Of a stretch of DNA of 64,000 nucleotides, positions 1-64,000 are shown in pieces. A program made the position numbers and the translations under genes. A model generated the notes under the pieces. It was not told the DNA's origin. It saw only the letters and a list, made by a program, of their open reading frames with translations, and searched no databases. Location: contig JBAZGN010000002.1 in the NCBI GenBank assembly GCA_041652815.1, positions 174,261 to 238,260 on the forward strand, written 5' to 3'. How positions within the stretch are numbered: the first letter of the stretch is position 1; the number at the start of each line of letters is the position of its first letter. Source of the DNA: Candidatus Omnitrophota bacterium (GTDB lineage Bacteria > Omnitrophota > Gorgyraeia > Duberdicusellales > 4484-171).

Positions 1-23
1 AGAGCGAAGAAAAGTTGCGTTGT

Positions 24-92
24 CGAATTTACCCCGCCCTTTCTTACCTATGAATATTTTATTTTAAGGTATGAAAGGGCGGGGTTCAATTC
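24..92. repeat. Family C hairpin element, copy 1 (CCCCGCCCTTTC ... GAAAGGGCGGGG)
   Basis: 12-bp GC-rich stem with an AT-rich structured loop. Upstream of PilZ gene 1. Confidence 0.8.
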
Positions 93-157
93 CGACACAC
101 AAGTTATGTTCGCCTACGGCTGCCATAACTTGTGTCATCATTGAACGGAGGTGCGTT

Positions 158-469
158 ATGAATGAGGATGTTTACGGTTATAGGCGCGCGTATCAAAGGT
201 TTATGTGTTTTTTAAAAGGCACGTGTGAGTCTTCCGGTGGCAAATCGCAAGAGATATCTTGTAATGATATAAGCTATAAAGGCGCGGGTGTAATTACAGC
301 GCAGCCCTTGGCAATTAACAGCAATCTGAAGATGCAGCTTTCTAATCCTAAAATCGGGCCCATAGAAGTTGAGGGAAAAGTTTGCTGGTGCAACAATGTT
401 TATGGAAAGTGGCGCGCAGGAGTTTCGTTTAACAAAATTTTGCCTTTCAGCCTCGAGAAAATAGTATAA
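158..469 (+). CDS. PilZ-domain protein (c-di-GMP receptor-like), about 103 aa
   Basis: RxxxR-like (YRRAYQRF) and DISxKGxG motifs typical of PilZ. Start moved to the internal ATG at 158, which has a GGAG RBS, because ORF 71..469 begins inside a palindromic repeat. Confidence 0.5.
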   Translation: MNEDVYGYRRAYQRFMCFLKGTCESSGGKSQEISCNDISYKGAGVITAQPLAINSNLKMQLSNPKIGPIEVEGKVCWCNNVYGKWRAGVSFNKILPFSLEKIV

Positions 470-504
470 TATTTACAGGCTAAAAAGTAAAAGGAGGATT
501 TATC

Positions 505-816
505 ATGGGTAAACGGGCTTTCAACGAGAAAAGGTTATTTGACAGGACTCTTTGTTCAATGCCCGGCAGCTATGTATTGAAAGATATATCTTCCGGCACC
601 TTTGTTTGTAAAGATATAAGCCCGAAAGGAATCGGCATACAAACAACGCAGCCTCTGCCAGTAGATACTAAAGTGAAGATAGAGATAACCACAAAGAAAA
701 AAGTTCCGCTTATCCTGGAAGGAAAAGTGCGTTGGTCCAGAAAAGAGGGTGACGGCTACAGGGTAGGCATTGAATTTAACGAACCATTGTTTATATTGTT
801 AAGTATGCTTGTATAA
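505..816 (+). CDS. PilZ-domain protein, tandem paralogue
   Basis: EKRLFDR and KDISPKGIGI motifs. AAGGAGG RBS upstream. Confidence 0.5.
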   Translation: MGKRAFNEKRLFDRTLCSMPGSYVLKDISSGTFVCKDISPKGIGIQTTQPLPVDTKVKIEITTKKKVPLILEGKVRWSRKEGDGYRVGIEFNEPLFILLSMLV

Positions 817-869
817 ATTACAAGGCTTTCCGGTTATGTTTGTAAAATAAGTTTTTTCTGCCTCCCCTT

Positions 870-2501
870 ATGTATTTTTATCATCATTTTCGCAATATAT
901 GTTTTATTCTTGTTGCTTCGATTTCTTTCTTTAACCTGCCCGCACAAGCCCAAAGTAATTCTGGGCGTAATCCTTCCTTTGGCGATAAAATAATAATCGG
1001 CTCCGGTGCTGAGGCAAGCAATCTTATACCTATGCTTGCGTCAGATAGCGCTTCCCACGAAGTAAGCGGATTTATTTTTAATGGCCTAGTTAAGTACGAT
1101 AAAGACCTTACCTTAATAGGAGACTTAGCAGAGAGCTGGGAAATAAGCAAAGATGGTTTAGAAATAACTTTTCATCTTAAAAAAGGAATAAAATGGCACG
1201 ATGGCGTTGAGTTTACCGCAGATGATGTTTTGTTTGGATACAAAACCATTATTGACGAAAAAACGCCAAGTGCTTATAAAGAGGATTTCCTTCAAGTAAA
1301 GATTGCTGAAGTGGTGGATAAATATACTTTCAAAGTAACCTATGATAAGCCGTTTGCGCCGGCTCTTGCCAGCTGGGGAAGCCTTGTGGTTTTGCCTAAA
1401 CATATTTTAGAAAAAGAGGATATAACCAAAACCAGCTTTTCCAGAAACCCCGTAGGAACCGGGCCGTTTAAATTTAAAGAGTGGGTTCCCGGACAAAAAG
1501 TAATACTTACCGCAAATCCTGATTATTTTGAGGGAAGGCCTTACCTGGATGGCGTTACAATTCGGATTATACCTGACCCTACCACTATGTTTTTGGAACT
1601 TAAAACGCAAGGCCTTGATTGGATTGGGCTTACACCTTTACAGTATAAAAAACAAACCGAGGATAAATTCTTCAACGAAAATTATAAAAAATTCAAATAT
1701 CCTTCTTTTGCCTATACATATCTTGGGTTTAACCTAAAGCATCCATGGTTTTCTGAAAAAAAAGTGCGCCAGGCAATAGCGTATGCTTTGGATAAGGAAG
1801 AAATTATAAAAGGAGTGCTCTTGGGCATGGGCAGTATTTCCACCGGCCCTTATGTGCCGGATACTTGGCCGTATAACCCAAATGTAAAAAAATATGAATA
1901 TAATCCGCAAAAAGCCAAAGAGCTGCTTGCTGAGGCAGGTTGGAGCGATAGCGACAATGACGGAATTTTAGATAAAGATGGAAAGCCGTTTGAGTTTACA
2001 ATACTTACCAATATGGGTAATACCGCGAGGATTAAAACCGCAACAATAATACAATACAGGTTAAGTAAGGTCGGCATAAAAGTTAATATCCGAAGCCTTG
2101 AATGGTCGGCTTTTATCAACTGGTTTATCGATAAAAAACGTTTTGAGGCGGTAATCTTAGGCTGGAGTATAAGCCTTGACCCTGACCAATATGATATCTG
2201 GCATTCCACAAAGACAAAAGAAAAAGAGTTAAATTTTGTAAGCTTCGCAAATCCTGAGGTTGATAAATTGTTGGAGCGAGGAAGAAGAACATTCGATATT
2301 GAAAAAAGAAAACAAGCTTACTTTAGGATTCAGGAAATTATTGCTGAAGAGCTGCCGTATATTTTTCTATACGTGCCTGATTCTTTGCCGATTGTAAGTT
2401 CAAGATTTCAGGGAATCGAACCCGCACCAATAGGAATCGGGTATAATATAGAGAAGTGGTACGTGCCGAAGCGGTTACAAAAATATCGTATGCAAGAATA
2501 A
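870..2501 (+). CDS. ABC peptide-transporter substrate-binding protein (family 5, OppA/DppA-like)
   Basis: 543 aa with a signal peptide and family-5 SBP sequence features. Heads a 5-gene opp/dpp-like operon. Confidence 0.85.
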   Translation: MYFYHHFRNICFILVASISFFNLPAQAQSNSGRNPSFGDKIIIGSGAEASNLIPMLASDSASHEVSGFIFNGLVKYDKDLTLIGDLAESWEISKDGLEITFHLKKGIKWHDGVEFTADDVLFGYKTIIDEKTPSAYKEDFLQVKIAEVVDKYTFKVTYDKPFAPALASWGSLVVLPKHILEKEDITKTSFSRNPVGTGPFKFKEWVPGQKVILTANPDYFEGRPYLDGVTIRIIPDPTTMFLELKTQGLDWIGLTPLQYKKQTEDKFFNENYKKFKYPSFAYTYLGFNLKHPWFSEKKVRQAIAYALDKEEIIKGVLLGMGSISTGPYVPDTWPYNPNVKKYEYNPQKAKELLAEAGWSDSDNDGILDKDGKPFEFTILTNMGNTARIKTATIIQYRLSKVGIKVNIRSLEWSAFINWFIDKKRFEAVILGWSISLDPDQYDIWHSTKTKEKELNFVSFANPEVDKLLERGRRTFDIEKRKQAYFRIQEIIAEELPYIFLYVPDSLPIVSSRFQGIEPAPIGIGYNIEKWYVPKRLQKYRMQE

Positions 2502-2506
2502 GTTTA

Positions 2507-2613
2507 TAGTTACGAATGTTATGAAAGTTACGCAGGTTACGAAGGTTACAATAAAACACGCGATTCAAGGGTAACTTTCGTAACCCCCGTAACATCCGTA
2601 ACCTTCGTAACCT
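2507..2613. repeat. Family A inverted-repeat element, copy 1 (tandem GTTACGnAG 9-mers and complementary arm), between oppA and oppB
   Basis: gttacgaatgttatgaaagttacgcaggttacgaaggttac...gtaactttcgtaacccccgtaacatccgtaaccttcgtaacc. Confidence 0.85.
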
Positions 2614-2636
2614 AAAATTGGACAGTTGCAGTTACA

Positions 2637-3611
2637 ATGTTAAGCTATTTATCTAAAAAATCATTCGAGTTACTCATCACCTTCTTCGGTATAACCTTAG
2701 TTTCATTTTTTCTCATCAATTTAACTCCGGGCAAGCCCACAGATACTTTATCCGAGTTAAACCCGAAAATGACTCCCGAAGCAAGAGCTATTTTAGAAAA
2801 ACACTGGGGTTTGGATAAGCCTGTCCATATAAGGTATGTTATCTGGCTTAAAAATGTTTCACGATTAGATTTCGGCGCCTCTCTGTCCAGCGATATGCGT
2901 CCTGCCTGGGATAAAATCAGGGAAAGGTTTCCCATAACCATTCTTATAAACAGTATCGCGATTTTTTTTATTTTTCTTATTGCTGTGCCTATAGGCATAC
3001 ATTCGGCTGTTAAGGCGAACTCATTATCGGACAAATTTACGACGCTTGCAGTTTTTATAGGTTTTGCTATGCCGACATTCTGGCTTGCGCTAATACTACA
3101 GTTTATTTTTGGAGTCTGGCTCAATATTCTTCCTGTTTCAGGCATAAAATCGCTAAACTATGAAAGCTTATCTTTAGTGCAAAAAATTTTAGATAGCGCC
3201 CGCCACTTATGCTTGCCTATATTTATAACTGTTTTTGGAAGCTTAGCCGGTATTTCGCGCTATATGCGTAGCACTATGCAGGAAGCTTTAAGCCAGGAAT
3301 ACATAGTAACGGCAAGAGCAAAGGGCCTTTCTGAGAGTAAAGTAGTTTATAAACACGCATTAAGAAATGCGATTTTACCGGTAATAACAATTGTGGGCCT
3401 TTCAATTCCCGGATTAATCAGCGGTAGCGTAATTTTCGAAACTATATTTGCCATACCGGGCGTAGGCCAGCTTTTGTATCAAGCAGCAATGAGCAGGGAT
3501 TATAATGTAATTATGGCAGAAGTAGTTATGGTATCTGTACTTACGCTTTTGGGTAATTTACTGGCGGATATAGGGTATGCGATTGCCGACCCAAGGATAC
3601 GAGTAAAATGA
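2637..3611 (+). CDS. ABC peptide-transporter permease (OppB/DppB-like)
   Basis: 324 aa, multi-TM, with the typical N-terminus and a BPD-transport EAA region. Confidence 0.85.
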   Translation: MLSYLSKKSFELLITFFGITLVSFFLINLTPGKPTDTLSELNPKMTPEARAILEKHWGLDKPVHIRYVIWLKNVSRLDFGASLSSDMRPAWDKIRERFPITILINSIAIFFIFLIAVPIGIHSAVKANSLSDKFTTLAVFIGFAMPTFWLALILQFIFGVWLNILPVSGIKSLNYESLSLVQKILDSARHLCLPIFITVFGSLAGISRYMRSTMQEALSQEYIVTARAKGLSESKVVYKHALRNAILPVITIVGLSIPGLISGSVIFETIFAIPGVGQLLYQAAMSRDYNVIMAEVVMVSVLTLLGNLLADIGYAIADPRIRVK

Positions 3612-3695
3612 TATTGCAGATGCTTGATACTAGATACTCGATGCCCGTAGGAATAAATTAACGAGCATCTAGCATCTAGAATCGAGGATCATTAA
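3612..3695. repeat. Family E element, copy 1 (GATACTC/GATGCTC heptamer arms), between oppB and oppC
   Basis: tgcttgatactagatactcgatgcccgtag...cgagcatctagcatctagaatcgaggatc. Confidence 0.75.
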
Positions 3696-3706
3696 TTCTA
3701 TAAGTT

Positions 3707-4531
3707 ATGTTTTGGAAAAGATTTAAGAAAAACAAATTAGCTTTAACCGGAGGAGTTCTTGTATTTGGCCTCCTTGCCATTGCCGTATTCGCTCCATTTA
3801 TTTCTCCTTATGACCCAAACACCATCAACATGGATGATGTTTTACAGGCGCCAGGCAGTCGGCACATTTTAGGTACGGATGATTTAGGAAGAGACATTTT
3901 AAGCAGAATGATTTACGGAACGCGTATTTCTTTGTCTGTCGGTTTTGTCGCAATAGCCATTGCAACGATAATTGGCATTATTTTAGGTAGCCTCGCCGGC
4001 TATTACGGAAAATTGATAGATTCTTTGATTATGCGCCTGGTAGATATAATGCTTTCAGTGCCGACATTCTTCTTGCTGCTTACAATTATTGCGATAGTCG
4101 GCCCAAGTATTTGGATTGTAATGTTTGTAATAGGGTTAACCGGTTGGATGTCTATAGCCAGGCTCGTAAGGGCAGAGTTCTTAACGTTAAAAGAAAGAGA
4201 ATTTGTGCTGGCTGCGCGTTCGATAGGAGCAACTGACGCGCGGATAATTTTCCGGCACATTTTACCTAATGCCATGTCGCCTGTTTATGTGTCTTTTATT
4301 TTGGGCGTAGCAGGGGCAATACTTATGGAGTCTGGTTTAAGCTTCTTAGGCTTCGGGGTGCAGCCGCCAACTCCAAGCTGGGGAAATATTCTAACCGCTG
4401 GCCGTGAATATATGGAAGTTGCCTGGTGGCTTATTTTTTTCCCGGGATTAGCAATACTTGTAACCTGCCTGTCTTATTATATTTTGGGAGAAGGAATCAG
4501 GCAGGCATTGGATCCGAAGTTGAAAATATAA
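3707..4531 (+). CDS. ABC peptide-transporter permease (OppC/DppC-like)
   Basis: 274 aa, multi-TM with the OppC N-terminal pattern. Confidence 0.85.
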   Translation: MFWKRFKKNKLALTGGVLVFGLLAIAVFAPFISPYDPNTINMDDVLQAPGSRHILGTDDLGRDILSRMIYGTRISLSVGFVAIAIATIIGIILGSLAGYYGKLIDSLIMRLVDIMLSVPTFFLLLTIIAIVGPSIWIVMFVIGLTGWMSIARLVRAEFLTLKEREFVLAARSIGATDARIIFRHILPNAMSPVYVSFILGVAGAILMESGLSFLGFGVQPPTPSWGNILTAGREYMEVAWWLIFFPGLAILVTCLSYYILGEGIRQALDPKLKI

Positions 4532-4535
4532 TAAA

Positions 4536-4608
4536 GCTATCAGCCATCAGCTTTCAGCTATCAGTCAAAATATTAAAAGCTGAAGACTGACGACTGAAGG
4601 CTGATAGC
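4536..4608. repeat. Family D element, copy 1 (CAGCNAT heptamer arms), between oppC and oppD
   Basis: gctatcagccatcagctttcagctatcagtc...gctgaagactgacgactgaaggctgatagc. Confidence 0.8.
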
Positions 4609-4618
4609 TAATAAATAT

Positions 4619-5584
4619 ATGAATGAAATTTTACTAAAAGTTGAAAATCTACACACTTCTTTCTTCACCGACACCGGCGAAGTAAAAGCTGTAAGAGGAG
4701 TAAGCCTATCTTTGGAAGAAGGTAAAACCCTGGGGCTTGTTGGCGAAAGCGGCTGCGGCAAAACGGTCACGGCTTTATCGATTATGCAATTACTTCCGTA
4801 TAATGCCAAAATAACCGCCGGCAGTATATTGTATAAAGCTAAGGACTTATTAAAACTTTCGCATGAAGAATTGCGCAAGATTAGAGGCGGAGAAATTTCT
4901 ATGATTTTTCAGGAACCGATGACAGCGCTTAATCCTGTTTTTACGATAGGCGAGCAGATAAGAGAGACAATAGTATTACACCGCAACTTCAATAATAAAC
5001 AAGCAACTGATAGAGTTATAGAATTGCTCGGGGATGTAGGCATTCCCGAACCCTATAAAAGAATCAAAGATTACCCGCATCAATTAAGCGGAGGAATGCG
5101 CCAACGTGTTTTAATTGCTATGGCGCTTGCGTCTTCCCCGAGCCTTTTGATTGCCGATGAGCCGACAACCGCCCTTGATGTAACAGTTCAGGCGCAGATA
5201 CTTGAGCTTATAAGCGATTTGCAAAATAAAAAGCAAATCGCGATGATTTTGATAACCCACGATCTCGGTGTGGTTGCAGAACATGTTGACTTCGTTGCAG
5301 TTATGTATGCCGGAATAATTGTTGAATATGCAACTACGCAAAATTTATTTAGTGAGCCATTGCACCCGTATACAAAGGCGCTGCTTAGTTCCATACCAAA
5401 GCTGGAAGATAAGGATGTAAAACTTAGCACCTTGCAAGGTTCGGTACCGAAGTTTTCGCAATTGCCAAAGGGGTGCATATTTTACGAAAGGTGTGCGGAA
5501 AGGGATTCTGAATGTAAAGAGATGCAGCCGGAGCTCATCGAAGTAAAGAATGGGCATTGGGTGGCGTGTGTGAGACAAAATTAA
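4619..5584 (+). CDS. ABC peptide-transporter ATPase (OppD/DppD-like)
   Basis: Walker [17 protein letters not shown] signature and an oligopeptide C-terminal extension with Cys residues. Confidence 0.85.
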
Positions 5585-5603
5585 TCCCCTATTGATTAAT
5601 TTC

Positions 5604-5712
5604 AGGTTACGAACGTTACGAAGGTTACGCAGGTTACGAAGGTTACCATAAATCACGAGGTTTTTAATGTAACCTCCGTAACTTTCGTAACTTCCCGTAA
5701 CCTTCGTAACCT
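5604..5712. repeat. Family A element, copy 2, between oppD and oppF
   Basis: Near-identical arms to copy 1. Confidence 0.85.
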
Positions 5713-5744
5713 AAATATATGATTTGTGTTTGGGTGTATAAAAT

Positions 5745-6710
5745 ATGAATACCTTATTACAGATAAAAAACATCGTAAAACACTTTCCTGCAAAAACAGG
5801 GTTCTTCGAGGCGGGTAGTGGTGTTATTCACGCTTTAAACGATGTGAGCTTTACCGTTGAACATGGTGAAACCTTAGGGTTAGTTGGCGAAAGCGGCTGC
5901 GGAAAATCTACTTTGGCAAAAATAATTGCCAGGCTTATTCCGTCAACCAGCGGTAAAATATTTTTCGAGGGAGAGGACATAACGCATCTTGCACAAAATA
6001 AGTTAAAAAAAATCCGGAGAAATATCCAGTTTGTTTTTCAGGACCCCCAGGCATCTTTAAACCCGCATATGACTATTGTTAATACTGTGAGTGAACCATT
6101 CGTTGTGCATGGCCTATGCAGCGCTAAAGGAGCCATTCCGGAAGCCGAGCGTATTTTAAGTTTAGCCGGTGTTCCAAAAGAAATGGTAAGTCGCTATCCG
6201 CATGAATTTAGCACAGGCCAACGCCAACGCATAGCCATTGCCAGGGCATTGGCTTTAAATCCCAAGCTAATTATTGCCGATGAGCCCATTGCCTCTCTTG
6301 ATGTTTCAATCCAAGCGCAAATATTGAATTTGTTTAAAGAACTAAAAGATAAATTTAATTTAACATATATTTTTATCAGCCACGACCTAAGGGTTATCGA
6401 ATATATAAGCGATAGGGTTATCGTTATGTATCTTGGCAAAATAATGGAAGTAGCGAAAAATAGCGATTTATACAGGCATCCTATTCATCCCTACACCGAA
6501 GCCCTTATCTCGGCTATACCTGTACCGGATCCCGCAACTAAAAAGAAACGCATAATACTAAGAGGCGAAATTCCCGGCACAACCAAACTTCCTTCTGGTT
6601 GTGTATTCCATACCCGCTGTGTATATGCTAAACAGAAATGTGTCGATGAAATTCCTGAACTAACCCGGCGTGACGGCCGTTCTTTTGCCTGTCATTTTCC
6701 GTTAGAGTAG
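5745..6710 (+). CDS. ABC peptide-transporter ATPase (OppF/DppF-like)
   Basis: Walker A GESGCGKST, signature FSTGQRQR and a C-terminal Cys-rich extension. Confidence 0.85.
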   Translation: MNTLLQIKNIVKHFPAKTGFFEAGSGVIHALNDVSFTVEHGETLGLVGESGCGKSTLAKIIARLIPSTSGKIFFEGEDITHLAQNKLKKIRRNIQFVFQDPQASLNPHMTIVNTVSEPFVVHGLCSAKGAIPEAERILSLAGVPKEMVSRYPHEFSTGQRQRIAIARALALNPKLIIADEPIASLDVSIQAQILNLFKELKDKFNLTYIFISHDLRVIEYISDRVIVMYLGKIMEVAKNSDLYRHPIHPYTEALISAIPVPDPATKKKRIILRGEIPGTTKLPSGCVFHTRCVYAKQKCVDEIPELTRRDGRSFACHFPLE

Positions 6711-6769
6711 ATACGAATTGTTATTGGTGTCCCCACATTTAAATTGAATATTTTCCGTTTTGGCTTATA

Positions 6770-7741
6770 ATGAATCTTCAAAAAGGGGAGGTAAAAATGA
6801 AGATTGATGTGAAAAAAATTATATATTCAACGGCGATATTCGTGTTTCTGTCTTGCGCAAACACTAACGTTTTTGCGCAAAGCCCAACTCAAACCGGCCA
6901 GGTTAAAGTCAGCGGCCCTAAAAAAACAATTGCAGTTGCGCGCTTCGAAAACAGTTCCGGAATTAATTCGTATATAGCAATTGGCGATGATTTTGCTGCT
7001 CAACTTAGCGACGCTCTTATACAAAGTGGAGAGTTCACTGTACTAAGCCGTAAAGACTTAGGGGCCGTGCTTACGGAGCAGGACCTTGCGGATAGCGGCC
7101 GCATGTCTAAATCTCTTTCAGCGCAAAAAGGAAAGATTATCCCGGCGCAAATCCTTATAACCGGAAACATCACTGAATTTGAAGAGAACACTCAAGGCGG
7201 CGGCCAGGGTTTAAGCATCCACGGTATAACTATTGGCGGCGCAAAATCTGACGCACATGTTGCAGTGATTGTGCAAATTATAGATTCAACTACCGGAGAA
7301 ATCTTAGATTCGCAAAGAGTAGAGGGCTTAGCAGACGCCTCTGCTTTTACTATAGGCTATAGCGGTTCTTTTAGTTTAGGCAGTTCCAGTTTTAAAAAGA
7401 CGCCTCTCGGTAAAGCTGTGCAAATTGCAATAGACAGGGCAGTAGTCTATATCTCCGATAATCTTAGTAAATTTCCTTGGCAAGGCAGGGTGGTTACAAT
7501 TAAAGATGGATTAGTCTATGTAAATGCCGGTTCTGACGCAGGCATCGTACCAGGCGAGACTTTTATTGTGTGCAGAAAAGGCGAAAGCTTGATAGATCCG
7601 GAAACCGGTATGGATTTAGGCACAGAAAAAACAAAAATAGGCGATATCATAATATCCGAAGTGCAGCCTAAGTTCTCGAAAGCAAAAATATTAAGTAATA
7701 CCGACCAGATTAGAGTATCGGATTTAGTTATAAAACAGTAA
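6770..7741 (+). CDS. CsgG/HfaB-family lipoprotein (curli-type secretion channel homologue) with a C-terminal extension
   Basis: Signal peptide. Blocks align by eye to E. coli CsgG: TIAVARFENSSG; ILITGNITEFEENTQGGG..ITIGGA; IDSTTGEIL. Confidence 0.6.
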   Translation: MNLQKGEVKMKIDVKKIIYSTAIFVFLSCANTNVFAQSPTQTGQVKVSGPKKTIAVARFENSSGINSYIAIGDDFAAQLSDALIQSGEFTVLSRKDLGAVLTEQDLADSGRMSKSLSAQKGKIIPAQILITGNITEFEENTQGGGQGLSIHGITIGGAKSDAHVAVIVQIIDSTTGEILDSQRVEGLADASAFTIGYSGSFSLGSSSFKKTPLGKAVQIAIDRAVVYISDNLSKFPWQGRVVTIKDGLVYVNAGSDAGIVPGETFIVCRKGESLIDPETGMDLGTEKTKIGDIIISEVQPKFSKAKILSNTDQIRVSDLVIKQ

Positions 7742-7947
7742 ACGCAGATTAGCACAGATTTGTAAACGAATGATTACAGATAATATTCGTCAAACGGTTA
7801 CGGTTGCGCTGCTCGTTTCGTCTTACGGTTACGTTTTACGTATGACGCAACCGATACGAGCCGCGTAACCGATAGACGCAAGACGATACGCTAAATCTGC
7901 GATTGTCTGTTTTGTAATCTGTGATCATCTGTGTGTAAGAGAGGAGG
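7742..7947. repeat. Composite element: family F arms (CACAGAT ... ATCTGTG) enclosing a nested family G palindrome (CGGTTACGG.../...CCGTAACCG). 3' end is TAA plus GGAGG
   Basis: Outer arms at 7742-7790 and 7894-7947. Inner palindrome at about 7795-7880. Confidence 0.7.
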
Positions 7948-7952
7948 AATGT

Positions 7953-8132
7953 ATGAAATTTATAATCTTTAGCATGATAACATTTTTTTTAATGGCATGT
8001 GAGCCTGTCCACAAAGCTGCTCAAGAAGTAGGTAAACCTGTTGGCGCAGCTACTAAAGCAGTGGGTGGTGTTACTGAGGGAGCTGCCGAAGGCTACAGCG
8101 ACAAACAAACCGAAAACCCTTACAACAGATAA
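7953..8132 (+). CDS. Small (59 aa) putative lipoprotein, Gly/Ala-rich, below the ORF-track size cutoff
   Basis: GAGGAGG RBS 6 nt upstream. Signal-like N-terminus MKFIIFSMITFFLMAC with a candidate lipobox Cys. Hand-translated. Confidence 0.35.
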   Translation: MKFIIFSMITFFLMACEPVHKAAQEVGKPVGAATKAVGGVTEGAAEGYSDKQTENPYNR

Positions 8133-8138
8133 ATTTTT

Positions 8139-8222
8139 AAACAGACCACAGATCAGAATCGATACTCGATGCTCGATGATAGATGCTAGCTAGTATCGAG
8201 TATCCGGTATCTAGTATCAGTC
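8139..8222. repeat. Family E element, copy 2, upstream of ABC-F
   Basis: cagaatcgatactcgatgctcgatgatagatgctagctagtatcgagtatccggtatctagtatcag. Confidence 0.75.
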
Positions 8223-8227
8223 TAATT

Positions 8228-10150
8228 ATGATTGCTCTACACGGCCTTACAAAAAGCTACGGCAAGCGGGATTTATTTAAAGATGCCTCTATAACTATAA
8301 ACAGAGGGGAAAAAATTGCCTTTATCGGCCCTAATGGTGCTGGAAAATCTACGCTTTTTCATATTATACTTGGGGCAAGCGAGGCAACTTCCGGTTCAAT
8401 CCAGTTCAATAAAAATATCCGTATCGGATATCTGCCTCAAGAGTCAAGTTTTCATTCTGAGCGCACAGTATTACAGGAAATAGTTGAGGGGGATTGTGAG
8501 ATAGCGCGGCTTAAAAAAGAAAAAGAAGCGCTTGAGGAAAATAATGAAACTGCAACTAAACATTACGGCGATATCGTGCACCGGCTTGAAGCGCTCGGAT
8601 TTTTTGAGCTTGAATATAAAGGTAAAATCGTATTAAGCGGGCTTGGTTTTAAAGAAAGAGATTTTAACCGCCCCATAAAAGAGCTAAGCGGCGGATGGCA
8701 GATGAGAGTTTTGCTTGGTAAACTTTTGGTCTGCCATTACGATTGCCTGCTTTTGGATGAACCTACAAACTACCTTGACTTAAATGCCGCGCTTTGGTTT
8801 AAGGATTATCTTACAAACTATAAAGGCACATTTGTGATGATTTCTCACGATAAAGCTTTTTTAAATGAAGTCACTGGTCACTCGCTTATTTTAGAAAATG
8901 GTAAAATTGCAAAAATAAAAGGTAACTATGAACAATACCGTAAAATTTTAGATGAACAACGCAGCCACTTAGTAAAACAGGCTAAAGAGCAGGAACGCGT
9001 CCGCGAGCAATACCAGCGTTTCATCGACCGTTTTCACGCCCAGCCTAACAAAGCTTCCCAGGTGCGGGCAAAGAAAAAAGTCCTCGAAAAAATGGAACTT
9101 GTCGTTGTGCCGCAAGACCGCCGCGAAAGCATAAGAGGTTTTCATTTCCCGCCTACCAGGCCAAGCGGCCACCGCGTCCTTACGCTTACGAATATTTCCA
9201 AATCTTACGGCGATATACAGGTCTATAAAAATATCGATTTTGAAATCGTAAAAGGCGAAAAAGCGGTTTTGGCAGGCGAAAACGGCGCAGGCAAATCCAC
9301 ACTTCTTAAAATCCTTGCCGGCGTAATCGATATTAATGAAGGTACCCAGACTGTCGGGCACAATGTCACAATCGGTTATTTTTCGCAAACGCGTATGGAT
9401 GTTTTAAACGCTGACAGCACTGTTTTGGAAGAGGCCTGCTACAGCGCTAAAGAAGGCGTAACCGCAGAGGCTGTGCGTACAATTCTCGGCGCTTTTTTAT
9501 TTAAGGGAGATGATGTAGAAAAAAAAGTAAAAGTGCTTTCCGGCGGTGAAAAAAGCCGGCTGATACTTGCAAAACTACTGATAAATCCGCCTAACCTACT
9601 TCTGCTTGATGAGCCGACTACACATCTTGATGTTGACGCGGTTGAGGCACTTATTAAAGCATTAACAGAATATGAAGGAACAATTGCATTTATCAGCCAT
9701 GATATTTATTTTGTAAAATCAGTTGCCAACAACGTTTTTGAAGTGAAAGACGGAAATATTACGAAATTCCCGGGAAATTTCGAATATTATCTTCATAAAA
9801 AAGAACAAGATAGAAAACAGCCATCAGCCATCAGCCATCAGCCATCAGATTTAGGAAGCACGGAAAAAGGGCGCAGGATGTGGAAACAAGAGGAAAAGAA
9901 AGAAAAAGAGTTGACTGAGGAAGAGATTAAGAAGCATAATGAGGTGATTTCGAATAAAATAAAAAAATTACGCAAAAAGAAAGAAAAACTCGAGCTTGAA
10001 CGCTACGCAAAAGCGCGCGTATTGGAAAACCCTCGTCACGGAGAAGATCTTATCCGCTATTATCAGGAGATAGTTGAAGGGATGGATAAAGAAATTGCCG
10101 CAATTGAAGGAGAAATCGGCAGGTGGAAAGAAAAATTTATAAATACATAG
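8228..10150 (+). CDS. ABC-F family ATPase (two ABC cassettes plus a C-terminal coiled-coil; Uup/EttA-like)
   Basis: Two Walker A motifs (GPNGAGKST, GENGAGKST) and two LSGG signatures. Start moved to the internal ATG because the ORF N-terminus lies inside repeat E2. Confidence 0.8.
   Translation: MIALHGLTKSYGKRDLFKDASITINRGEKIAFIGPNGAGKSTLFHIILGASEATSGSIQFNKNIRIGYLPQESSFHSERTVLQEIVEGDCEIARLKKEKEALEENNETATKHYGDIVHRLEALGFFELEYKGKIVLSGLGFKERDFNRPIKELSGGWQMRVLLGKLLVCHYDCLLLDEPTNYLDLNAALWFKDYLTNYKGTFVMISHDKAFLNEVTGHSLILENGKIAKIKGNYEQYRKILDEQRSHLVKQAKEQERVREQYQRFIDRFHAQPNKASQVRAKKKVLEKMELVVVPQDRRESIRGFHFPPTRPSGHRVLTLTNISKSYGDIQVYKNIDFEIVKGEKAVLAGENGAGKSTLLKILAGVIDINEGTQTVGHNVTIGYFSQTRMDVLNADSTVLEEACYSAKEGVTAEAVRTILGAFLFKGDDVEKKVKVLSGGEKSRLILAKLLINPPNLLLLDEPTTHLDVDAVEALIKALTEYEGTIAFISHDIYFVKSVANNVFEVKDGNITKFPGNFEYYLHKKEQDRKQPSAISHQPSDLGSTEKGRRMWKQEEKKEKELTEEEIKKHNEVISNKIKKLRKKKEKLELERYAKARVLENPRHGEDLIRYYQEIVEGMDKEIAAIEGEIGRWKEKFINT
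9818..9848 (+). repeat. In-frame heptamer microsatellite (CAGCCAT x about 4) inside the ABC-F coding sequence
   Basis: cagccatcagccatcagccatcagccatcag encodes PSAISHQPSD. Same unit as the family D arms. Confidence 0.8.
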
Positions 10151-10208
10151 TTTAGATAGCTGTTGTAATATTTTTAGCAACGGTAACGGCCAGGGCAATA
10201 TCGATGAG

Positions 10209-10352
10209 AATAAATAACCAAGATACAAGAAACAATAACCAAACAATAAACAATATTCAAATTCCAATAACCAAACAAAACTCAATCTTCCCGTTTGGTC
10301 ATTGGTCATTGGATATTGGAATTTGTTTGTATCTTGTATCTTGGTTATTGGT
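10209..10352. repeat. Family B inverted-repeat element, copy 1 (AATAACCAAGATACAAG...CTTGTATCTTGGTTATTGG)
   Basis: About 145 bp imperfect palindrome built from 7-mer units. Confidence 0.8.
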
Positions 10353-10399
10353 TATTTAATTGATATGTCAAACATAACTGTAACCTATGAAAGAATAGC

Positions 10400-11635
10400 A
10401 TGAATATATATTTATTAATAATTCTATCAATCATTGCAATCGAATATCTGCTTAACTTAATTGTCGAGCGGCTCAATGTAAAACACGCGTCAGGCGATTT
10501 GCCTTGTGAATTTGAAGGCTTTTATGACGCGCAAAAATATAAGCTTGCCCAGTTTTACCTGAAAGAAAATACGAATTTTCATCTTATAAAAGATACAATA
10601 TCCGTAATCATTACCCTCATTTTTATATTGGCAGGCGGCTTCAATTTTATTGATAATATCGCACGAAGTTTTAACCAAGGGCCCATTGTAACGGGCTTGA
10701 TATTTACGGGAATTCTTGGAATTGTCCTGCAGCTTTTAAGCATTCCTTTTTCCGCGTATCACACTTTTGTAATCGAGGCAAAATACGGCTTTAACAAAAC
10801 TACCTTAAAAACTTTTATTTCGGATATCATAAAAGGCCTTATCTTGACTATTATTATTGGCGCAATTGTTCTTTCGATAATTTTCTGGTTTTTTTACGCC
10901 GCAGGCTCTTTTGCCTGGATTTATTGCTGGATTGCCGTAACGCTTTTTCAGCTATTTTTACTTTTTATTGCGCCAGTTGTAATCATGCCTCTTTTTAATA
11001 AATACACACCGCTTGAAGATGGAGAATTAAAAAGCGCTATAGAAAATTACGCAAAAGAGCAGAAATTTGCTTTAGCCGGAGTTTTTAAAATGGATGCCTC
11101 AAAGCGCTCAACAAAATCAAACGCATTCTTTACCGGTTTTGGAAAATTTAGAAGGATTGCGCTTTTTGATACTCTTATACAAAAGCACACAACAGACGAA
11201 CTTGTATCTGTGCTTGCTCACGAAATAGGCCATTACAAAAAGAAGCATTTTATAAAAGGAATTATCCTCTCGGTTATTACAACCGGCATTATGTTCTTTA
11301 TCCTTTCTTTTTTTATAAACAATAAAGGATTGTTTGATGCGTTTAAAATGCAAAACCTTTCCATATACGCAAGTTTAATTTTCTTTGGCTTTCTTTACAG
11401 CCCGATAAATTTATTTATTTCGATATTCTCCAACATAATTTCAAGAAAACACGAATACGAAGCAGACGACTTTGCAGTTAAAACTTACAACAAACCAGAA
11501 AGTTTCATAACCGCACTTAAAAAACTGACCGTCGATAATCTTTCTAACCTCACCCCGCACCCTTTAAAAGTTTTTCTCGATTATAGCCACCCGCCGGTTT
11601 TAAAAAGGATAGAAGCGATTAGGGAACGGGTTTAG
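10400..11635 (+). CDS. M48-family zinc metalloprotease (Ste24/HtpX-like), integral membrane
   Basis: HEIGH zinc motif with multiple TM segments, 411 aa. Confidence 0.75.
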   Translation: MNIYLLIILSIIAIEYLLNLIVERLNVKHASGDLPCEFEGFYDAQKYKLAQFYLKENTNFHLIKDTISVIITLIFILAGGFNFIDNIARSFNQGPIVTGLIFTGILGIVLQLLSIPFSAYHTFVIEAKYGFNKTTLKTFISDIIKGLILTIIIGAIVLSIIFWFFYAAGSFAWIYCWIAVTLFQLFLLFIAPVVIMPLFNKYTPLEDGELKSAIENYAKEQKFALAGVFKMDASKRSTKSNAFFTGFGKFRRIALFDTLIQKHTTDELVSVLAHEIGHYKKKHFIKGIILSVITTGIMFFILSFFINNKGLFDAFKMQNLSIYASLIFFGFLYSPINLFISIFSNIISRKHEYEADDFAVKTYNKPESFITALKKLTVDNLSNLTPHPLKVFLDYSHPPVLKRIEAIRERV

Positions 11636-11727
11636 GTTAAGGTTAAGAGTAAAGAATTCCTTCCGCTAACGGCATATTCTTATCAATAAATTTGAATTTT
11701 TAATAAATAAAAGTATAATGTTTTATA

Positions 11728-14613
11728 ATGCTTTATCTTAAATATTTTGGGTTTTTTACCCGCAGTATTTTTTTACTGCTATTTATTTTTGCCGCGCCCT
11801 TTATCGTTTTCGCCCAAACTAGCCCCAATTATGATGAGGCTAAAAAGCTAGCTGGGCAGATTGGCACAAGTCCTACAGGCTGGATCCCGCCCGATAGCGA
11901 CGATACAATTATCAGAATTCCCGGGGATGGGAGTACCGACGACCAATACGGCCTCAAGTACGATGGCGCAGGCGCCGGGAAAAAACTTATTACCAGGTCA
12001 GCAGCTTATCAATCCCGCTGGATAGATACCAGTTCCAGTAAAAAATTCGCCGGGCAAACCTATACAATTTATGGAGATGCCGACAAAAGAGCGGATTGGG
12101 TTACTACCGGCAATGATATGACTAACTTTGTTACCGACCACAAAGGATCTCTAACCGGTGTGGATATTATTAAGCTTATTGAGCGCGGTTTGGGTATGAA
12201 TAATACCGGGACGCATGACGTGGTTATAGAATACGGGATATCCCCCGACGATGATGGTAAATACGGTAATAGTTTATTGCGCCCTACGCGTAATCCCGAT
12301 ATAGAAACGTATTCGCATGACGCCAGTAAATATGGTACTAATGCTTCTTTTTCGGCAAAGCCTGCTGCAATGACTGATGCTACTTGGGAAAATTATATAG
12401 GCGATGGTACCGCAGCCAAGCCTGGATATTACGCGACTTGGTTTAAGGATGCTATTACCAATAACACCTTTCCCTGGACGCAAACCGGTTATACCTTTTT
12501 TTGGGGTAACGGTAGCAGTGACTACACAAAAATAAAAGGAATGAGCGAGTTTATTGTTTTGGGCGGGACAAATGTTACTATTGAGGGTATTTATCCGACC
12601 CAGTCCTACGCTTTTACCAGAAACGACGGCACCAATCTTAGTACTGCTGCGGGTTCACAATACGGAAATGGTTTTGCCAGTTTTCAGGTTGATGCCCCCT
12701 GCGATAGTATATGGGCAGGGCATCGTTTTCAGAGCAAGGTAAAAACAGATTTGACAAACAATAATGATATAATCATTGACAGCACCGGAAAAATTTCCGG
12801 CGGCCAGGGAATTTTAGTCTGGTCATTAAACTATGACATAGATAATAGCGGAGAAATCAGCGGCGAGACCTCTAACAAATGGGGCCTTACTAATACCTCA
12901 AACATCGCAATTCTTTTTAAAGGTATTACTGATGCGGAATCCGGAAGCAGCGTGCCGGTACCGTCAACCGGAAATAATACGGTTACTAATACCGGAATCA
13001 TCTCAAGCCCGGGCATTGCCATTAAAGCTGAAAAAGGAGTTACAGATATTACTAATGATGTGGGTGGGTTAATCTCAGGAGATAGTTATGCAATTTTAAC
13101 TTCAACCTTAGCCTCCAGCGACGATACTGTTACTTTAACTGGCGGAACAATAACCGGCAGTATAGACCTGGGCGACGGCGCAGATACGCTTAATTTAACC
13201 GGAGCAAACGGCAATGTTACGCTTAATTTCTCACTTGATAGAGATACATCTACCTCTGCGCAGCTTGTAAATGTTGAGACGGTTAATATTACTGATGATA
13301 AAGCCACTTTAGGCGTAACCCTTTTACCCGGAGTAAAAAATGTCCGTGATAACGAAAGTTTTCTTATTATCAGCGCAACAACCCTTAATGCTACTGCTTC
13401 TAAGATTGCCGTTTATGAAAATACTTCTCTTCCAATGGTTAGTTTCGCTCCGCAAAAAACTGATAACAACCTTTATCTTATAGCCAGCCGCGACAATTCT
13501 TATTACGCGCAAAATAGCGGTAATAGTTCTTTGGGTAATACTCTTGATAGCCTTGCTAATACCGCCGGCGGCGATATGTCAGCAATAATCGGCGCGCTTG
13601 ATGCATCAGGCAGCGCTTCTAATGCTACCCAGCTTGAGCCGAGCGTAGACAATGCAATGAATGAAGCCGGATATGCAACACAGGAGCAATTTATAAATAC
13701 GATAATAAACCGTATCGGCAATTTCTTAACTGCAGCGGTAAATAATGGAGCTACCGGAGTCTCTACGGGTGATGAAACTCAAAAAGCTTCGGGCGTATGG
13801 CTGGAAGGTTTTGATACTTATTTACATCAAGGCCCACGCGGCACAAGTAACGGCTATAATGCAAATGTGTGGGGCACTTCCTTAGGCTACGATAGAGCCG
13901 TCCTTGACAATTTTATTATCGGCCTAAACGCAGGCTTTGCCAAAGATAACATCAGGTCAAAAGATAACAGCACGCGCACGGATGTTGACAGCTACCAGTT
14001 TGGTATGTATGGAAATTACGCTAAAGACGCTCTTTACCTGGACGGTATTTTTTCTTTTGCTTACAACCAATATGATTCATCGCGCCACATAATGCTTAAT
14101 TCAATTGACCGCAGGCCAACAAGCGATTACGGCGGCCAGCAATATTCAACTTATTTTGAGGGCGGATATGCTTTCAAAAACAAAGGTTTCGAAATCACAC
14201 CGCTTGCCTCACTGCAATATATGCACCTGCACGTAAACGGCTATACGGAAAAAGATGCCGATGACGCAAATCTTACCGTAGACGCCCAGGATTACGATTT
14301 ATTACAATCAGGTATTGGTGGAAAATTAGCTTATCCGATGGCAATTAACAATTGCACTTTTATTCCTGAATTTCATGCAAAATGGCTTTATGAATTTTTG
14401 GGCGAAGCCCAACAGGCAACCTCAACTTTTACCGGCGGCGGAGCGTCATTTGCGACAAGCGGATTTAGCCCGGCACAAAGCAGCTATAACCTCGGACTAA
14501 AATTTACCCTGCTTGCCAGACAAAATATCAGCCTTTCGTTCGGCTACGACTTTGAAGGAAAATCAGACTTCTACAGCCATTCCGGCGCAATAAACCTACG
14601 TTACGATTTTTAA
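11728..14613 (+). CDS. Autotransporter-type outer-membrane protein with a large passenger domain
   Basis: 961 aa. Signal peptide, a Gly/Thr/Asn-rich repetitive passenger, and a C-terminal beta-barrel-like domain ending in ...RYDF (terminal aromatic). Confidence 0.65.
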   Translation: MLYLKYFGFFTRSIFLLLFIFAAPFIVFAQTSPNYDEAKKLAGQIGTSPTGWIPPDSDDTIIRIPGDGSTDDQYGLKYDGAGAGKKLITRSAAYQSRWIDTSSSKKFAGQTYTIYGDADKRADWVTTGNDMTNFVTDHKGSLTGVDIIKLIERGLGMNNTGTHDVVIEYGISPDDDGKYGNSLLRPTRNPDIETYSHDASKYGTNASFSAKPAAMTDATWENYIGDGTAAKPGYYATWFKDAITNNTFPWTQTGYTFFWGNGSSDYTKIKGMSEFIVLGGTNVTIEGIYPTQSYAFTRNDGTNLSTAAGSQYGNGFASFQVDAPCDSIWAGHRFQSKVKTDLTNNNDIIIDSTGKISGGQGILVWSLNYDIDNSGEISGETSNKWGLTNTSNIAILFKGITDAESGSSVPVPSTGNNTVTNTGIISSPGIAIKAEKGVTDITNDVGGLISGDSYAILTSTLASSDDTVTLTGGTITGSIDLGDGADTLNLTGANGNVTLNFSLDRDTSTSAQLVNVETVNITDDKATLGVTLLPGVKNVRDNESFLIISATTLNATASKIAVYENTSLPMVSFAPQKTDNNLYLIASRDNSYYAQNSGNSSLGNTLDSLANTAGGDMSAIIGALDASGSASNATQLEPSVDNAMNEAGYATQEQFINTIINRIGNFLTAAVNNGATGVSTGDETQKASGVWLEGFDTYLHQGPRGTSNGYNANVWGTSLGYDRAVLDNFIIGLNAGFAKDNIRSKDNSTRTDVDSYQFGMYGNYAKDALYLDGIFSFAYNQYDSSRHIMLNSIDRRPTSDYGGQQYSTYFEGGYAFKNKGFEITPLASLQYMHLHVNGYTEKDADDANLTVDAQDYDLLQSGIGGKLAYPMAINNCTFIPEFHAKWLYEFLGEAQQATSTFTGGGASFATSGFSPAQSSYNLGLKFTLLARQNISLSFGYDFEGKSDFYSHSGAINLRYDF

Positions 14614-15467
14614 TGTTAAGGCAGATTAAATTCCAAATATACCCCTTCATTTTATTAGCCCTGCCGTTATTATCCGGCTGCATTACAGTTGCAACATCAG
14701 GCGATAAAGGTATCACTTATTACAAAATAGCCAAATCAGCTAAATTTGAAAAAGCACACCTCAAAACAAAATATTTTACGCTGACAACTTTTTATCATTT
14801 TGCAAAGCCGGGAGAACCTGTAAATATTTACATTGAGGGTGATGGCAATGCCTGGATTTTGCGCACTCGCCTGTCGAACAATCCAACGCCAAGAAATCCT
14901 TTGGCCTTACAACTTGCAAGTATAGATGAAAGCGCAAATGTTGCTTACCTTGCGCGCCCAGGTCAATACATTGAAGAAAAATCTTTAAAGGTCGACCCTT
15001 GTTATTGGTCGGATAAACGTTTTTCGCAAGAAGTGATAACATCTATGAGTGAAGCTGTAAGCCAGCTTGCTGATTTAATTAAAACAAATAAGATTAATTT
15101 AATCGGTTATTCCGGCGGAGGAGCAGTAGCGGTTTTGATTGCCGCGCAAAGAAACGATATTGTATCTTTGCGCACTATTGCAGGGAATTTAGATACAGAG
15201 GCAGTAAGCAAATACCATAACGTAAGCAAGCTTTCCGGCTCGCTTAATCCCATTGATTTTGCGAAAAATTTAAAAGATTTACCTCAACGCCATTTTATCG
15301 GCTCAAAAGATACTGTTGTGCCTCCTTCTATCGCCGAATCTTTTGTTAAACGTATGGGCGATAAAGATTATTCCCGCATAACAGAAGTTACCGGTACAAC
15401 TCACTCAAAAGGCTGGATTAAGCACTGGAAAGAATTATTCTCTTATCCAATAAGCCAGCCAGATTGA
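14613..15467 (+). CDS. Alpha/beta-hydrolase-fold lipoprotein (putative esterase/lipase)
   Basis: Lipoprotein-like signal (LLSGC). GYSGG nucleophile elbow (GxSxG). Start overlaps the autotransporter stop. Confidence 0.5.
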   Translation: MLRQIKFQIYPFILLALPLLSGCITVATSGDKGITYYKIAKSAKFEKAHLKTKYFTLTTFYHFAKPGEPVNIYIEGDGNAWILRTRLSNNPTPRNPLALQLASIDESANVAYLARPGQYIEEKSLKVDPCYWSDKRFSQEVITSMSEAVSQLADLIKTNKINLIGYSGGGAVAVLIAAQRNDIVSLRTIAGNLDTEAVSKYHNVSKLSGSLNPIDFAKNLKDLPQRHFIGSKDTVVPPSIAESFVKRMGDKDYSRITEVTGTTHSKGWIKHWKELFSYPISQPD

Positions 15468-15557
15468 AAATCTTCGATATCGCACAAAAATTCATTATGA
15501 TTTTGGTATTGATATGAAGAAATTTATAGATATAATTAATTCATAACCGTTTTAAAT

Positions 15558-15980
15558 ATGAAAAACTTGCCTTCTTGCTTACGCTGGGGATTTGAATGGA
15601 GGAGTAAACTAACCTTATTCGGCTTGCCGTTAGTTCACATTGCGTTAGGTTTAAACAGCAACACAGGAAAATTACTTATCGCAAAAGGCATAATCGCTAT
15701 AGGCATTTTTGGTATTGGGGTAATTTCGATAACCATGGTTGGAATGGGGGTGATTGCCTTAGGGCAGTTTTCTCTGGGTATAATTGCAATTGCCCAATTT
15801 GCCATAGGCATTCTTTTCGGGCTTGGACAGTTTGCAACCGGACTAACCGCCATCGGCCAATTTGCTTTTGGCAAATACGTCCTTGCGCAATTTGGTTATG
15901 GAAAATATGTCTTATCGAGCACAATAAAAGATATACGGGCTTTAGAATATTTTAAAAATATTTTCTCGATGAAATTTTAA
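15558..15980 (+). CDS. Small membrane protein with tandem 11-residue Gly-Gln-Phe repeats
   Basis: Repeats read (A/L)IGQFAxG... at 33-nt DNA period. Hydrophobic throughout. Confidence 0.4.
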   Translation: MKNLPSCLRWGFEWRSKLTLFGLPLVHIALGLNSNTGKLLIAKGIIAIGIFGIGVISITMVGMGVIALGQFSLGIIAIAQFAIGILFGLGQFATGLTAIGQFAFGKYVLAQFGYGKYVLSSTIKDIRALEYFKNIFSMKF

Positions 15981-15998
15981 AATAATAATGGAGACAAG

Positions 15999-16529
15999 AT
16001 GAAAAAAATATTCTTTTTGGCTGTAATGTTTTCGCTTCTACCGCTAATTTCTTTTTCTAATGACAAGCCAATTGGTTTAAAAGCTCCGGATTTTATAGTG
16101 AGGTCAGGAGATAATAAAGAATTAAGCCTTTCCGATATAAAAGGCAAAGTTATAACCATATTTTATGAAACCAAAAATGAAATAGAAAAAAACCGTAAGC
16201 TAAAAACCGAATTAAATAAATTCTACGAAGAGCAACCAGAAGCAGTAAAGGAAGGTGTTTATAGGCTCGCAATTGTAAATTGCAATGGTGTGATTTTTTC
16301 CGGTGCCTGGAAGAGTGCACTTCGCGAAAATTCTGAAAAAGAAGGTATTACTATATATGGTGATTGGTCCGGCAAAATGGCTTCAGCCTATAAGGCTAAG
16401 AACAATAGCAGCAACTTTATCATTATCGATAAGCACGGCGTAATCCGTTATTATGCTTGCGGAATTGTAAATGACAAAGAGATTAATAAAATCAAAGATT
16501 TGCTGAAAAAACTTATTAAAGAAAAATAG
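15999..16529 (+). CDS. Secreted thioredoxin-fold/redoxin-like protein with no obvious catalytic Cys
   Basis: Signal peptide. Weak AhpC/TlpA-like pattern (GKVITIFY) but no CxxC. Confidence 0.3.
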   Translation: MKKIFFLAVMFSLLPLISFSNDKPIGLKAPDFIVRSGDNKELSLSDIKGKVITIFYETKNEIEKNRKLKTELNKFYEEQPEAVKEGVYRLAIVNCNGVIFSGAWKSALRENSEKEGITIYGDWSGKMASAYKAKNNSSNFIIIDKHGVIRYYACGIVNDKEINKIKDLLKKLIKEK

Positions 16530-16645
16530 AAAAATCCTTGGTAATTTGGGCAATCGGCATTTATTTTGCCTATTCTTTACCTAAGCCGATGTCGATTGGG
16601 TAATATTTTTGCGAGATGGGATTTGGTAGATAAGAGGAGAAACAA

Positions 16646-17137
16646 GTGAGCAAAAAGTTTTTTCTAATCATAAACGTAATGATTTTTTTATTCATAGGCA
16701 ATATGGGTTTTCCCTTGCCGGCACAGGAAAATAACGATCCCTTTGAAGTAAAACCGGAAAGCAACAGGCCTAATTGCGATAAAGAGTATCGGTTTAAATA
16801 TGGAGTTAAGATTAACTCAGCAGATGAATTTATCGGTTTTTTAAAAGCGCACCAGTCAGAAAGAGACCTTTATGATTTTCAGCCCACGCAGGAATTTCTT
16901 TTACCTCGTTATACGTTGGAGGCGAAAAAAAACAAAGATACGGAAAACAGTATTAATCTCGATAACCTGGAAGCAAAAGTTGAAACTATAGATTTACAGC
17001 ATTCAAAACTTTCCAATAAAAAAATTTTCATTCTCAGAGTGTGGTTTAAGGATTTCAAAGAAAATTATCCCTGGCAAATTTTAATTAAAGCTAGTGACAA
17101 CGGCTACTTTTCAGTAAAATTCTGCGCAGGAATATAA
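16646..17137 (+). CDS. Secreted hypothetical protein
   Basis: Signal peptide and a good RBS (AGGAGA). No recognisable domain. Confidence 0.4.
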   Translation: MSKKFFLIINVMIFLFIGNMGFPLPAQENNDPFEVKPESNRPNCDKEYRFKYGVKINSADEFIGFLKAHQSERDLYDFQPTQEFLLPRYTLEAKKNKDTENSINLDNLEAKVETIDLQHSKLSNKKIFILRVWFKDFKENYPWQILIKASDNGYFSVKFCAGI

Positions 17138-17248
17138 TTATTTTTTCCTGCAAATATAAGCTAAGCCATATCCCATAGTTGGCATCCTGTCGAGAGTTGT
17201 AATTTTCTCCCCATAGCAGTAAAATACTATTTTTAAAAAGGAACTAAT

Positions 17249-18514
17249 ATGAAGAAACGTTTACGAGAACAAAGAGCCATATTTTATAGTGTTTTTAGAT
17301 GGGTAATCCTGGCAACTTTTATCGGTATTATTGTTGGGGTAGCTACAGCTATTTTTTTAACAGCATTGAATAAAACTACCCTTATGGTAAGGCAGAATAC
17401 CCGTTATTTTTTCTTGCTTCCCTGTGCACTTTTTTTAAGCTGGTTTATCATAAAGAAATTTGCGCCCGATGCCAAAGGCCATGGTACGGAAAAGGTTATA
17501 GAGGCTATACATAAAAGAGCAGGCGTTATAAAACTTGCCGTTGTTCCAATTAAACTTATAGCTACTGTTATTACCATAGCATTTGGCGGTTCCGCCGGCA
17601 AAGAGGGCCCTTGTGCGCAGATAGGCGCAGGCCTCGCATCATTCTTTAGCAGAATTTTTAAATTCGATGATTACGACCGTAAAAAACTGGTAATTTGCGG
17701 TATCAGCGCAGGATTTGCTTCTGTATTCGGAACGCCTATAGCCGGCGCAATCTTCGGAGTAGAGGTTCTTTTCATCGGCAGTATCCTGTATGATGTTATT
17801 TTACCGTCATTTATTGCCGGTATAATCAGCTACAATGTTTCTGTCGCCTTTGGAATTAAGTATTTTACTTATCCTATCGAGCTTATACCGGCATTTGGAA
17901 AAACTATTTTTGTAGAAGTCATTTTGTCCGGAGTATTCTTTGGGCTTTGTGCATTTTTTCTTATTGAGATGCTTTCTTTTGGCAAGTATATTGCTTCCAG
18001 GATAAGATTAAAAGAATGGCTTAAAAGCATCATAGGAGGCTTACTTCTTATCGTGATAGCGTTATCATTTTCAGATAAGTATCTTGGTTTAGGAATTAAT
18101 ACGATTGAATCTTCGCTTAAAGGGGCCATGGAGCCATGGTATGCTTTTATTCTTAAAACAATAACAACCAGCATTACTTTAAATTTTGGCGGGAGCGGGG
18201 GGGTAGTAACACCGATATTTTTTATAGGCGCTACCGCGGGCTTGCTTTTTGCAAAAATATTTAGTTTAAACACAATACTTTTTGCTTCAATCGGATTAGT
18301 GGCAGTTCTTGCGGGTGCGGCAAATACACCGATTGCCGCAAGCATTATGGCTATAGAATTATTCGGTCCGCAAATCGCTCCTTATGCGGCTATTGCCTGC
18401 GTAATAAGTTTTTTTATTACCGGCCATCGCAGCGTCTACCCCTCGCAGGTATTAGGAATAAGAAAGTCACGCTATTTAAACATTAAACTGGGGCAGGAAG
18501 TGGAAAAGTCGTAG
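17249..18514 (+). CDS. ClC-family chloride channel / Cl-/H+ antiporter
   Basis: GKEGP and GxFxP (GVVTPIFF) ClC signature motifs. 421 aa, multi-TM. Confidence 0.8.
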   Translation: MKKRLREQRAIFYSVFRWVILATFIGIIVGVATAIFLTALNKTTLMVRQNTRYFFLLPCALFLSWFIIKKFAPDAKGHGTEKVIEAIHKRAGVIKLAVVPIKLIATVITIAFGGSAGKEGPCAQIGAGLASFFSRIFKFDDYDRKKLVICGISAGFASVFGTPIAGAIFGVEVLFIGSILYDVILPSFIAGIISYNVSVAFGIKYFTYPIELIPAFGKTIFVEVILSGVFFGLCAFFLIEMLSFGKYIASRIRLKEWLKSIIGGLLLIVIALSFSDKYLGLGINTIESSLKGAMEPWYAFILKTITTSITLNFGGSGGVVTPIFFIGATAGLLFAKIFSLNTILFASIGLVAVLAGAANTPIAASIMAIELFGPQIAPYAAIACVISFFITGHRSVYPSQVLGIRKSRYLNIKLGQEVEKS

Positions 18515-18557
18515 CTATCGTATCGGAAATTAGGGTAAATATATAACTAAATAAAAC

Positions 18558-20237
18558 ATGATTAGCATTCTGGTAAGTATAGTTATAGTTATTTTTTTAA
18601 TCGCCTATATTTTTTACGGAAGGTTTTTAGGCAGAAGAGTTACGCTTAATAATGACTCAATTACTCCTGCCTGTAAAATTAATGACGGCATAGATTATGT
18701 TCCGGCAAAACATACGCTACTTTTGGGCCAGCATTTTTCCGCAATTGCTGCAGCCGGGCCGATAGTTGGGCCGGTATTAGCCTGCCTTTGGTTTGGCTGG
18801 TTGCCGGCGCTTATCTGGATTGTGCTGGGTGCAATTTTTATCGGAGGAGCGCATGATTTCTTTGCCCTGGTTGCTTCAGTCAGGCACGATGGAGCTTCAA
18901 TCGGCGAGATTGTTAAAAAATATATGCCTGGCCGCTCTTATAAATTTTTCCTTGTCTTTGTCTGGCTGGCTTTAGTCTATGTGATTATTGCCTTTACGGA
19001 TATTACCGCGCATACTTTTAAAACTACAATTGAAGGGGCAAATTTTGGCCCTGCGGTTGCAGCTTCTTCGGTTTTATATTTATTCCTGGCGATGGCAATG
19101 GGGGTTTTGCTTTATAAGTTTAAGGTAAAACTTTTGTATGTAACCGCGATATTTTTGCCGTTATTGCTTTTTATTATCTGGGGCGGCCCGCATCTTCCGC
19201 AAGCGATACTCAATGCTTTTAATGTTTTTTCCGTAAAACAATGGGATATGATAATTTTATTGTATTGTTTGGCGGCATCGCTTATTCCGGTATGGCTGCT
19301 TCTGCAGCCTCGAGGGTTTTTGGGTGGATGGTTTTTATATCTGGTTATTACAATCGGGCTTATCGGCGCGTTGTTCGGTGGATTTAAAATAGAATTTCCC
19401 GCGTTTAATCTTAACGGCCTTGTAAGCAGCGTAAACGGGAAAAATATTTTTCCGCTTTTATTTATTACGGTTGCCTGCGGAGCCTGCTCGGGTTTTCATG
19501 GTATTGTCAGCTCCGGAACAACCTCAAAGCAGCTTAAACATGAAAGCGACAGTGTCCCCATTGCCTACGGCGCAATGCTTTTGGAGGGGTTAGTTGCCGT
19601 ACTGGCTATTGCTACAGTTATGATGCTGCCAAAGGCGAGCACGATTTTAAAATCAGACCCGAACTTAATTTACGCCCACGGTATTGCCAGGTATTTAGGG
19701 CTTATTAAAATACCTTACGGAGCTGCGTTTGCTTTTGCTCTGCTTGCGTTTTCTACTTTTGTCTATGATACTTTGGATGTCTGCACCAGGCTTGCCCGCT
19801 ATTGCCTGCAGGAGCTTATGGGCTGGAGTTCAAAAAAAGGAATGATACTCGCGGGTATCATTAGTGTTGCAGTTCCGTTTTTTTTCCTTATGCTGGCAAA
19901 AGAAAAGGGTTACCTGGTTGCCTGGCCGATTTTTGGCACAAGTAATCAATTGCTTGCCAGTTTCATTCTGCTGGCAGTTTCAGTGTGGCTTATGCATATG
20001 GGTAAAAGAACAAGGATAGCTATACTTCCAATGATATTTATGTTTGTAGTTACTCTGTGCTCATTGGTTCAGTTGATTATTCCTTTTATAAAGTCGCTTG
20101 TTGTTGGTTGGGGTAAGTCTCTGCCTTCAAGCGATATAATGCTTTCCGGAATATGTGGGATTTTGCTTTTAAGCTTAAGCTTTATGTTTATCTGGGAAGC
20201 TAAGCAGGTTTTCTCATCGAAGAAGCCTTCCTTATAA
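18558..20237 (+). CDS. cstA: Carbon starvation protein CstA (peptide/pyruvate transporter family)
   Basis: Strong by-eye alignment to E. coli CstA: DYVPAKHTLLLGQHFSAIAAAGPIVGPVLA... Confidence 0.85.
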   Translation: MISILVSIVIVIFLIAYIFYGRFLGRRVTLNNDSITPACKINDGIDYVPAKHTLLLGQHFSAIAAAGPIVGPVLACLWFGWLPALIWIVLGAIFIGGAHDFFALVASVRHDGASIGEIVKKYMPGRSYKFFLVFVWLALVYVIIAFTDITAHTFKTTIEGANFGPAVAASSVLYLFLAMAMGVLLYKFKVKLLYVTAIFLPLLLFIIWGGPHLPQAILNAFNVFSVKQWDMIILLYCLAASLIPVWLLLQPRGFLGGWFLYLVITIGLIGALFGGFKIEFPAFNLNGLVSSVNGKNIFPLLFITVACGACSGFHGIVSSGTTSKQLKHESDSVPIAYGAMLLEGLVAVLAIATVMMLPKASTILKSDPNLIYAHGIARYLGLIKIPYGAAFAFALLAFSTFVYDTLDVCTRLARYCLQELMGWSSKKGMILAGIISVAVPFFFLMLAKEKGYLVAWPIFGTSNQLLASFILLAVSVWLMHMGKRTRIAILPMIFMFVVTLCSLVQLIIPFIKSLVVGWGKSLPSSDIMLSGICGILLLSLSFMFIWEAKQVFSSKKPSL

Positions 20238-20244
20238 AAATTTA

Positions 20245-20322
20245 CACCGCAAAAACGCAAAAATCCGCAAAGTCGCAAAAAAATCTTTTGCGTTTTTGCG
20301 TCTTCTTTGCGCCTTTGCGGTG
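20245..20322. terminator. Long imperfect palindrome of CGCAAA units between convergent cstA and wzx (likely bidirectional terminator)
   Basis: caccgcaaaaacgcaaaaatccgcaaagtcgcaaaaaaatcttttgcgtttttgcgtcttctttgcgcctttgcggtg. Confidence 0.55.
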
Positions 20323-20327
20323 TTAAT

Positions 20328-21614
20328 TTAAGAAAACTTAAGTTTTCTTACCGTAAAATAAGTAATAATAAAAATTCCTGCCTCAAGCACAATCGTTGCC
20401 GCTGCTGCTCCCATATAAGAAAAAGAATATACAAGGAGAAATATTAAAGGTAGGCCTAACATCGCCATAATTACGTGAATTCTTGAATAAATATAAGTTT
20501 TTCCGCAGACAACCAAAAACTGCACGCGGAAGGCGTTAATTGCCACAAAAAATACAGAGATTAACAAAAGCCTTAAGGCAAGTACTGATTCCGTGGGGGT
20601 TGTGCCGCAGGCAATTCTGATAATTAAATCGGCAAAGACGAAAATAATTGGCAGGCAGATTAAAGAAATAATCGTTGTTATCCGCTGTATCTGCTGCATC
20701 AGCGTAAATGCTTTTAGTTTATTTTTTTGGAATATTTTATTCAGCCGCGGAAATATTGCCTGTGAGAAAGAATCAAGAGGAAAGGTTTGGCAGGCGCTGG
20801 CGATTTTCTCAGCGATTGAATAAAAACCGGTTACGGTATTATTGGTAAGCAGGCCGAGGATAAAGACGCGCGTATTGGTATAAGCGTTTATCGCAGCAAC
20901 TGAAATAAAAATATCCCAACCGGCTTTAAGCTGCTGCCTTAAGCTTTTATACCCCTCGAATTTATAGGCTATCCGGAATCTTTTAAAAACTATATATTGG
21001 CTAATCAGCCCGGTTGTCAAAGCTACAACGGAGTTTATGAATGCAACTTTAAGGTAATCTCCCGGGACTTTTATAAATAAAAAAATAAGAATTGCCAAAG
21101 TAAACCCGCCGGCAACATTTAAAATAGTAATATATTTCATCTTTTCCGTGCCTTGGAAAAACCAGACAGGAAAAATTGTGTTTCCTGCTACCGCGCCGAA
21201 ACTTAAAATATAAACCATCCAGTCTGCTCTAAATTTTGGGATAAAATAGATAATTGCGCAAAGTATCAAAAAGCTTAAAAAAGCCAGGGCAATTTTTACC
21301 GTCATCACCGAAGAAAATGCCTTGCATACTTTAGCGTGTTCTTGCTGGCAGAGAGAAATTTCTTTTGTCGCGGTAATACTAAAGCCGTAATCCGTAAGAA
21401 TCATAAAATACTGCGTCAGCGCCTGGGCAAAAGCAATGAGGCCGAATTTTTCCGCGCCAAGGACCCTAAAAAGATAAGGTATTATAATAACCGGAAGGGC
21501 GTAGGTTATTATCTGCAATATAGAAAGCGAAGCCACGTTGTGCATTACGACTTTACGTTCGTCCGGATGCGCCATCCCATAAGTTTTTTTAATCAGCCTT
21601 ATTAAAGACTTCAT
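20328..21614 (-). CDS. Polysaccharide biosynthesis protein / Wzx-type oligosaccharide flippase
   Basis: 428 aa, 12+ TM, N-terminal pattern typical of PF01943 (Polysacc_synt). Confidence 0.7.
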   Translation of the reverse strand: MKSLIRLIKKTYGMAHPDERKVVMHNVASLSILQIITYALPVIIIPYLFRVLGAEKFGLIAFAQALTQYFMILTDYGFSITATKEISLCQQEHAKVCKAFSSVMTVKIALAFLSFLILCAIIYFIPKFRADWMVYILSFGAVAGNTIFPVWFFQGTEKMKYITILNVAGGFTLAILIFLFIKVPGDYLKVAFINSVVALTTGLISQYIVFKRFRIAYKFEGYKSLRQQLKAGWDIFISVAAINAYTNTRVFILGLLTNNTVTGFYSIAEKIASACQTFPLDSFSQAIFPRLNKIFQKNKLKAFTLMQQIQRITTIISLICLPIIFVFADLIIRIACGTTPTESVLALRLLLISVFFVAINAFRVQFLVVCGKTYIYSRIHVIMAMLGLPLIFLLVYSFSYMGAAAATIVLEAGIFIITYFTVRKLKFS

Positions 21615-21888
21615 ACTTTTAATTTATATTGTTTTAAATGGGAAGTCAAGTATGCGATTATGGAGTATTCTGAATTTTTTACTCCTACACCGACGCTATG
21701 CGTCGTCATTCGTTCAGCGGTTACGCGGCTAGTTTCGTCTATCGTTTATCGGTTAAGTTTCAAATGATGCTTAACGTTCGACGTGACCGTGACAAGCTCG
21801 CCCGCCTCTGGCGGGCAGGCAACCGCAACCGTTTAACTAATATTTCCATCTGAAATCATCTATGTTTTTACTGGAGTTTGTCCTTTGC

Positions 21889-21897
21889 GCCAGATAA
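21889..21897 (+). promoter_or_regulatory. Extended -10 (TGATATAAT) upstream of the GH1 gene
   Basis: 15 nt before the ATG with no obvious RBS. Confidence 0.35.
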
Positions 21898-21912
21898 TGA
21901 TATAATCTTATT

Positions 21913-23145
21913 ATGTTTAAATTTCCAAAAGATTTTTTATGGGGCGCGGCAACATCTTCCTATCAGGTCGAAGGTAACAATAAAAATTGCGATTGGTGGC
22001 AATGGGAAAAGAAGGCCGGAAAAACAATATCAGGGGATGCCTGCCGCCACTATGGGCTTTACGAACACGACTTTGACATCGCTAAAAGCCTCAACCACAA
22101 TGCCCACCGTTTCTCTATAGAATGGAGCCGCATTGAGCCTTACGAGGGAAAATTTTCCCATAAGGAATTACAGCATTATCTTGATGTTATCTTGGCGCTA
22201 AAGAAACGTAACATTGAGCCGGTGGTTACGCTGCATCATTTTACAAACCCAATCTGGTTTACAAAGCGAGGAGGCTGGGAGAACCAACATTCAGTTGAGC
22301 GCTACTTACGTTACTGTAACTTTGTTGTGCGTGCTCTGGCAAAGCACGTCCGGTATTGGATTACCATAAACGAACCGACAATATTTATATCGCACGCTTA
22401 TATTCTTGGAGTGTGGCCGCCTCAGAAAAAATCATTGCTTAAAGCAGCGTATGTAGAGGAGCACCTGGCTTTAGCCCATATTAAAGCCTATCACCTCATA
22501 CATAATATTTATAAAGGATTGCATCTTAACAAACCAAAAGTCAGCATTGCTCATAATGTAATGGCTTTTGTGCCCTGTAAGCATAGTTTACGCAACCGTC
22601 TTGCTGCATATTTGCGCGCTAAAGTATATAACATAGGATTCCTTGAAAGAATATCCATGGGTAATTTCTTAAAGCGTATGCCGCTTGATTTTATCGGCAT
22701 TAACTATTATTCGCGGCAGGTGGTGGCTATTAAACAGTTAGGTGCAGGCAACATGGCAATGGATACTTGTGAGAAAAAACACCATCGTATCAGCAAAAAT
22801 TCCCTTGGCTGGGATATCTATCCAAAAGGGCTGTATGACGTGCTTTTAGAACTTAAAAAATACAATTTGCCGATAATGATAACGGAAAACGGTATCTGCA
22901 CGTATGATGATGGCCAGCGCTGGAAATATATACATGACCACTTAAAATATATTCACCGTGCGATGAGGAAGGGGGTTAAGGTTATAGGTTATCTTTATTG
23001 GTCGCTTATGGATAATTTTGAGTGGGATAAGGGTTTTGCGCCACGGTTTGGGATTGTCGGCATTAATTATAAAACTTACAAAAGAACCATAAGAAAAAGC
23101 GCTAAAAAATTTGCGGAGGTTTGTAAGAACGGTATTTTGAAATAA
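21913..23145 (+). CDS. GH1 family beta-glucosidase
   Basis: N-terminal GH1 signature FLWGAATSSYQVEG. Catalytic nucleophile motif ITENG. Confidence 0.85.
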   Translation: MFKFPKDFLWGAATSSYQVEGNNKNCDWWQWEKKAGKTISGDACRHYGLYEHDFDIAKSLNHNAHRFSIEWSRIEPYEGKFSHKELQHYLDVILALKKRNIEPVVTLHHFTNPIWFTKRGGWENQHSVERYLRYCNFVVRALAKHVRYWITINEPTIFISHAYILGVWPPQKKSLLKAAYVEEHLALAHIKAYHLIHNIYKGLHLNKPKVSIAHNVMAFVPCKHSLRNRLAAYLRAKVYNIGFLERISMGNFLKRMPLDFIGINYYSRQVVAIKQLGAGNMAMDTCEKKHHRISKNSLGWDIYPKGLYDVLLELKKYNLPIMITENGICTYDDGQRWKYIHDHLKYIHRAMRKGVKVIGYLYWSLMDNFEWDKGFAPRFGIVGINYKTYKRTIRKSAKKFAEVCKNGILK

Positions 23146-23289
23146 AAATTATTTATCCGCCTACGCCCTTCTCCTTGTTATGGCTGGTAGGGCTTCGGCG
23201 TCCTCCTTCGCATAAAGCTACGAAGGACGCCCTTCGAAGCCTTGGCGAAGTAGGGCGGATGTCACTGAATAAACACATTAAGGTGTTCC

Positions 23290-23658
23290 ATGGACAAAAA
23301 GAAATTAGCAATTATCCATATCGTTAAAAAAGAATTAGGCCTGGCTGATAGTGAATACAGAAAAATTTTGCAGGATGTTGCCAGTGTAAACAGCTCAAAA
23401 GACCTGGACGAAGCTGGTTTCAAAAAACTGATGAACTACTTCGTCCGCAGTAAATATTACCAGGTTAACCCTCATGGCCTTACCATAAAACAAAAAATAT
23501 TTATTAAATATCTTGCCAATAAACTCGGCTGGGAAGAGGAGCATCTTAACAACTTTTTGCACAAGTATTATCATAAAACCAAGGTTGATGAATTAACAAA
23601 AGAAGAGGCCATAAAGGCCATTGAATCTTTAAAAGGTGTAAAACAGCATCAAAAATGA
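23290..23658 (+). CDS. Phage Mu GemA/gp16-like protein (DUF1018), orphan
   Basis: IIHIVKKELGLADSEYRKIL... and the C-terminal EEAIKAIESLKG match the DUF1018 consensus (kIHvaKkqLGlddd.YR.lL ... qAskvIeaLK). Confidence 0.55.
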   Translation: MDKKKLAIIHIVKKELGLADSEYRKILQDVASVNSSKDLDEAGFKKLMNYFVRSKYYQVNPHGLTIKQKIFIKYLANKLGWEEEHLNNFLHKYYHKTKVDELTKEEAIKAIESLKGVKQHQK

Positions 23659-23836
23659 GCGTATGTTAGTAATACATTCCGTAGATACAATACTTCATTA
23701 AACCTTTTCTTCAATTAAAAAATATAAATCTGATTTTAAATTTTTATGATATTTATTGAGGGTGGGTAATCTTTTGAGGGGAGTTAGCTAATTAACTTTT
23801 ATAGATTTGAGTTTCATAAAAAGAGAAGAGAGAGGA

Positions 23837-23875
23837 ACGAGGATAGAAGAGAAAACGGCCTTTTCTTCTATCCTC
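23837..23875 (-). terminator. Hairpin downstream of minus-strand rbp copy 1
   Basis: cgaggatagaagagaaaa-cggcc-ttttcttctatcctcg. Only a short flanking U-run. Confidence 0.35.
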
Positions 23876-23906
23876 GGTTCGTTAACTGCGATCGTTTTTT
23901 CAATAA

Positions 23907-24227
23907 TTAGTATCTTTTTTCTCTGTAACCTGAGTTTCTTCCGCCGCCGCCGAAGTTATTGCTTCGTGGCTCCATTTTGCGGGCTTTGTTTACTGTCATC
24001 TTTCTTCCGTTTAGTTCCTGCTCGTTCAAAGCATCTATTGCCTGTTGAGCTTGTTCTTCGGTTTCAAACTCCGCAAAGCCAAAACCTTTAGACCTGCCGG
24101 AGAATTTGTCAGTAATAATTCTTACTTCTTTTACGCTTATCCCTTTGCTTTCGATAAGCCCTTTTAGATCACTCTCAGTGACGCCAAATTCCAAGTTGCC
24201 TATGTACAATTTCTTCTGCTCTTCCAT
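23907..24227 (-). CDS. RRM-type glycine-rich RNA-binding protein (106 aa)
   Basis: RNP2 LYIGNL and RNP1 KGFGFAEF with a Gly-rich tail. Real start is the internal MEEQ with an AAGGAG RBS. The 216-aa ORF extension upstream is rejected. Confidence 0.8.
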   Translation of the reverse strand: MEEQKKLYIGNLEFGVTESDLKGLIESKGISVKEVRIITDKFSGRSKGFGFAEFETEEQAQQAIDALNEQELNGRKMTVNKARKMEPRSNNFGGGGRNSGYREKRY

Positions 24228-24495
24228 TTTCGTTTCTCCTTTTACTTTTGAAATCCCGGTTAACGTCCTAAAAACCTCTCTATTTTGGCAGGTTTCATAT
24301 AAAATGCCGTCTACTACACCCGCCATTTCTCTTTTTTTCAATGAACAATTGCATTTACGTGAACCATTACTATACCATAAATCCGGATTTTGACAAGTAA
24401 AAAGATTGAAATTATAGCCAGTGATCCTTTGAAGCAGAGGTTTAGGCACGGTTAATATACATAACCATAGCTCTTTCTTGAGGTTATGACTGTGA

Positions 24496-25227
24496 TTACG
24501 GTTGAGAAAGGGGGTATTCTTCCAGCGCAGAACGGGCCAAATCCTTAAGCGTAGCAAAATCAGCGGGTTTATAACCGGTTGTTTCTATGGGGGGGAGAAT
24601 CTTTAATAAGGCTTTCGTTTTCGTTGTAAATACCCAGCTTCCCTTTGGTATAGCTGTGCCGGTCCCCTTAAATAATATAGGCAATATTGGCAGGTGTTCC
24701 TTTATGGCTAATTTAAAGGCGCCGTTACGGAAATCTCCCATTTCATCGGTTTGGCTTCGTGTGCCTTCAGGGAAGAAAAGAACGGAAATCCCGGATTTTA
24801 GCCAATAAGCAGCTTCTTTATAAACTTTTTTAATACTTGAAAAGTTTCCTCTTTCCAGTTTTATATGCTTGGCAAGCGACAGCGACCACCCGACAAAGGG
24901 AAGCTTAAACAGGCTTTTTTTAGCAACCCACTTAAACTGCATTTTTGTCTGATAGGCGAGGACTATATCAGCCAGGCTCTGGTGATTTGCGATTATGATA
25001 TAGGTGCGGTTTTTATCAATATTTTCTAAGCCGCTTACCTTAACTTCCCAGTAAGGATTTAGCCTAATTACCAGGTCTGACCACCAGAAACATTGCGCAT
25101 GCACTATTGCCCGTCTTTTATCGAATGGATAAAGGACGATGGTAAGCAAGAGCATCGCCAGATATAAAATAATCGTAAGTATTGAGCCGACAATCCAGAT
25201 AATTATCGATAAAAGAATTTTTTTCAT
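24496..25227 (-). CDS. plsC: 1-acyl-sn-glycerol-3-phosphate acyltransferase (PlsC family)
   Basis: HX4D (NHQSLAD) and FPEGTRS motifs, with an N-terminal TM. Confidence 0.75.
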   Translation of the reverse strand: MKKILLSIIIWIVGSILTIILYLAMLLLTIVLYPFDKRRAIVHAQCFWWSDLVIRLNPYWEVKVSGLENIDKNRTYIIIANHQSLADIVLAYQTKMQFKWVAKKSLFKLPFVGWSLSLAKHIKLERGNFSSIKKVYKEAAYWLKSGISVLFFPEGTRSQTDEMGDFRNGAFKLAIKEHLPILPILFKGTGTAIPKGSWVFTTKTKALLKILPPIETTGYKPADFATLKDLARSALEEYPLSQP

Positions 25228-25322
25228 CGATGAGCATAATAAAATATAACCGGCTTATTGTCAAGAGGAGTCTACAGAACCAAAGAATAATCCCATCACG
25301 TAAGTATGGCTCAAAACCGTAG

Positions 25323-26123
25323 TTGCATTTTTTATTTACGGCAGTAAAATACCTCTTACGATTAAAGCTTATGTTTAAATTAAAATCCATAAAAACGCAA
25401 TTAATCCTGTATCTACTTTGTTTCGCTGTCTTTCTCTCAATTAAAGATAGGGATATAGCTTTCTTGGCCACTACGCTTATTGCCGTTATTGCAAGCTCCG
25501 CCCTGGAAACAATTATTCTGTTTTTTAAAACAAAAACTTTTAAAATAACCGAAAGTTCAGTTATTACAGGCTTAATCGTAGGCTACGCGCTTTCTGCTGA
25601 TAATGTATGGTGGAATTTTGTATTGGCATCTGCGCTAGGCATACTTTCCAAGTCTTTAATTCGTTTTCGCAAAAAACACATTTTTAATCCGGCAGGTTTC
25701 GGTATCTTCTTGGCTCTTATTTTATTCGGCGCATCCACCCAGTGGAAAGGTACTTATCTCTGGTATATAGTTGTGCCTTTTGGGTTTTATTTTGCCGCTA
25801 AGATTAGAAAGATAGAAATAATTACAGGCTACGCAATGGTTTCATTTGTATTGTTTGGGGCTCAGGCGATTTTGCAAAATGTTCCTTTTTGGAATATTTT
25901 CGGTTATTTCAGTTATTTCTATATTTTTATAATGGTAATTGAGCCGCTTACCACACCCACAAGGCCAATAGGTAAATTTTTATTTGGCGCGCTTTTAGCT
26001 TTACTTATTTTTATTTTAACCGAAATCGGAGTGAAATTCGATGCCGAACTTTTTAGCTTGCTGGCTTTAAACATGGCAGTTCCTGTATTAAATAAAATTT
26101 CACATAAAGGAGGAAGAACATGA
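25323..26123 (+). CDS. Stand-alone RnfD/NqrB-like integral membrane protein (truncated relative to canonical RnfD)
   Basis: ITGLIVGYALSADNVWWNFVLASALGILSKSL...HIFNPAGFG aligns to the conserved RnfD/NqrB core (LTGLLLALSLPP..PWW...GKQLYGG..NPFNPAM). Start uncertain: 25323 or 25371. Confidence 0.5.
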   Translation: MHFLFTAVKYLLRLKLMFKLKSIKTQLILYLLCFAVFLSIKDRDIAFLATTLIAVIASSALETIILFFKTKTFKITESSVITGLIVGYALSADNVWWNFVLASALGILSKSLIRFRKKHIFNPAGFGIFLALILFGASTQWKGTYLWYIVVPFGFYFAAKIRKIEIITGYAMVSFVLFGAQAILQNVPFWNIFGYFSYFYIFIMVIEPLTTPTRPIGKFLFGALLALLIFILTEIGVKFDAELFSLLALNMAVPVLNKISHKGGRT

Positions 26124-26473
26124 AAAAGAAAGCTGTATTTATGATTGTTGTTATGTCTTTTGTATCCGGCATAGCTTATGCGCATCCGCCTTCAGATATC
26201 AAAATAAATTTTGACCCTGATACAAAAATGTTGAATGCCGTTATCTCTCATAATACGAGCAATCCTGTAAACCATTATATAAAAAAAGTGGATATTGGTT
26301 TAAACGGAAAAGAAATAATTGGCCATCTCATCAGCCGCGAGGACAATAATGAAACTCAGACTGTTAGTTATCTTATCCCCGATGCAAAAGCCGGCGATAT
26401 TTTGTCTGTTGAGGGTTATTGCAGTATCAGCGGAAAATTAAAAAAGGAAATCACGGTTAGGCCGGTAAAGTGA
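26120..26473 (+). CDS. Secreted desulfoferrodoxin/neelaredoxin-fold protein (SOR-like Fe site, one His ligand replaced)
   Basis: Signal peptide. HPPSDI, ISHNTSNPVNHYIKKVDI and YCSISG align with SOR blocks EKHVPVIE, HPNTTEHHIRYIEL and YCNIHG. The last His is Ser here. Confidence 0.45.
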   Translation: MKKKAVFMIVVMSFVSGIAYAHPPSDIKINFDPDTKMLNAVISHNTSNPVNHYIKKVDIGLNGKEIIGHLISREDNNETQTVSYLIPDAKAGDILSVEGYCSISGKLKKEITVRPVK

Positions 26474-26516
26474 TTTAAGGACAATAAAAACTGATTCATT
26501 TATTGGAGGAAAAAAG

Positions 26517-27461
26517 ATGATAAAAATAACAACAAGGAAGATTTTGTTTTTAACCGTATCCGTGTGCATTATTTTAATTTTAGGATTTTGTGCGGCGATT
26601 ATCATAAGAAAACATTCCACTCGTAAAACAATCGGCCGGCTTAATGCGGGTTATAAAGTGCTAAATACCATAAATACCTATTTTGTTCCTGGGAAAAATG
26701 TAACACTTTCCGGCAAGCCGGTTGAGGAACGTGGCCTTTATAAAGTAGACCTTGTTCTGGATAATGTTACACAGTCTTTCTATCTTACAAAAGACGGGGC
26801 CTTACTGATTTTTCCAAATGCCGTAATAGATATTGCGAAGCTTAAGAATATGCCTAAGCAGGTACCAGAAGTGGAAAGAGAAGAAATACCTAAGGCGGAT
26901 AAGCCGGTAATTGAACTATTTGTGATGAGCCTGTGCCCCTACGGAAGCCGCGCAGAAAAAGTTATTCTGCCGGTTATTAAACCTTTCGGTGACAAAATAG
27001 ATTTCAAAATAAAATTTATAGTCAATGTTAACGGTAACAGTATAAATGATGTTGCTTCGTTGCACGGCCTTGACGAGGTAAAAGAAGATGCCAGGCAGGC
27101 TGCTATAATGAAATTTTATCCCGATAAATTTGCTGCGTACATAGATAAAATAAATGAAAAGTCCTGCGTTATTTCATGCGGAGCAGTAAAGCTTGAGGAT
27201 TATTGGAAAGAGGCAGCGGGTAAATTGCAAATGGATGCAAAAAAGATTGAGAAATTTGCTTATGGCCAGGAAGGTTTGAGTTTATTGAAAGAAAATGAAG
27301 TAGATAGCCAAAAATATAATGCATCCGCAAGCCCCACTTTGATTATAAATGGCGTAAAAAGCGATGCAATTTATAAGGATGCAACAACTATCGAAGGAGC
27401 AATTTGTTCCGCATTTACTGAGGCTCCGAGTGTGTGCCTAGACAAAGAAAGCGGCTCATAG
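26517..27461 (+). CDS. Membrane-anchored DsbA-like thioredoxin-fold protein with CPYG in place of CxxC
   Basis: N-terminal TM. LCPYGSRAEKV at the DsbA active-site position. C-terminal SPTLIINGV is typical of DsbA. Confidence 0.5.
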   Translation: MIKITTRKILFLTVSVCIILILGFCAAIIIRKHSTRKTIGRLNAGYKVLNTINTYFVPGKNVTLSGKPVEERGLYKVDLVLDNVTQSFYLTKDGALLIFPNAVIDIAKLKNMPKQVPEVEREEIPKADKPVIELFVMSLCPYGSRAEKVILPVIKPFGDKIDFKIKFIVNVNGNSINDVASLHGLDEVKEDARQAAIMKFYPDKFAAYIDKINEKSCVISCGAVKLEDYWKEAAGKLQMDAKKIEKFAYGQEGLSLLKENEVDSQKYNASASPTLIINGVKSDAIYKDATTIEGAICSAFTEAPSVCLDKESGS

Positions 27462-27705
27462 AAAGTCTCATTTGCCTACCTCGCCTTATTGAAAAAGTAG
27501 TTGCTTTATTCCATTTTTTTATTATAATATGCTTTCGTAAAAAGTTTACCTGCCTGCCGACAGCCCAACAGGCTAAAAGCCTGGTAGACAGGCGGGGATT
27601 TTTAGGCTGCTAACTGGAGCCCCTCTTGGGGCGACGTCCCGAACCGCCGTTCACCACGGGCGTAGCCTGTGGTTATTTAGCAACAGGATAGCAACCCCCG
27701 GTAGA

Positions 27706-27790
27706 GATGACCCAAAGGGTCATCCTGAAGCCCGAAGGGCTGAAGGATCATAAGATCCTTCGTCGCTTCGTTCCTCAGGATGAGATGGTT
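27706..27790. repeat. Family H palindromic module (GAAGCCCGAAGGGCTGAAGGATC...GATCCTTCGTCGCTTCGTTCCTCAGGATGA), copy 1
   Basis: Shared almost verbatim with 62003-62115. Confidence 0.75.
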
Positions 27791-27852
27791 GTTTTTCAAC
27801 CACCTCACTTAATTCCAGTAAAAAACCAGCTCTAACGGGAAAAATATTGGTT

Positions 27853-27914
27853 ACAGATGAAAATATCTGTGATCATCTGTGTCTGCCATCTGTGATTATC
27901 TGTGTGTAAAGGAG
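27853..27914. repeat. Family F element immediately upstream of fusA, ending ...ATCTGTGTGTAAAGGAG
   Basis: acagatgaaaatatctgtgatcatctgtgtctgccatctgtgattatctgtgtgtaaaggag. Confidence 0.7.
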
Positions 27915-27921
27915 TATAAAA

Positions 27922-30021
27922 ATGGTACGAGTAGCAAATTTACAACAACAAAGAAATATAGGTATTATGGCGCATATTGACGCCGGTAAAACCACGCTTA
28001 CAGAACGAATACTTTTTTATACCGGTAAGACTCATAAAGTAGGCGAAGTCCACGATGGAGAAGCAACTATGGACTGGATGAAGCAGGAGCGTGAACGAGG
28101 CATTACCATTACAGCAGCGGCAACTACCTGTTTCTGGAAAGATTGTAGAATAAATATTATAGATACTCCTGGCCACGTTGATTTTACGGTTGAGGTTGAA
28201 AGAAGCCTGCGTGTGCTTGACGGTGCTATTGCTGTCTTTTGTGCTGTCGGAGGAGTTGAGCCGCAATCAGAGGCAGTTTGGCGCCAATCAGAAAAATATA
28301 ATGTTCCAAAAATAGCCTTTATCAACAAAATGGACCGTGTCGGCGCGGACTTTTATGATGTGCTTAAGGCAATTGAGAAAGATTTAGGCGCAAATGCAAT
28401 TCCTATGGTAGTTCCCATAGGGTCAGAAGACAATTTTGAAGGCATCATTGACCTTATGGAAATGAAGGCTTATATTTTTGATGAAAATTCAGAAGACCAC
28501 GAATATAGAGTAGAAGATATACCCGCGCAACTTTTAGAAAATGCAAAGAAGTATCATCATATAATGGTTGAAAAAGCTGTTGAGCTTGACGATACTTTAA
28601 TGGAAAAATATCTTGAAGCGGAAGATAAAATTACGCAGGAAGAATTAATACGGGCAATACGCAAAGGCACAATCACAAACAAAGTTGTGCCGGTTATGTG
28701 CGGCTCGGCTTTTAAGAATAAAGGTGTTCGTAAATTGCTTGATGCGGTTAATTTATACCTTCCTTCCCCGTTTGACTTGCCCGCTGTTAAAGGAACAGAT
28801 CCAAACGATCCTGAAAAGGCTATTGAAAGAAAACCCCAGGATAATGAGCCGTTTGCGGCGCTTGCTTTTAAAGTGCAGGCTGATCCGCATATGGGAAAAC
28901 TTGTCTATTTCAGGGTTTATTCAGGTAAGCTTCCCGCTGGCTCTTACGTTTATAATTCTACAAAAGATAAAAAAGAAAGAATAAGCAGAATTCTGCAGAT
29001 GCATGCAAATGAAAGAGAAAATAGAGAAGATATATATGCCGGCGACATCGGCGCGGCTATCGGCTTAGACCACACAGTAACGGGAGATACTCTTTGTGAC
29101 CTTGAGAACCCCGTAATACTTGAAGCTATAGAATTTCCGGCTCCGGTTGTATCAATAAGTGTTAAACCCGCAAGCCGCGCAGAACAGGACAAATTAAGTA
29201 AAGGTATTGCAAAGCTTGCCGAAGAAGACCCTACGTTTACAGTGCACCACGACGAAGAAACTGAAGAAACCATTCTTTCCGGAATGGGCGAGTTGCACCT
29301 GGAAATTATAGTCGATAGATTAAAGCATGAATTTAGCGTTGAGGCAGTTGTCGGCCAGCCAAAAGTTGCTTACAAAGAAACAATATTAAACAACGCAACC
29401 GAAGAGTATAAGCACATTAAGCAGTCAGGCGGCCGCGGACAGTATGGCCATGTTGAGTTTGAGATAGAGCCTGCAGACCCCGGACAAGGGTTTGAGTTTG
29501 AAAATAAAATTGTCGGTGGCGCCATTCCCAGAGAATATATCCCGGCAGTTGAAAAGGGAGTTATTGAGGCTCTTAAGAAAGGAGCTTTAGCAGGTTATCC
29601 TGTCGTTGACGTAAAGGTAAACCTTATAGATGGCTCTTATCATGATGTTGATTCCTCAGAAATTGCTTTTAAGATAGCTGCAATTGAGTGTTTTAAGGAA
29701 GCTTTCAGAAAGGCTGTACCGGTTTTACTTGAGCCTTATATGTCGCTTGAAATTGTTACTCCTGAAGACTATGTTGGTAATATCGTAGGCAATCTTTGTT
29801 CCAGGCGCGGAAAAGTGCTTGGCATAGAAGCAGGCAAAGCAGGCCAGCAGATTGTAGCTGCGGAAGCTCCTTTGTCCGAACTTTTCGGCTATACTACTAC
29901 GCTACGTTCGCTTTCCAGCGGCCGCGCAACAAGCTCCATGCATTTTGAAAAATATGTCGAGGTTCCAAGCGCAATAGCCGAGAAAATAATCGAAGATTCT
30001 AAGGAGAAGAAAAAAGAATAA
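27922..30021 (+). CDS. fusA: Elongation factor G
   Basis: 699 aa. G1 [21 protein letters not shown] and full EF-G domain order. Confidence 0.95.
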
Positions 30022-30120
30022 CTTTGTGTTTCCGCTAAAATTTTCCAACCAGTATAACTTTTATTTTTTTGCTTCCGGAGAAACTATTTAACTTTAATTT
30101 AGTTTTGGTATAATACTTAA

Positions 30121-30190
30121 ACAGATAACAGAGGACAGAGAAGAAATAAAAAAATGATTCTGTAATCTGTACTCTGTTGTCTGTATTCTA
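30121..30190. repeat. Family F-related palindrome upstream of metF
   Basis: aacagataacagaggacagag ... ctgtaatctgtactctgttgtctgt. Confidence 0.5.
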
Positions 30191-30210
30191 ACCGAGCGAA
30201 GCGAGGTTAC

Positions 30211-31071
30211 ATGAAGATAATAGATATTCTAAAAACTCACGATAAAGGCGTGTCTTTTGAATTCTTTCCGCCGAAAACAGAAAACGGGATGAATTTCTTA
30301 ATGAATACAGCAAGAGAGCTTAAGGCTTTTAAGCCCTTATATGTTTCTATGACCTATGGTGCAGCCGGTTCAACTCAGGAAAAAACAAAAGAAGCAACCT
30401 TTCTGCTGATTAAGGAAAAAGATTTTGTGGTTATGCCTCATCTAACCTGTATCGGCGCAAACGTAGGTACTATTAAAACCCTGCTTAGCGAATATAAACA
30501 AAATGGCATAGAAAATATTATGGCCTTAAGGGGAGATATACCGCAAAATATAGAGGGTTTTAATTTCAAATCTCAGGCTCTTTGCTACGCAAAAGATCTG
30601 GTTGGTTTTATAAAAGAAAATGGTAAATTTTGCACAGGGGTTGCAGTATATCCCGAGGGCCATATCGAAACAAAAACACTCGATGAAGATATTGAATACA
30701 CAAAACAGAAAATAGATGCCGGAGCTGATTTTGCGGTGACACAGATGTTTTTTGATAACAGCCACTTTTATAATTTTTTAGAAAGAGCAGGCAAAAAGGG
30801 GATTAATATTCCGGTTTTACCCGGAATTTTTCCTTTAACAGATATCGATAAGCTTAAAAAATTCTGTGCTGTAGCAAGAACAACTGTTCCCAAAAAAATA
30901 GAAGAAGAGATGTCGCGTTTCAGAGGCAACTCCCGAGATATGGAGAAATGCGGCATTGATTTCACGATAAAACAATGCCGGGACTTAATATCTCATGGGT
31001 ACAGCCACCTGCATTTTTTTACCTTCAATAAATCCGGCATGATTAGAGCTGTTTTAAACGCCATATTTTAA
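30211..31071 (+). CDS. metF: 5,10-methylenetetrahydrofolate reductase
   Basis: SFEFFPPKT, YVSMTYGAAGST and MTHFR-fold conserved blocks. Confidence 0.85.
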   Translation: MKIIDILKTHDKGVSFEFFPPKTENGMNFLMNTARELKAFKPLYVSMTYGAAGSTQEKTKEATFLLIKEKDFVVMPHLTCIGANVGTIKTLLSEYKQNGIENIMALRGDIPQNIEGFNFKSQALCYAKDLVGFIKENGKFCTGVAVYPEGHIETKTLDEDIEYTKQKIDAGADFAVTQMFFDNSHFYNFLERAGKKGINIPVLPGIFPLTDIDKLKKFCAVARTTVPKKIEEEMSRFRGNSRDMEKCGIDFTIKQCRDLISHGYSHLHFFTFNKSGMIRAVLNAIF

Positions 31072-31533
31072 TTGCTAAAACAAATAATGGTAATTGATAT
31101 ATTAGATAATTGTTATCGTTATACAAAACTGCATAAACTTTTTAAGCCGGCTTTTGAATTTTTAAGAAAAGAAAATCTTAAAAAATACTGCGAAGGCAGA
31201 TACGATATAGCCAAGAATGATGTTTATGCGCTGATATCAAAAGCAACCAGCCGCGGAAAAACAGGAGCGAGCCTTGAGGCGCATAGAAAATATATAGACA
31301 TACAGGTGGCTTTAAGCGGAGAAGATTTGATAGGGTATAAACCGCTTAGTGAATGCAGAATTAAAAGAACAGAATATGATGCTAAAAAAGATTGCGTATT
31401 TTTTAATGATAAAAGCAATTTTTGGTTTAAGATTCAAGAGAATTCATTTGCAATTTTTTTCCCACAAGACGCTCACGCTCCTCTCGCTGGCAGTTTGCCA
31501 GTATTAAAGGCAGTTATTAAAGTAAGAGTATAA
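31072..31533 (+). CDS. YhcH/YjgK/YiaL family protein (DUF386)
   Basis: Length 153 aa. Conserved pattern AFEFL...YDIAKNDVYALISKATSR...FF..DAHAP, characteristic of the family. Confidence 0.55.
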   Translation: MLKQIMVIDILDNCYRYTKLHKLFKPAFEFLRKENLKKYCEGRYDIAKNDVYALISKATSRGKTGASLEAHRKYIDIQVALSGEDLIGYKPLSECRIKRTEYDAKKDCVFFNDKSNFWFKIQENSFAIFFPQDAHAPLAGSLPVLKAVIKVRV

Positions 31534-31535
31534 AA

Positions 31536-31742
31536 ATGCTTAAAGTAATTATTACAATAATTTTCGTTTATATTCTGATTAGGTTGCTGGTAAGGCTAAT
31601 ATTTCTGGCGTTTGGAGTTTTTCTCTCGCGTACGTTGAAAGCAAAATACAGCAATACCGTAAAAAACGGATTTTCCGCTCGCAAAGAAAGCGATTCGGAA
31701 AATATCATCGACGCTGAATTCAAGGAAGTAAATAAACCCTAA
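31536..31742 (+). CDS. Small membrane protein (68 aa)
   Basis: Single TM followed by a charged tail. Coding status uncertain. Confidence 0.3.
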   Translation: MLKVIITIIFVYILIRLLVRLIFLAFGVFLSRTLKAKYSNTVKNGFSARKESDSENIIDAEFKEVNKP

Positions 31743-31859
31743 ACACTAAACTCTTCCGCCACCTTTAAAAAATAAGGCGGACCCGCCTAAGGCGGGAAAT
31801 CCTAAACAAACTGTTTAGAGTTTAGGGTTTCGAGTTTAGTGTTTATTATATAAGAGACA

Positions 31860-33050
31860 TTGTTTATGCAAACTAGCCGCTACATCGTCCATATCGATAT
31901 GGACGCTTTTTTCGCTGCTGTCGAGCAAAGAGATAACCCTTTATATAAAAATAAGCCTGTTGTTGTAGGAGCAGACCCCAAGGCCGGACGGGGAAGAGGG
32001 GTTGTTTCAACCTGCTCGTATGAGGCGCGTAAATTTGGCATACATTCAAGCCTGCCCATATCAATTGCCTATAGTTTATGTCCGCGGGCAATTTTTCTTC
32101 CCGTAAATATGGAAAAATATCTCGCTGTCTCAAGGCAAATTTATAATATACTTAATACATTTACTCCTTCTATCGAAACATTAAGTATTGATGAGGCTTT
32201 CCTTGATATAACCGGCAGTTTCTATCTTTTCGGCAGCCCGCTTGCAACCTGTAAACTTATAAAAGAAAAAATAAAAAAAGAAACTAAATTAACCGCATCA
32301 CTGGGCCTTGCACCGACAAAAATGGCGGCTAAAATTGCCTCTGATATATGTAAGCCAGATGGGCTTTTGGAAATAACAAGCGAAAAACTGTTGGATTTCT
32401 TATGGCCCTTACCAATAGAAAAAATCTCTGGATTAGGGAAGAAGTCAAAAGAGATATTAAATGAAAGAGGCATACGCACGATAAAGGACCTGGCACAACA
32501 AAAAAAAGATTATCTGGTTTCGATTTTTGGTAAATCCGGAGAATATTTCTGGTATTTGGCAAACGGCATAGATAATAGCGAGGTTATGGGCGCGCACGAA
32601 GCAAAATCAATAAGCAGCGAAACCACTTTTGAAAAGGATACTGCCGATGAGGAATTGATAAGGCGTACATTCCTCATGCTTTGCGAAGATGTTTCGGGCA
32701 GATTACGAAGTGATAGATTAAAGGCAAGGATTGTCACCTTAAAAATAAGGTTAACCGGTTTTAAAACTTATACAAGAGCGCTTACAATTCAGAAGGCAAC
32801 TAATTTTGTTGATGAGATATATAAGACAACAAGGACAATTTACAATAAATTTATTTCTTCAGGGGTTAAAGGGGCGTCGAAAATCCGCCTTATCGGAATT
32901 AAAACTTCCAATTTAATACCGCAAGATGAAAGGGATAGTTTGTTTGATGAAAAAATAGACCAGAAAAAAGAAAGTATGCACAAAGCCGTAGAGGCAATCA
33001 AGGGAAAATTCGGAAATAAAGGTATTTTTCGGGCAGCAGAGATAGATTGA
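31860..33050 (+). CDS. dinB: DNA polymerase IV (Y-family)
   Basis: HIDMDAFFAAVEQRDNP, SYEARKFGI and Y-family palm/little-finger order. Confidence 0.85.
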   Translation: MFMQTSRYIVHIDMDAFFAAVEQRDNPLYKNKPVVVGADPKAGRGRGVVSTCSYEARKFGIHSSLPISIAYSLCPRAIFLPVNMEKYLAVSRQIYNILNTFTPSIETLSIDEAFLDITGSFYLFGSPLATCKLIKEKIKKETKLTASLGLAPTKMAAKIASDICKPDGLLEITSEKLLDFLWPLPIEKISGLGKKSKEILNERGIRTIKDLAQQKKDYLVSIFGKSGEYFWYLANGIDNSEVMGAHEAKSISSETTFEKDTADEELIRRTFLMLCEDVSGRLRSDRLKARIVTLKIRLTGFKTYTRALTIQKATNFVDEIYKTTRTIYNKFISSGVKGASKIRLIGIKTSNLIPQDERDSLFDEKIDQKKESMHKAVEAIKGKFGNKGIFRAAEID

Positions 33051-33150
33051 TCCTATGTTTTGCTTGCGTCATTACTCCTTAGTTTGCTTTGATGCCAGCT
33101 TGACATATTTATATTGTTCATTACAATAGTGCACAGATGTTTTATAGAAT

Positions 33151-33296
33151 AACCAATAACCAAGATACAAGCTCCAAACAAATCCCAATACCCAATAAAC
33201 AATGCCCAAACGTTTTTGTTCTTTTTATTTGGTTATTGAATATTGGTTATTGATCATTATTTGGTCATTGGAAATTGGAGCTTGGTTATTTGTACA
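33151..33296. repeat. Family B element, copy 2 (more diverged)
   Basis: Shared ccaataaccaagatacaag ... ttggtcattgg ... ttggttatt arms. Confidence 0.7.
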
Positions 33297-33311
33297 AAAA
33301 GGAGGGCATAT

Positions 33312-33548
33312 ATGCCGTATGATGCAAGTCTTGATGAATGCTTGTTTACAAAGTCTTACGAAACTGAGAATGAGAGGTTAACCGTGAGCATTTATTCTTA
33401 TAACAGGGGGCAAAAAAAGCTGCAAATTACAAGGGAGAATAAAGACAACGCCGGCGAATTTAAATTTGCAAAATTAGGTAGAATGAATAAAGGAGAAATT
33501 ACTGCGATTCTTCCTTTGATTCAGGAAGCGATAAAAGCGATGGAATAA
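33312..33548 (+). CDS. PC4/YdbC-like ssDNA-binding small protein (78 aa)
   Basis: AAAAAGGAGGG RBS. TVSIYSYNRGQKKLQITREN...KGEITAILPLIQEAIKAME resembles the PF02229 pattern (rvtvsef..IRe.....kGisLs.eqw..L...i). Confidence 0.4.
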   Translation: MPYDASLDECLFTKSYETENERLTVSIYSYNRGQKKLQITRENKDNAGEFKFAKLGRMNKGEITAILPLIQEAIKAME

Positions 33549-33616
33549 TTAAAACTAGAAACGGATATCAGCGTAAGTATACTAGATAGTCCCTATCTGG
33601 TTAAAAGGAGAAATTA

Positions 33617-33964
33617 ATGATACGATGCAAAATCTGCAAAGTTCCCTTGACCGGTTTTCTAAGCAATATAGGTAAAGCTTTTTTTAATATAAGACGTTCC
33701 AGCTCAGACCCTGAAGTTTGTAACAAATGTGCCAATAAAGAGCAAAATAAGACTGCAGAAGGTATCAATTCTGATGATAAAACATACCAATGCCAGATTT
33801 GTTCAAGGGCTGTCCATCAGCAGCACGCGCTTGAACATGTAAAAACGGAAGAATATCTTATTAACCTTATTAAAAAAGACCACCCGGAGTTTCAGCACAA
33901 AGGCCCTACCTGCAAGGAATGTATAGAATATTATAGAAAATTAGTCAAGGATGCGGAAATTTAG
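33617..33964 (+). CDS. Zinc-ribbon protein with four CxxC motifs
   Basis: CKIC, CNKC, CQIC and CKEC. AAGGAGA RBS. Confidence 0.4.
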   Translation: MIRCKICKVPLTGFLSNIGKAFFNIRRSSSDPEVCNKCANKEQNKTAEGINSDDKTYQCQICSRAVHQQHALEHVKTEEYLINLIKKDHPEFQHKGPTCKECIEYYRKLVKDAEI

Positions 33965-33976
33965 CTAAAAAGCACA

Positions 33977-34024
33977 AGCTATCAGTCGTCAGTAGCTGAC
34001 AGCTGAAAGCTGATGGCTGATAAC
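33977..34024. repeat. Family D element, copy 2 (short)
   Basis: agctatcagtcgtcagtagctgacagctgaaagctgatggctgataac. Confidence 0.7.
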
Positions 34025-34048
34025 TTTTGTATTTTTTAATATTTTTGC

Positions 34049-34076
34049 TTGAAAAAATGATAAAATCTGATATAAT
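34049..34076 (+). promoter_or_regulatory. Sigma70-like promoter for rpsU-rbp (TTGAAA-16-TATAAT)
   Basis: Read directly about 22 nt upstream of the rpsU ATG. Confidence 0.5.
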
Positions 34077-34098
34077 TCAATGTTCATAAGGAGAAAAT

Positions 34099-34260
34099 AT
34101 GGCAGAAGTAAGAATTGATTCAAGAGAAGATTTCGAGAAAGCATTGCGCAGATTTATGATGCAATGCAAAAAAGAGGGCATTGTAAAGAATTTCCGGGAA
34201 CGGCAACATTATACAAAACCATCTCAAAAAAGGAGGGAAAAGAAGAAAAAGCGTACGTAA
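34099..34260 (+). CDS. rpsU: 30S ribosomal protein S21 (short, 53 aa; below ORF-track cutoff)
   Basis: Hand translation MAEVRIDSREDFEKALRRFMMQCKKEGIVKNFRERQHYTKPSQKRREKKKKRT. S21 signature ALRRF..C.K.GI....R.R..Y.KPS.KR. AAGGAG RBS and a TTGAAA-16-TATAAT promoter upstream. Confidence 0.7.
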   Translation: MAEVRIDSREDFEKALRRFMMQCKKEGIVKNFRERQHYTKPSQKRREKKKKRT

Positions 34261-34369
34261 AGCCCTCTTGTAGTAAGATGACGCTCCGCATCTTACGTAA
34301 AGAGTTTAAGTTAATAACCGGAGCGCCCCTTTTATAGGGAAAATTTAAGTTTGTAAAGGAGAAACGACA

Positions 34370-34699
34370 ATGGAAGAGGAAAAAAAACTGTATATCGGAA
34401 ATCTAGAGTTCGGCGTAACAGATGCGGATCTAAAGAAATTTATGGAAGAAAAAGGGCTTACCGTAAAGGAAGTCAAAATAATATCGGATAAATTCTCCGG
34501 CAGGTCCAAAGGTTTTGGATTTGCGGAGTTTGACACCCCGGAACAAGCACAGCAAGCTATAGATGTTCTTAACGGCCAGGAATTAAATGGCAGAGCGTTA
34601 AGAGTGAGTAAAGCTCAGAAAATGCGCCCGCGCAAAGAAGGCTTCGGCGGCGGCGGTGGCGGTGGCCGTGGCGGTTATGGCGGCGGATTTAGAAAGTAA
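34370..34699 (+). CDS. RRM-type glycine-rich RNA-binding protein (paralogue of 23907..24227)
   Basis: RNP2 LYIGNL, RNP1 KGFGFAEF and a GGGGGGGRGGYGGG tail. About 75% identical to the other copy. A rho-independent terminator follows. Confidence 0.85.
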   Translation: MEEEKKLYIGNLEFGVTDADLKKFMEEKGLTVKEVKIISDKFSGRSKGFGFAEFDTPEQAQQAIDVLNGQELNGRALRVSKAQKMRPRKEGFGGGGGGGRGGYGGGFRK

Positions 34700-34707
34700 A
34701 TAATCCA

Positions 34708-34755
34708 AGAGGGTAGAAAAGAAAGCCGTTCCCTTTTCTACCCTCTTTTTTTATT
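34708..34755 (+). terminator. Rho-independent terminator after rbp copy 2
   Basis: agagggtagaaaag-loop-cttttctaccctct followed by TTTTTTATT. Confidence 0.75.
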
Positions 34756-34982
34756 CTCCTTCGCCCTTCGGTAAGCAAAACGCCGGTTGTGCTTCGGAGA
34801 ATGAACTTCCGTAATTTTCTTAAATGAGCCACGTCATTTATTTTGAATAGGTTCATTTTTCTTGCCTTATTTCAAACCAGTTAGCAACAATCAAACAATT
34901 TCTTTTAAAATATCAAAATTATTAGTATAATAAATGAGGCAGCTTAATTTTCTATGCCTCTGGCATAGAAAATTAACGTAGC

Positions 34983-35050
34983 CGAATTTACCCCGCCCTT
35001 TCATACCTTGAATAAGTTATTCATGGGTAAGAAAGGGCGGGGTTTAATTC
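34983..35050. repeat. Family C hairpin element, copy 2, upstream of the NYN gene
   Basis: gaatttaccccgccctttcataccttgaataagttattcatgggtaagaaagggcggggtttaattc. Confidence 0.8.
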
Positions 35051-35118
35051 GCACTAGTATTTTTTCTTCGCCACTTTGGCTCGAAAAAATACTGTGCTCA
35101 TTAAAAAAGGAGTACCAA

Positions 35119-35670
35119 ATGGAACGTGTAATGATTTTTATTGACGCAGAGTATGTGGTTCAAAAGATTCGCGAATTAGGAGCGAAATTAAATTTAGGGC
35201 GTAAAGACATCGAGTGGAAGAATATAATAAAATGGGTGGTAAACAGGCGCAAGCTCATTCGTTGTTACTATTATTCGGCAGAGCTTAGCAAGGATGAAAA
35301 TCCAAAAACGTACCATGAACAGCAAGAGTTATTACGGAAGCTAAAAGTTAGCATACCTTATTTTGAGGTGCGCTTGGGGCGGCTCGTTAGGTTTCATCAT
35401 GAATGGGTTCAGAAAGGCCTTGATGTAAAAATCGCCGTTGATATGTTTTCTAAAGCGGTCACTAACCAATACGATACAGCAGCTCTTGTTTCCGGAGATT
35501 CCGATTTCGTTGAAGTAATTAAAGAGATAAAAGATATGCACGGTAAACATGTGGAGCTCTATACTTTTGATACGGCAATAAACGATTCTCTCAAGTTTGC
35601 TGCCGACATGCATATTGTAGTCGATGCACAAACTGCCAAAAGATATCGTTTCTGGCCGGAAACAAAGTGA
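35119..35670 (+). CDS. NYN-domain (LabA-like) protein
   Basis: MIFIDAEY, KGLDVKIAVDM and SGDSDF motifs of PF01936. Start moved to the internal ATG with an AAGGAG RBS because the ORF N-terminus lies inside repeat C2. Confidence 0.7.
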   Translation: MERVMIFIDAEYVVQKIRELGAKLNLGRKDIEWKNIIKWVVNRRKLIRCYYYSAELSKDENPKTYHEQQELLRKLKVSIPYFEVRLGRLVRFHHEWVQKGLDVKIAVDMFSKAVTNQYDTAALVSGDSDFVEVIKEIKDMHGKHVELYTFDTAINDSLKFAADMHIVVDAQTAKRYRFWPETK

Positions 35671-35674
35671 CGCG

Positions 35675-35900
35675 AATAAACACGAATACATAGAAGCGGA
35701 TCCGCGCCTGCCTCGCCAAAGCTTCAGCAAGGCGAGGATATTTACGCAGCCCCGTTACCTTATATAAATATATTAAGGTTCGGGGCGTCCCGCACCTTAA
35801 TAATTATATATAGGAAACGGGACGGATAGACGCAAGCCGATTACCGTGCGTACATCCGCGTTTAGCTCCGCGGTAATCCGCTTCTATAAATACACGAGGC
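35675..35900. repeat. Large multi-hairpin palindromic block
   Basis: Outer arms tacatagaagcggat ... atccgcttctataaatac. Inner ccgttacc..ggtaatccg and aggttcggggcgtcccgcacctt hairpins. Confidence 0.6.
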
Positions 35901-35907
35901 TAATTAC

Positions 35908-36159
35908 GTGAAAACCTTAATTATAGGCATAGCAGCCGGTATTTTGACTACCATAGCATTCCTTCCCCAGTTGATACGTGCCATAAAAACAAAACACACC
36001 AAAGATTTATCTCTGGTTACCTTTTCTTTATTTGGAGTAGGGGTATTTTTGTGGCTTATCTACGGCATCATGCTTTCCGAGCTCCCGATAATTTTAGCTA
36101 ACGCAGTTACGCTGGTTTTCGTTGTGCTGATTGCGGTTATGAAAATAAAACATGGTTAA
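35908..36159 (+). CDS. SemiSWEET / PQ-loop small sugar transporter (83 aa, 3 TM)
   Basis: FLPQLIRAIKTKHTKDLS PQ-loop motif, at the typical SemiSWEET length. Confidence 0.6.
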   Translation: MKTLIIGIAAGILTTIAFLPQLIRAIKTKHTKDLSLVTFSLFGVGVFLWLIYGIMLSELPIILANAVTLVFVVLIAVMKIKHG

Positions 36160-36170
36160 TTGAGAAAAAT

Positions 36171-36887
36171 ATGTATTTATATGGCAAAAATTCAGTTGTT
36201 GAACGTCTTAAGAAAAATCCAAAAAGCATACGTGCAATCTTTCTTGAGGAAAAATTTAACGATAGCACTATAGAAAAACTTATCCGGTCAAATAACATCG
36301 CCATAAAGAAACTGCCTCAGGATAAATTATTCAAAATCAAATACAGCTCAAATCTTCAGGGGGTAATTGCGGAAATTGACAACTTTAAATATAGTGACTT
36401 TGATGAACTTTTGCGCGAAGGCCTAGATGAGAATGATACTCTTATTTTTCTCGATAGAGTATACGACCCTCAGAATCTTGGCGCCATAATGCGCAACGCC
36501 GCCTGTTTCGGCGGTTTTTCTCTAATCATACCGAAGCATAAGGCCTGTGAAGTCAACGAAACAGTTTTGCATATTGCCTGCGGCGCGGAAAACTATGTCA
36601 AGGTGGCAATGGTGTCTAATATTTCAAACGCCGTTATAACAGCCAAAAAAGAGGGTTTATGGATTATGGGGGCTGTAATTTCTCCCGACGCCAAGGATTT
36701 AAATACTGTTTCTATGCCGTTTCCTTTGGGTGTTATTTTTGGCTCAGAAGGAGAAGGAGTCCGTTATGGAGTAGAGAAACATATAGATATAAAAGCAAAA
36801 ATACCTATGCCTGGAGCCGTGCTTAGCTACAATGTAAGCATGGCCGCGGCAATTTTTTGTTACGAGATAAATAAACAAAAAAAATGA
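36171..36887 (+). CDS. TrmH/SpoU-family RNA 2'-O-methyltransferase (RlmB-like)
   Basis: N-terminal substrate-binding-like region and a SPOUT C-terminal domain (VIFGSEGEGV). 4-nt overlap with the downstream HD gene. Confidence 0.7.
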   Translation: MYLYGKNSVVERLKKNPKSIRAIFLEEKFNDSTIEKLIRSNNIAIKKLPQDKLFKIKYSSNLQGVIAEIDNFKYSDFDELLREGLDENDTLIFLDRVYDPQNLGAIMRNAACFGGFSLIIPKHKACEVNETVLHIACGAENYVKVAMVSNISNAVITAKKEGLWIMGAVISPDAKDLNTVSMPFPLGVIFGSEGEGVRYGVEKHIDIKAKIPMPGAVLSYNVSMAAAIFCYEINKQKK

Positions 36888-37471
36888 AAAATAAAAAAGA
36901 TATAAAAGAAATTATGCAATTCATTTGTGAAGCCGGCATGCTTAAAAATGTTAAACGTTCCGGATGGCAGGTGCTTGGAATACGTTCAGGCGAAACTGTT
37001 GCCGAACACAGTTTTCGCTGCGCGGTTATAGGTTACATTTTGGCAGATATGGAAGGCGCATCTGCTCATAAGGTAATTTTACTTACTCTTTTTAATGACA
37101 TCCAGGAAGCCCGTATGACCGATTTACATAAAATGGCACAACGTTATCTAAAAATAGATAGCGCAGAAGACAGTTGTTTTACGGAACAAATCAAAAACTT
37201 GCCGGATAAATTGTCTAAAGAGTTGGCGCAATTACATGAAGAATACAGGAAGCAAAAGACAAAAGAAAGTATTATTGCGAGAGATGCCGACATACTTGAA
37301 TGCCTTATTCAGGCAAAAGAATATCACGAGCAGGGTTTTAAAAAGGCAATAGAATTTACCAAGTGCGCGCCGCGTTTTCTAAAAAGCAACAGCGCAAAAA
37401 AGCTATGGCAAGTTGCTAAAAATAATAAAATTACAAATTGGTGGGTTGCCTTAAGTAATTTTAAACGCTAA
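36884..37471 (+). CDS. HD-domain protein, YfbR-like, with the HD dyad changed to ND
   Basis: AEHSFRCAVIGY...LFNDIQEARMTDL aligns with YfbR SVAEHS...YHDASEVLTGDL. Confidence 0.55.
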   Translation: MKNKKDIKEIMQFICEAGMLKNVKRSGWQVLGIRSGETVAEHSFRCAVIGYILADMEGASAHKVILLTLFNDIQEARMTDLHKMAQRYLKIDSAEDSCFTEQIKNLPDKLSKELAQLHEEYRKQKTKESIIARDADILECLIQAKEYHEQGFKKAIEFTKCAPRFLKSNSAKKLWQVAKNNKITNWWVALSNFKR

Positions 37472-37528
37472 CATTCGTAACTTAAATATGCGATTTATGA
37501 TTAGCTATATAAAAGAGGAGATAAAATA

Positions 37529-37960
37529 ATGATAAAGAAAATTACCCCACAAAGTTTTAAATCTTTCGGCCAGCTCATACATCATCCGCAAAAGGAATTG
37601 CATGGTAGGGATGAAAATCTTTTTCATATAGTATTAAAAGAAGAAAACACTGTTGGCTGGAGGATAGCATACTTAATCGTCAGAGATAAAACAATAAATA
37701 CCCTTGAACAACACCTGCAAACTTTTGAAAGCTTTGAGCCCGTAAGCGGAAAAGCACTTCTTTATGTGGCGAGAAAAAAAGACCCGGGACAAATAAACTG
37801 CTTCAATTTAGATAAGCCTGTGATTTTGGATAAAGGAGTATGGCACGGAGTAGTTACTCTTAACGGTGACAGTGAAATAAAAATTACGGAAAATGCAAAT
37901 GTTGAGTGCATTTACTGGAAGCTCGGGTTCGACCTTAATTCGGGACACAAATCAGCTTAA
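37529..37960 (+). CDS. Cupin-fold protein, ureidoglycolate lyase (AllA)-like
   Basis: ITPQSFKSFGQLIHHP resembles the AllA N-terminus (LT.EAFAPFG.VIE). Otherwise weak. Confidence 0.35.
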   Translation: MIKKITPQSFKSFGQLIHHPQKELHGRDENLFHIVLKEENTVGWRIAYLIVRDKTINTLEQHLQTFESFEPVSGKALLYVARKKDPGQINCFNLDKPVILDKGVWHGVVTLNGDSEIKITENANVECIYWKLGFDLNSGHKSA

Positions 37961-37977
37961 AAACCTGCTTACCCAAA

Positions 37978-38412
37978 TCAATCTACCGGTAATTTAATTT
38001 TATCCAGCAGACGGTTGATTTTTTCTACTAACTCGTGGAATTTGTCTGATTTTCTTATTTTAATGTGCCCGCTCCTTCTATCTTTTATGTGTGCATCTAA
38101 TTCGTATACAATTCTGTCAAACGGGCCAACTATTCGATGCGTAATTTTATAGGCAAATATAAGTATTATTAATAGAGCGAGTGGAGCAGTAAGTATTAAT
38201 ATAGCAGTTACCCGTCTGGCTGCAGGTATAATGCTGTAAGCAATTGCTTCAGGAAAACCTACTTCTGCGGAGGTAATACCATAGAATAAATAATAGAGGC
38301 AGATGGTTACAATAGTAGCCGGCACCAGTGCTGCCATAAAGACAAGCATAAAAGTTTGCCGGTGCAAAGGATTTGCGAAAAATTTTTTTCTTCGGTTTTT
38401 GAATTTAATCAT
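37978..38412 (-). CDS. Two-TM membrane protein with a HAMP-like C-terminal helix pair and no output domain
   Basis: ITHRIVGPFDRIVYELDAHIK...KSDKFHELVEKINRLLDKI resembles a HAMP domain. 4-nt overlap with the upstream DUF3047 gene. Confidence 0.4.
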   Translation of the reverse strand: MIKFKNRRKKFFANPLHRQTFMLVFMAALVPATIVTICLYYLFYGITSAEVGFPEAIAYSIIPAARRVTAILILTAPLALLIILIFAYKITHRIVGPFDRIVYELDAHIKDRRSGHIKIRKSDKFHELVEKINRLLDKIKLPVD

Positions 38413-39191
38413 TTTTCATACCCCACTTTTATATCGGTATATAAAGCTTCTGCGGTTGACAATGTGTTATCTGTATCCGTCATCAAAGCTATTGCGCCCA
38501 CTCCGGGAGGAGTCCCGCCAAAAGCGCGTTTATAATCTTCATATATATTTCTTTCTTCATAGACCCATTCACTATTATTTTTTTTGCCTGATTCAACTAC
38601 AACCAACTTTATATTTGCAAAATATGGACTTGTCATTATGGTTCCTTTGGGCAGGTCTTCACTCCAGACGTATTCGATTGTTTTTATATTTGTAAAAATC
38701 CAGCTAGGAAATATTACATATATTCTCGCGGCATAGTCGTCTTTTTCCAGCCAACCGTTTTTATTTTTTCCTGCTTCAGGCAAAGGCACAGATTCAGGCT
38801 TTTTAGGAGATGGCTGTAGTCCAAAGACAACAAGAAGCTTGTCCCAGAAACTAATTTTTTTAGCTATTGAAGCTGCACCCGCAGAAGAACTTTTTTCAGG
38901 AAACTTTATAACCTTCCATTTCCAGCTGATCATGGGATATTTTTTTGAATCAAACCGTATTTTATAAAGCAGCCCGGAGCAGGCATTCTTGCTTTTGGCT
39001 ACCAGTTGGCCGCCATCGGTTTGCGGTTCGACTATATATAATACCCGGTTTCTAAATATTTTTTCCTGCCATTCAGAAAGTGCATCTTTTCTGTCGAATT
39101 TAAATAATTTAGGCAGATTGTATGCATAGGCAATAAAACCTATAACAGCCACTAAGAATATAACCAGTAAGAATAATTTTTTTGATTTCAT
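38409..39191 (-). CDS. DUF3047-like membrane-anchored protein
   Basis: N-terminal TM. Conserved W/K-rich pattern (SEWQEKIF...YIVEP...W.W.V) recalled for PF11249. Weak. Confidence 0.4.
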   Translation of the reverse strand: MKSKKLFLLVIFLVAVIGFIAYAYNLPKLFKFDRKDALSEWQEKIFRNRVLYIVEPQTDGGQLVAKSKNACSGLLYKIRFDSKKYPMISWKWKVIKFPEKSSSAGAASIAKKISFWDKLLVVFGLQPSPKKPESVPLPEAGKNKNGWLEKDDYAARIYVIFPSWIFTNIKTIEYVWSEDLPKGTIMTSPYFANIKLVVVESGKKNNSEWVYEERNIYEDYKRAFGGTPPGVGAIALMTDTDNTLSTAEALYTDIKVGYEK

Positions 39192-39194
39192 TTT

Positions 39195-39380
39195 ATTGAT
39201 TTGACCTATTCGACAGGCTCAGGGTCAATCCTGACCCTGAGTAAGCTTCAGGATTTTTGGTCCGAAGCGCATCGAACGGATTGATTTTAACTCCATAGAA
39301 TAAGTGAGTCAAACGATTTATTGATGAACAGATAATTTACTGCTGCCTTAAGGCAGCAGTAAATTATAGCGAAGCGTCTG
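39195..39380. repeat. Multi-hairpin block with CCTTAAGG-loop hairpin (ttactgctgccttaaggcagcagtaa) and ctcagggtcaatcctgaccctgag
   Basis: Two perfect hairpins read directly. Confidence 0.6.
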
Positions 39381-39448
39381 TGAATTAACCCCGCCCCTTC
39401 ACGCTTTGAATAAGTTATTCATAGGTAAGAAAGGGCGGGGTTAATTTG
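39381..39448. repeat. Family C hairpin element, copy 3
   Basis: Same loop ttgaataagttattcat as copy 2. Confidence 0.8.
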
Positions 39449-39532
39449 GCTATGCAATCCAGCACTCAGAAAACTGAGAGCTGGATTGCTGCCTCATTAA
39501 CTTTCTGGTATAATTAAAAAATCTGTATATTT

Positions 39533-40510
39533 ATGAACAAATACATAAAGGTAATTTTAATTGTATTCATTTTTCTCGCCGGAACATTTGCTTTTTGCCT
39601 GCCACCGGAAAGTAACAGCGAAACTAACCCTAAGACTACGGAACAGCTAGATAAGCTTACTCCACAGCACGATTCTTTGCCGGTTGAAGAAAGGGTTATT
39701 CTGGGTAAAGACGATGAATTTAAAGAGAGTGCCACCAAGCACGAAGCTGAAGCATACGTAACATTTTTACCTTCAACGAAATCAAAAGATAACAAATCGC
39801 GCATCCAAATTATTGAATCGGAATTTGATTATTCCTATGAGTATAAGCTTTTTGATAAAATACCGGTTACGCTTTCTTTAAGCAGCGAATATATCGATAT
39901 AAAAGAAAATTCGCAGCTTAATTTACCTTCGCATTTAACCGGTTTAAGCGTAGGCTGTGATGTAGTTTTGCCATTTTTTAATTTAGATAAAACCTACATA
40001 AACCTGGGGGTTAGCCCTTCGATATATAGGGATGACTGGTCTTTTAAGACATCTTCTTTCCGGATGCCAACCGACATTTTTCTTATTTATAAACCTAATG
40101 ATAAATTGATCTTTGTCGGCGGCCTTGCGTATTTCCCTGATTTTAAAGACCAATTTTTTCCGGCTGTGGGATTTGTGTATAAGCCAAATGAAAAATGGAT
40201 TTTTAATATCACGACAGACGATCCCAGCATAGCCTATATGCCCAATGACAGGCTGACTATTTTCACGCAAATGGAACTTCCCCTAGGCGCTGAATATGAA
40301 GTTAAACGCGGCGATTCTGAAAATATGGTTTTAATTTATAATGATATGCGTTTAGGTTTGGGCGTAGGGTATAAGATTAATAAATTTGTATCTGTCTCGC
40401 TTGCCGGTGGTGGAGTATTTGACCGGTACATTAAATATAGAAAGGTTGAAGAAAAATTAAGCATTGAAAACGGCGGTTACGTAAAGTTTTCTGTGGACAT
40501 ACAGATATAA
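39533..40510 (+). CDS. Hypothetical secreted beta-rich (outer-membrane-like) protein
   Basis: Signal peptide, alternating hydrophobic beta-strand pattern, C-terminal ...VDIQI. Confidence 0.35.
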   Translation: MNKYIKVILIVFIFLAGTFAFCLPPESNSETNPKTTEQLDKLTPQHDSLPVEERVILGKDDEFKESATKHEAEAYVTFLPSTKSKDNKSRIQIIESEFDYSYEYKLFDKIPVTLSLSSEYIDIKENSQLNLPSHLTGLSVGCDVVLPFFNLDKTYINLGVSPSIYRDDWSFKTSSFRMPTDIFLIYKPNDKLIFVGGLAYFPDFKDQFFPAVGFVYKPNEKWIFNITTDDPSIAYMPNDRLTIFTQMELPLGAEYEVKRGDSENMVLIYNDMRLGLGVGYKINKFVSVSLAGGGVFDRYIKYRKVEEKLSIENGGYVKFSVDIQI

Positions 40511-40557
40511 ACAGATAGCAGTTAAGCAGATAGCAGATGATTTTAATAAAATAAATT

Positions 40558-41007
40558 ATGGATAAAAAGCATATTAAATTTATGAAAGAAGCAATAAGGC
40601 AGGCGAAGATTAGTTTACGCCAAGGCGGAATTCCGATTGGGTCAATACTGGTTAAAGATGGTAAAATTATCGGCCGTGGCTATAATAAACGTGTGCAGAA
40701 AAAATCAGCAATTTTGCATGCTGAAATGGATTGTTTGGAAAATGCAGGCCGCTTGAAAGCCAAGGATTATCGCAAGTGTGCCATATATTCGACCCTATCC
40801 CCGTGCGATATGTGCACGGGGGCAATACTGCTTTATAAGATACCAACTATAGTTATAGGAGAGAACGAAACATTTAAAGGCCCTGAGAATTATTCTAAAA
40901 AGCGCGGCGCGCAAATCATTAATCTAAATATGAAAGAATGTAAAGAGATGATGCGGGATTTCATAAAGGAAAAACCCGGGCTTTGGAACGAGGATATCGG
41001 GAAATAA
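40558..41007 (+). CDS. Cytosine deaminase, FCY1 type (CDA fold)
   Basis: HAEMDCLENAGRL...YSTLSPCDMCTGAILLY...VIGEN matches yeast FCY1 blocks HGEISTLENCGRL...YTTLSPCDMCTGAIIMY...VVGEN. Confidence 0.75.
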   Translation: MDKKHIKFMKEAIRQAKISLRQGGIPIGSILVKDGKIIGRGYNKRVQKKSAILHAEMDCLENAGRLKAKDYRKCAIYSTLSPCDMCTGAILLYKIPTIVIGENETFKGPENYSKKRGAQIINLNMKECKEMMRDFIKEKPGLWNEDIGK

Positions 41008-41008
41008 A

Positions 41009-41905
41009 ATGTCATATAAAAAAATAATCGAAAGCGGATTAAAAGCTAGTCAGGATAATATTTGCGGGCAAGACAAAATTTGGTCGCGTTATAGCCATGA
41101 CAAAGTTGACGTAGGTGAGGAACTTGCTAAAGTGATACGGACATTGAGCTCTGCGTTTCCTTTGAATTTGAGGCTACGGGCTCTTTCCGTAGGTTCAAGC
41201 GATGAACCGCAATTTAGGATTTTAGAAACTGCTTTCCGCGGAGGGCTTTATCTTCTTGATATAAATGATAGCGCTCTTAATATTGTAAGAGAACGCCTAA
41301 ACCGGCAGCGTACTGACCACGTAACTACGATAAAAGGGGATTATAATAAAATTTTTATAAACGCAAAACGTAGAAGTGATTTTTTCCGGCATAAATTAGA
41401 AAATAGAAAAGTCCATCTGGTTACATTGCATCACTCGCTTTATTATTGTCCGGAATGCGATTGGTTTAATATCTTTGATAATTTATGCTCTAAATTCTTG
41501 GCGCATAAAGGAGCCATTCATGCCGTACTTATGAGTTCAAGAAGCAATAGCCAATCTACTACAACCTGGCTTTACAACCATTTTGCCGGTAAATTTTTTG
41601 GTGTGCATAACGACCAGGATTTACGTATCTTTAAGAAAAAATTGCAAAAATACCCGGCGTTTAAAAAAGCACAGGTGCTGTTACGTACTAACCGTGTATA
41701 TTTTGACGTAAGCGATTTTAAAAAGTTTATGGCTGTTGTATGGATGATTCTTCTCTATCCAAATGTTCATAAATATAACCTGAAACAGCGTGAAGAAATC
41801 ACCGAATTTATTTATAAAAAATTCTATAAAAACAGGCAGCCGCTCGTACAGGAACAGGACCATCTGGTCGTGTATAAAGGGATTAAATTTAAAGGGTTAA
41901 TTTAA
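41009..41905 (+). CDS. Hypothetical protein with a possible Rossmann-like (class I methyltransferase-like) core
   Basis: LRALSVGSSDE, YLLDINDSAL, TTIKGDYNKI and VHLVTLHHSLYY loosely resemble MTase motifs I-IV. Translationally coupled to the flanking genes. Confidence 0.3.
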   Translation: MSYKKIIESGLKASQDNICGQDKIWSRYSHDKVDVGEELAKVIRTLSSAFPLNLRLRALSVGSSDEPQFRILETAFRGGLYLLDINDSALNIVRERLNRQRTDHVTTIKGDYNKIFINAKRRSDFFRHKLENRKVHLVTLHHSLYYCPECDWFNIFDNLCSKFLAHKGAIHAVLMSSRSNSQSTTTWLYNHFAGKFFGVHNDQDLRIFKKKLQKYPAFKKAQVLLRTNRVYFDVSDFKKFMAVVWMILLYPNVHKYNLKQREEITEFIYKKFYKNRQPLVQEQDHLVVYKGIKFKGLI

Positions 41906-41913
41906 AATTAATA

Positions 41914-42648
41914 ATGCAGTATTCTGATAGCAAAGAAAGATTTGCGATAGTTTTTGTTAAAGATGAGAAGCTTTTGGATGAAGTTAAATATTTAAGAGGC
42001 AGAGTTTTTTTTGGCAAGAATGAAAAAGAGGAAGATGAGTTTGATAGCTATAGCCATCATCTTGCCGTAATTGATAAAGAAAAAAACGAAATTATCGGCA
42101 GTTACCGCCTGCTCCTGGGCTCTGATAGTAAAAACCATAGCGGTTTTTATTCTGAGACCGAATTTGACCTTACAAATATAAAGAAAAACTGCCAGGGACA
42201 AGTGCTTGAAATGAGCAGAGCCTGTGTTCTTGATTCTTACAGGAAATTTCCGATAATAAAATTTATGTGGAAGAGAATAATTTCATTTATGATGGAGAAT
42301 GAAGTAAAATACATTTTTGGCTGCCCGAGCATTGAAATTCTTGATGCCGGCTATGTGGGCAAGATGGTTTCGTACTTTAAAGCAAATTGCTTTTCAGGAG
42401 ATGACCTCAGGGTTTATCCGCTTAAAGAAAAGGCATGCAAATATAATTTATACACAGGAAACTTAGATACTAAAGAAATAATATCGAGCCTGCCTTCGCT
42501 TATCAAGGGTTACTTAAAGATGGGTGCTCTTATTTGTTCCGAGCCAGCTTTGGATGAGCGTTTTAAAACAGTGGATTTTTTTATGATGCTTGACGTAGGA
42601 AAGATGAATATTTCATACAGAAAAAAATTTAATGATAAAAACATTTAA
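41914..42648 (+). CDS. OlsB-like N-acyltransferase (lyso-ornithine lipid synthase family, PF13444-like)
   Basis: LRGRVFF...DEFDSYSHHLAVIDKEKNEIIGSYRLLLG matches the OlsB/NAS pattern (yRyrvF..e.....D.fD...hHLlv.d...g.vvGtyRLl). Confidence 0.55.
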   Translation: MQYSDSKERFAIVFVKDEKLLDEVKYLRGRVFFGKNEKEEDEFDSYSHHLAVIDKEKNEIIGSYRLLLGSDSKNHSGFYSETEFDLTNIKKNCQGQVLEMSRACVLDSYRKFPIIKFMWKRIISFMMENEVKYIFGCPSIEILDAGYVGKMVSYFKANCFSGDDLRVYPLKEKACKYNLYTGNLDTKEIISSLPSLIKGYLKMGALICSEPALDERFKTVDFFMMLDVGKMNISYRKKFNDKNI

Positions 42649-43396
42649 AATCCTGTTTTTATTCCTGCAAGTTATATTTTTTATTTCCGTGTTTGCAATA
42701 CTAAATTGTTTATTCTTTTTTTCACCAAAAAATAAATCACGTTATATTTCCCGGGCAATACACATATTCAGTGTTATCAGTGTTTTTATCATGGGCGTAA
42801 AAATAAAAGTATCCGGTTTTGAGAAAATAAGGGATAAGAAAGGCTTATTTCTCGTAACCGGCCATCTAACATATCTTGACGGTATAATCGCAAGCAGAAT
42901 CCTGCCCCTTATATTTGTTGCGCGCGGAGACCTTAAATCATGGCCGTTTTTCGGAGTCTTCAGCCTTCTTTCCCAGACCATTTTTGTTAACAGAAACACT
43001 GCCGTAAGTTTACAGAAAGAAATCGAGCGTATAAGTTTTATGCTTAAATGTGGAGTAAATGTTATGTTTTTCCCGCAGGGCACAACCACAAATTCTCCCC
43101 ATGATATTTTGTTTAAATCTTCTTTTTTTGAAGCGCCCCTTGTAAGTAGTTCGACAATAGCCCCGTTTGTAATAAAATATAAAAAGATAAATGGCAGGGC
43201 TTTGGATGAAACAAATAAGGATTTTGTTTTTTGGTATGGCGATATGGATTTTATCCCGCACTTGGTTTATTTTCTAGGGTTAAAAAGCATAGAAGTTGAG
43301 TTGGATATTCTAAAGCCCATTGAGGCCTCTTCCGGCAGTGGCAGGAAATCATTAAGTATGCTTTCCCAAGAGGCGATTAAATCCAGATTGATGTAG
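42632..43396 (+). CDS. OlsA-like lysophospholipid/lyso-ornithine-lipid O-acyltransferase (PlsC family)
   Basis: HX4D (GHLTYLD) and FFPQGTTTN (FPEGT-like) motifs. Overlaps the OlsB-like gene. Confidence 0.55.
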   Translation: MIKTFKILFLFLQVIFFISVFAILNCLFFFSPKNKSRYISRAIHIFSVISVFIMGVKIKVSGFEKIRDKKGLFLVTGHLTYLDGIIASRILPLIFVARGDLKSWPFFGVFSLLSQTIFVNRNTAVSLQKEIERISFMLKCGVNVMFFPQGTTTNSPHDILFKSSFFEAPLVSSSTIAPFVIKYKKINGRALDETNKDFVFWYGDMDFIPHLVYFLGLKSIEVELDILKPIEASSGSGRKSLSMLSQEAIKSRLM

Positions 43397-43577
43397 ATAC
43401 TTGCACAGATGGCCACAGATTGTAAATCACAGATGGTCGCAGATGAGAAATTACAAGTACCAAATTCCAAACCTAAAGAATTTCGGACACTGGAATTTGG
43501 TACTTGGTGTTTAGAATTTCATAATATCTGTGATCATCCGTTTTGTAATCTGTGGTCATCTGTGTAACAAACAGGAG
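43396..43577. repeat. Composite family F element with a nested ACCAAATTCC...GGAATTTGGT palindrome, ending ...CATCTGTGTAACAAACAGGAG upstream of the DUF1211 gene
   Basis: cacagatggccacagattgtaaatcacagatggtcgcagatg ... atatctgtgatcatccgttttgtaatctgtggtcatctgtgtaa. Confidence 0.7.
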
Positions 43578-43584
43578 AAAAACA

Positions 43585-44202
43585 ATGAATAAAGAATCTA
43601 CCAGAATGAGCGTTGGGCGCATAGTTTCACTTGCGGACGGTATTTTTGCTATCGCCATGACTCTCTTAGTCGTAACCATTGATATTCCTAAAAAAGGCCA
43701 GATGATTTCCACGGAGGGCTTGCATAGATTTATATTCGAACAATACCACGAAATCCTTAACTATATTTTAAGCTTTATCCTTTTAGCAGCGTTTTGGACA
43801 ATACACCACCAGCAATTTCATTATATAAAACACACCGACAGCAAACATCTTTGGATAAATATAATGATTTTTATGTCTATTACTCTTACGCCATTTGTTA
43901 CCTCTTTGGCTGGAGATTTTCCCGATGATTTAGTGGCTCAGCTATTTTTCCATTTTAATATGCTTGCGATGGGCATACTATTTTACCTGAATTGGTTTTA
44001 TGCTACAAAAGACAAATGTTTAGTTGAAAGCGCATTAGAAGAGGGGGAGATAACAATTGAAAAGAAAAAACTTTTAATTATCCCTTGTGCTGCCTGCTTA
44101 GCAATTATAATTTCATTTATACGCCCCCGCGTATCTGCGTATCTGTATTTATTGATTCCGGTTATATTGTCTCTAAAAAGGTTTAATATTAAAGAAGATT
44201 AA
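43585..44202 (+). CDS. DUF1211 / TMEM175-like potassium channel family protein
   Basis: RIVSLADGIFAIAMTLLVVTI matches the DUF1211 signature RxxxFSDGVFAIAITLLV. Confidence 0.65.
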   Translation: MNKESTRMSVGRIVSLADGIFAIAMTLLVVTIDIPKKGQMISTEGLHRFIFEQYHEILNYILSFILLAAFWTIHHQQFHYIKHTDSKHLWINIMIFMSITLTPFVTSLAGDFPDDLVAQLFFHFNMLAMGILFYLNWFYATKDKCLVESALEEGEITIEKKKLLIIPCAACLAIIISFIRPRVSAYLYLLIPVILSLKRFNIKED

Positions 44203-44303
44203 ACATAACAAGAAAATAGCAATTGAGTAGATAATATCTGCCATCGGATATCTGCTCAACAGGCTGAATGCTGTTAAGCTACTATCGGTCTAAGGAGGTA
44301 TAT

Positions 44304-45296
44304 ATGTCCGAATTAAGATATAATCTTATTTCCGGGGAATGGATAATTGTTGCTACAGAGCGTGCGAAAAGGCCGAAAGATTTTATAAAAGCAAAAAAAG
44401 AACAGCAATCTTTACCTGAGTATAAAGAAACCTGTCCTTTTTGCCCGGGTAACGAAATCCAAACACCCGTTGAAACATTTCGTTTGGGCGATTCAAGGGC
44501 GTGGAAGGTACGTTCGGTTTATAATAAATTCGGTGCAGTCTCCAATGAAGATAAAAAAGAAAGGCATATCCATGGTTTGTATAATTCTATGAACGGATTC
44601 GGTATGCATGAAGTAATAATTGAGCACCCGCGCCACAATAATTGTATTGCCTTAATGAGCTACGAGGATGTGGAAAACATTCTAAAAGTTTATAAATCGC
44701 GCTATCTGGCCATTCAGGAAATAAAAGGCATAGAATGCATAGTAATATTTAAAAACCATGGCCCTGCTGCAGGAACTTCTCTTGAACATCCGCATTCGCA
44801 ACTTATCGCAACACCGGTTGTACCTCCGCAGGTACGCGGACGGCTTGAGCGTGCAGCCGGTTTCTTTGATTTTAACGGCAAATGCGCATTTTGCACGATG
44901 CTTGAAAGCGAACTTAAAGAAAAAACCCGAATAGTTCTAGAGACGGATAATTTTGTTGCTTTTATGCCGTATGCTTCATTTGTCCCTTTTACAACTTGGA
45001 TTTTCCCCCGCCGCCATAGCCCTTCTTTCGGCGAAATAAACAATGAAGAAATCAGCGATTTAGCAAAGAATTTAAAAACTACCTTAAGCAAATTATATTA
45101 TGGCCTGGATAACCCAGATTTTAATTATTCTATCCGTTCAATACCGGTAGGGGAAAAGGGGACAGATTATTCCCATTGGTATTTAAGCGTTATTCCAAGA
45201 TTAAGCCAGCCTGCCGGGTTTGAGCTTGGTTCAGGAATGTTTATTAATACGGTATTGCCTGAAGAAGCAGCAAAATTTTTAAGAGATATAAAGTAA
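44304..45296 (+). CDS. galT: Galactose-1-phosphate uridylyltransferase (HIT family, class I)
   Basis: CPFCPGNE zinc motif and HPHSQ active-site motif. AAGGAGG RBS. Start moved to the internal ATG. Confidence 0.8.
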   Translation: MSELRYNLISGEWIIVATERAKRPKDFIKAKKEQQSLPEYKETCPFCPGNEIQTPVETFRLGDSRAWKVRSVYNKFGAVSNEDKKERHIHGLYNSMNGFGMHEVIIEHPRHNNCIALMSYEDVENILKVYKSRYLAIQEIKGIECIVIFKNHGPAAGTSLEHPHSQLIATPVVPPQVRGRLERAAGFFDFNGKCAFCTMLESELKEKTRIVLETDNFVAFMPYASFVPFTTWIFPRRHSPSFGEINNEEISDLAKNLKTTLSKLYYGLDNPDFNYSIRSIPVGEKGTDYSHWYLSVIPRLSQPAGFELGSGMFINTVLPEEAAKFLRDIK

Positions 45297-45450
45297 ACCC
45301 ATTACTTTATGGCTAATGGTGGCAGTATTGTATGCTAATTGCATACAAACATATGCAAAATGAATATAGAATAATTATCATCCGCTATACTTTGAAACCG
45401 AAGCCTTAGGGGTGTGCTAATGGGGGAAGCAGCTAAATAAATAATTTAGG

Positions 45451-45912
45451 TTAGGGTTCCTGCGTAAATAATTCTTTTTCCTCAGGGGATAAATCTCCAT
45501 CATAAAGCCAGAGAGAAATCTGCAAACGTTCATCAAGTATTCTTATAATTTTCCCATTCTTATTTATGCTTTGCCCTTTTTTCAGGTCTTTTACCGAACC
45601 GAAATCTTTCGATAGAAATACTACCTGATATGGAGTACCTTTAAGTGTTTTTTGTTCATTGGTTGTTACCAAATAATATTTATATACAGTATCTTTTTTC
45701 TCGCTGAAAAGATTATATTCTTCTACATTAGCAATTATTGCTTCGGCGGAGAAAGGTTTTCCGAAGAAGTCGTTTGCAATCTGATTACGCTGAAGGTCTG
45801 TGGCCTGCTTGAATTGATCAACCACATCCACAATGGCTTGCGCACCTGCAAAAGAAGAAAAACTGCCTAGAAAAACCAATCCGATAAAAAGACTTTTTAA
45901 CGCTAATTTCAT
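45451..45912 (-). CDS. Secreted hypothetical protein
   Basis: Signal peptide. No recognisable domain. Confidence 0.4.
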   Translation of the reverse strand: MKLALKSLFIGLVFLGSFSSFAGAQAIVDVVDQFKQATDLQRNQIANDFFGKPFSAEAIIANVEEYNLFSEKKDTVYKYYLVTTNEQKTLKGTPYQVVFLSKDFGSVKDLKKGQSINKNGKIIRILDERLQISLWLYDGDLSPEEKELFTQEP

Positions 45913-46208
45913 TTGCCCTCCTTAAATAATTATAATTTATTATTTTTATGCTCTACGAGAACAAAAATAGCTAATAATTATTTTAAGCCCGGAAGCACCT
46001 TTAATCAATAACATAATAATACGTTATATTGTTTGTGTAAAGCGATAAAATTGATTTAAACAGAATGATATGCAGGAGGCGGGCTTGTCCCGCCCTCTAT
46101 TGTAATACTAGAAAAATATTTGGCTGATTATTGATAATTTTTTTAGGAAATAGGGTATTATTAAGCCCTACCCCCACACATTTGTGCTGCATAAATTTTA
46201 AAAAGCTG

Positions 46209-46236
46209 TTGACAGTGTATGTATTATGCATATAAT
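46209..46236 (+). promoter_or_regulatory. Consensus sigma70 promoter (TTGACA-16-TATAAT) overlapped by inverted repeat TGCATAT-AATA-ATATGCA
   Basis: Upstream of the TolC-like ORF. TGCATA/TATGCA half-sites recur at about 45338-45360, 46187 and 46257. Confidence 0.55.
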
Positions 46237-46280
46237 AATATGCAGAAGATATATAAATATATGCAAAAAGAATATAATGT

Positions 46281-47870
46281 ATGTTAAGGCTAAGCAAAAA
46301 TACCGCTAAATTATTAAAAATTTTCCTTAAGTATCCGGACGAGTCTTTTTATATACAACAATTGGGAAGGATTTTGAAGAAGAAACCAGGAGTTTTCCAG
46401 AGGACTCTTTATAATATGGAAGAAGAGAGTATTCTCAAAAGTGAATATAAGGCAAATGCCAGATTTTTTAAAATTAACAAAGAATATCGTTTTTATCAGG
46501 AAATAAAAAGCATTATTTCTAAAACTGCATGCATCATCATAATCTTTGCAGGTTTATTTTTTTCCGGCCTTAGCAAAGGCTCATGTGAAGATCCGGCTGG
46601 CAACATTGTTATCTTATCTTCGCTTAAGGACGCCCTCATTGTTGGTTTCAAGAACAACAAAATTATTCAAATCCAAGGCAAAGAAGTGGAAGCCGCTAAA
46701 GCCGATATTTTAGGCGCAAGAAGCGAATTCCTGCCATCGCTAGATTTCGACGCGGGCTACACGCATAACGGAGCAGTTCTTCCGCAAACAAGTTCTACTT
46801 CCTCAAAAAAAGACCCAGGAATATTCACCGGTTATAAAAATAATAATTCCACGGGGCTTTCACTAAACCAGATAGTTTATAACGGCGGTGCTAATGTCGC
46901 TAATTTAAAAGAAAAACAATTGGCAATGTCAGAGCAGGAAGAGACTTTGCGGGCTGTCAAATTAAACGTGGAATTAGAAACAAAGAGGCTGTATTACGGG
47001 CTTTTGCTTGCCTATGAAACAAAAGCAATTGCTGAAGATTTAGTTAAACAAGCCCAGGCTCATTATGAACATGTGAAAAAGAGTTTTGAGCAGGGCACTG
47101 CTTCCAGGTTCGATGTTTTACAGTCAAAAGTCCAGGTATCATTGCTTATGCCGGAATTAATTAATGCAATTAACACCATTGATTTGATTATGGCTGAATT
47201 GAATAAAACACTCGGCTTAAAAGTGCAGGAAATTATTGAAGTGCAGGATGAGCTAAACTATTCTCCCGTAGAAATTAAGGAGGGAGAATTTTTAAGGCAG
47301 GCTTATTTGAATAAGCCTGAAATGATTATACAATCATTGGGGATTGATATAAATAAATGGGCGATTAAATTTGCTAAATCAGGGTGGTTGCCGCAAGTTA
47401 ATGCCGGCGCTGATTATAATTATGCGTCGAATAATTTAAATAATATGTTTAACAGCCGGCATAATAATTGGAACGTGGGCGTTGCGCTTAATTTTGCTAT
47501 TTTCGATGGTTTTGCCACTAAAGCAAAAGTAGAAGCTGCCCGTGCACGTTATGCCCAGTCGTTAATCAGCAAGGAAAATGTCGCGGATGAAATAGCAGTA
47601 AGCGTACGACAGGCGTGTTTAGACTTACGCCAGGCGCAGGCGATTATTGATTCCCAGAAGGATAATCTGGAAGACGCCAAAGAAGCTTTAATGATTGCCG
47701 AGGTGCGTTTCGATAATGGCGTGGGGATTAATTTAGATGTTTTAGACGCACAAGTTGCTTTAGCACAGGTTAGGCAGAATCTTGCCAATGGTATTTATGA
47801 TTATATTATGGCAAAAGCAAACTTAGACAGAAATATGGGCGTGGAATATTTACAGCAGGTAAAAAAGTAA
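46281..47870 (+). CDS. TolC-family outer-membrane efflux protein with an anomalous N-terminal wHTH-like 85-aa extension
   Basis: C-terminal 440 aa is a clear TolC/OEP duplicated coiled-coil/beta architecture. A hydrophobic signal-like segment (CIIIIFAGLFFSGLS) has no ATG in frame. A consensus promoter lies upstream. Confidence 0.6.
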   Translation: MLRLSKNTAKLLKIFLKYPDESFYIQQLGRILKKKPGVFQRTLYNMEEESILKSEYKANARFFKINKEYRFYQEIKSIISKTACIIIIFAGLFFSGLSKGSCEDPAGNIVILSSLKDALIVGFKNNKIIQIQGKEVEAAKADILGARSEFLPSLDFDAGYTHNGAVLPQTSSTSSKKDPGIFTGYKNNNSTGLSLNQIVYNGGANVANLKEKQLAMSEQEETLRAVKLNVELETKRLYYGLLLAYETKAIAEDLVKQAQAHYEHVKKSFEQGTASRFDVLQSKVQVSLLMPELINAINTIDLIMAELNKTLGLKVQEIIEVQDELNYSPVEIKEGEFLRQAYLNKPEMIIQSLGIDINKWAIKFAKSGWLPQVNAGADYNYASNNLNNMFNSRHNNWNVGVALNFAIFDGFATKAKVEAARARYAQSLISKENVADEIAVSVRQACLDLRQAQAIIDSQKDNLEDAKEALMIAEVRFDNGVGINLDVLDAQVALAQVRQNLANGIYDYIMAKANLDRNMGVEYLQQVKK

Positions 47871-48145
47871 TCGCATTGAGGCAGTGGCTAAATTTTTAAA
47901 ACAATATTTTAGTTTTATTCTCCTTCGCCGAAAACCACTGACTTTAGTCCGGGGATGAAGGCGAAGGAGCTCCTGCGAAGCCCTACCAGCGTTTTAAATA
48001 GCAAAGGGCGAATTAGAGTGGCTTCGGAGGAATGAACCTTTGCCAAATTTTTCAAAGAAACCCCGCTATTTTAGCGGGGAGGTTCATTTAGCGCCGGTTG
48101 GGTATACAAAAAATTTGACAAATAGTTTTTAAACGGAGGAATGAT

Positions 48146-49024
48146 ATGGAAAATAAAATTCCGGTAAAACAAAAGATTTCTGATGCAGTGAAAAAAAGAA
48201 GCAAGCTCGTAATGATTGTTATCGCTATCGGTATTATAGCTTTTGCTTCGGCAATGTATGTGGGGTATGAGCGTAACGGAAACTCGAAAGTTATTAAAGT
48301 GTCAGGAAATATTGAAGGCGACGATGTCCGTATATCTTTTCGTATCGACGGCCAAATCGAAGAACTTTTAGCCGATGAAGGCATATTGCTTAAATTAGGG
48401 CAGATAGTTGCGCGGTTAAATAAAGATGAATTGAGTAAGCGGAAAGCAGAAGCAGAAGCATCCTTAAAACTTTCCCAATACCAATACAGGCTCGATTACG
48501 ACAATTACCTGCGCGCTGAGAATCTTTTTAAGGTAGGGGCTATTTCTGCCAGAGACAGAGACGCCGCCAAGACAAAAGCTGATACGGATAGGGCTGACAT
48601 AGATAAACTTCGTGCTTCTTTGGAATTGGCTAATACGCGCCTTGGGTGGGCAGATTTAGCTTCGCCGGTCAATGGTTATGTTTTGGTAAAAAGCGCTTTG
48701 CAGGGTGAGGTAGTGCAACCGGGCGCACCGGTCTTTACCGCAATTGATTTAAATAATATCTGGGTGACAGCCTACATTAACGAAACGGATTTAGCTAAAG
48801 TAAAATTAAATCAGAAAGCATACGTGAAAACAGATAGTTATTCGAATAAGAAATACGATGGCTGGGTTTCTTTTATTTCTAACCAGACCGAATTTACTCC
48901 CAAATATATTCAAACGACGGAAGAGCGCGTAAAGTATGTTTATAGAATTAAGGTAAGGGTAGATAATTCAAGTTTGGATTTAAAACCAGGAATGCCTGCA
49001 GACGCTTATATCCAGGTTAAGTAA
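48146..49024 (+). CDS. HlyD-family periplasmic adaptor (membrane fusion protein)
   Basis: N-terminal TM, coiled-coil, and a C-terminal beta-barrel/MFP pattern. Good RBS. Confidence 0.75.
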   Translation: MENKIPVKQKISDAVKKRSKLVMIVIAIGIIAFASAMYVGYERNGNSKVIKVSGNIEGDDVRISFRIDGQIEELLADEGILLKLGQIVARLNKDELSKRKAEAEASLKLSQYQYRLDYDNYLRAENLFKVGAISARDRDAAKTKADTDRADIDKLRASLELANTRLGWADLASPVNGYVLVKSALQGEVVQPGAPVFTAIDLNNIWVTAYINETDLAKVKLNQKAYVKTDSYSNKKYDGWVSFISNQTEFTPKYIQTTEERVKYVYRIKVRVDNSSLDLKPGMPADAYIQVK

Positions 49025-49030
49025 TATAGA

Positions 49031-49104
49031 AGGCAGATAACAGAAGTCAGATGACAGAGCGCAAATTTTTTCTGTCATCTGTTTTCTGACTTCTGTCGTT
49101 TGTC
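49031..49104. repeat. Family F-related palindrome (CAGATAACAGAAGTCAGATGACAGAG...CTGTCATCTGTTTTCTGACTTCTGTCG)
   Basis: Between HlyD and the first ABC ATPase. Confidence 0.6.
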
Positions 49105-49120
49105 GTCCGAGCTCTGTAAA

Positions 49121-49861
49121 ATGGTTACTATAAAAGTAGAAAATCTTACCAAAAAATTCGGGGCTTTAACTGCTCTTGATAAACTAAATCTTGAAGTGCA
49201 GGAAGGGGAAATTTTCGGTTTAGTCGGCCCTGACGGCGCAGGCAAAACGACAACGATGCGGTTATTAACAGGCATTTTGGATCCTACAGAAGGGCAAGCT
49301 TGGGTTTACAATAAGCATACGGTAAAAGAAGCGGAAAAATTAAAAGAGTATATAGCCTATATGTCTCAACGGTTTGGGCTTTATGAAGAGTTGAGCGTTA
49401 TGGAGAATATCAATTTTTACGCCGATGTTTATGGGGTCGCCAAAGAAAACCGCCATGAAGCTATTGAACGCTTACTTGGTTTTTCCGGATTACTGCCTTT
49501 CAAGCAGCGTTTTGCAGGCAAACTATCCGGAGGTATGAAGCAAAAATTAGGTTTAGCCTGCGCACTTATTCATACACCGCGCGTTCTTTTTTTGGATGAA
49601 CCTACAAACGGAGTGGATCCGGTGTCCCGAAGAGACTTTTGGAATATACTTTACGATTTACTTAAGGAAAAAGTCACAATATTCTGTTCTACTTGTTATC
49701 TTGACGAAGCTGAACGTTGTGCAAGAGTCGGCTTAATGCATAAGGGTAAACTGTTACGCTGCGATTCACCTGAGAGAATAAAAAAAGAGTGCAACGCTAA
49801 AACTCTCGAAGAAGCGTTTATTAAGATAATTAAAGAATATGAGAAAGAATCTGAAAAATAA
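49121..49861 (+). CDS. ABC transporter ATP-binding protein (YbhF-like, first cassette)
   Basis: Walker A GPDGAGKTT and LSGGMKQK. Upstream TTG start is rejected because it lies in a repeat. Confidence 0.8.
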   Translation: MVTIKVENLTKKFGALTALDKLNLEVQEGEIFGLVGPDGAGKTTTMRLLTGILDPTEGQAWVYNKHTVKEAEKLKEYIAYMSQRFGLYEELSVMENINFYADVYGVAKENRHEAIERLLGFSGLLPFKQRFAGKLSGGMKQKLGLACALIHTPRVLFLDEPTNGVDPVSRRDFWNILYDLLKEKVTIFCSTCYLDEAERCARVGLMHKGKLLRCDSPERIKKECNAKTLEEAFIKIIKEYEKESEK

Positions 49862-50003
49862 CCAAGCTCCAAGATACAATAACCAAACAATGACCAATAA
49901 TCAAATTCCAATAACCAAACGAAAAAGAACAAAACTGTTTGGTCATTGGTTATTGGATATTGGAATTTGTTTGTATCTTGTATCTTGGTTATTGGTTATT
50001 TAA
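49862..50003. repeat. Family B element, copy 3, between the two ABC ATPase genes
   Basis: ccaagatacaataaccaaac...ttggtcattggttattgg...cttgtatcttggttattggttatt. Confidence 0.8.
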
Positions 50004-50011
50004 AAACAATT

Positions 50012-50962
50012 ATGGACAATATAGCTGTAAGCGTTCAGAACCTCGAAAAAAAATTCGGGCAATTTATTGCAGTAAATAAAATTGACTTCGAAGTTAAGCA
50101 AGGCGAGATTTTTGGCTTCTTAGGCCCAAACGGAGCGGGAAAATCTACAACCATAAGGATGCTTTGCGGGATTATTCCTCCGACATCCGGAAGCGGGCAG
50201 GTAGGAGGATACGATATTACTAAGGAGCAGCGTAAGATAAAAGAGCATATAGGGTATATGTCACAAAAGTTTTCTTTATACAATGATTTAACCATTGAAG
50301 AAAATATTAATTTTTATAGTGGCATATATAAAATTCCAAAAGAGGATAAGATAGAACGTTTTAAAGAGGTAATTAATGCCGCGGGGTTGGAGGGAATGGA
50401 ATCAAACCTTACATCCACCCTTGCCGGCGGATGGAAACAACGCCTGGCGCTTGGATGCGCTCTTTTGCATAAGCCAAGAATCATATTTCTTGATGAGCCT
50501 ACTTCCGGTGTTGACCCGATAACTCGTGCTAATTTTTGGGGTATTATTAAAAAGTTAGCTGAGAATGGCGTTACTGTGTTTGTCACCACGCATTATATGG
50601 ATGAAGCTGAAAATTGTAACCGGATGGTTTTAATTTATCATGGCACAATTATCGCCAGAGGTACCCCCCAAGAGATGAAAACCAAATGCATGAAAAATGA
50701 AGTTCTTGAAATAACACTTTCTAACGCGCAAGATTGGCTTACAGCAATTAGCAAAATAGAAGGCGTAAAAGAGGCAGCGCTTTTCGGAGCAAGCATACAC
50801 GCGGTTGTCTATGACAGCAAAAAAGCTATGCCGGCAATAAAAGAATTTTTACAGAAAATTCCGTCAGGTGAATCCAGTGTGAATAAAATTCTTCCTTCAT
50901 TGGAAGATGTTTTTGTTTCCTCAATAGAAGAATATGACCGCACAGAGCCTAAAAAGAATTAA
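50012..50962 (+). CDS. ABC transporter ATP-binding protein (second cassette)
   Basis: Walker A GPNGAGKST and LAGGWKQR. Start moved to the ATG after repeat B3. Confidence 0.8.
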   Translation: MDNIAVSVQNLEKKFGQFIAVNKIDFEVKQGEIFGFLGPNGAGKSTTIRMLCGIIPPTSGSGQVGGYDITKEQRKIKEHIGYMSQKFSLYNDLTIEENINFYSGIYKIPKEDKIERFKEVINAAGLEGMESNLTSTLAGGWKQRLALGCALLHKPRIIFLDEPTSGVDPITRANFWGIIKKLAENGVTVFVTTHYMDEAENCNRMVLIYHGTIIARGTPQEMKTKCMKNEVLEITLSNAQDWLTAISKIEGVKEAALFGASIHAVVYDSKKAMPAIKEFLQKIPSGESSVNKILPSLEDVFVSSIEEYDRTEPKKN

Positions 50963-52076
50963 GGCTGTAGCCTGGAAAGAATTTGTTCAAATCAAGCGTG
51001 ACCCGCGCAGTTTGGGGCTCGCCTTAGCAATCCCTATATTTTTGTTGTTAGTTTTCGGCTACGGGCTTAGTTTGGATATTGATCATGTCCGGACCGTAGT
51101 CTGGAACCAGGATGCCACCTCAAAGCTTTCCCGCGACTTCCTGCTAAATTTTAAAAATTCAAAATATTTCAAAATAGTTAAATATACCGATAATTACCGC
51201 GATATCCAGTATATGATTGATAGCGGAGAGGTAATGATGGCTTTAGTTATACCAAAGGATTTTTCTCACTATATAGATTCCAAGCAGCCCGCTCCCTTAC
51301 AGCTTATAATCGATGGCAGTGATGCTAATACTGCTACTATTGCCAGGGGCTATGTTAGTAGTGTTGTTTCCAGTTATAATATTCAACTTATAACCAACAC
51401 TTTGGCTGATCTGGGGCTTAAGCCGACCCAGGGAATCGATGTGCGTTCCAGGATTTGGTTCAATATGGGGCTTACCAGCACCTGGTTTATTGTTCCCGGG
51501 GTTATTGCGATGATTATAATGATTATAGCCGCGCTGCTTACTTCAATTTGTATTGCCAGGGAATGGGAAAGAGGCACTATGGAGCAGTTGATTTCCACCC
51601 CGGTTAAGGCCAAGGAATTAATCATCGGTAAATTTATACCTTATTTTGCCATAGGTTTTTTTGACTTGTTAGTCGGCGTATTAATGGCAAAGTTTTTATT
51701 TAAAGTCCCGTTTAGGGGCAGCTACTTTTTGCTTTTCTTTTTAAGCGCGCTTTTCTTGACTGGAGCTTTATCCCAGGGTATATGGATTTCTGTAGTTGCC
51801 AGGACCCAATTGATGGCTAGCCAGCTGGCAACTTTAACCACAATGTTGCCGACTGTTCTTTTATCAGGATTTATTTACCCGATTTTTAATATGCCCAAAT
51901 TCATTCAGGCGATCACTTATTTTATTCCGGCGCGCTATTATATAGTTGTATTAAGGGAATTGTTTTTAAAGGGCGGCAGTTTAGAGTCTATGTGGGACGA
52001 GGCGCTTTTTCTTTTATTGTTTGCGTTTCTGATGTTTGGTTTGGCAGTGAAAAAATTTGAAAAAAAGGTAGTTTAA
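50934..52076 (+). CDS. ABC-2 family permease (YbhS/YbhR-like)
   Basis: 380 aa, N-terminal cytoplasmic segment then periplasmic loop then 5-6 TM. Overlaps the ATPase gene. Confidence 0.75.
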   Translation: MTAQSLKRIKAVAWKEFVQIKRDPRSLGLALAIPIFLLLVFGYGLSLDIDHVRTVVWNQDATSKLSRDFLLNFKNSKYFKIVKYTDNYRDIQYMIDSGEVMMALVIPKDFSHYIDSKQPAPLQLIIDGSDANTATIARGYVSSVVSSYNIQLITNTLADLGLKPTQGIDVRSRIWFNMGLTSTWFIVPGVIAMIIMIIAALLTSICIAREWERGTMEQLISTPVKAKELIIGKFIPYFAIGFFDLLVGVLMAKFLFKVPFRGSYFLLFFLSALFLTGALSQGIWISVVARTQLMASQLATLTTMLPTVLLSGFIYPIFNMPKFIQAITYFIPARYYIVVLRELFLKGGSLESMWDEALFLLLFAFLMFGLAVKKFEKKVV

Positions 52077-52081
52077 TAAAT

Positions 52082-53209
52082 ATGTTTGAAAGAGTATTAG
52101 CGATTTTAACAAAAGAATTTAAGCAGATTTTCCGTGATCCGCGGATGAAAACAGTTATTTTTGTTACTCCGCTTGTGCAAATACTTCTATTCGGCTATGC
52201 TGCGAATAAAGACATAAATTATGTTCCTACCGGCATTTTAGACCGCGATAATACCGTAGAGAGCCGTGAGCTTATACGCAGGTTTATATATTCCAAATAT
52301 TTTATACCTGAACATTATATTTATACCGAGAAAGAACAAAATTCGCTTCTCGATAAGGGCAAGGTAACCGTAGTTATCCATATTGACCGCGGTTTCGGCC
52401 GCAATATCAACGCGGGAAAAGACGCTCAAGTACAGTTGGCTTTTGACGGAACAGACTCAAACACTGCCATGATTGTTATGGGTTATGCTAATACAATTGT
52501 CAGTGAATTCCAATATGATTTGATGAAACAAAAGGCCATTGCCTTAGGGGAAATAGTCGCCATACCAAATGTTGACCTGAAAGACCGCGCATGGTTTAAT
52601 GGTAACCTTATTTCAAGGAATTATTATCTTCCCGGAGTTATTGCAACTATCGTGACGATGATGTCCCTTTTATTAACCGCAATGGCTATAGTAAAAGAAA
52701 AAGAAATCGGTACCATGGAACAGCTAATCGTAAGCCCGATAAAACCAATTGAACTTATAGTCGGCAAGCTTCTTCCTTTTGCCGTGATTGCTTTGGTGCA
52801 GATTACTTTAATTACAATTCTCGGAGTATTGTGGTTTCATGTGCCGCTGCGGGGAAATCTACTTTTATTGTTATTTTCTACATGTATATATTTGTTTACT
52901 ACGTTGGGGATAGGTTTATTTATATCTACAGTATCTTCCACCCAGCAGGAAGCAATGATGTCGGTTTTTCTTTTTTACATGCCGACAATTTTGCTCTCAG
53001 GGTTTGCTTACCCTATTGCCAATATGCCGGTAGTTATTCAATATTCCACGTTTTTAAATCCGCTGCGGTATTTTATGGTGGTGATAAGGGGTATTTTCTT
53101 GAAAGGAGTAGGATTGGATATTCTTTGGACGCAATTGGTCCCGTTACTTGTAATAGGTATGTTGGTTATTTCTTTTAGTACGTTTAAATTCCGTAAAAGT
53201 TTAGGTTAA
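52082..53209 (+). CDS. ABC-2 family permease (paralogous second subunit)
   Basis: 375 aa, same architecture. Confidence 0.75.
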   Translation: MFERVLAILTKEFKQIFRDPRMKTVIFVTPLVQILLFGYAANKDINYVPTGILDRDNTVESRELIRRFIYSKYFIPEHYIYTEKEQNSLLDKGKVTVVIHIDRGFGRNINAGKDAQVQLAFDGTDSNTAMIVMGYANTIVSEFQYDLMKQKAIALGEIVAIPNVDLKDRAWFNGNLISRNYYLPGVIATIVTMMSLLLTAMAIVKEKEIGTMEQLIVSPIKPIELIVGKLLPFAVIALVQITLITILGVLWFHVPLRGNLLLLLFSTCIYLFTTLGIGLFISTVSSTQQEAMMSVFLFYMPTILLSGFAYPIANMPVVIQYSTFLNPLRYFMVVIRGIFLKGVGLDILWTQLVPLLVIGMLVISFSTFKFRKSLG

Positions 53210-53214
53210 TCGAT

Positions 53215-53420
53215 ATGCTAGATACCCCGGCCTTAAGGCCAGGGATGATGTGAATCGATTACTTTCCGGGATGCCTTTATACCGTGAAAATTTTGATGGA
53301 AAATTTTCACGGAGCATCCCGGAACCTATTGGCCGCCGGCCGGAGGATAGCGAGGGCGGGGCACAGGTAAATCACAGCTTTTAGTCCAGCAGACTGAAAG
53401 CCCGGTAGGTAGCCGCGGAG
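53215..53420. repeat. Multi-hairpin block (ccccggccttaaggccaggg; ccgggatgc...gcatcccgg)
   Basis: Shares the CCTTAAGG loop motif with 39195-39380. Confidence 0.55.
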
Positions 53421-53526
53421 GTTCATTTTATTCTTTAATACACTAAGAAAGCGGCAAAAAAATTGTATTTTTATTAAGCAGAGTTATAATAAGTGCCCCC
53501 AATAATGGTTATGATAAATATGGAAC

Positions 53527-54165
53527 GTGGTTGACCAAAATAAACTACCAGTGCAAGAGCCAATATTTTTTAACCAAATAAATGTTGATTTACCTTTAGA
53601 AAATATCTATAAGCGCCTTGGTTATAGAAGTGGCGCAACAATACTTTCTAAGCCGCAGAAAAAAGAAACAGAAAAAATAATTAATGACGCTTTACCGTTT
53701 ATAGAACTCCGCGGCGGCGCGGTAATTGAACCAGTTCAGAAAAAAAATGAAATAATATCCATAGGAGGTATTTCGATAGCCAGCAGGCTTTTATGCTCTT
53801 TACTCAAAGAAAGCGATGAAGTTCTTTTGTGCGCGGCAACAGCAGGAGAAAAAATAATAAAAGAAATAAAGGAATGCGGAAAAAGTGATTTAACACGTGC
53901 AGTCATATTTGATGCCGCAGCCAGTGAGATAGTGGACGCTTGTTTTGAATGGATAATAAATTATTATAACCGGCAATTGCAAAGGATAGATAAGCGCCTT
54001 ACGGATAAACGTATCTCCTGTGGGTTTGCTGATTTTGCAATAGAAAACCAGAAAAAAATTTATGATTTGCTTAAACTTAAAAAAATCGGCATAAACATTA
54101 CGCAGCAGTTCATGCTTATTCCGGAAAAGTCAGCGACTGCGGTGTTGGGGGTAATAAATATTTAG
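53527..54165 (+). CDS. Stand-alone methionine-synthase activation (AdoMet-binding) domain-like protein
   Basis: C-terminal FMLIPEKSATAVLGV aligns with the MetH activation-domain block FAMWPGASVSGW. Directly upstream of the MetH core. Confidence 0.5.
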   Translation: MVDQNKLPVQEPIFFNQINVDLPLENIYKRLGYRSGATILSKPQKKETEKIINDALPFIELRGGAVIEPVQKKNEIISIGGISIASRLLCSLLKESDEVLLCAATAGEKIIKEIKECGKSDLTRAVIFDAAASEIVDACFEWIINYYNRQLQRIDKRLTDKRISCGFADFAIENQKKIYDLLKLKKIGINITQQFMLIPEKSATAVLGVINI

Positions 54166-54271
54166 GTTACGAATGTTACGCAGGTTACGTAGGTTACGAA
54201 GGTTACAATAAACTTACGTGTTTTAAATGTAACTTCCGTAACTTTCGTAACACCCGTAACCTTCGTAACCT
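54165..54271. repeat. Family A element, copy 3, between metH-activation gene and metH core
   Basis: Near-identical arms to copies 1 and 2. Confidence 0.85.
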
Positions 54272-54302
54272 AACTCGATAGTTATGATACATATAAGAAT
54301 CT

Positions 54303-56729
54303 ATGAACGCTAAAGAAAAAATAAAGCGCCTTTTAAAAAAGCGAGTGGTTATCCTTGATGGAGCAATGGGTACACAGCTTCATAAGTATGGGATGCCGCA
54401 AGGAATACTACCTGAAATCTGGGCTTTAGAAAATCCTAGAATACTAAAACAGATTCACAGGCAATACCGGCAAGCCGGTTCGGATATTATTTACACTGCG
54501 ACGTTCGGCGCTAACCGGATTAAACTTGGGAACCAAAAAATAAAAAATGTAAAACAAATAAACAAAGATTTATGTTTATTGGCTAAAGAAGCTGCAGGAA
54601 AAAATTGCTTTGTTGCCGGTGACATTGGCCCCTTAGGTGTATTTATTGAGCCTTTTGGCGAACTTCCTTTTGAAGAAGCAGTTGATATTTTCAAAGAACA
54701 AGTGCGCTCTCAACTTTTAGCAGGAGTTGATTTATTCGTTATAGAAACAATGATGGATATACAGGAAGCCCGTGCAGCTCTTATTGCAGTAAGAGAGTTT
54801 TGCGATAAATTTACAATTGTTACGATGACATATGAGGCGAGCGGCCGAACCTTAAACGGAACAAGCCCGCAGGCAGCATTGATTACACTTCAAAGCTTAG
54901 GCGCAGATTGTGTTGGCGCGAATTGTTCAACGGGCCCGGTTGATATGCTTAAAATTGTCAAAAGCCTTAAACCATACGCAACAGTGCCGCTTGCAGTTAA
55001 ACCTAATGCCGGAATGCCTGAACTTGTTTTTGGGCAGGCTCATTTTAGTATGCAGCCACGGGATTTTGGTGTATTTGCGGAAAAATTCGCATCTTACGGC
55101 GTAAATATGTTAGGCGGTTGCTGCGGAACAACCCCAGAACATATACGTGAAGCTAAAATCAAGATAGGCAACAAAAAACCAATTGCGCCGCATAAAAAAC
55201 AATTGAGTGCTTTAAGCTCGGCAAGGAGCGCTTTGATTTTAGAAAAACAAAAAGATGTGTTAATCGTGGGGGAAAGTATAAACCCGACAGGAAAACCCGC
55301 CTTTCAGCAGGAATTAAAAAAAGGTAAAATGGCTTCGGTAGTAAGATTGGCAAATGAGCAAAAACAAAATGGCGCCAACCTGTTAGACGTAAACGTAAGC
55401 GTGCCGCAAGCCAATGAGGAAAAATTGATGATGGAGGCAATTTCCGTGCTTTCTAAGATTACGAATTTGCCTTTAGTGATTGATTCTCCAAATGTAAAAG
55501 TAATTGAAAGAGCGCTTAGGTTTTATCCCGGCCGCGCGCTTATAAATTCAATTTCAGAAGACCCCGTCAAGCTTAAGCCCCTGCTTAATTTAGCAAAAAA
55601 ATACGGCGCGATGTTTATAGTCTTGCCTGTAGCGGGACGCGCTATTCCTAAAAATATTGCCGAACGTAAAAATATAATAAAGAAAATCTTCAATGAAGCG
55701 AAAAAATCAGGTTTTTACAAAGAAGATTTGATTGTGGATTGTCTGGTGCTGACTGTTTCTTCGAAGCCGCAGGCAGCGCAGGATGTTTTAAAGACAATAT
55801 CCTGGTGCAAAAAAATTTTTAAAGCTAATACTATAATTGGCCTTTCAAACATTTCTTTTGGCCTGCCAAAAAGAGATATCGTAAATACAACTTTTCTAAA
55901 TATGGCAAAGGGCCGGGGGCTTTCTCTTGCCATAGCTAATCCTTTGCAAAAGAAAAATTTCATTGATTTAAGGGCAAAAGCGCTTTTGCTAAACAAAAAA
56001 AACGCAGCCGCCAACTTTATAAATTGTTATTCCGGAAAGGCAGACAGCGGAATCAAATACCGCAAACATAAAAAGTTTTCCCCGGAAGAAGAAATATATA
56101 AGGCAGTAATTGAAGGCAACAAGCAGGACATAGCTGTATTTATACGTAATATCTTGAAAGAAGGAAAAAAGCCATTGTCTATAATGCAGGATATTTTAAT
56201 ACCGGCCATCATTAAGGTTGGCGACCTTTTTGAGAAAAAAGAATATTTTCTTCCCCAGCTTATCGCCAGCGCCGAAGCTATGAAACTAGGCACGCAAGTG
56301 CTGCTTCCTTACATCAAAAGAAAAGGCGGAGAAAAGAAGAAAGCAATCGTTATACTTGCAACAGTTGAGGGAGACGTCCACGATATAGGTAAAAACATAG
56401 TTTCGCTTTTACTGGAAAACCACGGATTTAAAATAATTGATTTAGGAAAAGACGTTTCGGCGCAAAAAATAATTCAGGCCATAAAAGTACATAAACCGGA
56501 CATAGTCGGTTTATCTGCTTTAATGACAACCACAATGGTTAATATGAAAAAAGTAATAGAGTTGGCAAAAAGGGAAGGATTAAAGTGCGAATTTATGATT
56601 GGCGGAGCAGTGGTTACAAAGCATTTCGCCGATTCAATAGATGCTGCCTACGCAAAAGACGGAGTTAGTGCCGTGCGCGTTGCGCAAAACTTGTCGTCAA
56701 ACACCTATCTACCATCCGCAACCTCGTAG
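54303..56729 (+). CDS. metH: Cobalamin-dependent methionine synthase core (Hcy-, folate-, B12-binding domains; lacks activation domain)
   Basis: LDGAMGTQL (Hcy domain), pterin-binding region, and the DxHxxG B12 motif GDVHDIGKN. 808 aa. Confidence 0.85.
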   Translation: MNAKEKIKRLLKKRVVILDGAMGTQLHKYGMPQGILPEIWALENPRILKQIHRQYRQAGSDIIYTATFGANRIKLGNQKIKNVKQINKDLCLLAKEAAGKNCFVAGDIGPLGVFIEPFGELPFEEAVDIFKEQVRSQLLAGVDLFVIETMMDIQEARAALIAVREFCDKFTIVTMTYEASGRTLNGTSPQAALITLQSLGADCVGANCSTGPVDMLKIVKSLKPYATVPLAVKPNAGMPELVFGQAHFSMQPRDFGVFAEKFASYGVNMLGGCCGTTPEHIREAKIKIGNKKPIAPHKKQLSALSSARSALILEKQKDVLIVGESINPTGKPAFQQELKKGKMASVVRLANEQKQNGANLLDVNVSVPQANEEKLMMEAISVLSKITNLPLVIDSPNVKVIERALRFYPGRALINSISEDPVKLKPLLNLAKKYGAMFIVLPVAGRAIPKNIAERKNIIKKIFNEAKKSGFYKEDLIVDCLVLTVSSKPQAAQDVLKTISWCKKIFKANTIIGLSNISFGLPKRDIVNTTFLNMAKGRGLSLAIANPLQKKNFIDLRAKALLLNKKNAAANFINCYSGKADSGIKYRKHKKFSPEEEIYKAVIEGNKQDIAVFIRNILKEGKKPLSIMQDILIPAIIKVGDLFEKKEYFLPQLIASAEAMKLGTQVLLPYIKRKGGEKKKAIVILATVEGDVHDIGKNIVSLLLENHGFKIIDLGKDVSAQKIIQAIKVHKPDIVGLSALMTTTMVNMKKVIELAKREGLKCEFMIGGAVVTKHFADSIDAAYAKDGVSAVRVAQNLSSNTYLPSATS

Positions 56730-57447
56730 GTTGCGGATGGTAGATGTATAACTAATATGTTAATTACCGGAGAAGTATATCATACTTTAAATAGAAGTAT
56801 TGTTGATTTTAAAATATTCAACAACATTTCAGATTTTTCGCGGATGAGAGAAGTTCTCTGGTATTATCAATTTGAAAAACTCCCCATAAGTTTTAGCAAA
56901 TTTAACGAATTGGCGACCGACAAAGCAGTTTCTTTTCGAAACGAAATTTCTAGCGGAGTAGATAGCAAGCTTATTGAAATAATTGCTTGGTGCCTTATGC
57001 CTACGCATGTTCACTTAGTATTGAAACAATTAAAAGATAATGGGATTTCAAAATTCATGAGTAATATTCTTAACAGTTATAGCAGGTATTTTAATATTAA
57101 ACATAACAGGAAAGGTCCATTGTGGGAAGGCCGGTTCAAAAAAGTTCTGGTCAAAAGTGATGAACAGCTTTTACATCTGACAAGATATATTCATTTAAAT
57201 CCAGTTACCGCATCTTTGGTAAATAATCCAGAGGATTGGTTTGCTTCGTCTTATAAAGGGTATGTTGGTTTAGATTTAAATGAAAATAATTTATGTTGCT
57301 ACCATAACATTATTGATATTAAACCTGCAACATACAAAAAATTTGTAGAGGATAGGATTTCTTATCAAAGAGAACTTGAAAAAATAAAGCATTTGATTTC
57401 CGAGGAAGCGTAATTTAACCATCCGCAACCTCGTAGGTTGCGGATGG
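56712..57447 (+). mobile_element. REPtron-like unit: RAYT gene bracketed by two identical 29-nt perfect palindromes
   Basis: CCATCCGCAACCTCGTAGGTTGCGGATGG at about 56712-56740 and again at 57419-57447. Confidence 0.7.
56757..57413 (+). CDS. IS200/IS605-like Y1 (HUH) transposase, REP-associated tyrosine transposase (RAYT)-like
   Basis: EVYHTLNRS, HUH motif PTHVHLV and catalytic-Tyr region RYIHLNPV. Confidence 0.8.
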   Translation: MLITGEVYHTLNRSIVDFKIFNNISDFSRMREVLWYYQFEKLPISFSKFNELATDKAVSFRNEISSGVDSKLIEIIAWCLMPTHVHLVLKQLKDNGISKFMSNILNSYSRYFNIKHNRKGPLWEGRFKKVLVKSDEQLLHLTRYIHLNPVTASLVNNPEDWFASSYKGYVGLDLNENNLCCYHNIIDIKPATYKKFVEDRISYQRELEKIKHLISEEA

Positions 57448-57454
57448 TTAAAGA

Positions 57455-58180
57455 ATGATGGGTATGCCTATCTATAAGATAAAAGAAGAGTTAAGGAAAA
57501 ATAGCAATAAAGAAAAAGCAAGAATACTTCAGGGTTTTTTTAAAACTGCCCCCGGCGAATACGGATACGGTGATGTATTTATCGGGGTATGCGTGCCGCA
57601 TATCAGGAAAATTGCAAAAAAATATAAAGAAATAAGTTTAAATTCTATCCGCAAGCTGTTAACATCACGCATACATGAAGAGAGGTTGATTGCGCTTATT
57701 ATTCTTGTTTTAAAATTCGATGAGGCAGATACAGCCGATAGAAAAAAGATTTATGAGCTTTATCTGAAAAACACAGAATACATAAACAACTGGGATTTGG
57801 TTGATTTGACCGCTCCGAATATCGTAGGCAAATTTTTGGCAAATGCAGATAAAAAAATTTTGTATAACCTTGCAAAGTCGAAATCTTTATGGGAAAGAAG
57901 GATTTCGATAGTTTCAACTTTCAATTTTATAAGAAACAATTCTTTTTCCGATACTATTAAAATAGCAAGATTGCTTTTGGCAGATAAAGAAGACTTAATC
58001 CATAAAGCTTGCGGTTGGATGCTGCGCGAGGTTGCCAAAAGAGATAAAACTCTGGTGGACGATTTTTTATCTGAACATCACAAAGATATGCCGCGGGTTA
58101 TGCTTAGGTATACTATAGAAAGATTTCCGGAAAAAGAAAGAAAAGATTATCTTAAAAGCAAAATCGTACACATTTTATGA
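57455..58180 (+). CDS. DNA alkylation repair protein (AlkC/AlkD HEAT-like repeat family)
   Basis: N-terminal pattern ...KARILQGFFKT..GEYGYGDVFIGV..P.IRKIAK typical of PF08713. Confidence 0.7.
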   Translation: MMGMPIYKIKEELRKNSNKEKARILQGFFKTAPGEYGYGDVFIGVCVPHIRKIAKKYKEISLNSIRKLLTSRIHEERLIALIILVLKFDEADTADRKKIYELYLKNTEYINNWDLVDLTAPNIVGKFLANADKKILYNLAKSKSLWERRISIVSTFNFIRNNSFSDTIKIARLLLADKEDLIHKACGWMLREVAKRDKTLVDDFLSEHHKDMPRVMLRYTIERFPEKERKDYLKSKIVHIL

Positions 58181-58289
58181 TGTGGATATTTACTCGCTTA
58201 ATGCACTTACAAAGTTATCGCCAAAATGATAAATTATGATATAATAACATAAATAAGCTTAAAACAAGGCTTGGCGATAAGCCTTAAAA

Positions 58290-59075
58290 ATGTTAGCGCT
58301 AAGGAGGACGTATACGAATAAAAGAATTAATTATCTGCAAAAAAATTTAAGGATTACTTTGCTAATAATTAGTTTATTTTTCCTTTGTGCAACATTCCTG
58401 GTTTCTTCGGTTTTTACCGAAGACGAAGATATCGGCATTCGTTTTCGCGACGGCAGCACAAATGTCCCTATTGCTGTTTGTTCACCTACCAGTGTGTGTC
58501 CATGCACCTCGGCGCTAATGGTTCGTAAAGGTGATAGGAATTATCATATAAATCTTGTAAATACTGGCGATGCTTTGGCGACTAAGATGAGGGTGCAAAC
58601 TCCTGGCGGAGCAACGAGAGCGGCAAAGAGATTTACTCCCCCTGTTGCTAGTGGTAGTTTTACACGTGAAAGTGCTTCGCCTAAGTTTGGTAAAACATGG
58701 GTAGCTTCAATTACCTGTGGTTGCGTCGATGGCACTCAAAGAACAATAGGAACTCGTAGTGATGGTAAGTCATACCCTATAGATGTTACAGCGGCAGTTT
58801 GGAATGCTATTGATACCAAGCACTTAAACATAACTAAACCAAGCGATTATGAACCTATTCTACGCTCAACAGGAGCTTGCGGAAGGGAACCGTTTACCTG
58901 GTATGATAATGGCGGCACCGAGCAAACTGTAGCACTTACAGCTATATGCAGGATACTTGGGTATGATTCTTATATTTCATCCACGTGTCGGGATGAACAA
59001 AGAAGTTTTCCATATACCCAAGGTAAATGTAACTTTCACAGCCATCCTGGTGATCACATGTATCGTTTCCAGTGA
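58290..59075 (+). CDS. Secreted Cys-rich hypothetical protein (261 aa) in a GC-rich islet
   Basis: N-terminal TM/signal, about 14 Cys. Local GC is visibly higher than the flanks. Confidence 0.4.
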   Translation: MLALRRTYTNKRINYLQKNLRITLLIISLFFLCATFLVSSVFTEDEDIGIRFRDGSTNVPIAVCSPTSVCPCTSALMVRKGDRNYHINLVNTGDALATKMRVQTPGGATRAAKRFTPPVASGSFTRESASPKFGKTWVASITCGCVDGTQRTIGTRSDGKSYPIDVTAAVWNAIDTKHLNITKPSDYEPILRSTGACGREPFTWYDNGGTEQTVALTAICRILGYDSYISSTCRDEQRSFPYTQGKCNFHSHPGDHMYRFQ

Positions 59076-59236
59076 TCTAAACATTTAATTTGCTGGTAGA
59101 GCTGTACGATATAAAATCCTAATGATTGTTGGAATAGATATTCGGATTTTTCATATATTCACGGCTAAAAATCGCGTCTTAGGAAGAGAACTATTTGTTA
59201 ATTTTTCAAAGAAAGCTATAATAATATATACGAAAA

Positions 59237-60022
59237 TTGCTAATCTTTTTATATTTTAGGAGGTGTAAGATGGCGACAATTTTTAAATCTTTTCGTAAAA
59301 TTAGTTTTTTATTTATAGTGATTTCCTTTTCTTTTGTCTCTCAGGTTTTTTCTCAGCAGGCAGAAACTGTAACCATTACTACTTATTATCCTGCCCCAAT
59401 GGGAGTGTATGAAAACTTAAGGCTTTTCCCTATCGCTGCTGCGCAGTCTCCTGTTTGCAACGCAAATCAAGAAGGTACGATGTATTACAATAACGATGCC
59501 GGTGAAAATCGGCTGATGGTTTGCAGGGAAACCGCTACGGGTTTTGATTGGGAAGCGGTTGGCGCCAGTTTCTGGACGCAACCCGCCGGAACCGTTTTCC
59601 TTCATACTAATGATGTTAACTGGAATGTAGGTGTTGGTACGGTAGCCCCGGCGAGAAAAATGGAAGTCGCAGACACGGGAACCACGGATCTCGATAGCAT
59701 TAGGGTAACTAGAGAGAATCACAGCGCGGGCATCGGCATCGATCGTAACGGTACATTCTGGGGCACTGGAATCTACCAAGATGGTGTGGAGAGGCTTGTT
59801 CTTGATTCCAACTTTGGTGTCTTAATTGGACAGACCTATCTTGCTGGTAATCCGCCCAACAATGGCCTTCTTGTGGAAGGCAATGTCGGCATTGGAACAA
59901 CGACTCCAGATGGAAGATTGGATGTTGAGGGCGGAACAACCTATCTTGAGAGGCTGGTAATTCGTCCCAGAGCGGGAACCCCGAGCGGCGTTCAAAATGG
60001 AGAGATATGGATTGTTCAATAA
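59237..60022 (+). CDS. Secreted hypothetical protein (261 aa) with Gly/Thr-rich beta-repeat motifs
   Basis: Signal peptide and a good RBS (AGGAGG). Motifs such as NVGIGTTTPDGRLDVEG. Confidence 0.4.
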   Translation: MLIFLYFRRCKMATIFKSFRKISFLFIVISFSFVSQVFSQQAETVTITTYYPAPMGVYENLRLFPIAAAQSPVCNANQEGTMYYNNDAGENRLMVCRETATGFDWEAVGASFWTQPAGTVFLHTNDVNWNVGVGTVAPARKMEVADTGTTDLDSIRVTRENHSAGIGIDRNGTFWGTGIYQDGVERLVLDSNFGVLIGQTYLAGNPPNNGLLVEGNVGIGTTTPDGRLDVEGGTTYLERLVIRPRAGTPSGVQNGEIWIVQ

Positions 60023-60075
60023 AGATAAGTAGTTTTCGAATAAATTGATTCAAGAAAAAACTCATCAAATAGAAT

Positions 60076-60528
60076 ATGACGCTGGAAGATAAAATTTATA
60101 AAGATTACGTTGAAGCGTTAAAGAGCAAAAATCGTCCAAAAAGTGATTTTTTAAGTTTTATACGCGCGGAATTAAAAAACAGCGCAATTGAGCTTAAGAA
60201 AGATAAATTAGATGATAACGAGGTTTTGAGCGCGCTTAAAAAACAGAAGAAGCGCCTGGAAGAATCATATGAGATGATGCAAAAATCACAAAGGGCTGAT
60301 ATCTTGGAAGGCCTTAAGATGGAATTAGCAATTTTAGACGAATATCTTCCGCGTCAGCTTAGCGACAGCGAACTAGCTAATTTAGTTGAAGAGACGGTTA
60401 AAGAGTTGGGAGCCTCATCCATTAAAGATATGGGCCGCGTGATGAAAGAAATCCTTGCCAAAGCAGGCGCAAGCGCTGATTCGAAAAAGGTTAGCGAAAT
60501 TGTAAAAGCAAAACTTACTAACCAATAG
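60076..60528 (+). CDS. GatB/YqeY-domain protein
   Basis: IYKDYVEALKSKNRPKSDFLSFIRAELKN matches the YqeY family N-terminus. Confidence 0.7.
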   Translation: MTLEDKIYKDYVEALKSKNRPKSDFLSFIRAELKNSAIELKKDKLDDNEVLSALKKQKKRLEESYEMMQKSQRADILEGLKMELAILDEYLPRQLSDSELANLVEETVKELGASSIKDMGRVMKEILAKAGASADSKKVSEIVKAKLTNQ

Positions 60529-60568
60529 TAATCCTGCATCTACCGAGTTATTTTTAACGATAAAATTT

Positions 60569-61057
60569 ATGAGAAGTTTGATAGTTTTTTATTCCCATTA
60601 CGGTAATACCGCATTTGTTACTCATAAAGCGTGGAATGAATTAAGAAAGAAAGGCGAGTCTGACATTTTCGAAGTAGAATATGTCGGAGGTAAAAAGAAT
60701 ATAATTACACGTTTTTTCTACAGAATCTTTCCTTTCCTGGTTAAGATAGAACCCATTCCTGTAGATTTGAGCAATTATGATATTTTATTTCTTGGCGTAC
60801 CGGTTTTGGGGGCGCACCCTTCATCTGCCCTTTTAAAATATATAAAATCAATAATAAATGTAGATAGCAAAAGAATTATTTGTTCCTATGTATATGGGGT
60901 TGAATTAAGCGCAAAACATTGCGCAGTCCATATCTCAAAAATTTTAGAAAAAAAAGGCAATCCACTCATAATGAATATATTTATTCCCTGGAGTAACGTC
61001 CACAACGAATCCTTCTTAAATAAAACATTAATTGAACCAATAAATAAGTTAAGCTGA
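60569..61057 (+). CDS. Flavodoxin-like fold protein
   Basis: LIVFYSHYGNTAFV resembles the flavodoxin T/SxxGNT phosphate-binding loop. Confidence 0.4.
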   Translation: MRSLIVFYSHYGNTAFVTHKAWNELRKKGESDIFEVEYVGGKKNIITRFFYRIFPFLVKIEPIPVDLSNYDILFLGVPVLGAHPSSALLKYIKSIINVDSKRIICSYVYGVELSAKHCAVHISKILEKKGNPLIMNIFIPWSNVHNESFLNKTLIEPINKLS

Positions 61058-61065
61058 CTCTGCTT

Positions 61066-61548
61066 ATGAAACGCAAACTTCCGCATAAAAAATATATGCA
61101 GCTTGCAATTTGCGAAGCAAGGAAGAATCTCAGTAAGGTTTGCGGTGGCCCCTTTGGCGCTTGTATAGCAAAGGGGAATAAAGTCATTGCCATAGCCCGC
61201 AACACAGTTTTAAAGAATGATGCCAGCTGTCATGCCGAGATAAATGCCATACGCCTTGCATCGAAAAAACTTAGAACCCATGATCTTTCCGGATGCCGGA
61301 TTTATTCAACTACCGAGCCGTGCCCGATGTGTTTTGCTGCATGCCATTGGGCGAGGATTGGTTCAATAATTTATGGCAACAATATTAGCGATGCAAAGAA
61401 AATAGGTTTCAACGAGCTTTCTATTTCTAACGTTTCAATGAAAAAAATCGGTAAAGCCAAAATCAAAGTTATCCGCGGCGTTTTGCGTAACGATTGTAAC
61501 CGCTTATTTCGCGAGTGGTCAGCGCTTCCTAACAAGCAGTTATACTAA
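61066..61548 (+). CDS. guaD: Guanine deaminase, GuaD type (CDA fold)
   Basis: GGPFGACIAKG...CHAEINAIR...YSTTEPCPMCFAACHWARI closely parallels B. subtilis GuaD blocks (GGPFGAVIVKDG...HAEVTAIR...YTSCEPCPMCLGAIYWAR). Confidence 0.7.
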   Translation: MKRKLPHKKYMQLAICEARKNLSKVCGGPFGACIAKGNKVIAIARNTVLKNDASCHAEINAIRLASKKLRTHDLSGCRIYSTTEPCPMCFAACHWARIGSIIYGNNISDAKKIGFNELSISNVSMKKIGKAKIKVIRGVLRNDCNRLFREWSALPNKQLY

Positions 61549-61561
61549 TTTTTAGTATTTT

Positions 61562-61903
61562 ATGGCGAGAGAGAACTTTAAGAAAAACATAATTGTGAAG
61601 GTTTTGAATACGGCAAACTCAATAGCTTACGAGAAAAATTCTATTGTCAGTAATACAATAGTTAAAAAGAAAAGCGGGACAATTACACTGTTTTCCTTCG
61701 ATTGCGGGCAGGGGTTAAGCGAACATACTGCCCCGTTTGATGCCTTAATTTATATTATTGAAGGCCGTGCCAGGATTTATATTGCCAAGAAGCCTTACAA
61801 GGTTTCAAAGGACAAGATGATTATTTTACCCGCCAACAAACCCCACGCAGTAAAAGCCATCACAAAATTTAAAATGATGCTGGTAATGATTAAATCCAAA
61901 TAG
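61562..61903 (+). CDS. Cupin-domain protein
   Basis: 113 aa. Cupin motif region G..SEH....FDALIYIIEGRARI. Confidence 0.5.
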   Translation: MARENFKKNIIVKVLNTANSIAYEKNSIVSNTIVKKKSGTITLFSFDCGQGLSEHTAPFDALIYIIEGRARIYIAKKPYKVSKDKMIILPANKPHAVKAITKFKMMLVMIKSK

Positions 61904-61987
61904 GCGGAATTTCCAAGCCAAAATCTGTATCTTGCTTCTTTGTGCCCTGATTTAATTTGACATATATAGGTATATTATATATAATCT

Positions 61988-62115
61988 GAGAGGTCGACAG
62001 GTTGTCGACCTCTCATCCCGAAGCCCGAAGGGCTGAAGGATCTAATTAGATCCTTCGTCGCTTCGCTCCTCAGGATGACCCCCTTGCTAATAGAAGAACT
62101 TACCGAGGGGTCATA
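61988..62115. repeat. Family H module, copy 2, plus adjacent hairpin TGAGAGGTCGACAGGTTGTCGACCTCTCA, upstream of lysS
   Basis: gaagcccgaagggctgaaggatctaattagatccttcgtcgcttcgctcctcaggatga. Confidence 0.75.
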
Positions 62116-62127
62116 TAATCTATCAAT

Positions 62128-63573
62128 ATGAGCCGCGAAAAATTAGACAAAATCAGCGCAAATTTCGGTTATCCTTTCCTGGAAACAGCCTTTGATAAGC
62201 CTTTGAGTATCAAGGGAATACTTGATGCTTTTGAGGAAAATAAGGTAGTTAGCATTGCTGGAAGGCTTATTACAAGAAGAGAGCACGGAAAATCCAGCTT
62301 TGCCCACATTATGGATCATACCGGAAAAATTCAGGTTTATGCCCGGTTAGACATTTTGGGCAAGTTTTATGAGCTTTTTAAGGATCTGGATATAGGCGAT
62401 ATTATCGGAGTTAAAGGTAAGCTTTTTAAAACCCACACTGGAGAATTTACTATACTTGTGGAGGAACTTAAATTACTTTCCAAAGCACTTTTGCCTTTAC
62501 CTGAAAAATGGCACGGATTACGCGACGTTGAGATACGCTATCGTCAACGTTATCTTGATCTAATTGCCAATCCGGAAGTTAAAGAAATTTTTCTGAAACG
62601 CTCGCGTATAATTTCACTTATCAGGGAGTTTTTTGATAAGTTGGATTATATGGAAGTTGAAACTCCGATGCTGCATACTATTGCCGGAGGAGCTGCGGGC
62701 AGGCCTTTTGTTACGCATCATAATGCCTTAGACTTCGACGTTTATCTAAGAATAGCTCCCGAGCTTTATCTTAAGCGCCTGCTTGTAGGTGGTTTTGAAA
62801 AGGTCTATGAGATAAACCGAAGTTTCAGAAATGAAGGAATCTCAACCAGGCATTCGCCCGAGTTTACTATGCTTGAAGCCTATTGCTGCTATAAGAATTA
62901 TGATTATATGATGAAGGTGTGCGAAGATTTGTTTTCTCTTCTTGCAAAAGCAATTAACGGAGGCTTGATTATTAATTATCAGGGAGAACAAATAGATTTT
63001 ACACCGCCCTGGCAGAGGATTTCTTTTGCTGAAGTTTTTAAAGACGAGTTTGATATTCTGCCGCAAGACAATCAGGATGTTTTTTTAAAAAAGATTACGG
63101 CAAAACTTAATTTAGGCGGTAAGGGCCTAAGCCGCAGCCAGATTTTAAATATTACCGAGGAGCTTGTTGAGAAAAAGTTTCCCAAAAATAAGCCTGCCTT
63201 CATCGTTGACTTCTTTACCTGGAATTCGCCCCTGGCCAAGAAGAAAAAGGATGACCCTTTGCTTGTTGAACGTTTCGAGCTTTTTATTGCCGGTTTAGAA
63301 GTTGCCAATGCTTATTCGGAATTGAATGACCCGATTGAACAGAGAGAGCGTTTCCAGAAGCAGATGGAAATCGAGGAAGAGCTTCCAAAGAAAATCGATA
63401 ATGATTTTCTAATGAGCCTTGAATACGCTATGCCTCCTGCCACAGGCCTTGGTATTGGCATAGACAGACTGATTATGCTTCTTCTCAATCAGCCTTCAAT
63501 AAGAGATGTGATTCTTTTCCCGTTGCTCAAGCCTCTGAACGAAGAAGACCAAGGGTCAAAAACCGAAGACTAG
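62128..63573 (+). CDS. lysS: Lysyl-tRNA synthetase, class II
   Basis: OB-fold N-domain, class II motifs (FRNEG, GLGIGIDRL), 481 aa. Confidence 0.9.
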   Translation: MSREKLDKISANFGYPFLETAFDKPLSIKGILDAFEENKVVSIAGRLITRREHGKSSFAHIMDHTGKIQVYARLDILGKFYELFKDLDIGDIIGVKGKLFKTHTGEFTILVEELKLLSKALLPLPEKWHGLRDVEIRYRQRYLDLIANPEVKEIFLKRSRIISLIREFFDKLDYMEVETPMLHTIAGGAAGRPFVTHHNALDFDVYLRIAPELYLKRLLVGGFEKVYEINRSFRNEGISTRHSPEFTMLEAYCCYKNYDYMMKVCEDLFSLLAKAINGGLIINYQGEQIDFTPPWQRISFAEVFKDEFDILPQDNQDVFLKKITAKLNLGGKGLSRSQILNITEELVEKKFPKNKPAFIVDFFTWNSPLAKKKKDDPLLVERFELFIAGLEVANAYSELNDPIEQRERFQKQMEIEEELPKKIDNDFLMSLEYAMPPATGLGIGIDRLIMLLLNQPSIRDVILFPLLKPLNEEDQGSKTED

Positions 63574-63663
63574 GCAGGTTGAATTGGTTAAATGATGAAT
63601 ATTTCTAATTCAACTAACTGACCAATCCAACGAATTCACCAAAAGTTTTTGCCTGTATCATAT

Positions 63664-64000
63664 ATGCTTACTACCTTTTATCTAGCTGGGCGTTATTTTT
63701 TACGCGGAAGAGCGAGGCATATTTCTTTTATCAGCATAATTTCCTGCCTTGGCGTAGCCTTGGGCGTTTTTGCTTTAATCGTTGTAATTTCCGTAATGAA
63801 CGGATTTGACAATGACCTTATGGACAGGCTGCTTAAGTTTAATTATCACCTGACGATAGAAAGCCCGGATAAGCAGTTGCTTCCGAAAATAAAAGCAAGA
63901 ATCGATAGCATAAGCGGTATTGAAAGCTCCTCGGTTATTCTTCAAACCCAAGTGTTTGCAAAGGTAGATAAATATATAGTGCCGATGATGGTAAAAGCTT
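63664..64000 (+). CDS. LolC/LolE-like (FtsX/MacB-type) permease, 5' fragment running off the window
   Basis: N-terminus MLTTFYLAGRYFLRGRARHISFISIISCLGVALGVFALIVVISVMNGF is the typical LolC/E start. Confidence 0.5.
   Translation, partial: MLTTFYLAGRYFLRGRARHISFISIISCLGVALGVFALIVVISVMNGFDNDLMDRLLKFNYHLTIESPDKQLLPKIKARIDSISGIESSSVILQTQVFAKVDKYIVPMMVKA

What the first reader, a model, noticed from the sequence alone, without database searches (positions are those of the whole stretch)
56712..57447. REPtron: Y1/RAYT transposase bracketed by identical perfect 29-nt hairpins, with the left hairpin overlapping the metH stop codon
The same palindrome CCATCCGCAACC-TCGTA-GGTTGCGGATGG (12-bp stem) occurs 17 nt before the RAYT start and 6 nt after its stop. 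The upstream copy supplies the last codons and the TAG of metH (...L P S A T S stop). This is the canonical REP-RAYT arrangement. It places a HUH Y1 transposase in a genome whose intergenic regions are packed with other palindromic repeat families. I did not see this flanking hairpin elsewhere in the window, so it differs from the abundant families. Which element this RAYT mobilises, and whether it is active, is open.
Basis: seen in the sequence. Interest (0 to 1): 0.6.

Follow-up and report, generated by a model that had tools for sequence, protein, structure and literature searches.

The report
RAYT-type transposase gene between cognate hairpins
An intact, single-copy RAYT-type (domesticated IS200-like) DNA-cutting enzyme gene sits between two identical DNA hairpins inside a methionine-synthase operon of an uncultured Omnitrophota bacterium; this layout is already known, and here the hairpins are an unusual type with no other copy in about 70 kb.

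Summary
The 29-mer occurs exactly twice (56712-56740 and 57419-57447). Each copy is really a perfect 18-bp stem with a 3-nt loop. The pair brackets a 218-aa ORF, and the left loop supplies the metH stop codon.

The ORF is an intact class-2 Y1 HUH enzyme of the RAYT/TnpA_REP type. It has HVH at residues 84-86 and Tyr144 within YIHLNP, and its best solved relative is E. coli TnpA_REP.

Ten related Omnitrophota loci carry the same gene, flanked by their own version of the hairpin. Stems covary between species, while the two copies within a genome stay identical. The gene diverges at about the pace of metH. In one relative the whole hairpin-gene-hairpin unit sits three genes away and the metH junction is intact.

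"Canonical REPtron" is only partly right:
- The hairpins lack the 5' GTAG foot; GTAG sits in the loop.
- The protein scores below NCBIfam's RAYT cut-off.
- No further hairpin copy exists in about 70 kb of this genome.
- The whole genome could not be scanned.

Three relatives do have dispersed or doublet (REPIN-like) copies. Verdict: a new member of a known kind (REPtron/TIRtron-like), of modest interest.

The parts
56707..56745 (+). Left cognate hairpin: perfect 18-bp stem, 3-nt loop (ATCTACCATCCGCAACCT-CGT-AGGTTGCGGATGGTAGAT). The loop GTAG is at 56726-56729, and its TAG (56727-56729) is the metH stop codon.
56757..57413 (+). 218-aa RAYT/TnpA_REP-type Y1 HUH enzyme gene (class-2 TnpA_Y1).
   Evidence: Pfam Y1_Tnp 39.6 bits. 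NCBIfam REP_Tyr_transpos 71.2 bits against IS200 17.9. Best PDB match is E. coli TnpA_REP 4er8, E 7e-6. 100% identical to a protein named transposase in a Candidatus Omnitrophica MAG.
57006..57014 (+). HUH motif codons CAT GTT CAC (H84-V85-H86), the metal-binding site of the nuclease.
   Evidence: H84 and H86 are invariant in 20 homologues and align to HMH of 4er8.
57186..57203 (+). Catalytic tyrosine motif Y144-I-H-L-N-P, matching the class-2 signature Y---NP.
   Evidence: Y144, H146, L147, N148 and P149 are invariant. The motif aligns to DYIYINP of 4er8. The signature definition comes from PMC6006769.
57414..57452 (+). Right cognate hairpin: perfect 18-bp stem, 3-nt loop (TTTAACCATCCGCAACCT-CGT-AGGTTGCGGATGGTTAAA). 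It starts directly after the RAYT stop codon and has the same loop orientation as the left copy.
54303..56729 (+). Upstream neighbour metH (808 aa; S-methyl_trans, Pterin_bind and two B12-binding domains). Its last 8-9 codons and its stop come from the flank and 5' arm of the left hairpin.
57455..58180 (+). Downstream neighbour, a DNA-alkylation-repair family gene. In relative L005, which lacks the insertion here, this gene overlaps the metH stop directly (ATGA).

Best explanation
This is a domesticated, mostly vertically inherited RAYT-type gene (class-2 Y1 HUH single-strand DNA endonuclease/ligase) together with its two cognate recognition hairpins. The compact 746-bp unit is lodged in the metH / DNA-alkylation-repair operon of an Omnitrophota genome.

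Proposed mechanism (inferred from the enzyme family, not shown here):
- When the DNA is single-stranded, each palindrome folds into a hairpin. GC skew suggests the + strand is the lagging-strand template.
- The enzyme binds the hairpin through the conserved apical ACC/GGT pairs, the TCGTA loop and the AACC/GGTT foot.
- It cuts next to the hairpin with HUH-bound metal and Tyr144, forming a 5'-phosphotyrosine link, and it can rejoin the strands.

Over evolutionary time this activity, or recombination between the two copies, would have three effects. It keeps the two flanking hairpins identical within a genome while they drift between species together with the protein. It occasionally relocates the whole unit. 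In some lineages it seeds solitary or inverted-doublet (REPIN-like) copies elsewhere. In this genome the hairpin population appears minimal, with two copies in about 70 kb.

The gene has no promoter or terminator of its own. It is probably transcribed with metH, and the hairpins also sit in the mRNA.
For: Enzyme class:
- Pfam Y1_Tnp.
- NCBIfam REP_Tyr_transpos 71 bits against IS200 18 bits, and all 20 clade members match the RAYT model.
- The best solved relative is E. coli TnpA_REP, aligned through the HUH and Tyr motifs.
- HUH and the Y---NP signature are invariant (definition in PMC6006769).

Cognate hairpins:
- All ten related loci carry hairpins of the same architecture directly before the start codon and 0-14 nt after, or overlapping, the stop codon.
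- 9 of 15 stem pairs change on both sides across 8 species, with 93.7% of cells paired; 0 of 500 shuffles reach this.
- Within each genome the left and right copies are identical, including shared mismatches: C/A in L001, two in L030, T.G in L005.

Domestication and vertical descent:
- There is one copy and no paralogue in the window.
- The gene sits at the same metH site in three species. RAYT identity is 75% and 79%, against metH 76% and 85% and the alkylation-repair gene 76%.
- Mean column identity across the clade is 67%.

Activity over time:
- In L005 the unit, with its hairpins, lies three genes downstream while metH and the alkylation-repair gene overlap cleanly.
- Extra intergenic or doublet copies occur in L027, L031 and L033, and an in-frame copy lies inside the gene in L025.

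Expression and strand:
- No promoter-like or terminator-like site lies at the hairpins.
- GC skew is positive across the whole window.
- The gene is co-oriented with the downstream gene in 8 of 8 independent contexts.
Against: - No biochemical evidence exists. Binding and cleavage are inferred from homology to E. coli, S. maltophilia and Marinomonas TnpA_REP (PMC8266576).
- The hairpins lack the 5' GTAG foot that those enzymes need.
- Four of the five residues that contact GTAG in E. coli are replaced.
- The protein is below the curated RAYT cut-off.
- No dispersed copies were found in about 70 kb of this genome, so REP mobilisation is unproven here.
- Identity of the two copies could come from ordinary gene conversion rather than from the enzyme.
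- The structure model was too poor to use (pLDDT 52).
Confidence: 0.75

Rival explanations
1. It is an autonomous IS200-like insertion sequence. The 746-bp hairpin-tnpA-hairpin unit is itself the mobile element, using the two hairpins as its left and right ends, and it simply inserted between metH and the alkylation-repair gene.
For: - The unit is compact, close in size to IS200 (size from my own knowledge), and the hairpins abut the ORF tightly.
- In L005 the unit, hairpins included, occupies a different site, and the metH junction there is clean. This is what scarless single-strand 'peel and paste' transposition would leave.
- The orientation bias relative to neighbouring genes fits strand-specific insertion.
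Against: - There is a single copy and no paralogue in 64 kb.
- Three species share the same insertion site, with divergence equal to that of housekeeping neighbours.
- The protein has the class-2 Y---NP signature rather than the class-1 motif, and it scores 17.9 bits against a cut-off of 55 on the IS200 model.
- The two ends are identical rather than distinct left and right ends with guide sequences.
- Each homologue examined recurs on different samples' contigs in the same gene context.
Confidence: 0.12
2. The hairpins act mainly at the RNA level, as processing, stability or translation-control structures. They would insulate the inserted gene within the metH operon, and their link to the enzyme's DNA activity would be secondary or lost.
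For: - Both hairpins are transcribed in the sense orientation, judging from the absence of promoter-like or terminator-like sites between the genes.
- One hairpin overlaps the metH stop and lies 11 nt before the RAYT start. The other starts right after the RAYT stop and lies just before the next gene's start.
- Published work argues that many REPs function in RNA (PMC3733652).
Against: - Relatives carry the same hairpins in both orientations, as inverted doublets, in unrelated intergenic sites and even inside the ORF. This points to DNA-level copying.
- No Rfam family matches.
- RNA function does not explain why the hairpin always travels with this gene.
Confidence: 0.08
3. It is an inert relic: a dead transposon remnant whose hairpins and ORF persist by chance.
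For: - No other hairpin copies occur in about 70 kb.
- metH has been altered by the insertion.
Against: - The ORF is intact with invariant catalytic residues. It is as conserved as metH, or more so (71% against 63% with L005).
- The hairpins are perfect and covary across species.
- More than 2600 homologues were found.
Confidence: 0.03

Closest known systems
REPtron: tnpA_REP/RAYT gene flanked by REP/BIME sequences (E. coli yafM/TnpA_REP, PDB 4ER8; Nunvar 2010 PMC2817692; Bertels & Rainey 2011 PMC3116915; PMC8266576)
   Same: - Y1 HUH enzyme with the class-2 Y---NP motif, and the best solved match.
- A single-copy gene that evolves like a housekeeping gene.
- Flanked by its own cognate palindromes, which co-evolve with it.
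- Relatives show inverted doublets (REPIN-like) and dispersed intergenic copies.
   Different: - There is no GTAG tetranucleotide 5' of the stem; GTAG is in the loop.
- Most GTAG-contact residues are replaced.
- The protein is longer (218 against 165 aa), with a conserved C-terminal extension, and scores below the NCBIfam equivalog cut-off.
- The hairpins abut the ORF tightly and are in direct orientation.
- No dispersed family is shown in this genome.
[quoted passage not shown]
TIRtron / TIRYT: RAYT-like genes flanked by non-GTAG, sometimes self-complementary repeats (Di Nocera et al. 2013, PMC3733652). Probably corresponds to subclass 2.1 of Quentin et al. 2018 and RAYT group 1 of Bertels 2017.
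   Same: - A RAYT-like enzyme, longer than RAYTs.
- The flanking repeats are not GTAG-REPs, may overlap the ORF ends, and in some genomes are not repeated anywhere else.
- Found in species that lack classical REPs.
   Different: - The shared TIR motif GGGGWSAS is absent here.
- I could not assign the protein to a published TIRYT group or to subclass 2.1, because no reference sequences were available.
- Each flank here is itself a complete hairpin rather than one arm of a long terminal inverted repeat.
IS200 and the IS200/IS605 family (class-1 TnpA_Y1)
   Same: - HUH/Tyr chemistry on folded single-stranded hairpins.
- A compact element of about 0.7 kb with a hairpin at each end.
- Scarless relocation is compatible with the L005 comparison.
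   Different: - Different Tyr motif and a very weak match to the IS200 model.
- Single copy.
- Identical ends rather than distinct ones.
- Vertical inheritance.
Subclass 2.4 TnpA_REP (RAYT group 4) with REPs inserted in frame inside tnpA_REP (PMC6006769)
   Same: Relative L025 has a partial copy of its own hairpin inside the RAYT ORF without breaking the frame.
   Different: - In L025 the insertion lies before the HUH motif, in the variable linker, not between HUH and Tyr.
- The window's own gene has no such insertion.

Membership tests
RAYT / TnpA_REP (class-2 TnpA_Y1) | HUH metal-binding motif | tested here: met
   H84-V-H86 is invariant in 20 homologues and aligned to HMH of 4er8.
RAYT / TnpA_REP (class-2 TnpA_Y1) | Catalytic Tyr in the class-2 signature Y---NP (PMC6006769) | tested here: met
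   Y144-I-H-L-N-P is invariant. The definition was read.
RAYT / TnpA_REP (class-2 TnpA_Y1) | Reaches the curated NCBIfam REP_Tyr_transpos equivalog cut-off (80 bits) | tested here: not met
   The window protein scores 71.2 bits. All 20 clade members match the model; the best E-value among them is 2.1e-20, and per-member bit scores were not returned.
RAYT / TnpA_REP (class-2 TnpA_Y1) | Closer to TnpA_REP than to IS200/IS605 TnpA | tested here: met
   4er8 E 7e-6 against ISDra2 TnpA E 0.09; 71.2 against 17.9 bits.
RAYT / TnpA_REP (class-2 TnpA_Y1) | Single copy per genome, inherited like a housekeeping gene | tested here: inconclusive
   There is one copy and no paralogue in 64 kb. The site is shared and divergence parallels metH in three species. 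The whole genome was not available.
REPtron | Gene flanked by its cognate palindromic repeats | tested here: met
   Identical hairpins lie on both sides. The same architecture is found in ten related loci, with covarying stems.
REPtron | The flanking palindrome belongs to a dispersed multi-copy extragenic family (REP) in the same genome | tested here: inconclusive
   There are 0 further copies in about 70 kb. The source genome is absent from genome contigs and metagenome contigs, and all hits there are unrelated GC-rich hairpins with other loops. Relatives L027, L031 and L033 do have extra copies.
REPtron | Conserved GTAG tetranucleotide 5' of the stem (guide/foot) | tested here: not met
   The 5' foot is (T)AACC. 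GTAG lies at the loop/3'-stem junction in 7 of 10 species. The left copy's CTAC...GTAG is inside the stem, in reversed order, and is not conserved.
REPtron | Residues that contact GTAG in E. coli TnpA_REP (W94, Q95, E100, H101, R104; PMC6006769) | tested here: not met
   The alignment gives W, E, K, V, K at these positions; only W is kept.
TIRtron / TIRYT | RAYT-like gene flanked by repeats that are not GTAG-REPs, with a protein longer than RAYTs | tested here: met
   Non-GTAG-footed palindromes lie on both sides. The protein is 218 aa with a conserved C-terminal region at residues 165-218. The definition is in PMC3733652.
TIRtron / TIRYT | GGGGWSAS motif shared by one set of TIRs | tested here: not met
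   The motif is absent from the window hairpins and from the relatives' hairpins, by inspection.
IS200/IS605 insertion sequence | Class-1 TnpA reaching the NCBIfam transpos_IS200 cut-off (55 bits) | tested here: not met
   17.9 bits. The Tyr motif is Y---NP, which is not the class-1 type.
IS200/IS605 insertion sequence | Several near-identical copies per genome | tested here: inconclusive
   One copy in 64 kb. The genome-wide count could not be obtained.
IS200/IS605 insertion sequence | Distinct left-end and right-end subterminal hairpins with guide tetranucleotides | tested here: not met
   The two ends share an identical 31-nt core.

The most novel reading that the evidence does not exclude
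In this Omnitrophota clade the hairpin-RAYT-hairpin unit may be a self-relocating cassette. The enzyme would cut at its two identical, same-strand hairpins and move itself scarlessly between operons, while staying single-copy and vertically inherited for long periods. This would contradict the current view that REPtrons do not transpose as a unit. It would also give a natural intermediate between IS200 and fully domesticated RAYTs, using a non-GTAG, loop-read hairpin code.
Probability: 0.2. Interest if true: 0.55.

Novelty: new member of a known kind. Interest (0 to 1): 0.3.

Why it matters
It extends the RAYT/REPtron picture to Omnitrophota, an uncultured phylum in which I found no paper describing such elements.

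The example is unusually clean. A tight gene-plus-two-hairpins unit is conserved across many species, with clear stem covariation, within-genome homogenisation of the two copies, and one apparent relocation of the whole unit.

The clade could be a tractable system for two questions: how class-2 Y1 enzymes read hairpins that lack the GTAG foot, and whether such units can still move.

For genome annotation, the practical points are that this metH has a hairpin-derived C-terminal tail and stop codon, and that the gene labelled 'transposase' is probably not an active IS.

Tried and rejected
1. Genome-wide hairpin count. The source genome is in neither collection, so these scans say nothing about its copy number.

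2. Walking off the window with the last two contig look-ups gained only about 6.6 kb on the right and nothing on the left. No further copy was found.

3. The viral-contig scan for relatives found none.

4. The AlphaFold2 model from the 20-sequence alignment was poor (mean pLDDT 52). I ran no fold search and draw no structural claim from it.

5. Rfam gave no family at gathering threshold in the window, and only chance-level hits at the hairpins.

6. Terminator reading of the hairpins: rejected, because no T-run follows either stem and the scan does not call them.

7. CTAC/GTAG in the left copy as the REP guide: rejected, because it is absent from the right copy and from relatives.

8. Possible link between the RAYT hairpin and the window's 9-nt-unit palindromic arrays, which share CGTAGGTT once: noted but not supported by any test.

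9. metH and the RAYT ORF share a reading frame, separated only by the loop TAG. I considered a read-through fusion, but the frame relation is not conserved in L001, so it is probably chance.
Full report
**1. The observation**

The 29-mer CCATCCGCAACCTCGTAGGTTGCGGATGG is present exactly twice on the + strand, at 56712-56740 and 57419-57447. There is no third copy in the window even with three mismatches, and none is expected by chance. Searches with one arm at two mismatches, and with all flanking 12-mers at one mismatch, found only chance-level matches elsewhere.

Both are perfect 18-bp stems with a 3-nt loop, at 56707-56745 and 57414-57452. The core shared by the two copies is 31 nt. The outer four base pairs differ (ATCT/AGAT against TTTA/TAAA) yet stay complementary in both. 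As single-stranded DNA each folds at about -21 kcal/mol, roughly ten standard deviations below shuffled controls, on either strand.

The hairpins bracket an ORF at 56757-57413 (218 aa). The left one lies 11 nt before the ATG, counted from the full stem. The right one begins on the base after the TAA.

metH (54303-56729; four Pfam domains) ends at the TAG inside the left loop. Relatives end metH at ...LAAK* or ...LSKK* before the hairpin. This metH therefore lost its own stop and reads 8-9 extra codons (…NTYLPSATS*) into the hairpin.

The same sequence is found in independent JGI and ENA assemblies.

**2. The protein**

- Pfam assigns Y1_Tnp (39.6 bits).
- NCBIfam gives REP_Tyr_transpos at 71.2 bits, below its 80-bit cut-off, and the IS200 model at only 17.9 bits.
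- All 20 clade members tested match the RAYT model.
- The best solved relative is E. coli TnpA_REP (4er8, E 7e-6), aligned across both catalytic motifs. ISDra2 TnpA reaches only E about 0.09.
- In an alignment of 20 homologues, H84, H86 (HVH), Y144 and the following H-L-N-P are invariant, and mean column identity is 67%.
- Y144-IHL-NP matches the class-2 TnpA_Y1 signature Y---NP of Quentin et al. (PMC6006769).
- Of the five E. coli residues reported to contact the GTAG guide, only the tryptophan is kept (alignment).
- No paralogue exists in the window.
- An AlphaFold2 model was too poor to use.

**3. Relatives**

The protein search found more than 2600 homologues. Those that carry a source name are nearly all labelled Omnitrophota/Omnitrophica. 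The best 120 are 56-100% identical. I read the context of ten distinct loci.

Every one has hairpins of the same design hard against the gene: (TT)AACC, 6-8 variable bases, [A/C]ACC, a 5-nt loop (usually TCGTA or GCGTA), then the complement.

Across eight species, 9 of 15 stem pairs change on both sides while 93.7% of cells stay paired. No shuffle of 500 and no slid register comes close. The apical ACC/GGT pairs are invariant.

Within each genome the two copies are identical even in their imperfections: a C/A mismatch in L001, two mismatches in L030, a T.G pair in L005. The copies therefore evolve in concert.

Arrangements vary between loci:
- direct orientation in the window, L001, L030 and L005;
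- inverted orientation in L025;
- inverted doublets that look like REPINs on both sides in L033 and upstream in L032;
- a tandemly duplicated loop module in L031.

**4. Inheritance and movement**

The window, L001-L004 and L030 share the same site, with the RAYT between metH and the DNA-alkylation-repair gene. RAYT identity between them (75% and 79%) tracks metH (76% and 85%) and the alkylation-repair gene (76%). This is what vertical descent under purifying selection predicts.

In L005 metH and the alkylation-repair gene overlap directly (ATGA) with no trace of a hairpin. The hairpin-gene-hairpin unit lies three genes downstream instead. There the RAYT is 71% identical to the window's, against 63% for metH. 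So the whole unit has occupied different sites within one syntenic block.

Other relatives carry it next to ligA, uvrB, mnmG/gidA and other housekeeping genes. It is co-oriented with the downstream gene in all eight independent contexts.

**5. Is there a dispersed family?**

In this genome I found none. There are zero extra copies in the other 63 kb of the window and in 6.6 kb beyond it.

They returned only unrelated GC-rich hairpins with different loops in other organisms. The source genome is not in those collections, so the genome-wide count remains unknown. With zero in about 70 kb, a density above roughly one per 23 kb is unlikely, but tens of copies per genome cannot be excluded.

Relatives give a different picture. 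An intergenic copy in opposite orientation lies 5.8 kb away in L027. A doublet-like copy lies 3.9 kb away, and another 150 nt upstream, in L031. A full inverted doublet lies 2 kb away in L033. A partial copy sits in frame inside the gene in L025. DNA-level copying of these hairpins therefore does occur in the clade, at low density.

**6. Expression context**

Neither hairpin is followed by a T-run, and the scan calls no terminator or promoter at them. The gene is most simply read as co-transcribed with metH and the alkylation-repair gene. No Rfam family matches.

GC skew is positive along the whole window. The + strand, which carries the TCGTA loops, probably has the sequence of the lagging-strand template. 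That is the strand on which Y1 enzymes are known to act (PMC6006769 abstract). This step is inference.

**7. Explanation and comparison**

The best-supported reading is a domesticated RAYT-type enzyme with its cognate hairpins. By analogy with TnpA_REP (PMC8266576), the enzyme binds the folded single-stranded hairpin and cuts and rejoins DNA beside it, using the HUH motif and Tyr144.

What is shown:
- an intact catalytic core;
- cognate, covarying, homogenised hairpins;
- housekeeping-like inheritance;
- at least one relocation of the unit;
- sporadic extra copies in relatives.

What is inferred: the binding, the cleavage, and that the enzyme is the agent of homogenisation and copying.

The element works like a REPtron but fails two defining REP features: the 5' GTAG foot, and a demonstrated dispersed family in this genome. 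It also misses the curated RAYT score. It fits equally well the published looser categories: class-2 genes flanked by 'atypical secondary structures' (PMC6006769), and 'TIRtrons/TIRYTs', whose flanking repeats may be self-complementary, may overlap the ORF ends, and are sometimes not repeated elsewhere (PMC3733652). In-frame repeat insertion in the gene is also already described for subclass 2.4.

The rivals are less likely. These are an active IS200-like element, RNA-level hairpins, and a dead relic. The reasons are given with each rival.

**8. Verdict**

This is a new member of a known kind.

The one feature that could raise its interest is the evidence that the whole unit has moved while staying single-copy. 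This runs against the usual statement that REPtrons do not transpose as a unit. It rests on one comparison and needs whole-genome and read-level tests.

Noticed in passing
window 2505-2616, 5603-5715, 54163-54274: Three copies of a palindromic element of about 115 nt. Each has five tandem 9-nt units (G)GTTACGNA, a spacer of about 20 nt, then five inverse units. There are 21 matches to GGTTACGNAGGTTAC against 0.15 expected. All three are intergenic; one lies directly upstream of metH. One unit shares CGTAGGTT with the RAYT hairpin apex, which may be chance. Relatives L001 and L030 have no such array before metH.
   Followed up: partly
window 26-94, 34984-35052, 39382-39450: A 69-nt palindromic repeat family (…TTAACCCCGCCC[C/T]TTC…GAAAGGGCGGGGTTAA…) with TTAACC/GGTTAA-like feet resembling those of the RAYT hairpins. 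Two copies sit just after another perfect hairpin (34944-34976 and 39332-39367). Whether the RAYT acts on this family is untested.
   Followed up: no
window 27720-27783 and 62013-62078: Two copies of an imperfect palindrome of about 64 nt (TCATCC[C/T]GAAGCCCGAAGGGCTGAAGGATC … GATCCTTCGTCGCTTCG.TCCTCAGGATGA). The second lies between a cupin gene and lysS.
   Followed up: no
window 10212-10359 and 49856-50003; also 7895-7968, 27865-27914, 43526-43599: Two further repeats. One is a 148-nt direct repeat, 89% identical, with copies 39.6 kb apart. The other is a family of ATCTGTGATCATCTGTG motifs just upstream of start codons. Both are unexplained.
   Followed up: no
window 56707-56710 / 56742-56745 against 57414-57417 / 57449-57452: The four outermost stem pairs differ between the two hairpin copies but are complementary in each (ATCT/AGAT, TTTA/TAAA). 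The right-hand form matches the clade's usual TTAACC...GGTTAA foot. The left-hand form looks like three compensated changes, with a chance of about 0.5% for four pairs at this base composition (my estimate). Hairpin-templated correction (template switching) or selection for the stem could explain it.
   Followed up: partly
window 54303-57413: metH and the RAYT ORF are in the same reading frame, separated only by the loop TAG and nine sense codons. The frame relation is not conserved in L001, so it is probably chance.
   Followed up: partly
L025 5384-5415 (also L026 695-726): A partial copy of this relative's own hairpin (AACCATTTCCCACC-GCGTA-GGTGGGAAG) lies inside its RAYT ORF, in frame (…NNHFPPRRWEESGK…). 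It sits in the variable linker before the HUH motif. In the same locus the downstream hairpin is inverted relative to the upstream one.
   Followed up: partly
L033 2717-2770, 3439-3497, 5431-5497; L032 9905-9960: REPIN-like inverted doublets of the short hairpin (for example TTGGCAACC-TCGTA-GGTTGCCA-TTC-TGGCAACC-TACGA-GGTTGCCAA) flank the RAYT on both sides, and a third lies 2 kb away inside a called TPR gene. The doublet can also be read as GTAG-[GTTGCCA-TTC-TGGCAAC]-CTAC, which is the canonical 'double-foot' REP layout.
   Followed up: partly
L027 4205-4239; L031 6058-6103 and 9848-9878: Dispersed intergenic copies of the relatives' RAYT-flanking hairpins lie 3.9-5.8 kb from the gene. The L027 copy has the opposite loop orientation. 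In L027 the upstream and downstream flanking hairpins are of two different sequence types.
   Followed up: partly
window 53527-54165: A 212-aa ORF just upstream of metH has a weak, sub-threshold match to the methionine synthase activation domain (Met_synt_B12, 18.8 bits against a cut-off of 25). This suggests that the reactivation module of MetH is encoded separately in this lineage. The same 204-aa gene precedes metH in L001 and L030.
   Followed up: no
L006 3342-3370 and L010-L023: The same 10-12-bp stem sequence (ATCCGCAACC/GGTTGCGGAT) recurs with unrelated loops in GC-rich genomes of other phyla, without a Y1 gene in L006, the only one of these loci whose ORFs I listed. In the Victivallales contig it lies in the 133-nt gap between two same-strand ORFs. 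These look like coincidental stem-loops, not relatives.
   Followed up: yes
window 58290-60022 and 61066-63573: Synteny with relatives (metH, alkylation repair, YqeY, dCMP-type deaminase, lysS) is kept. It is interrupted in this genome by two 261-aa ORFs of unknown function (58290-59075 and 59237-60022) directly after the alkylation-repair gene.
   Followed up: no
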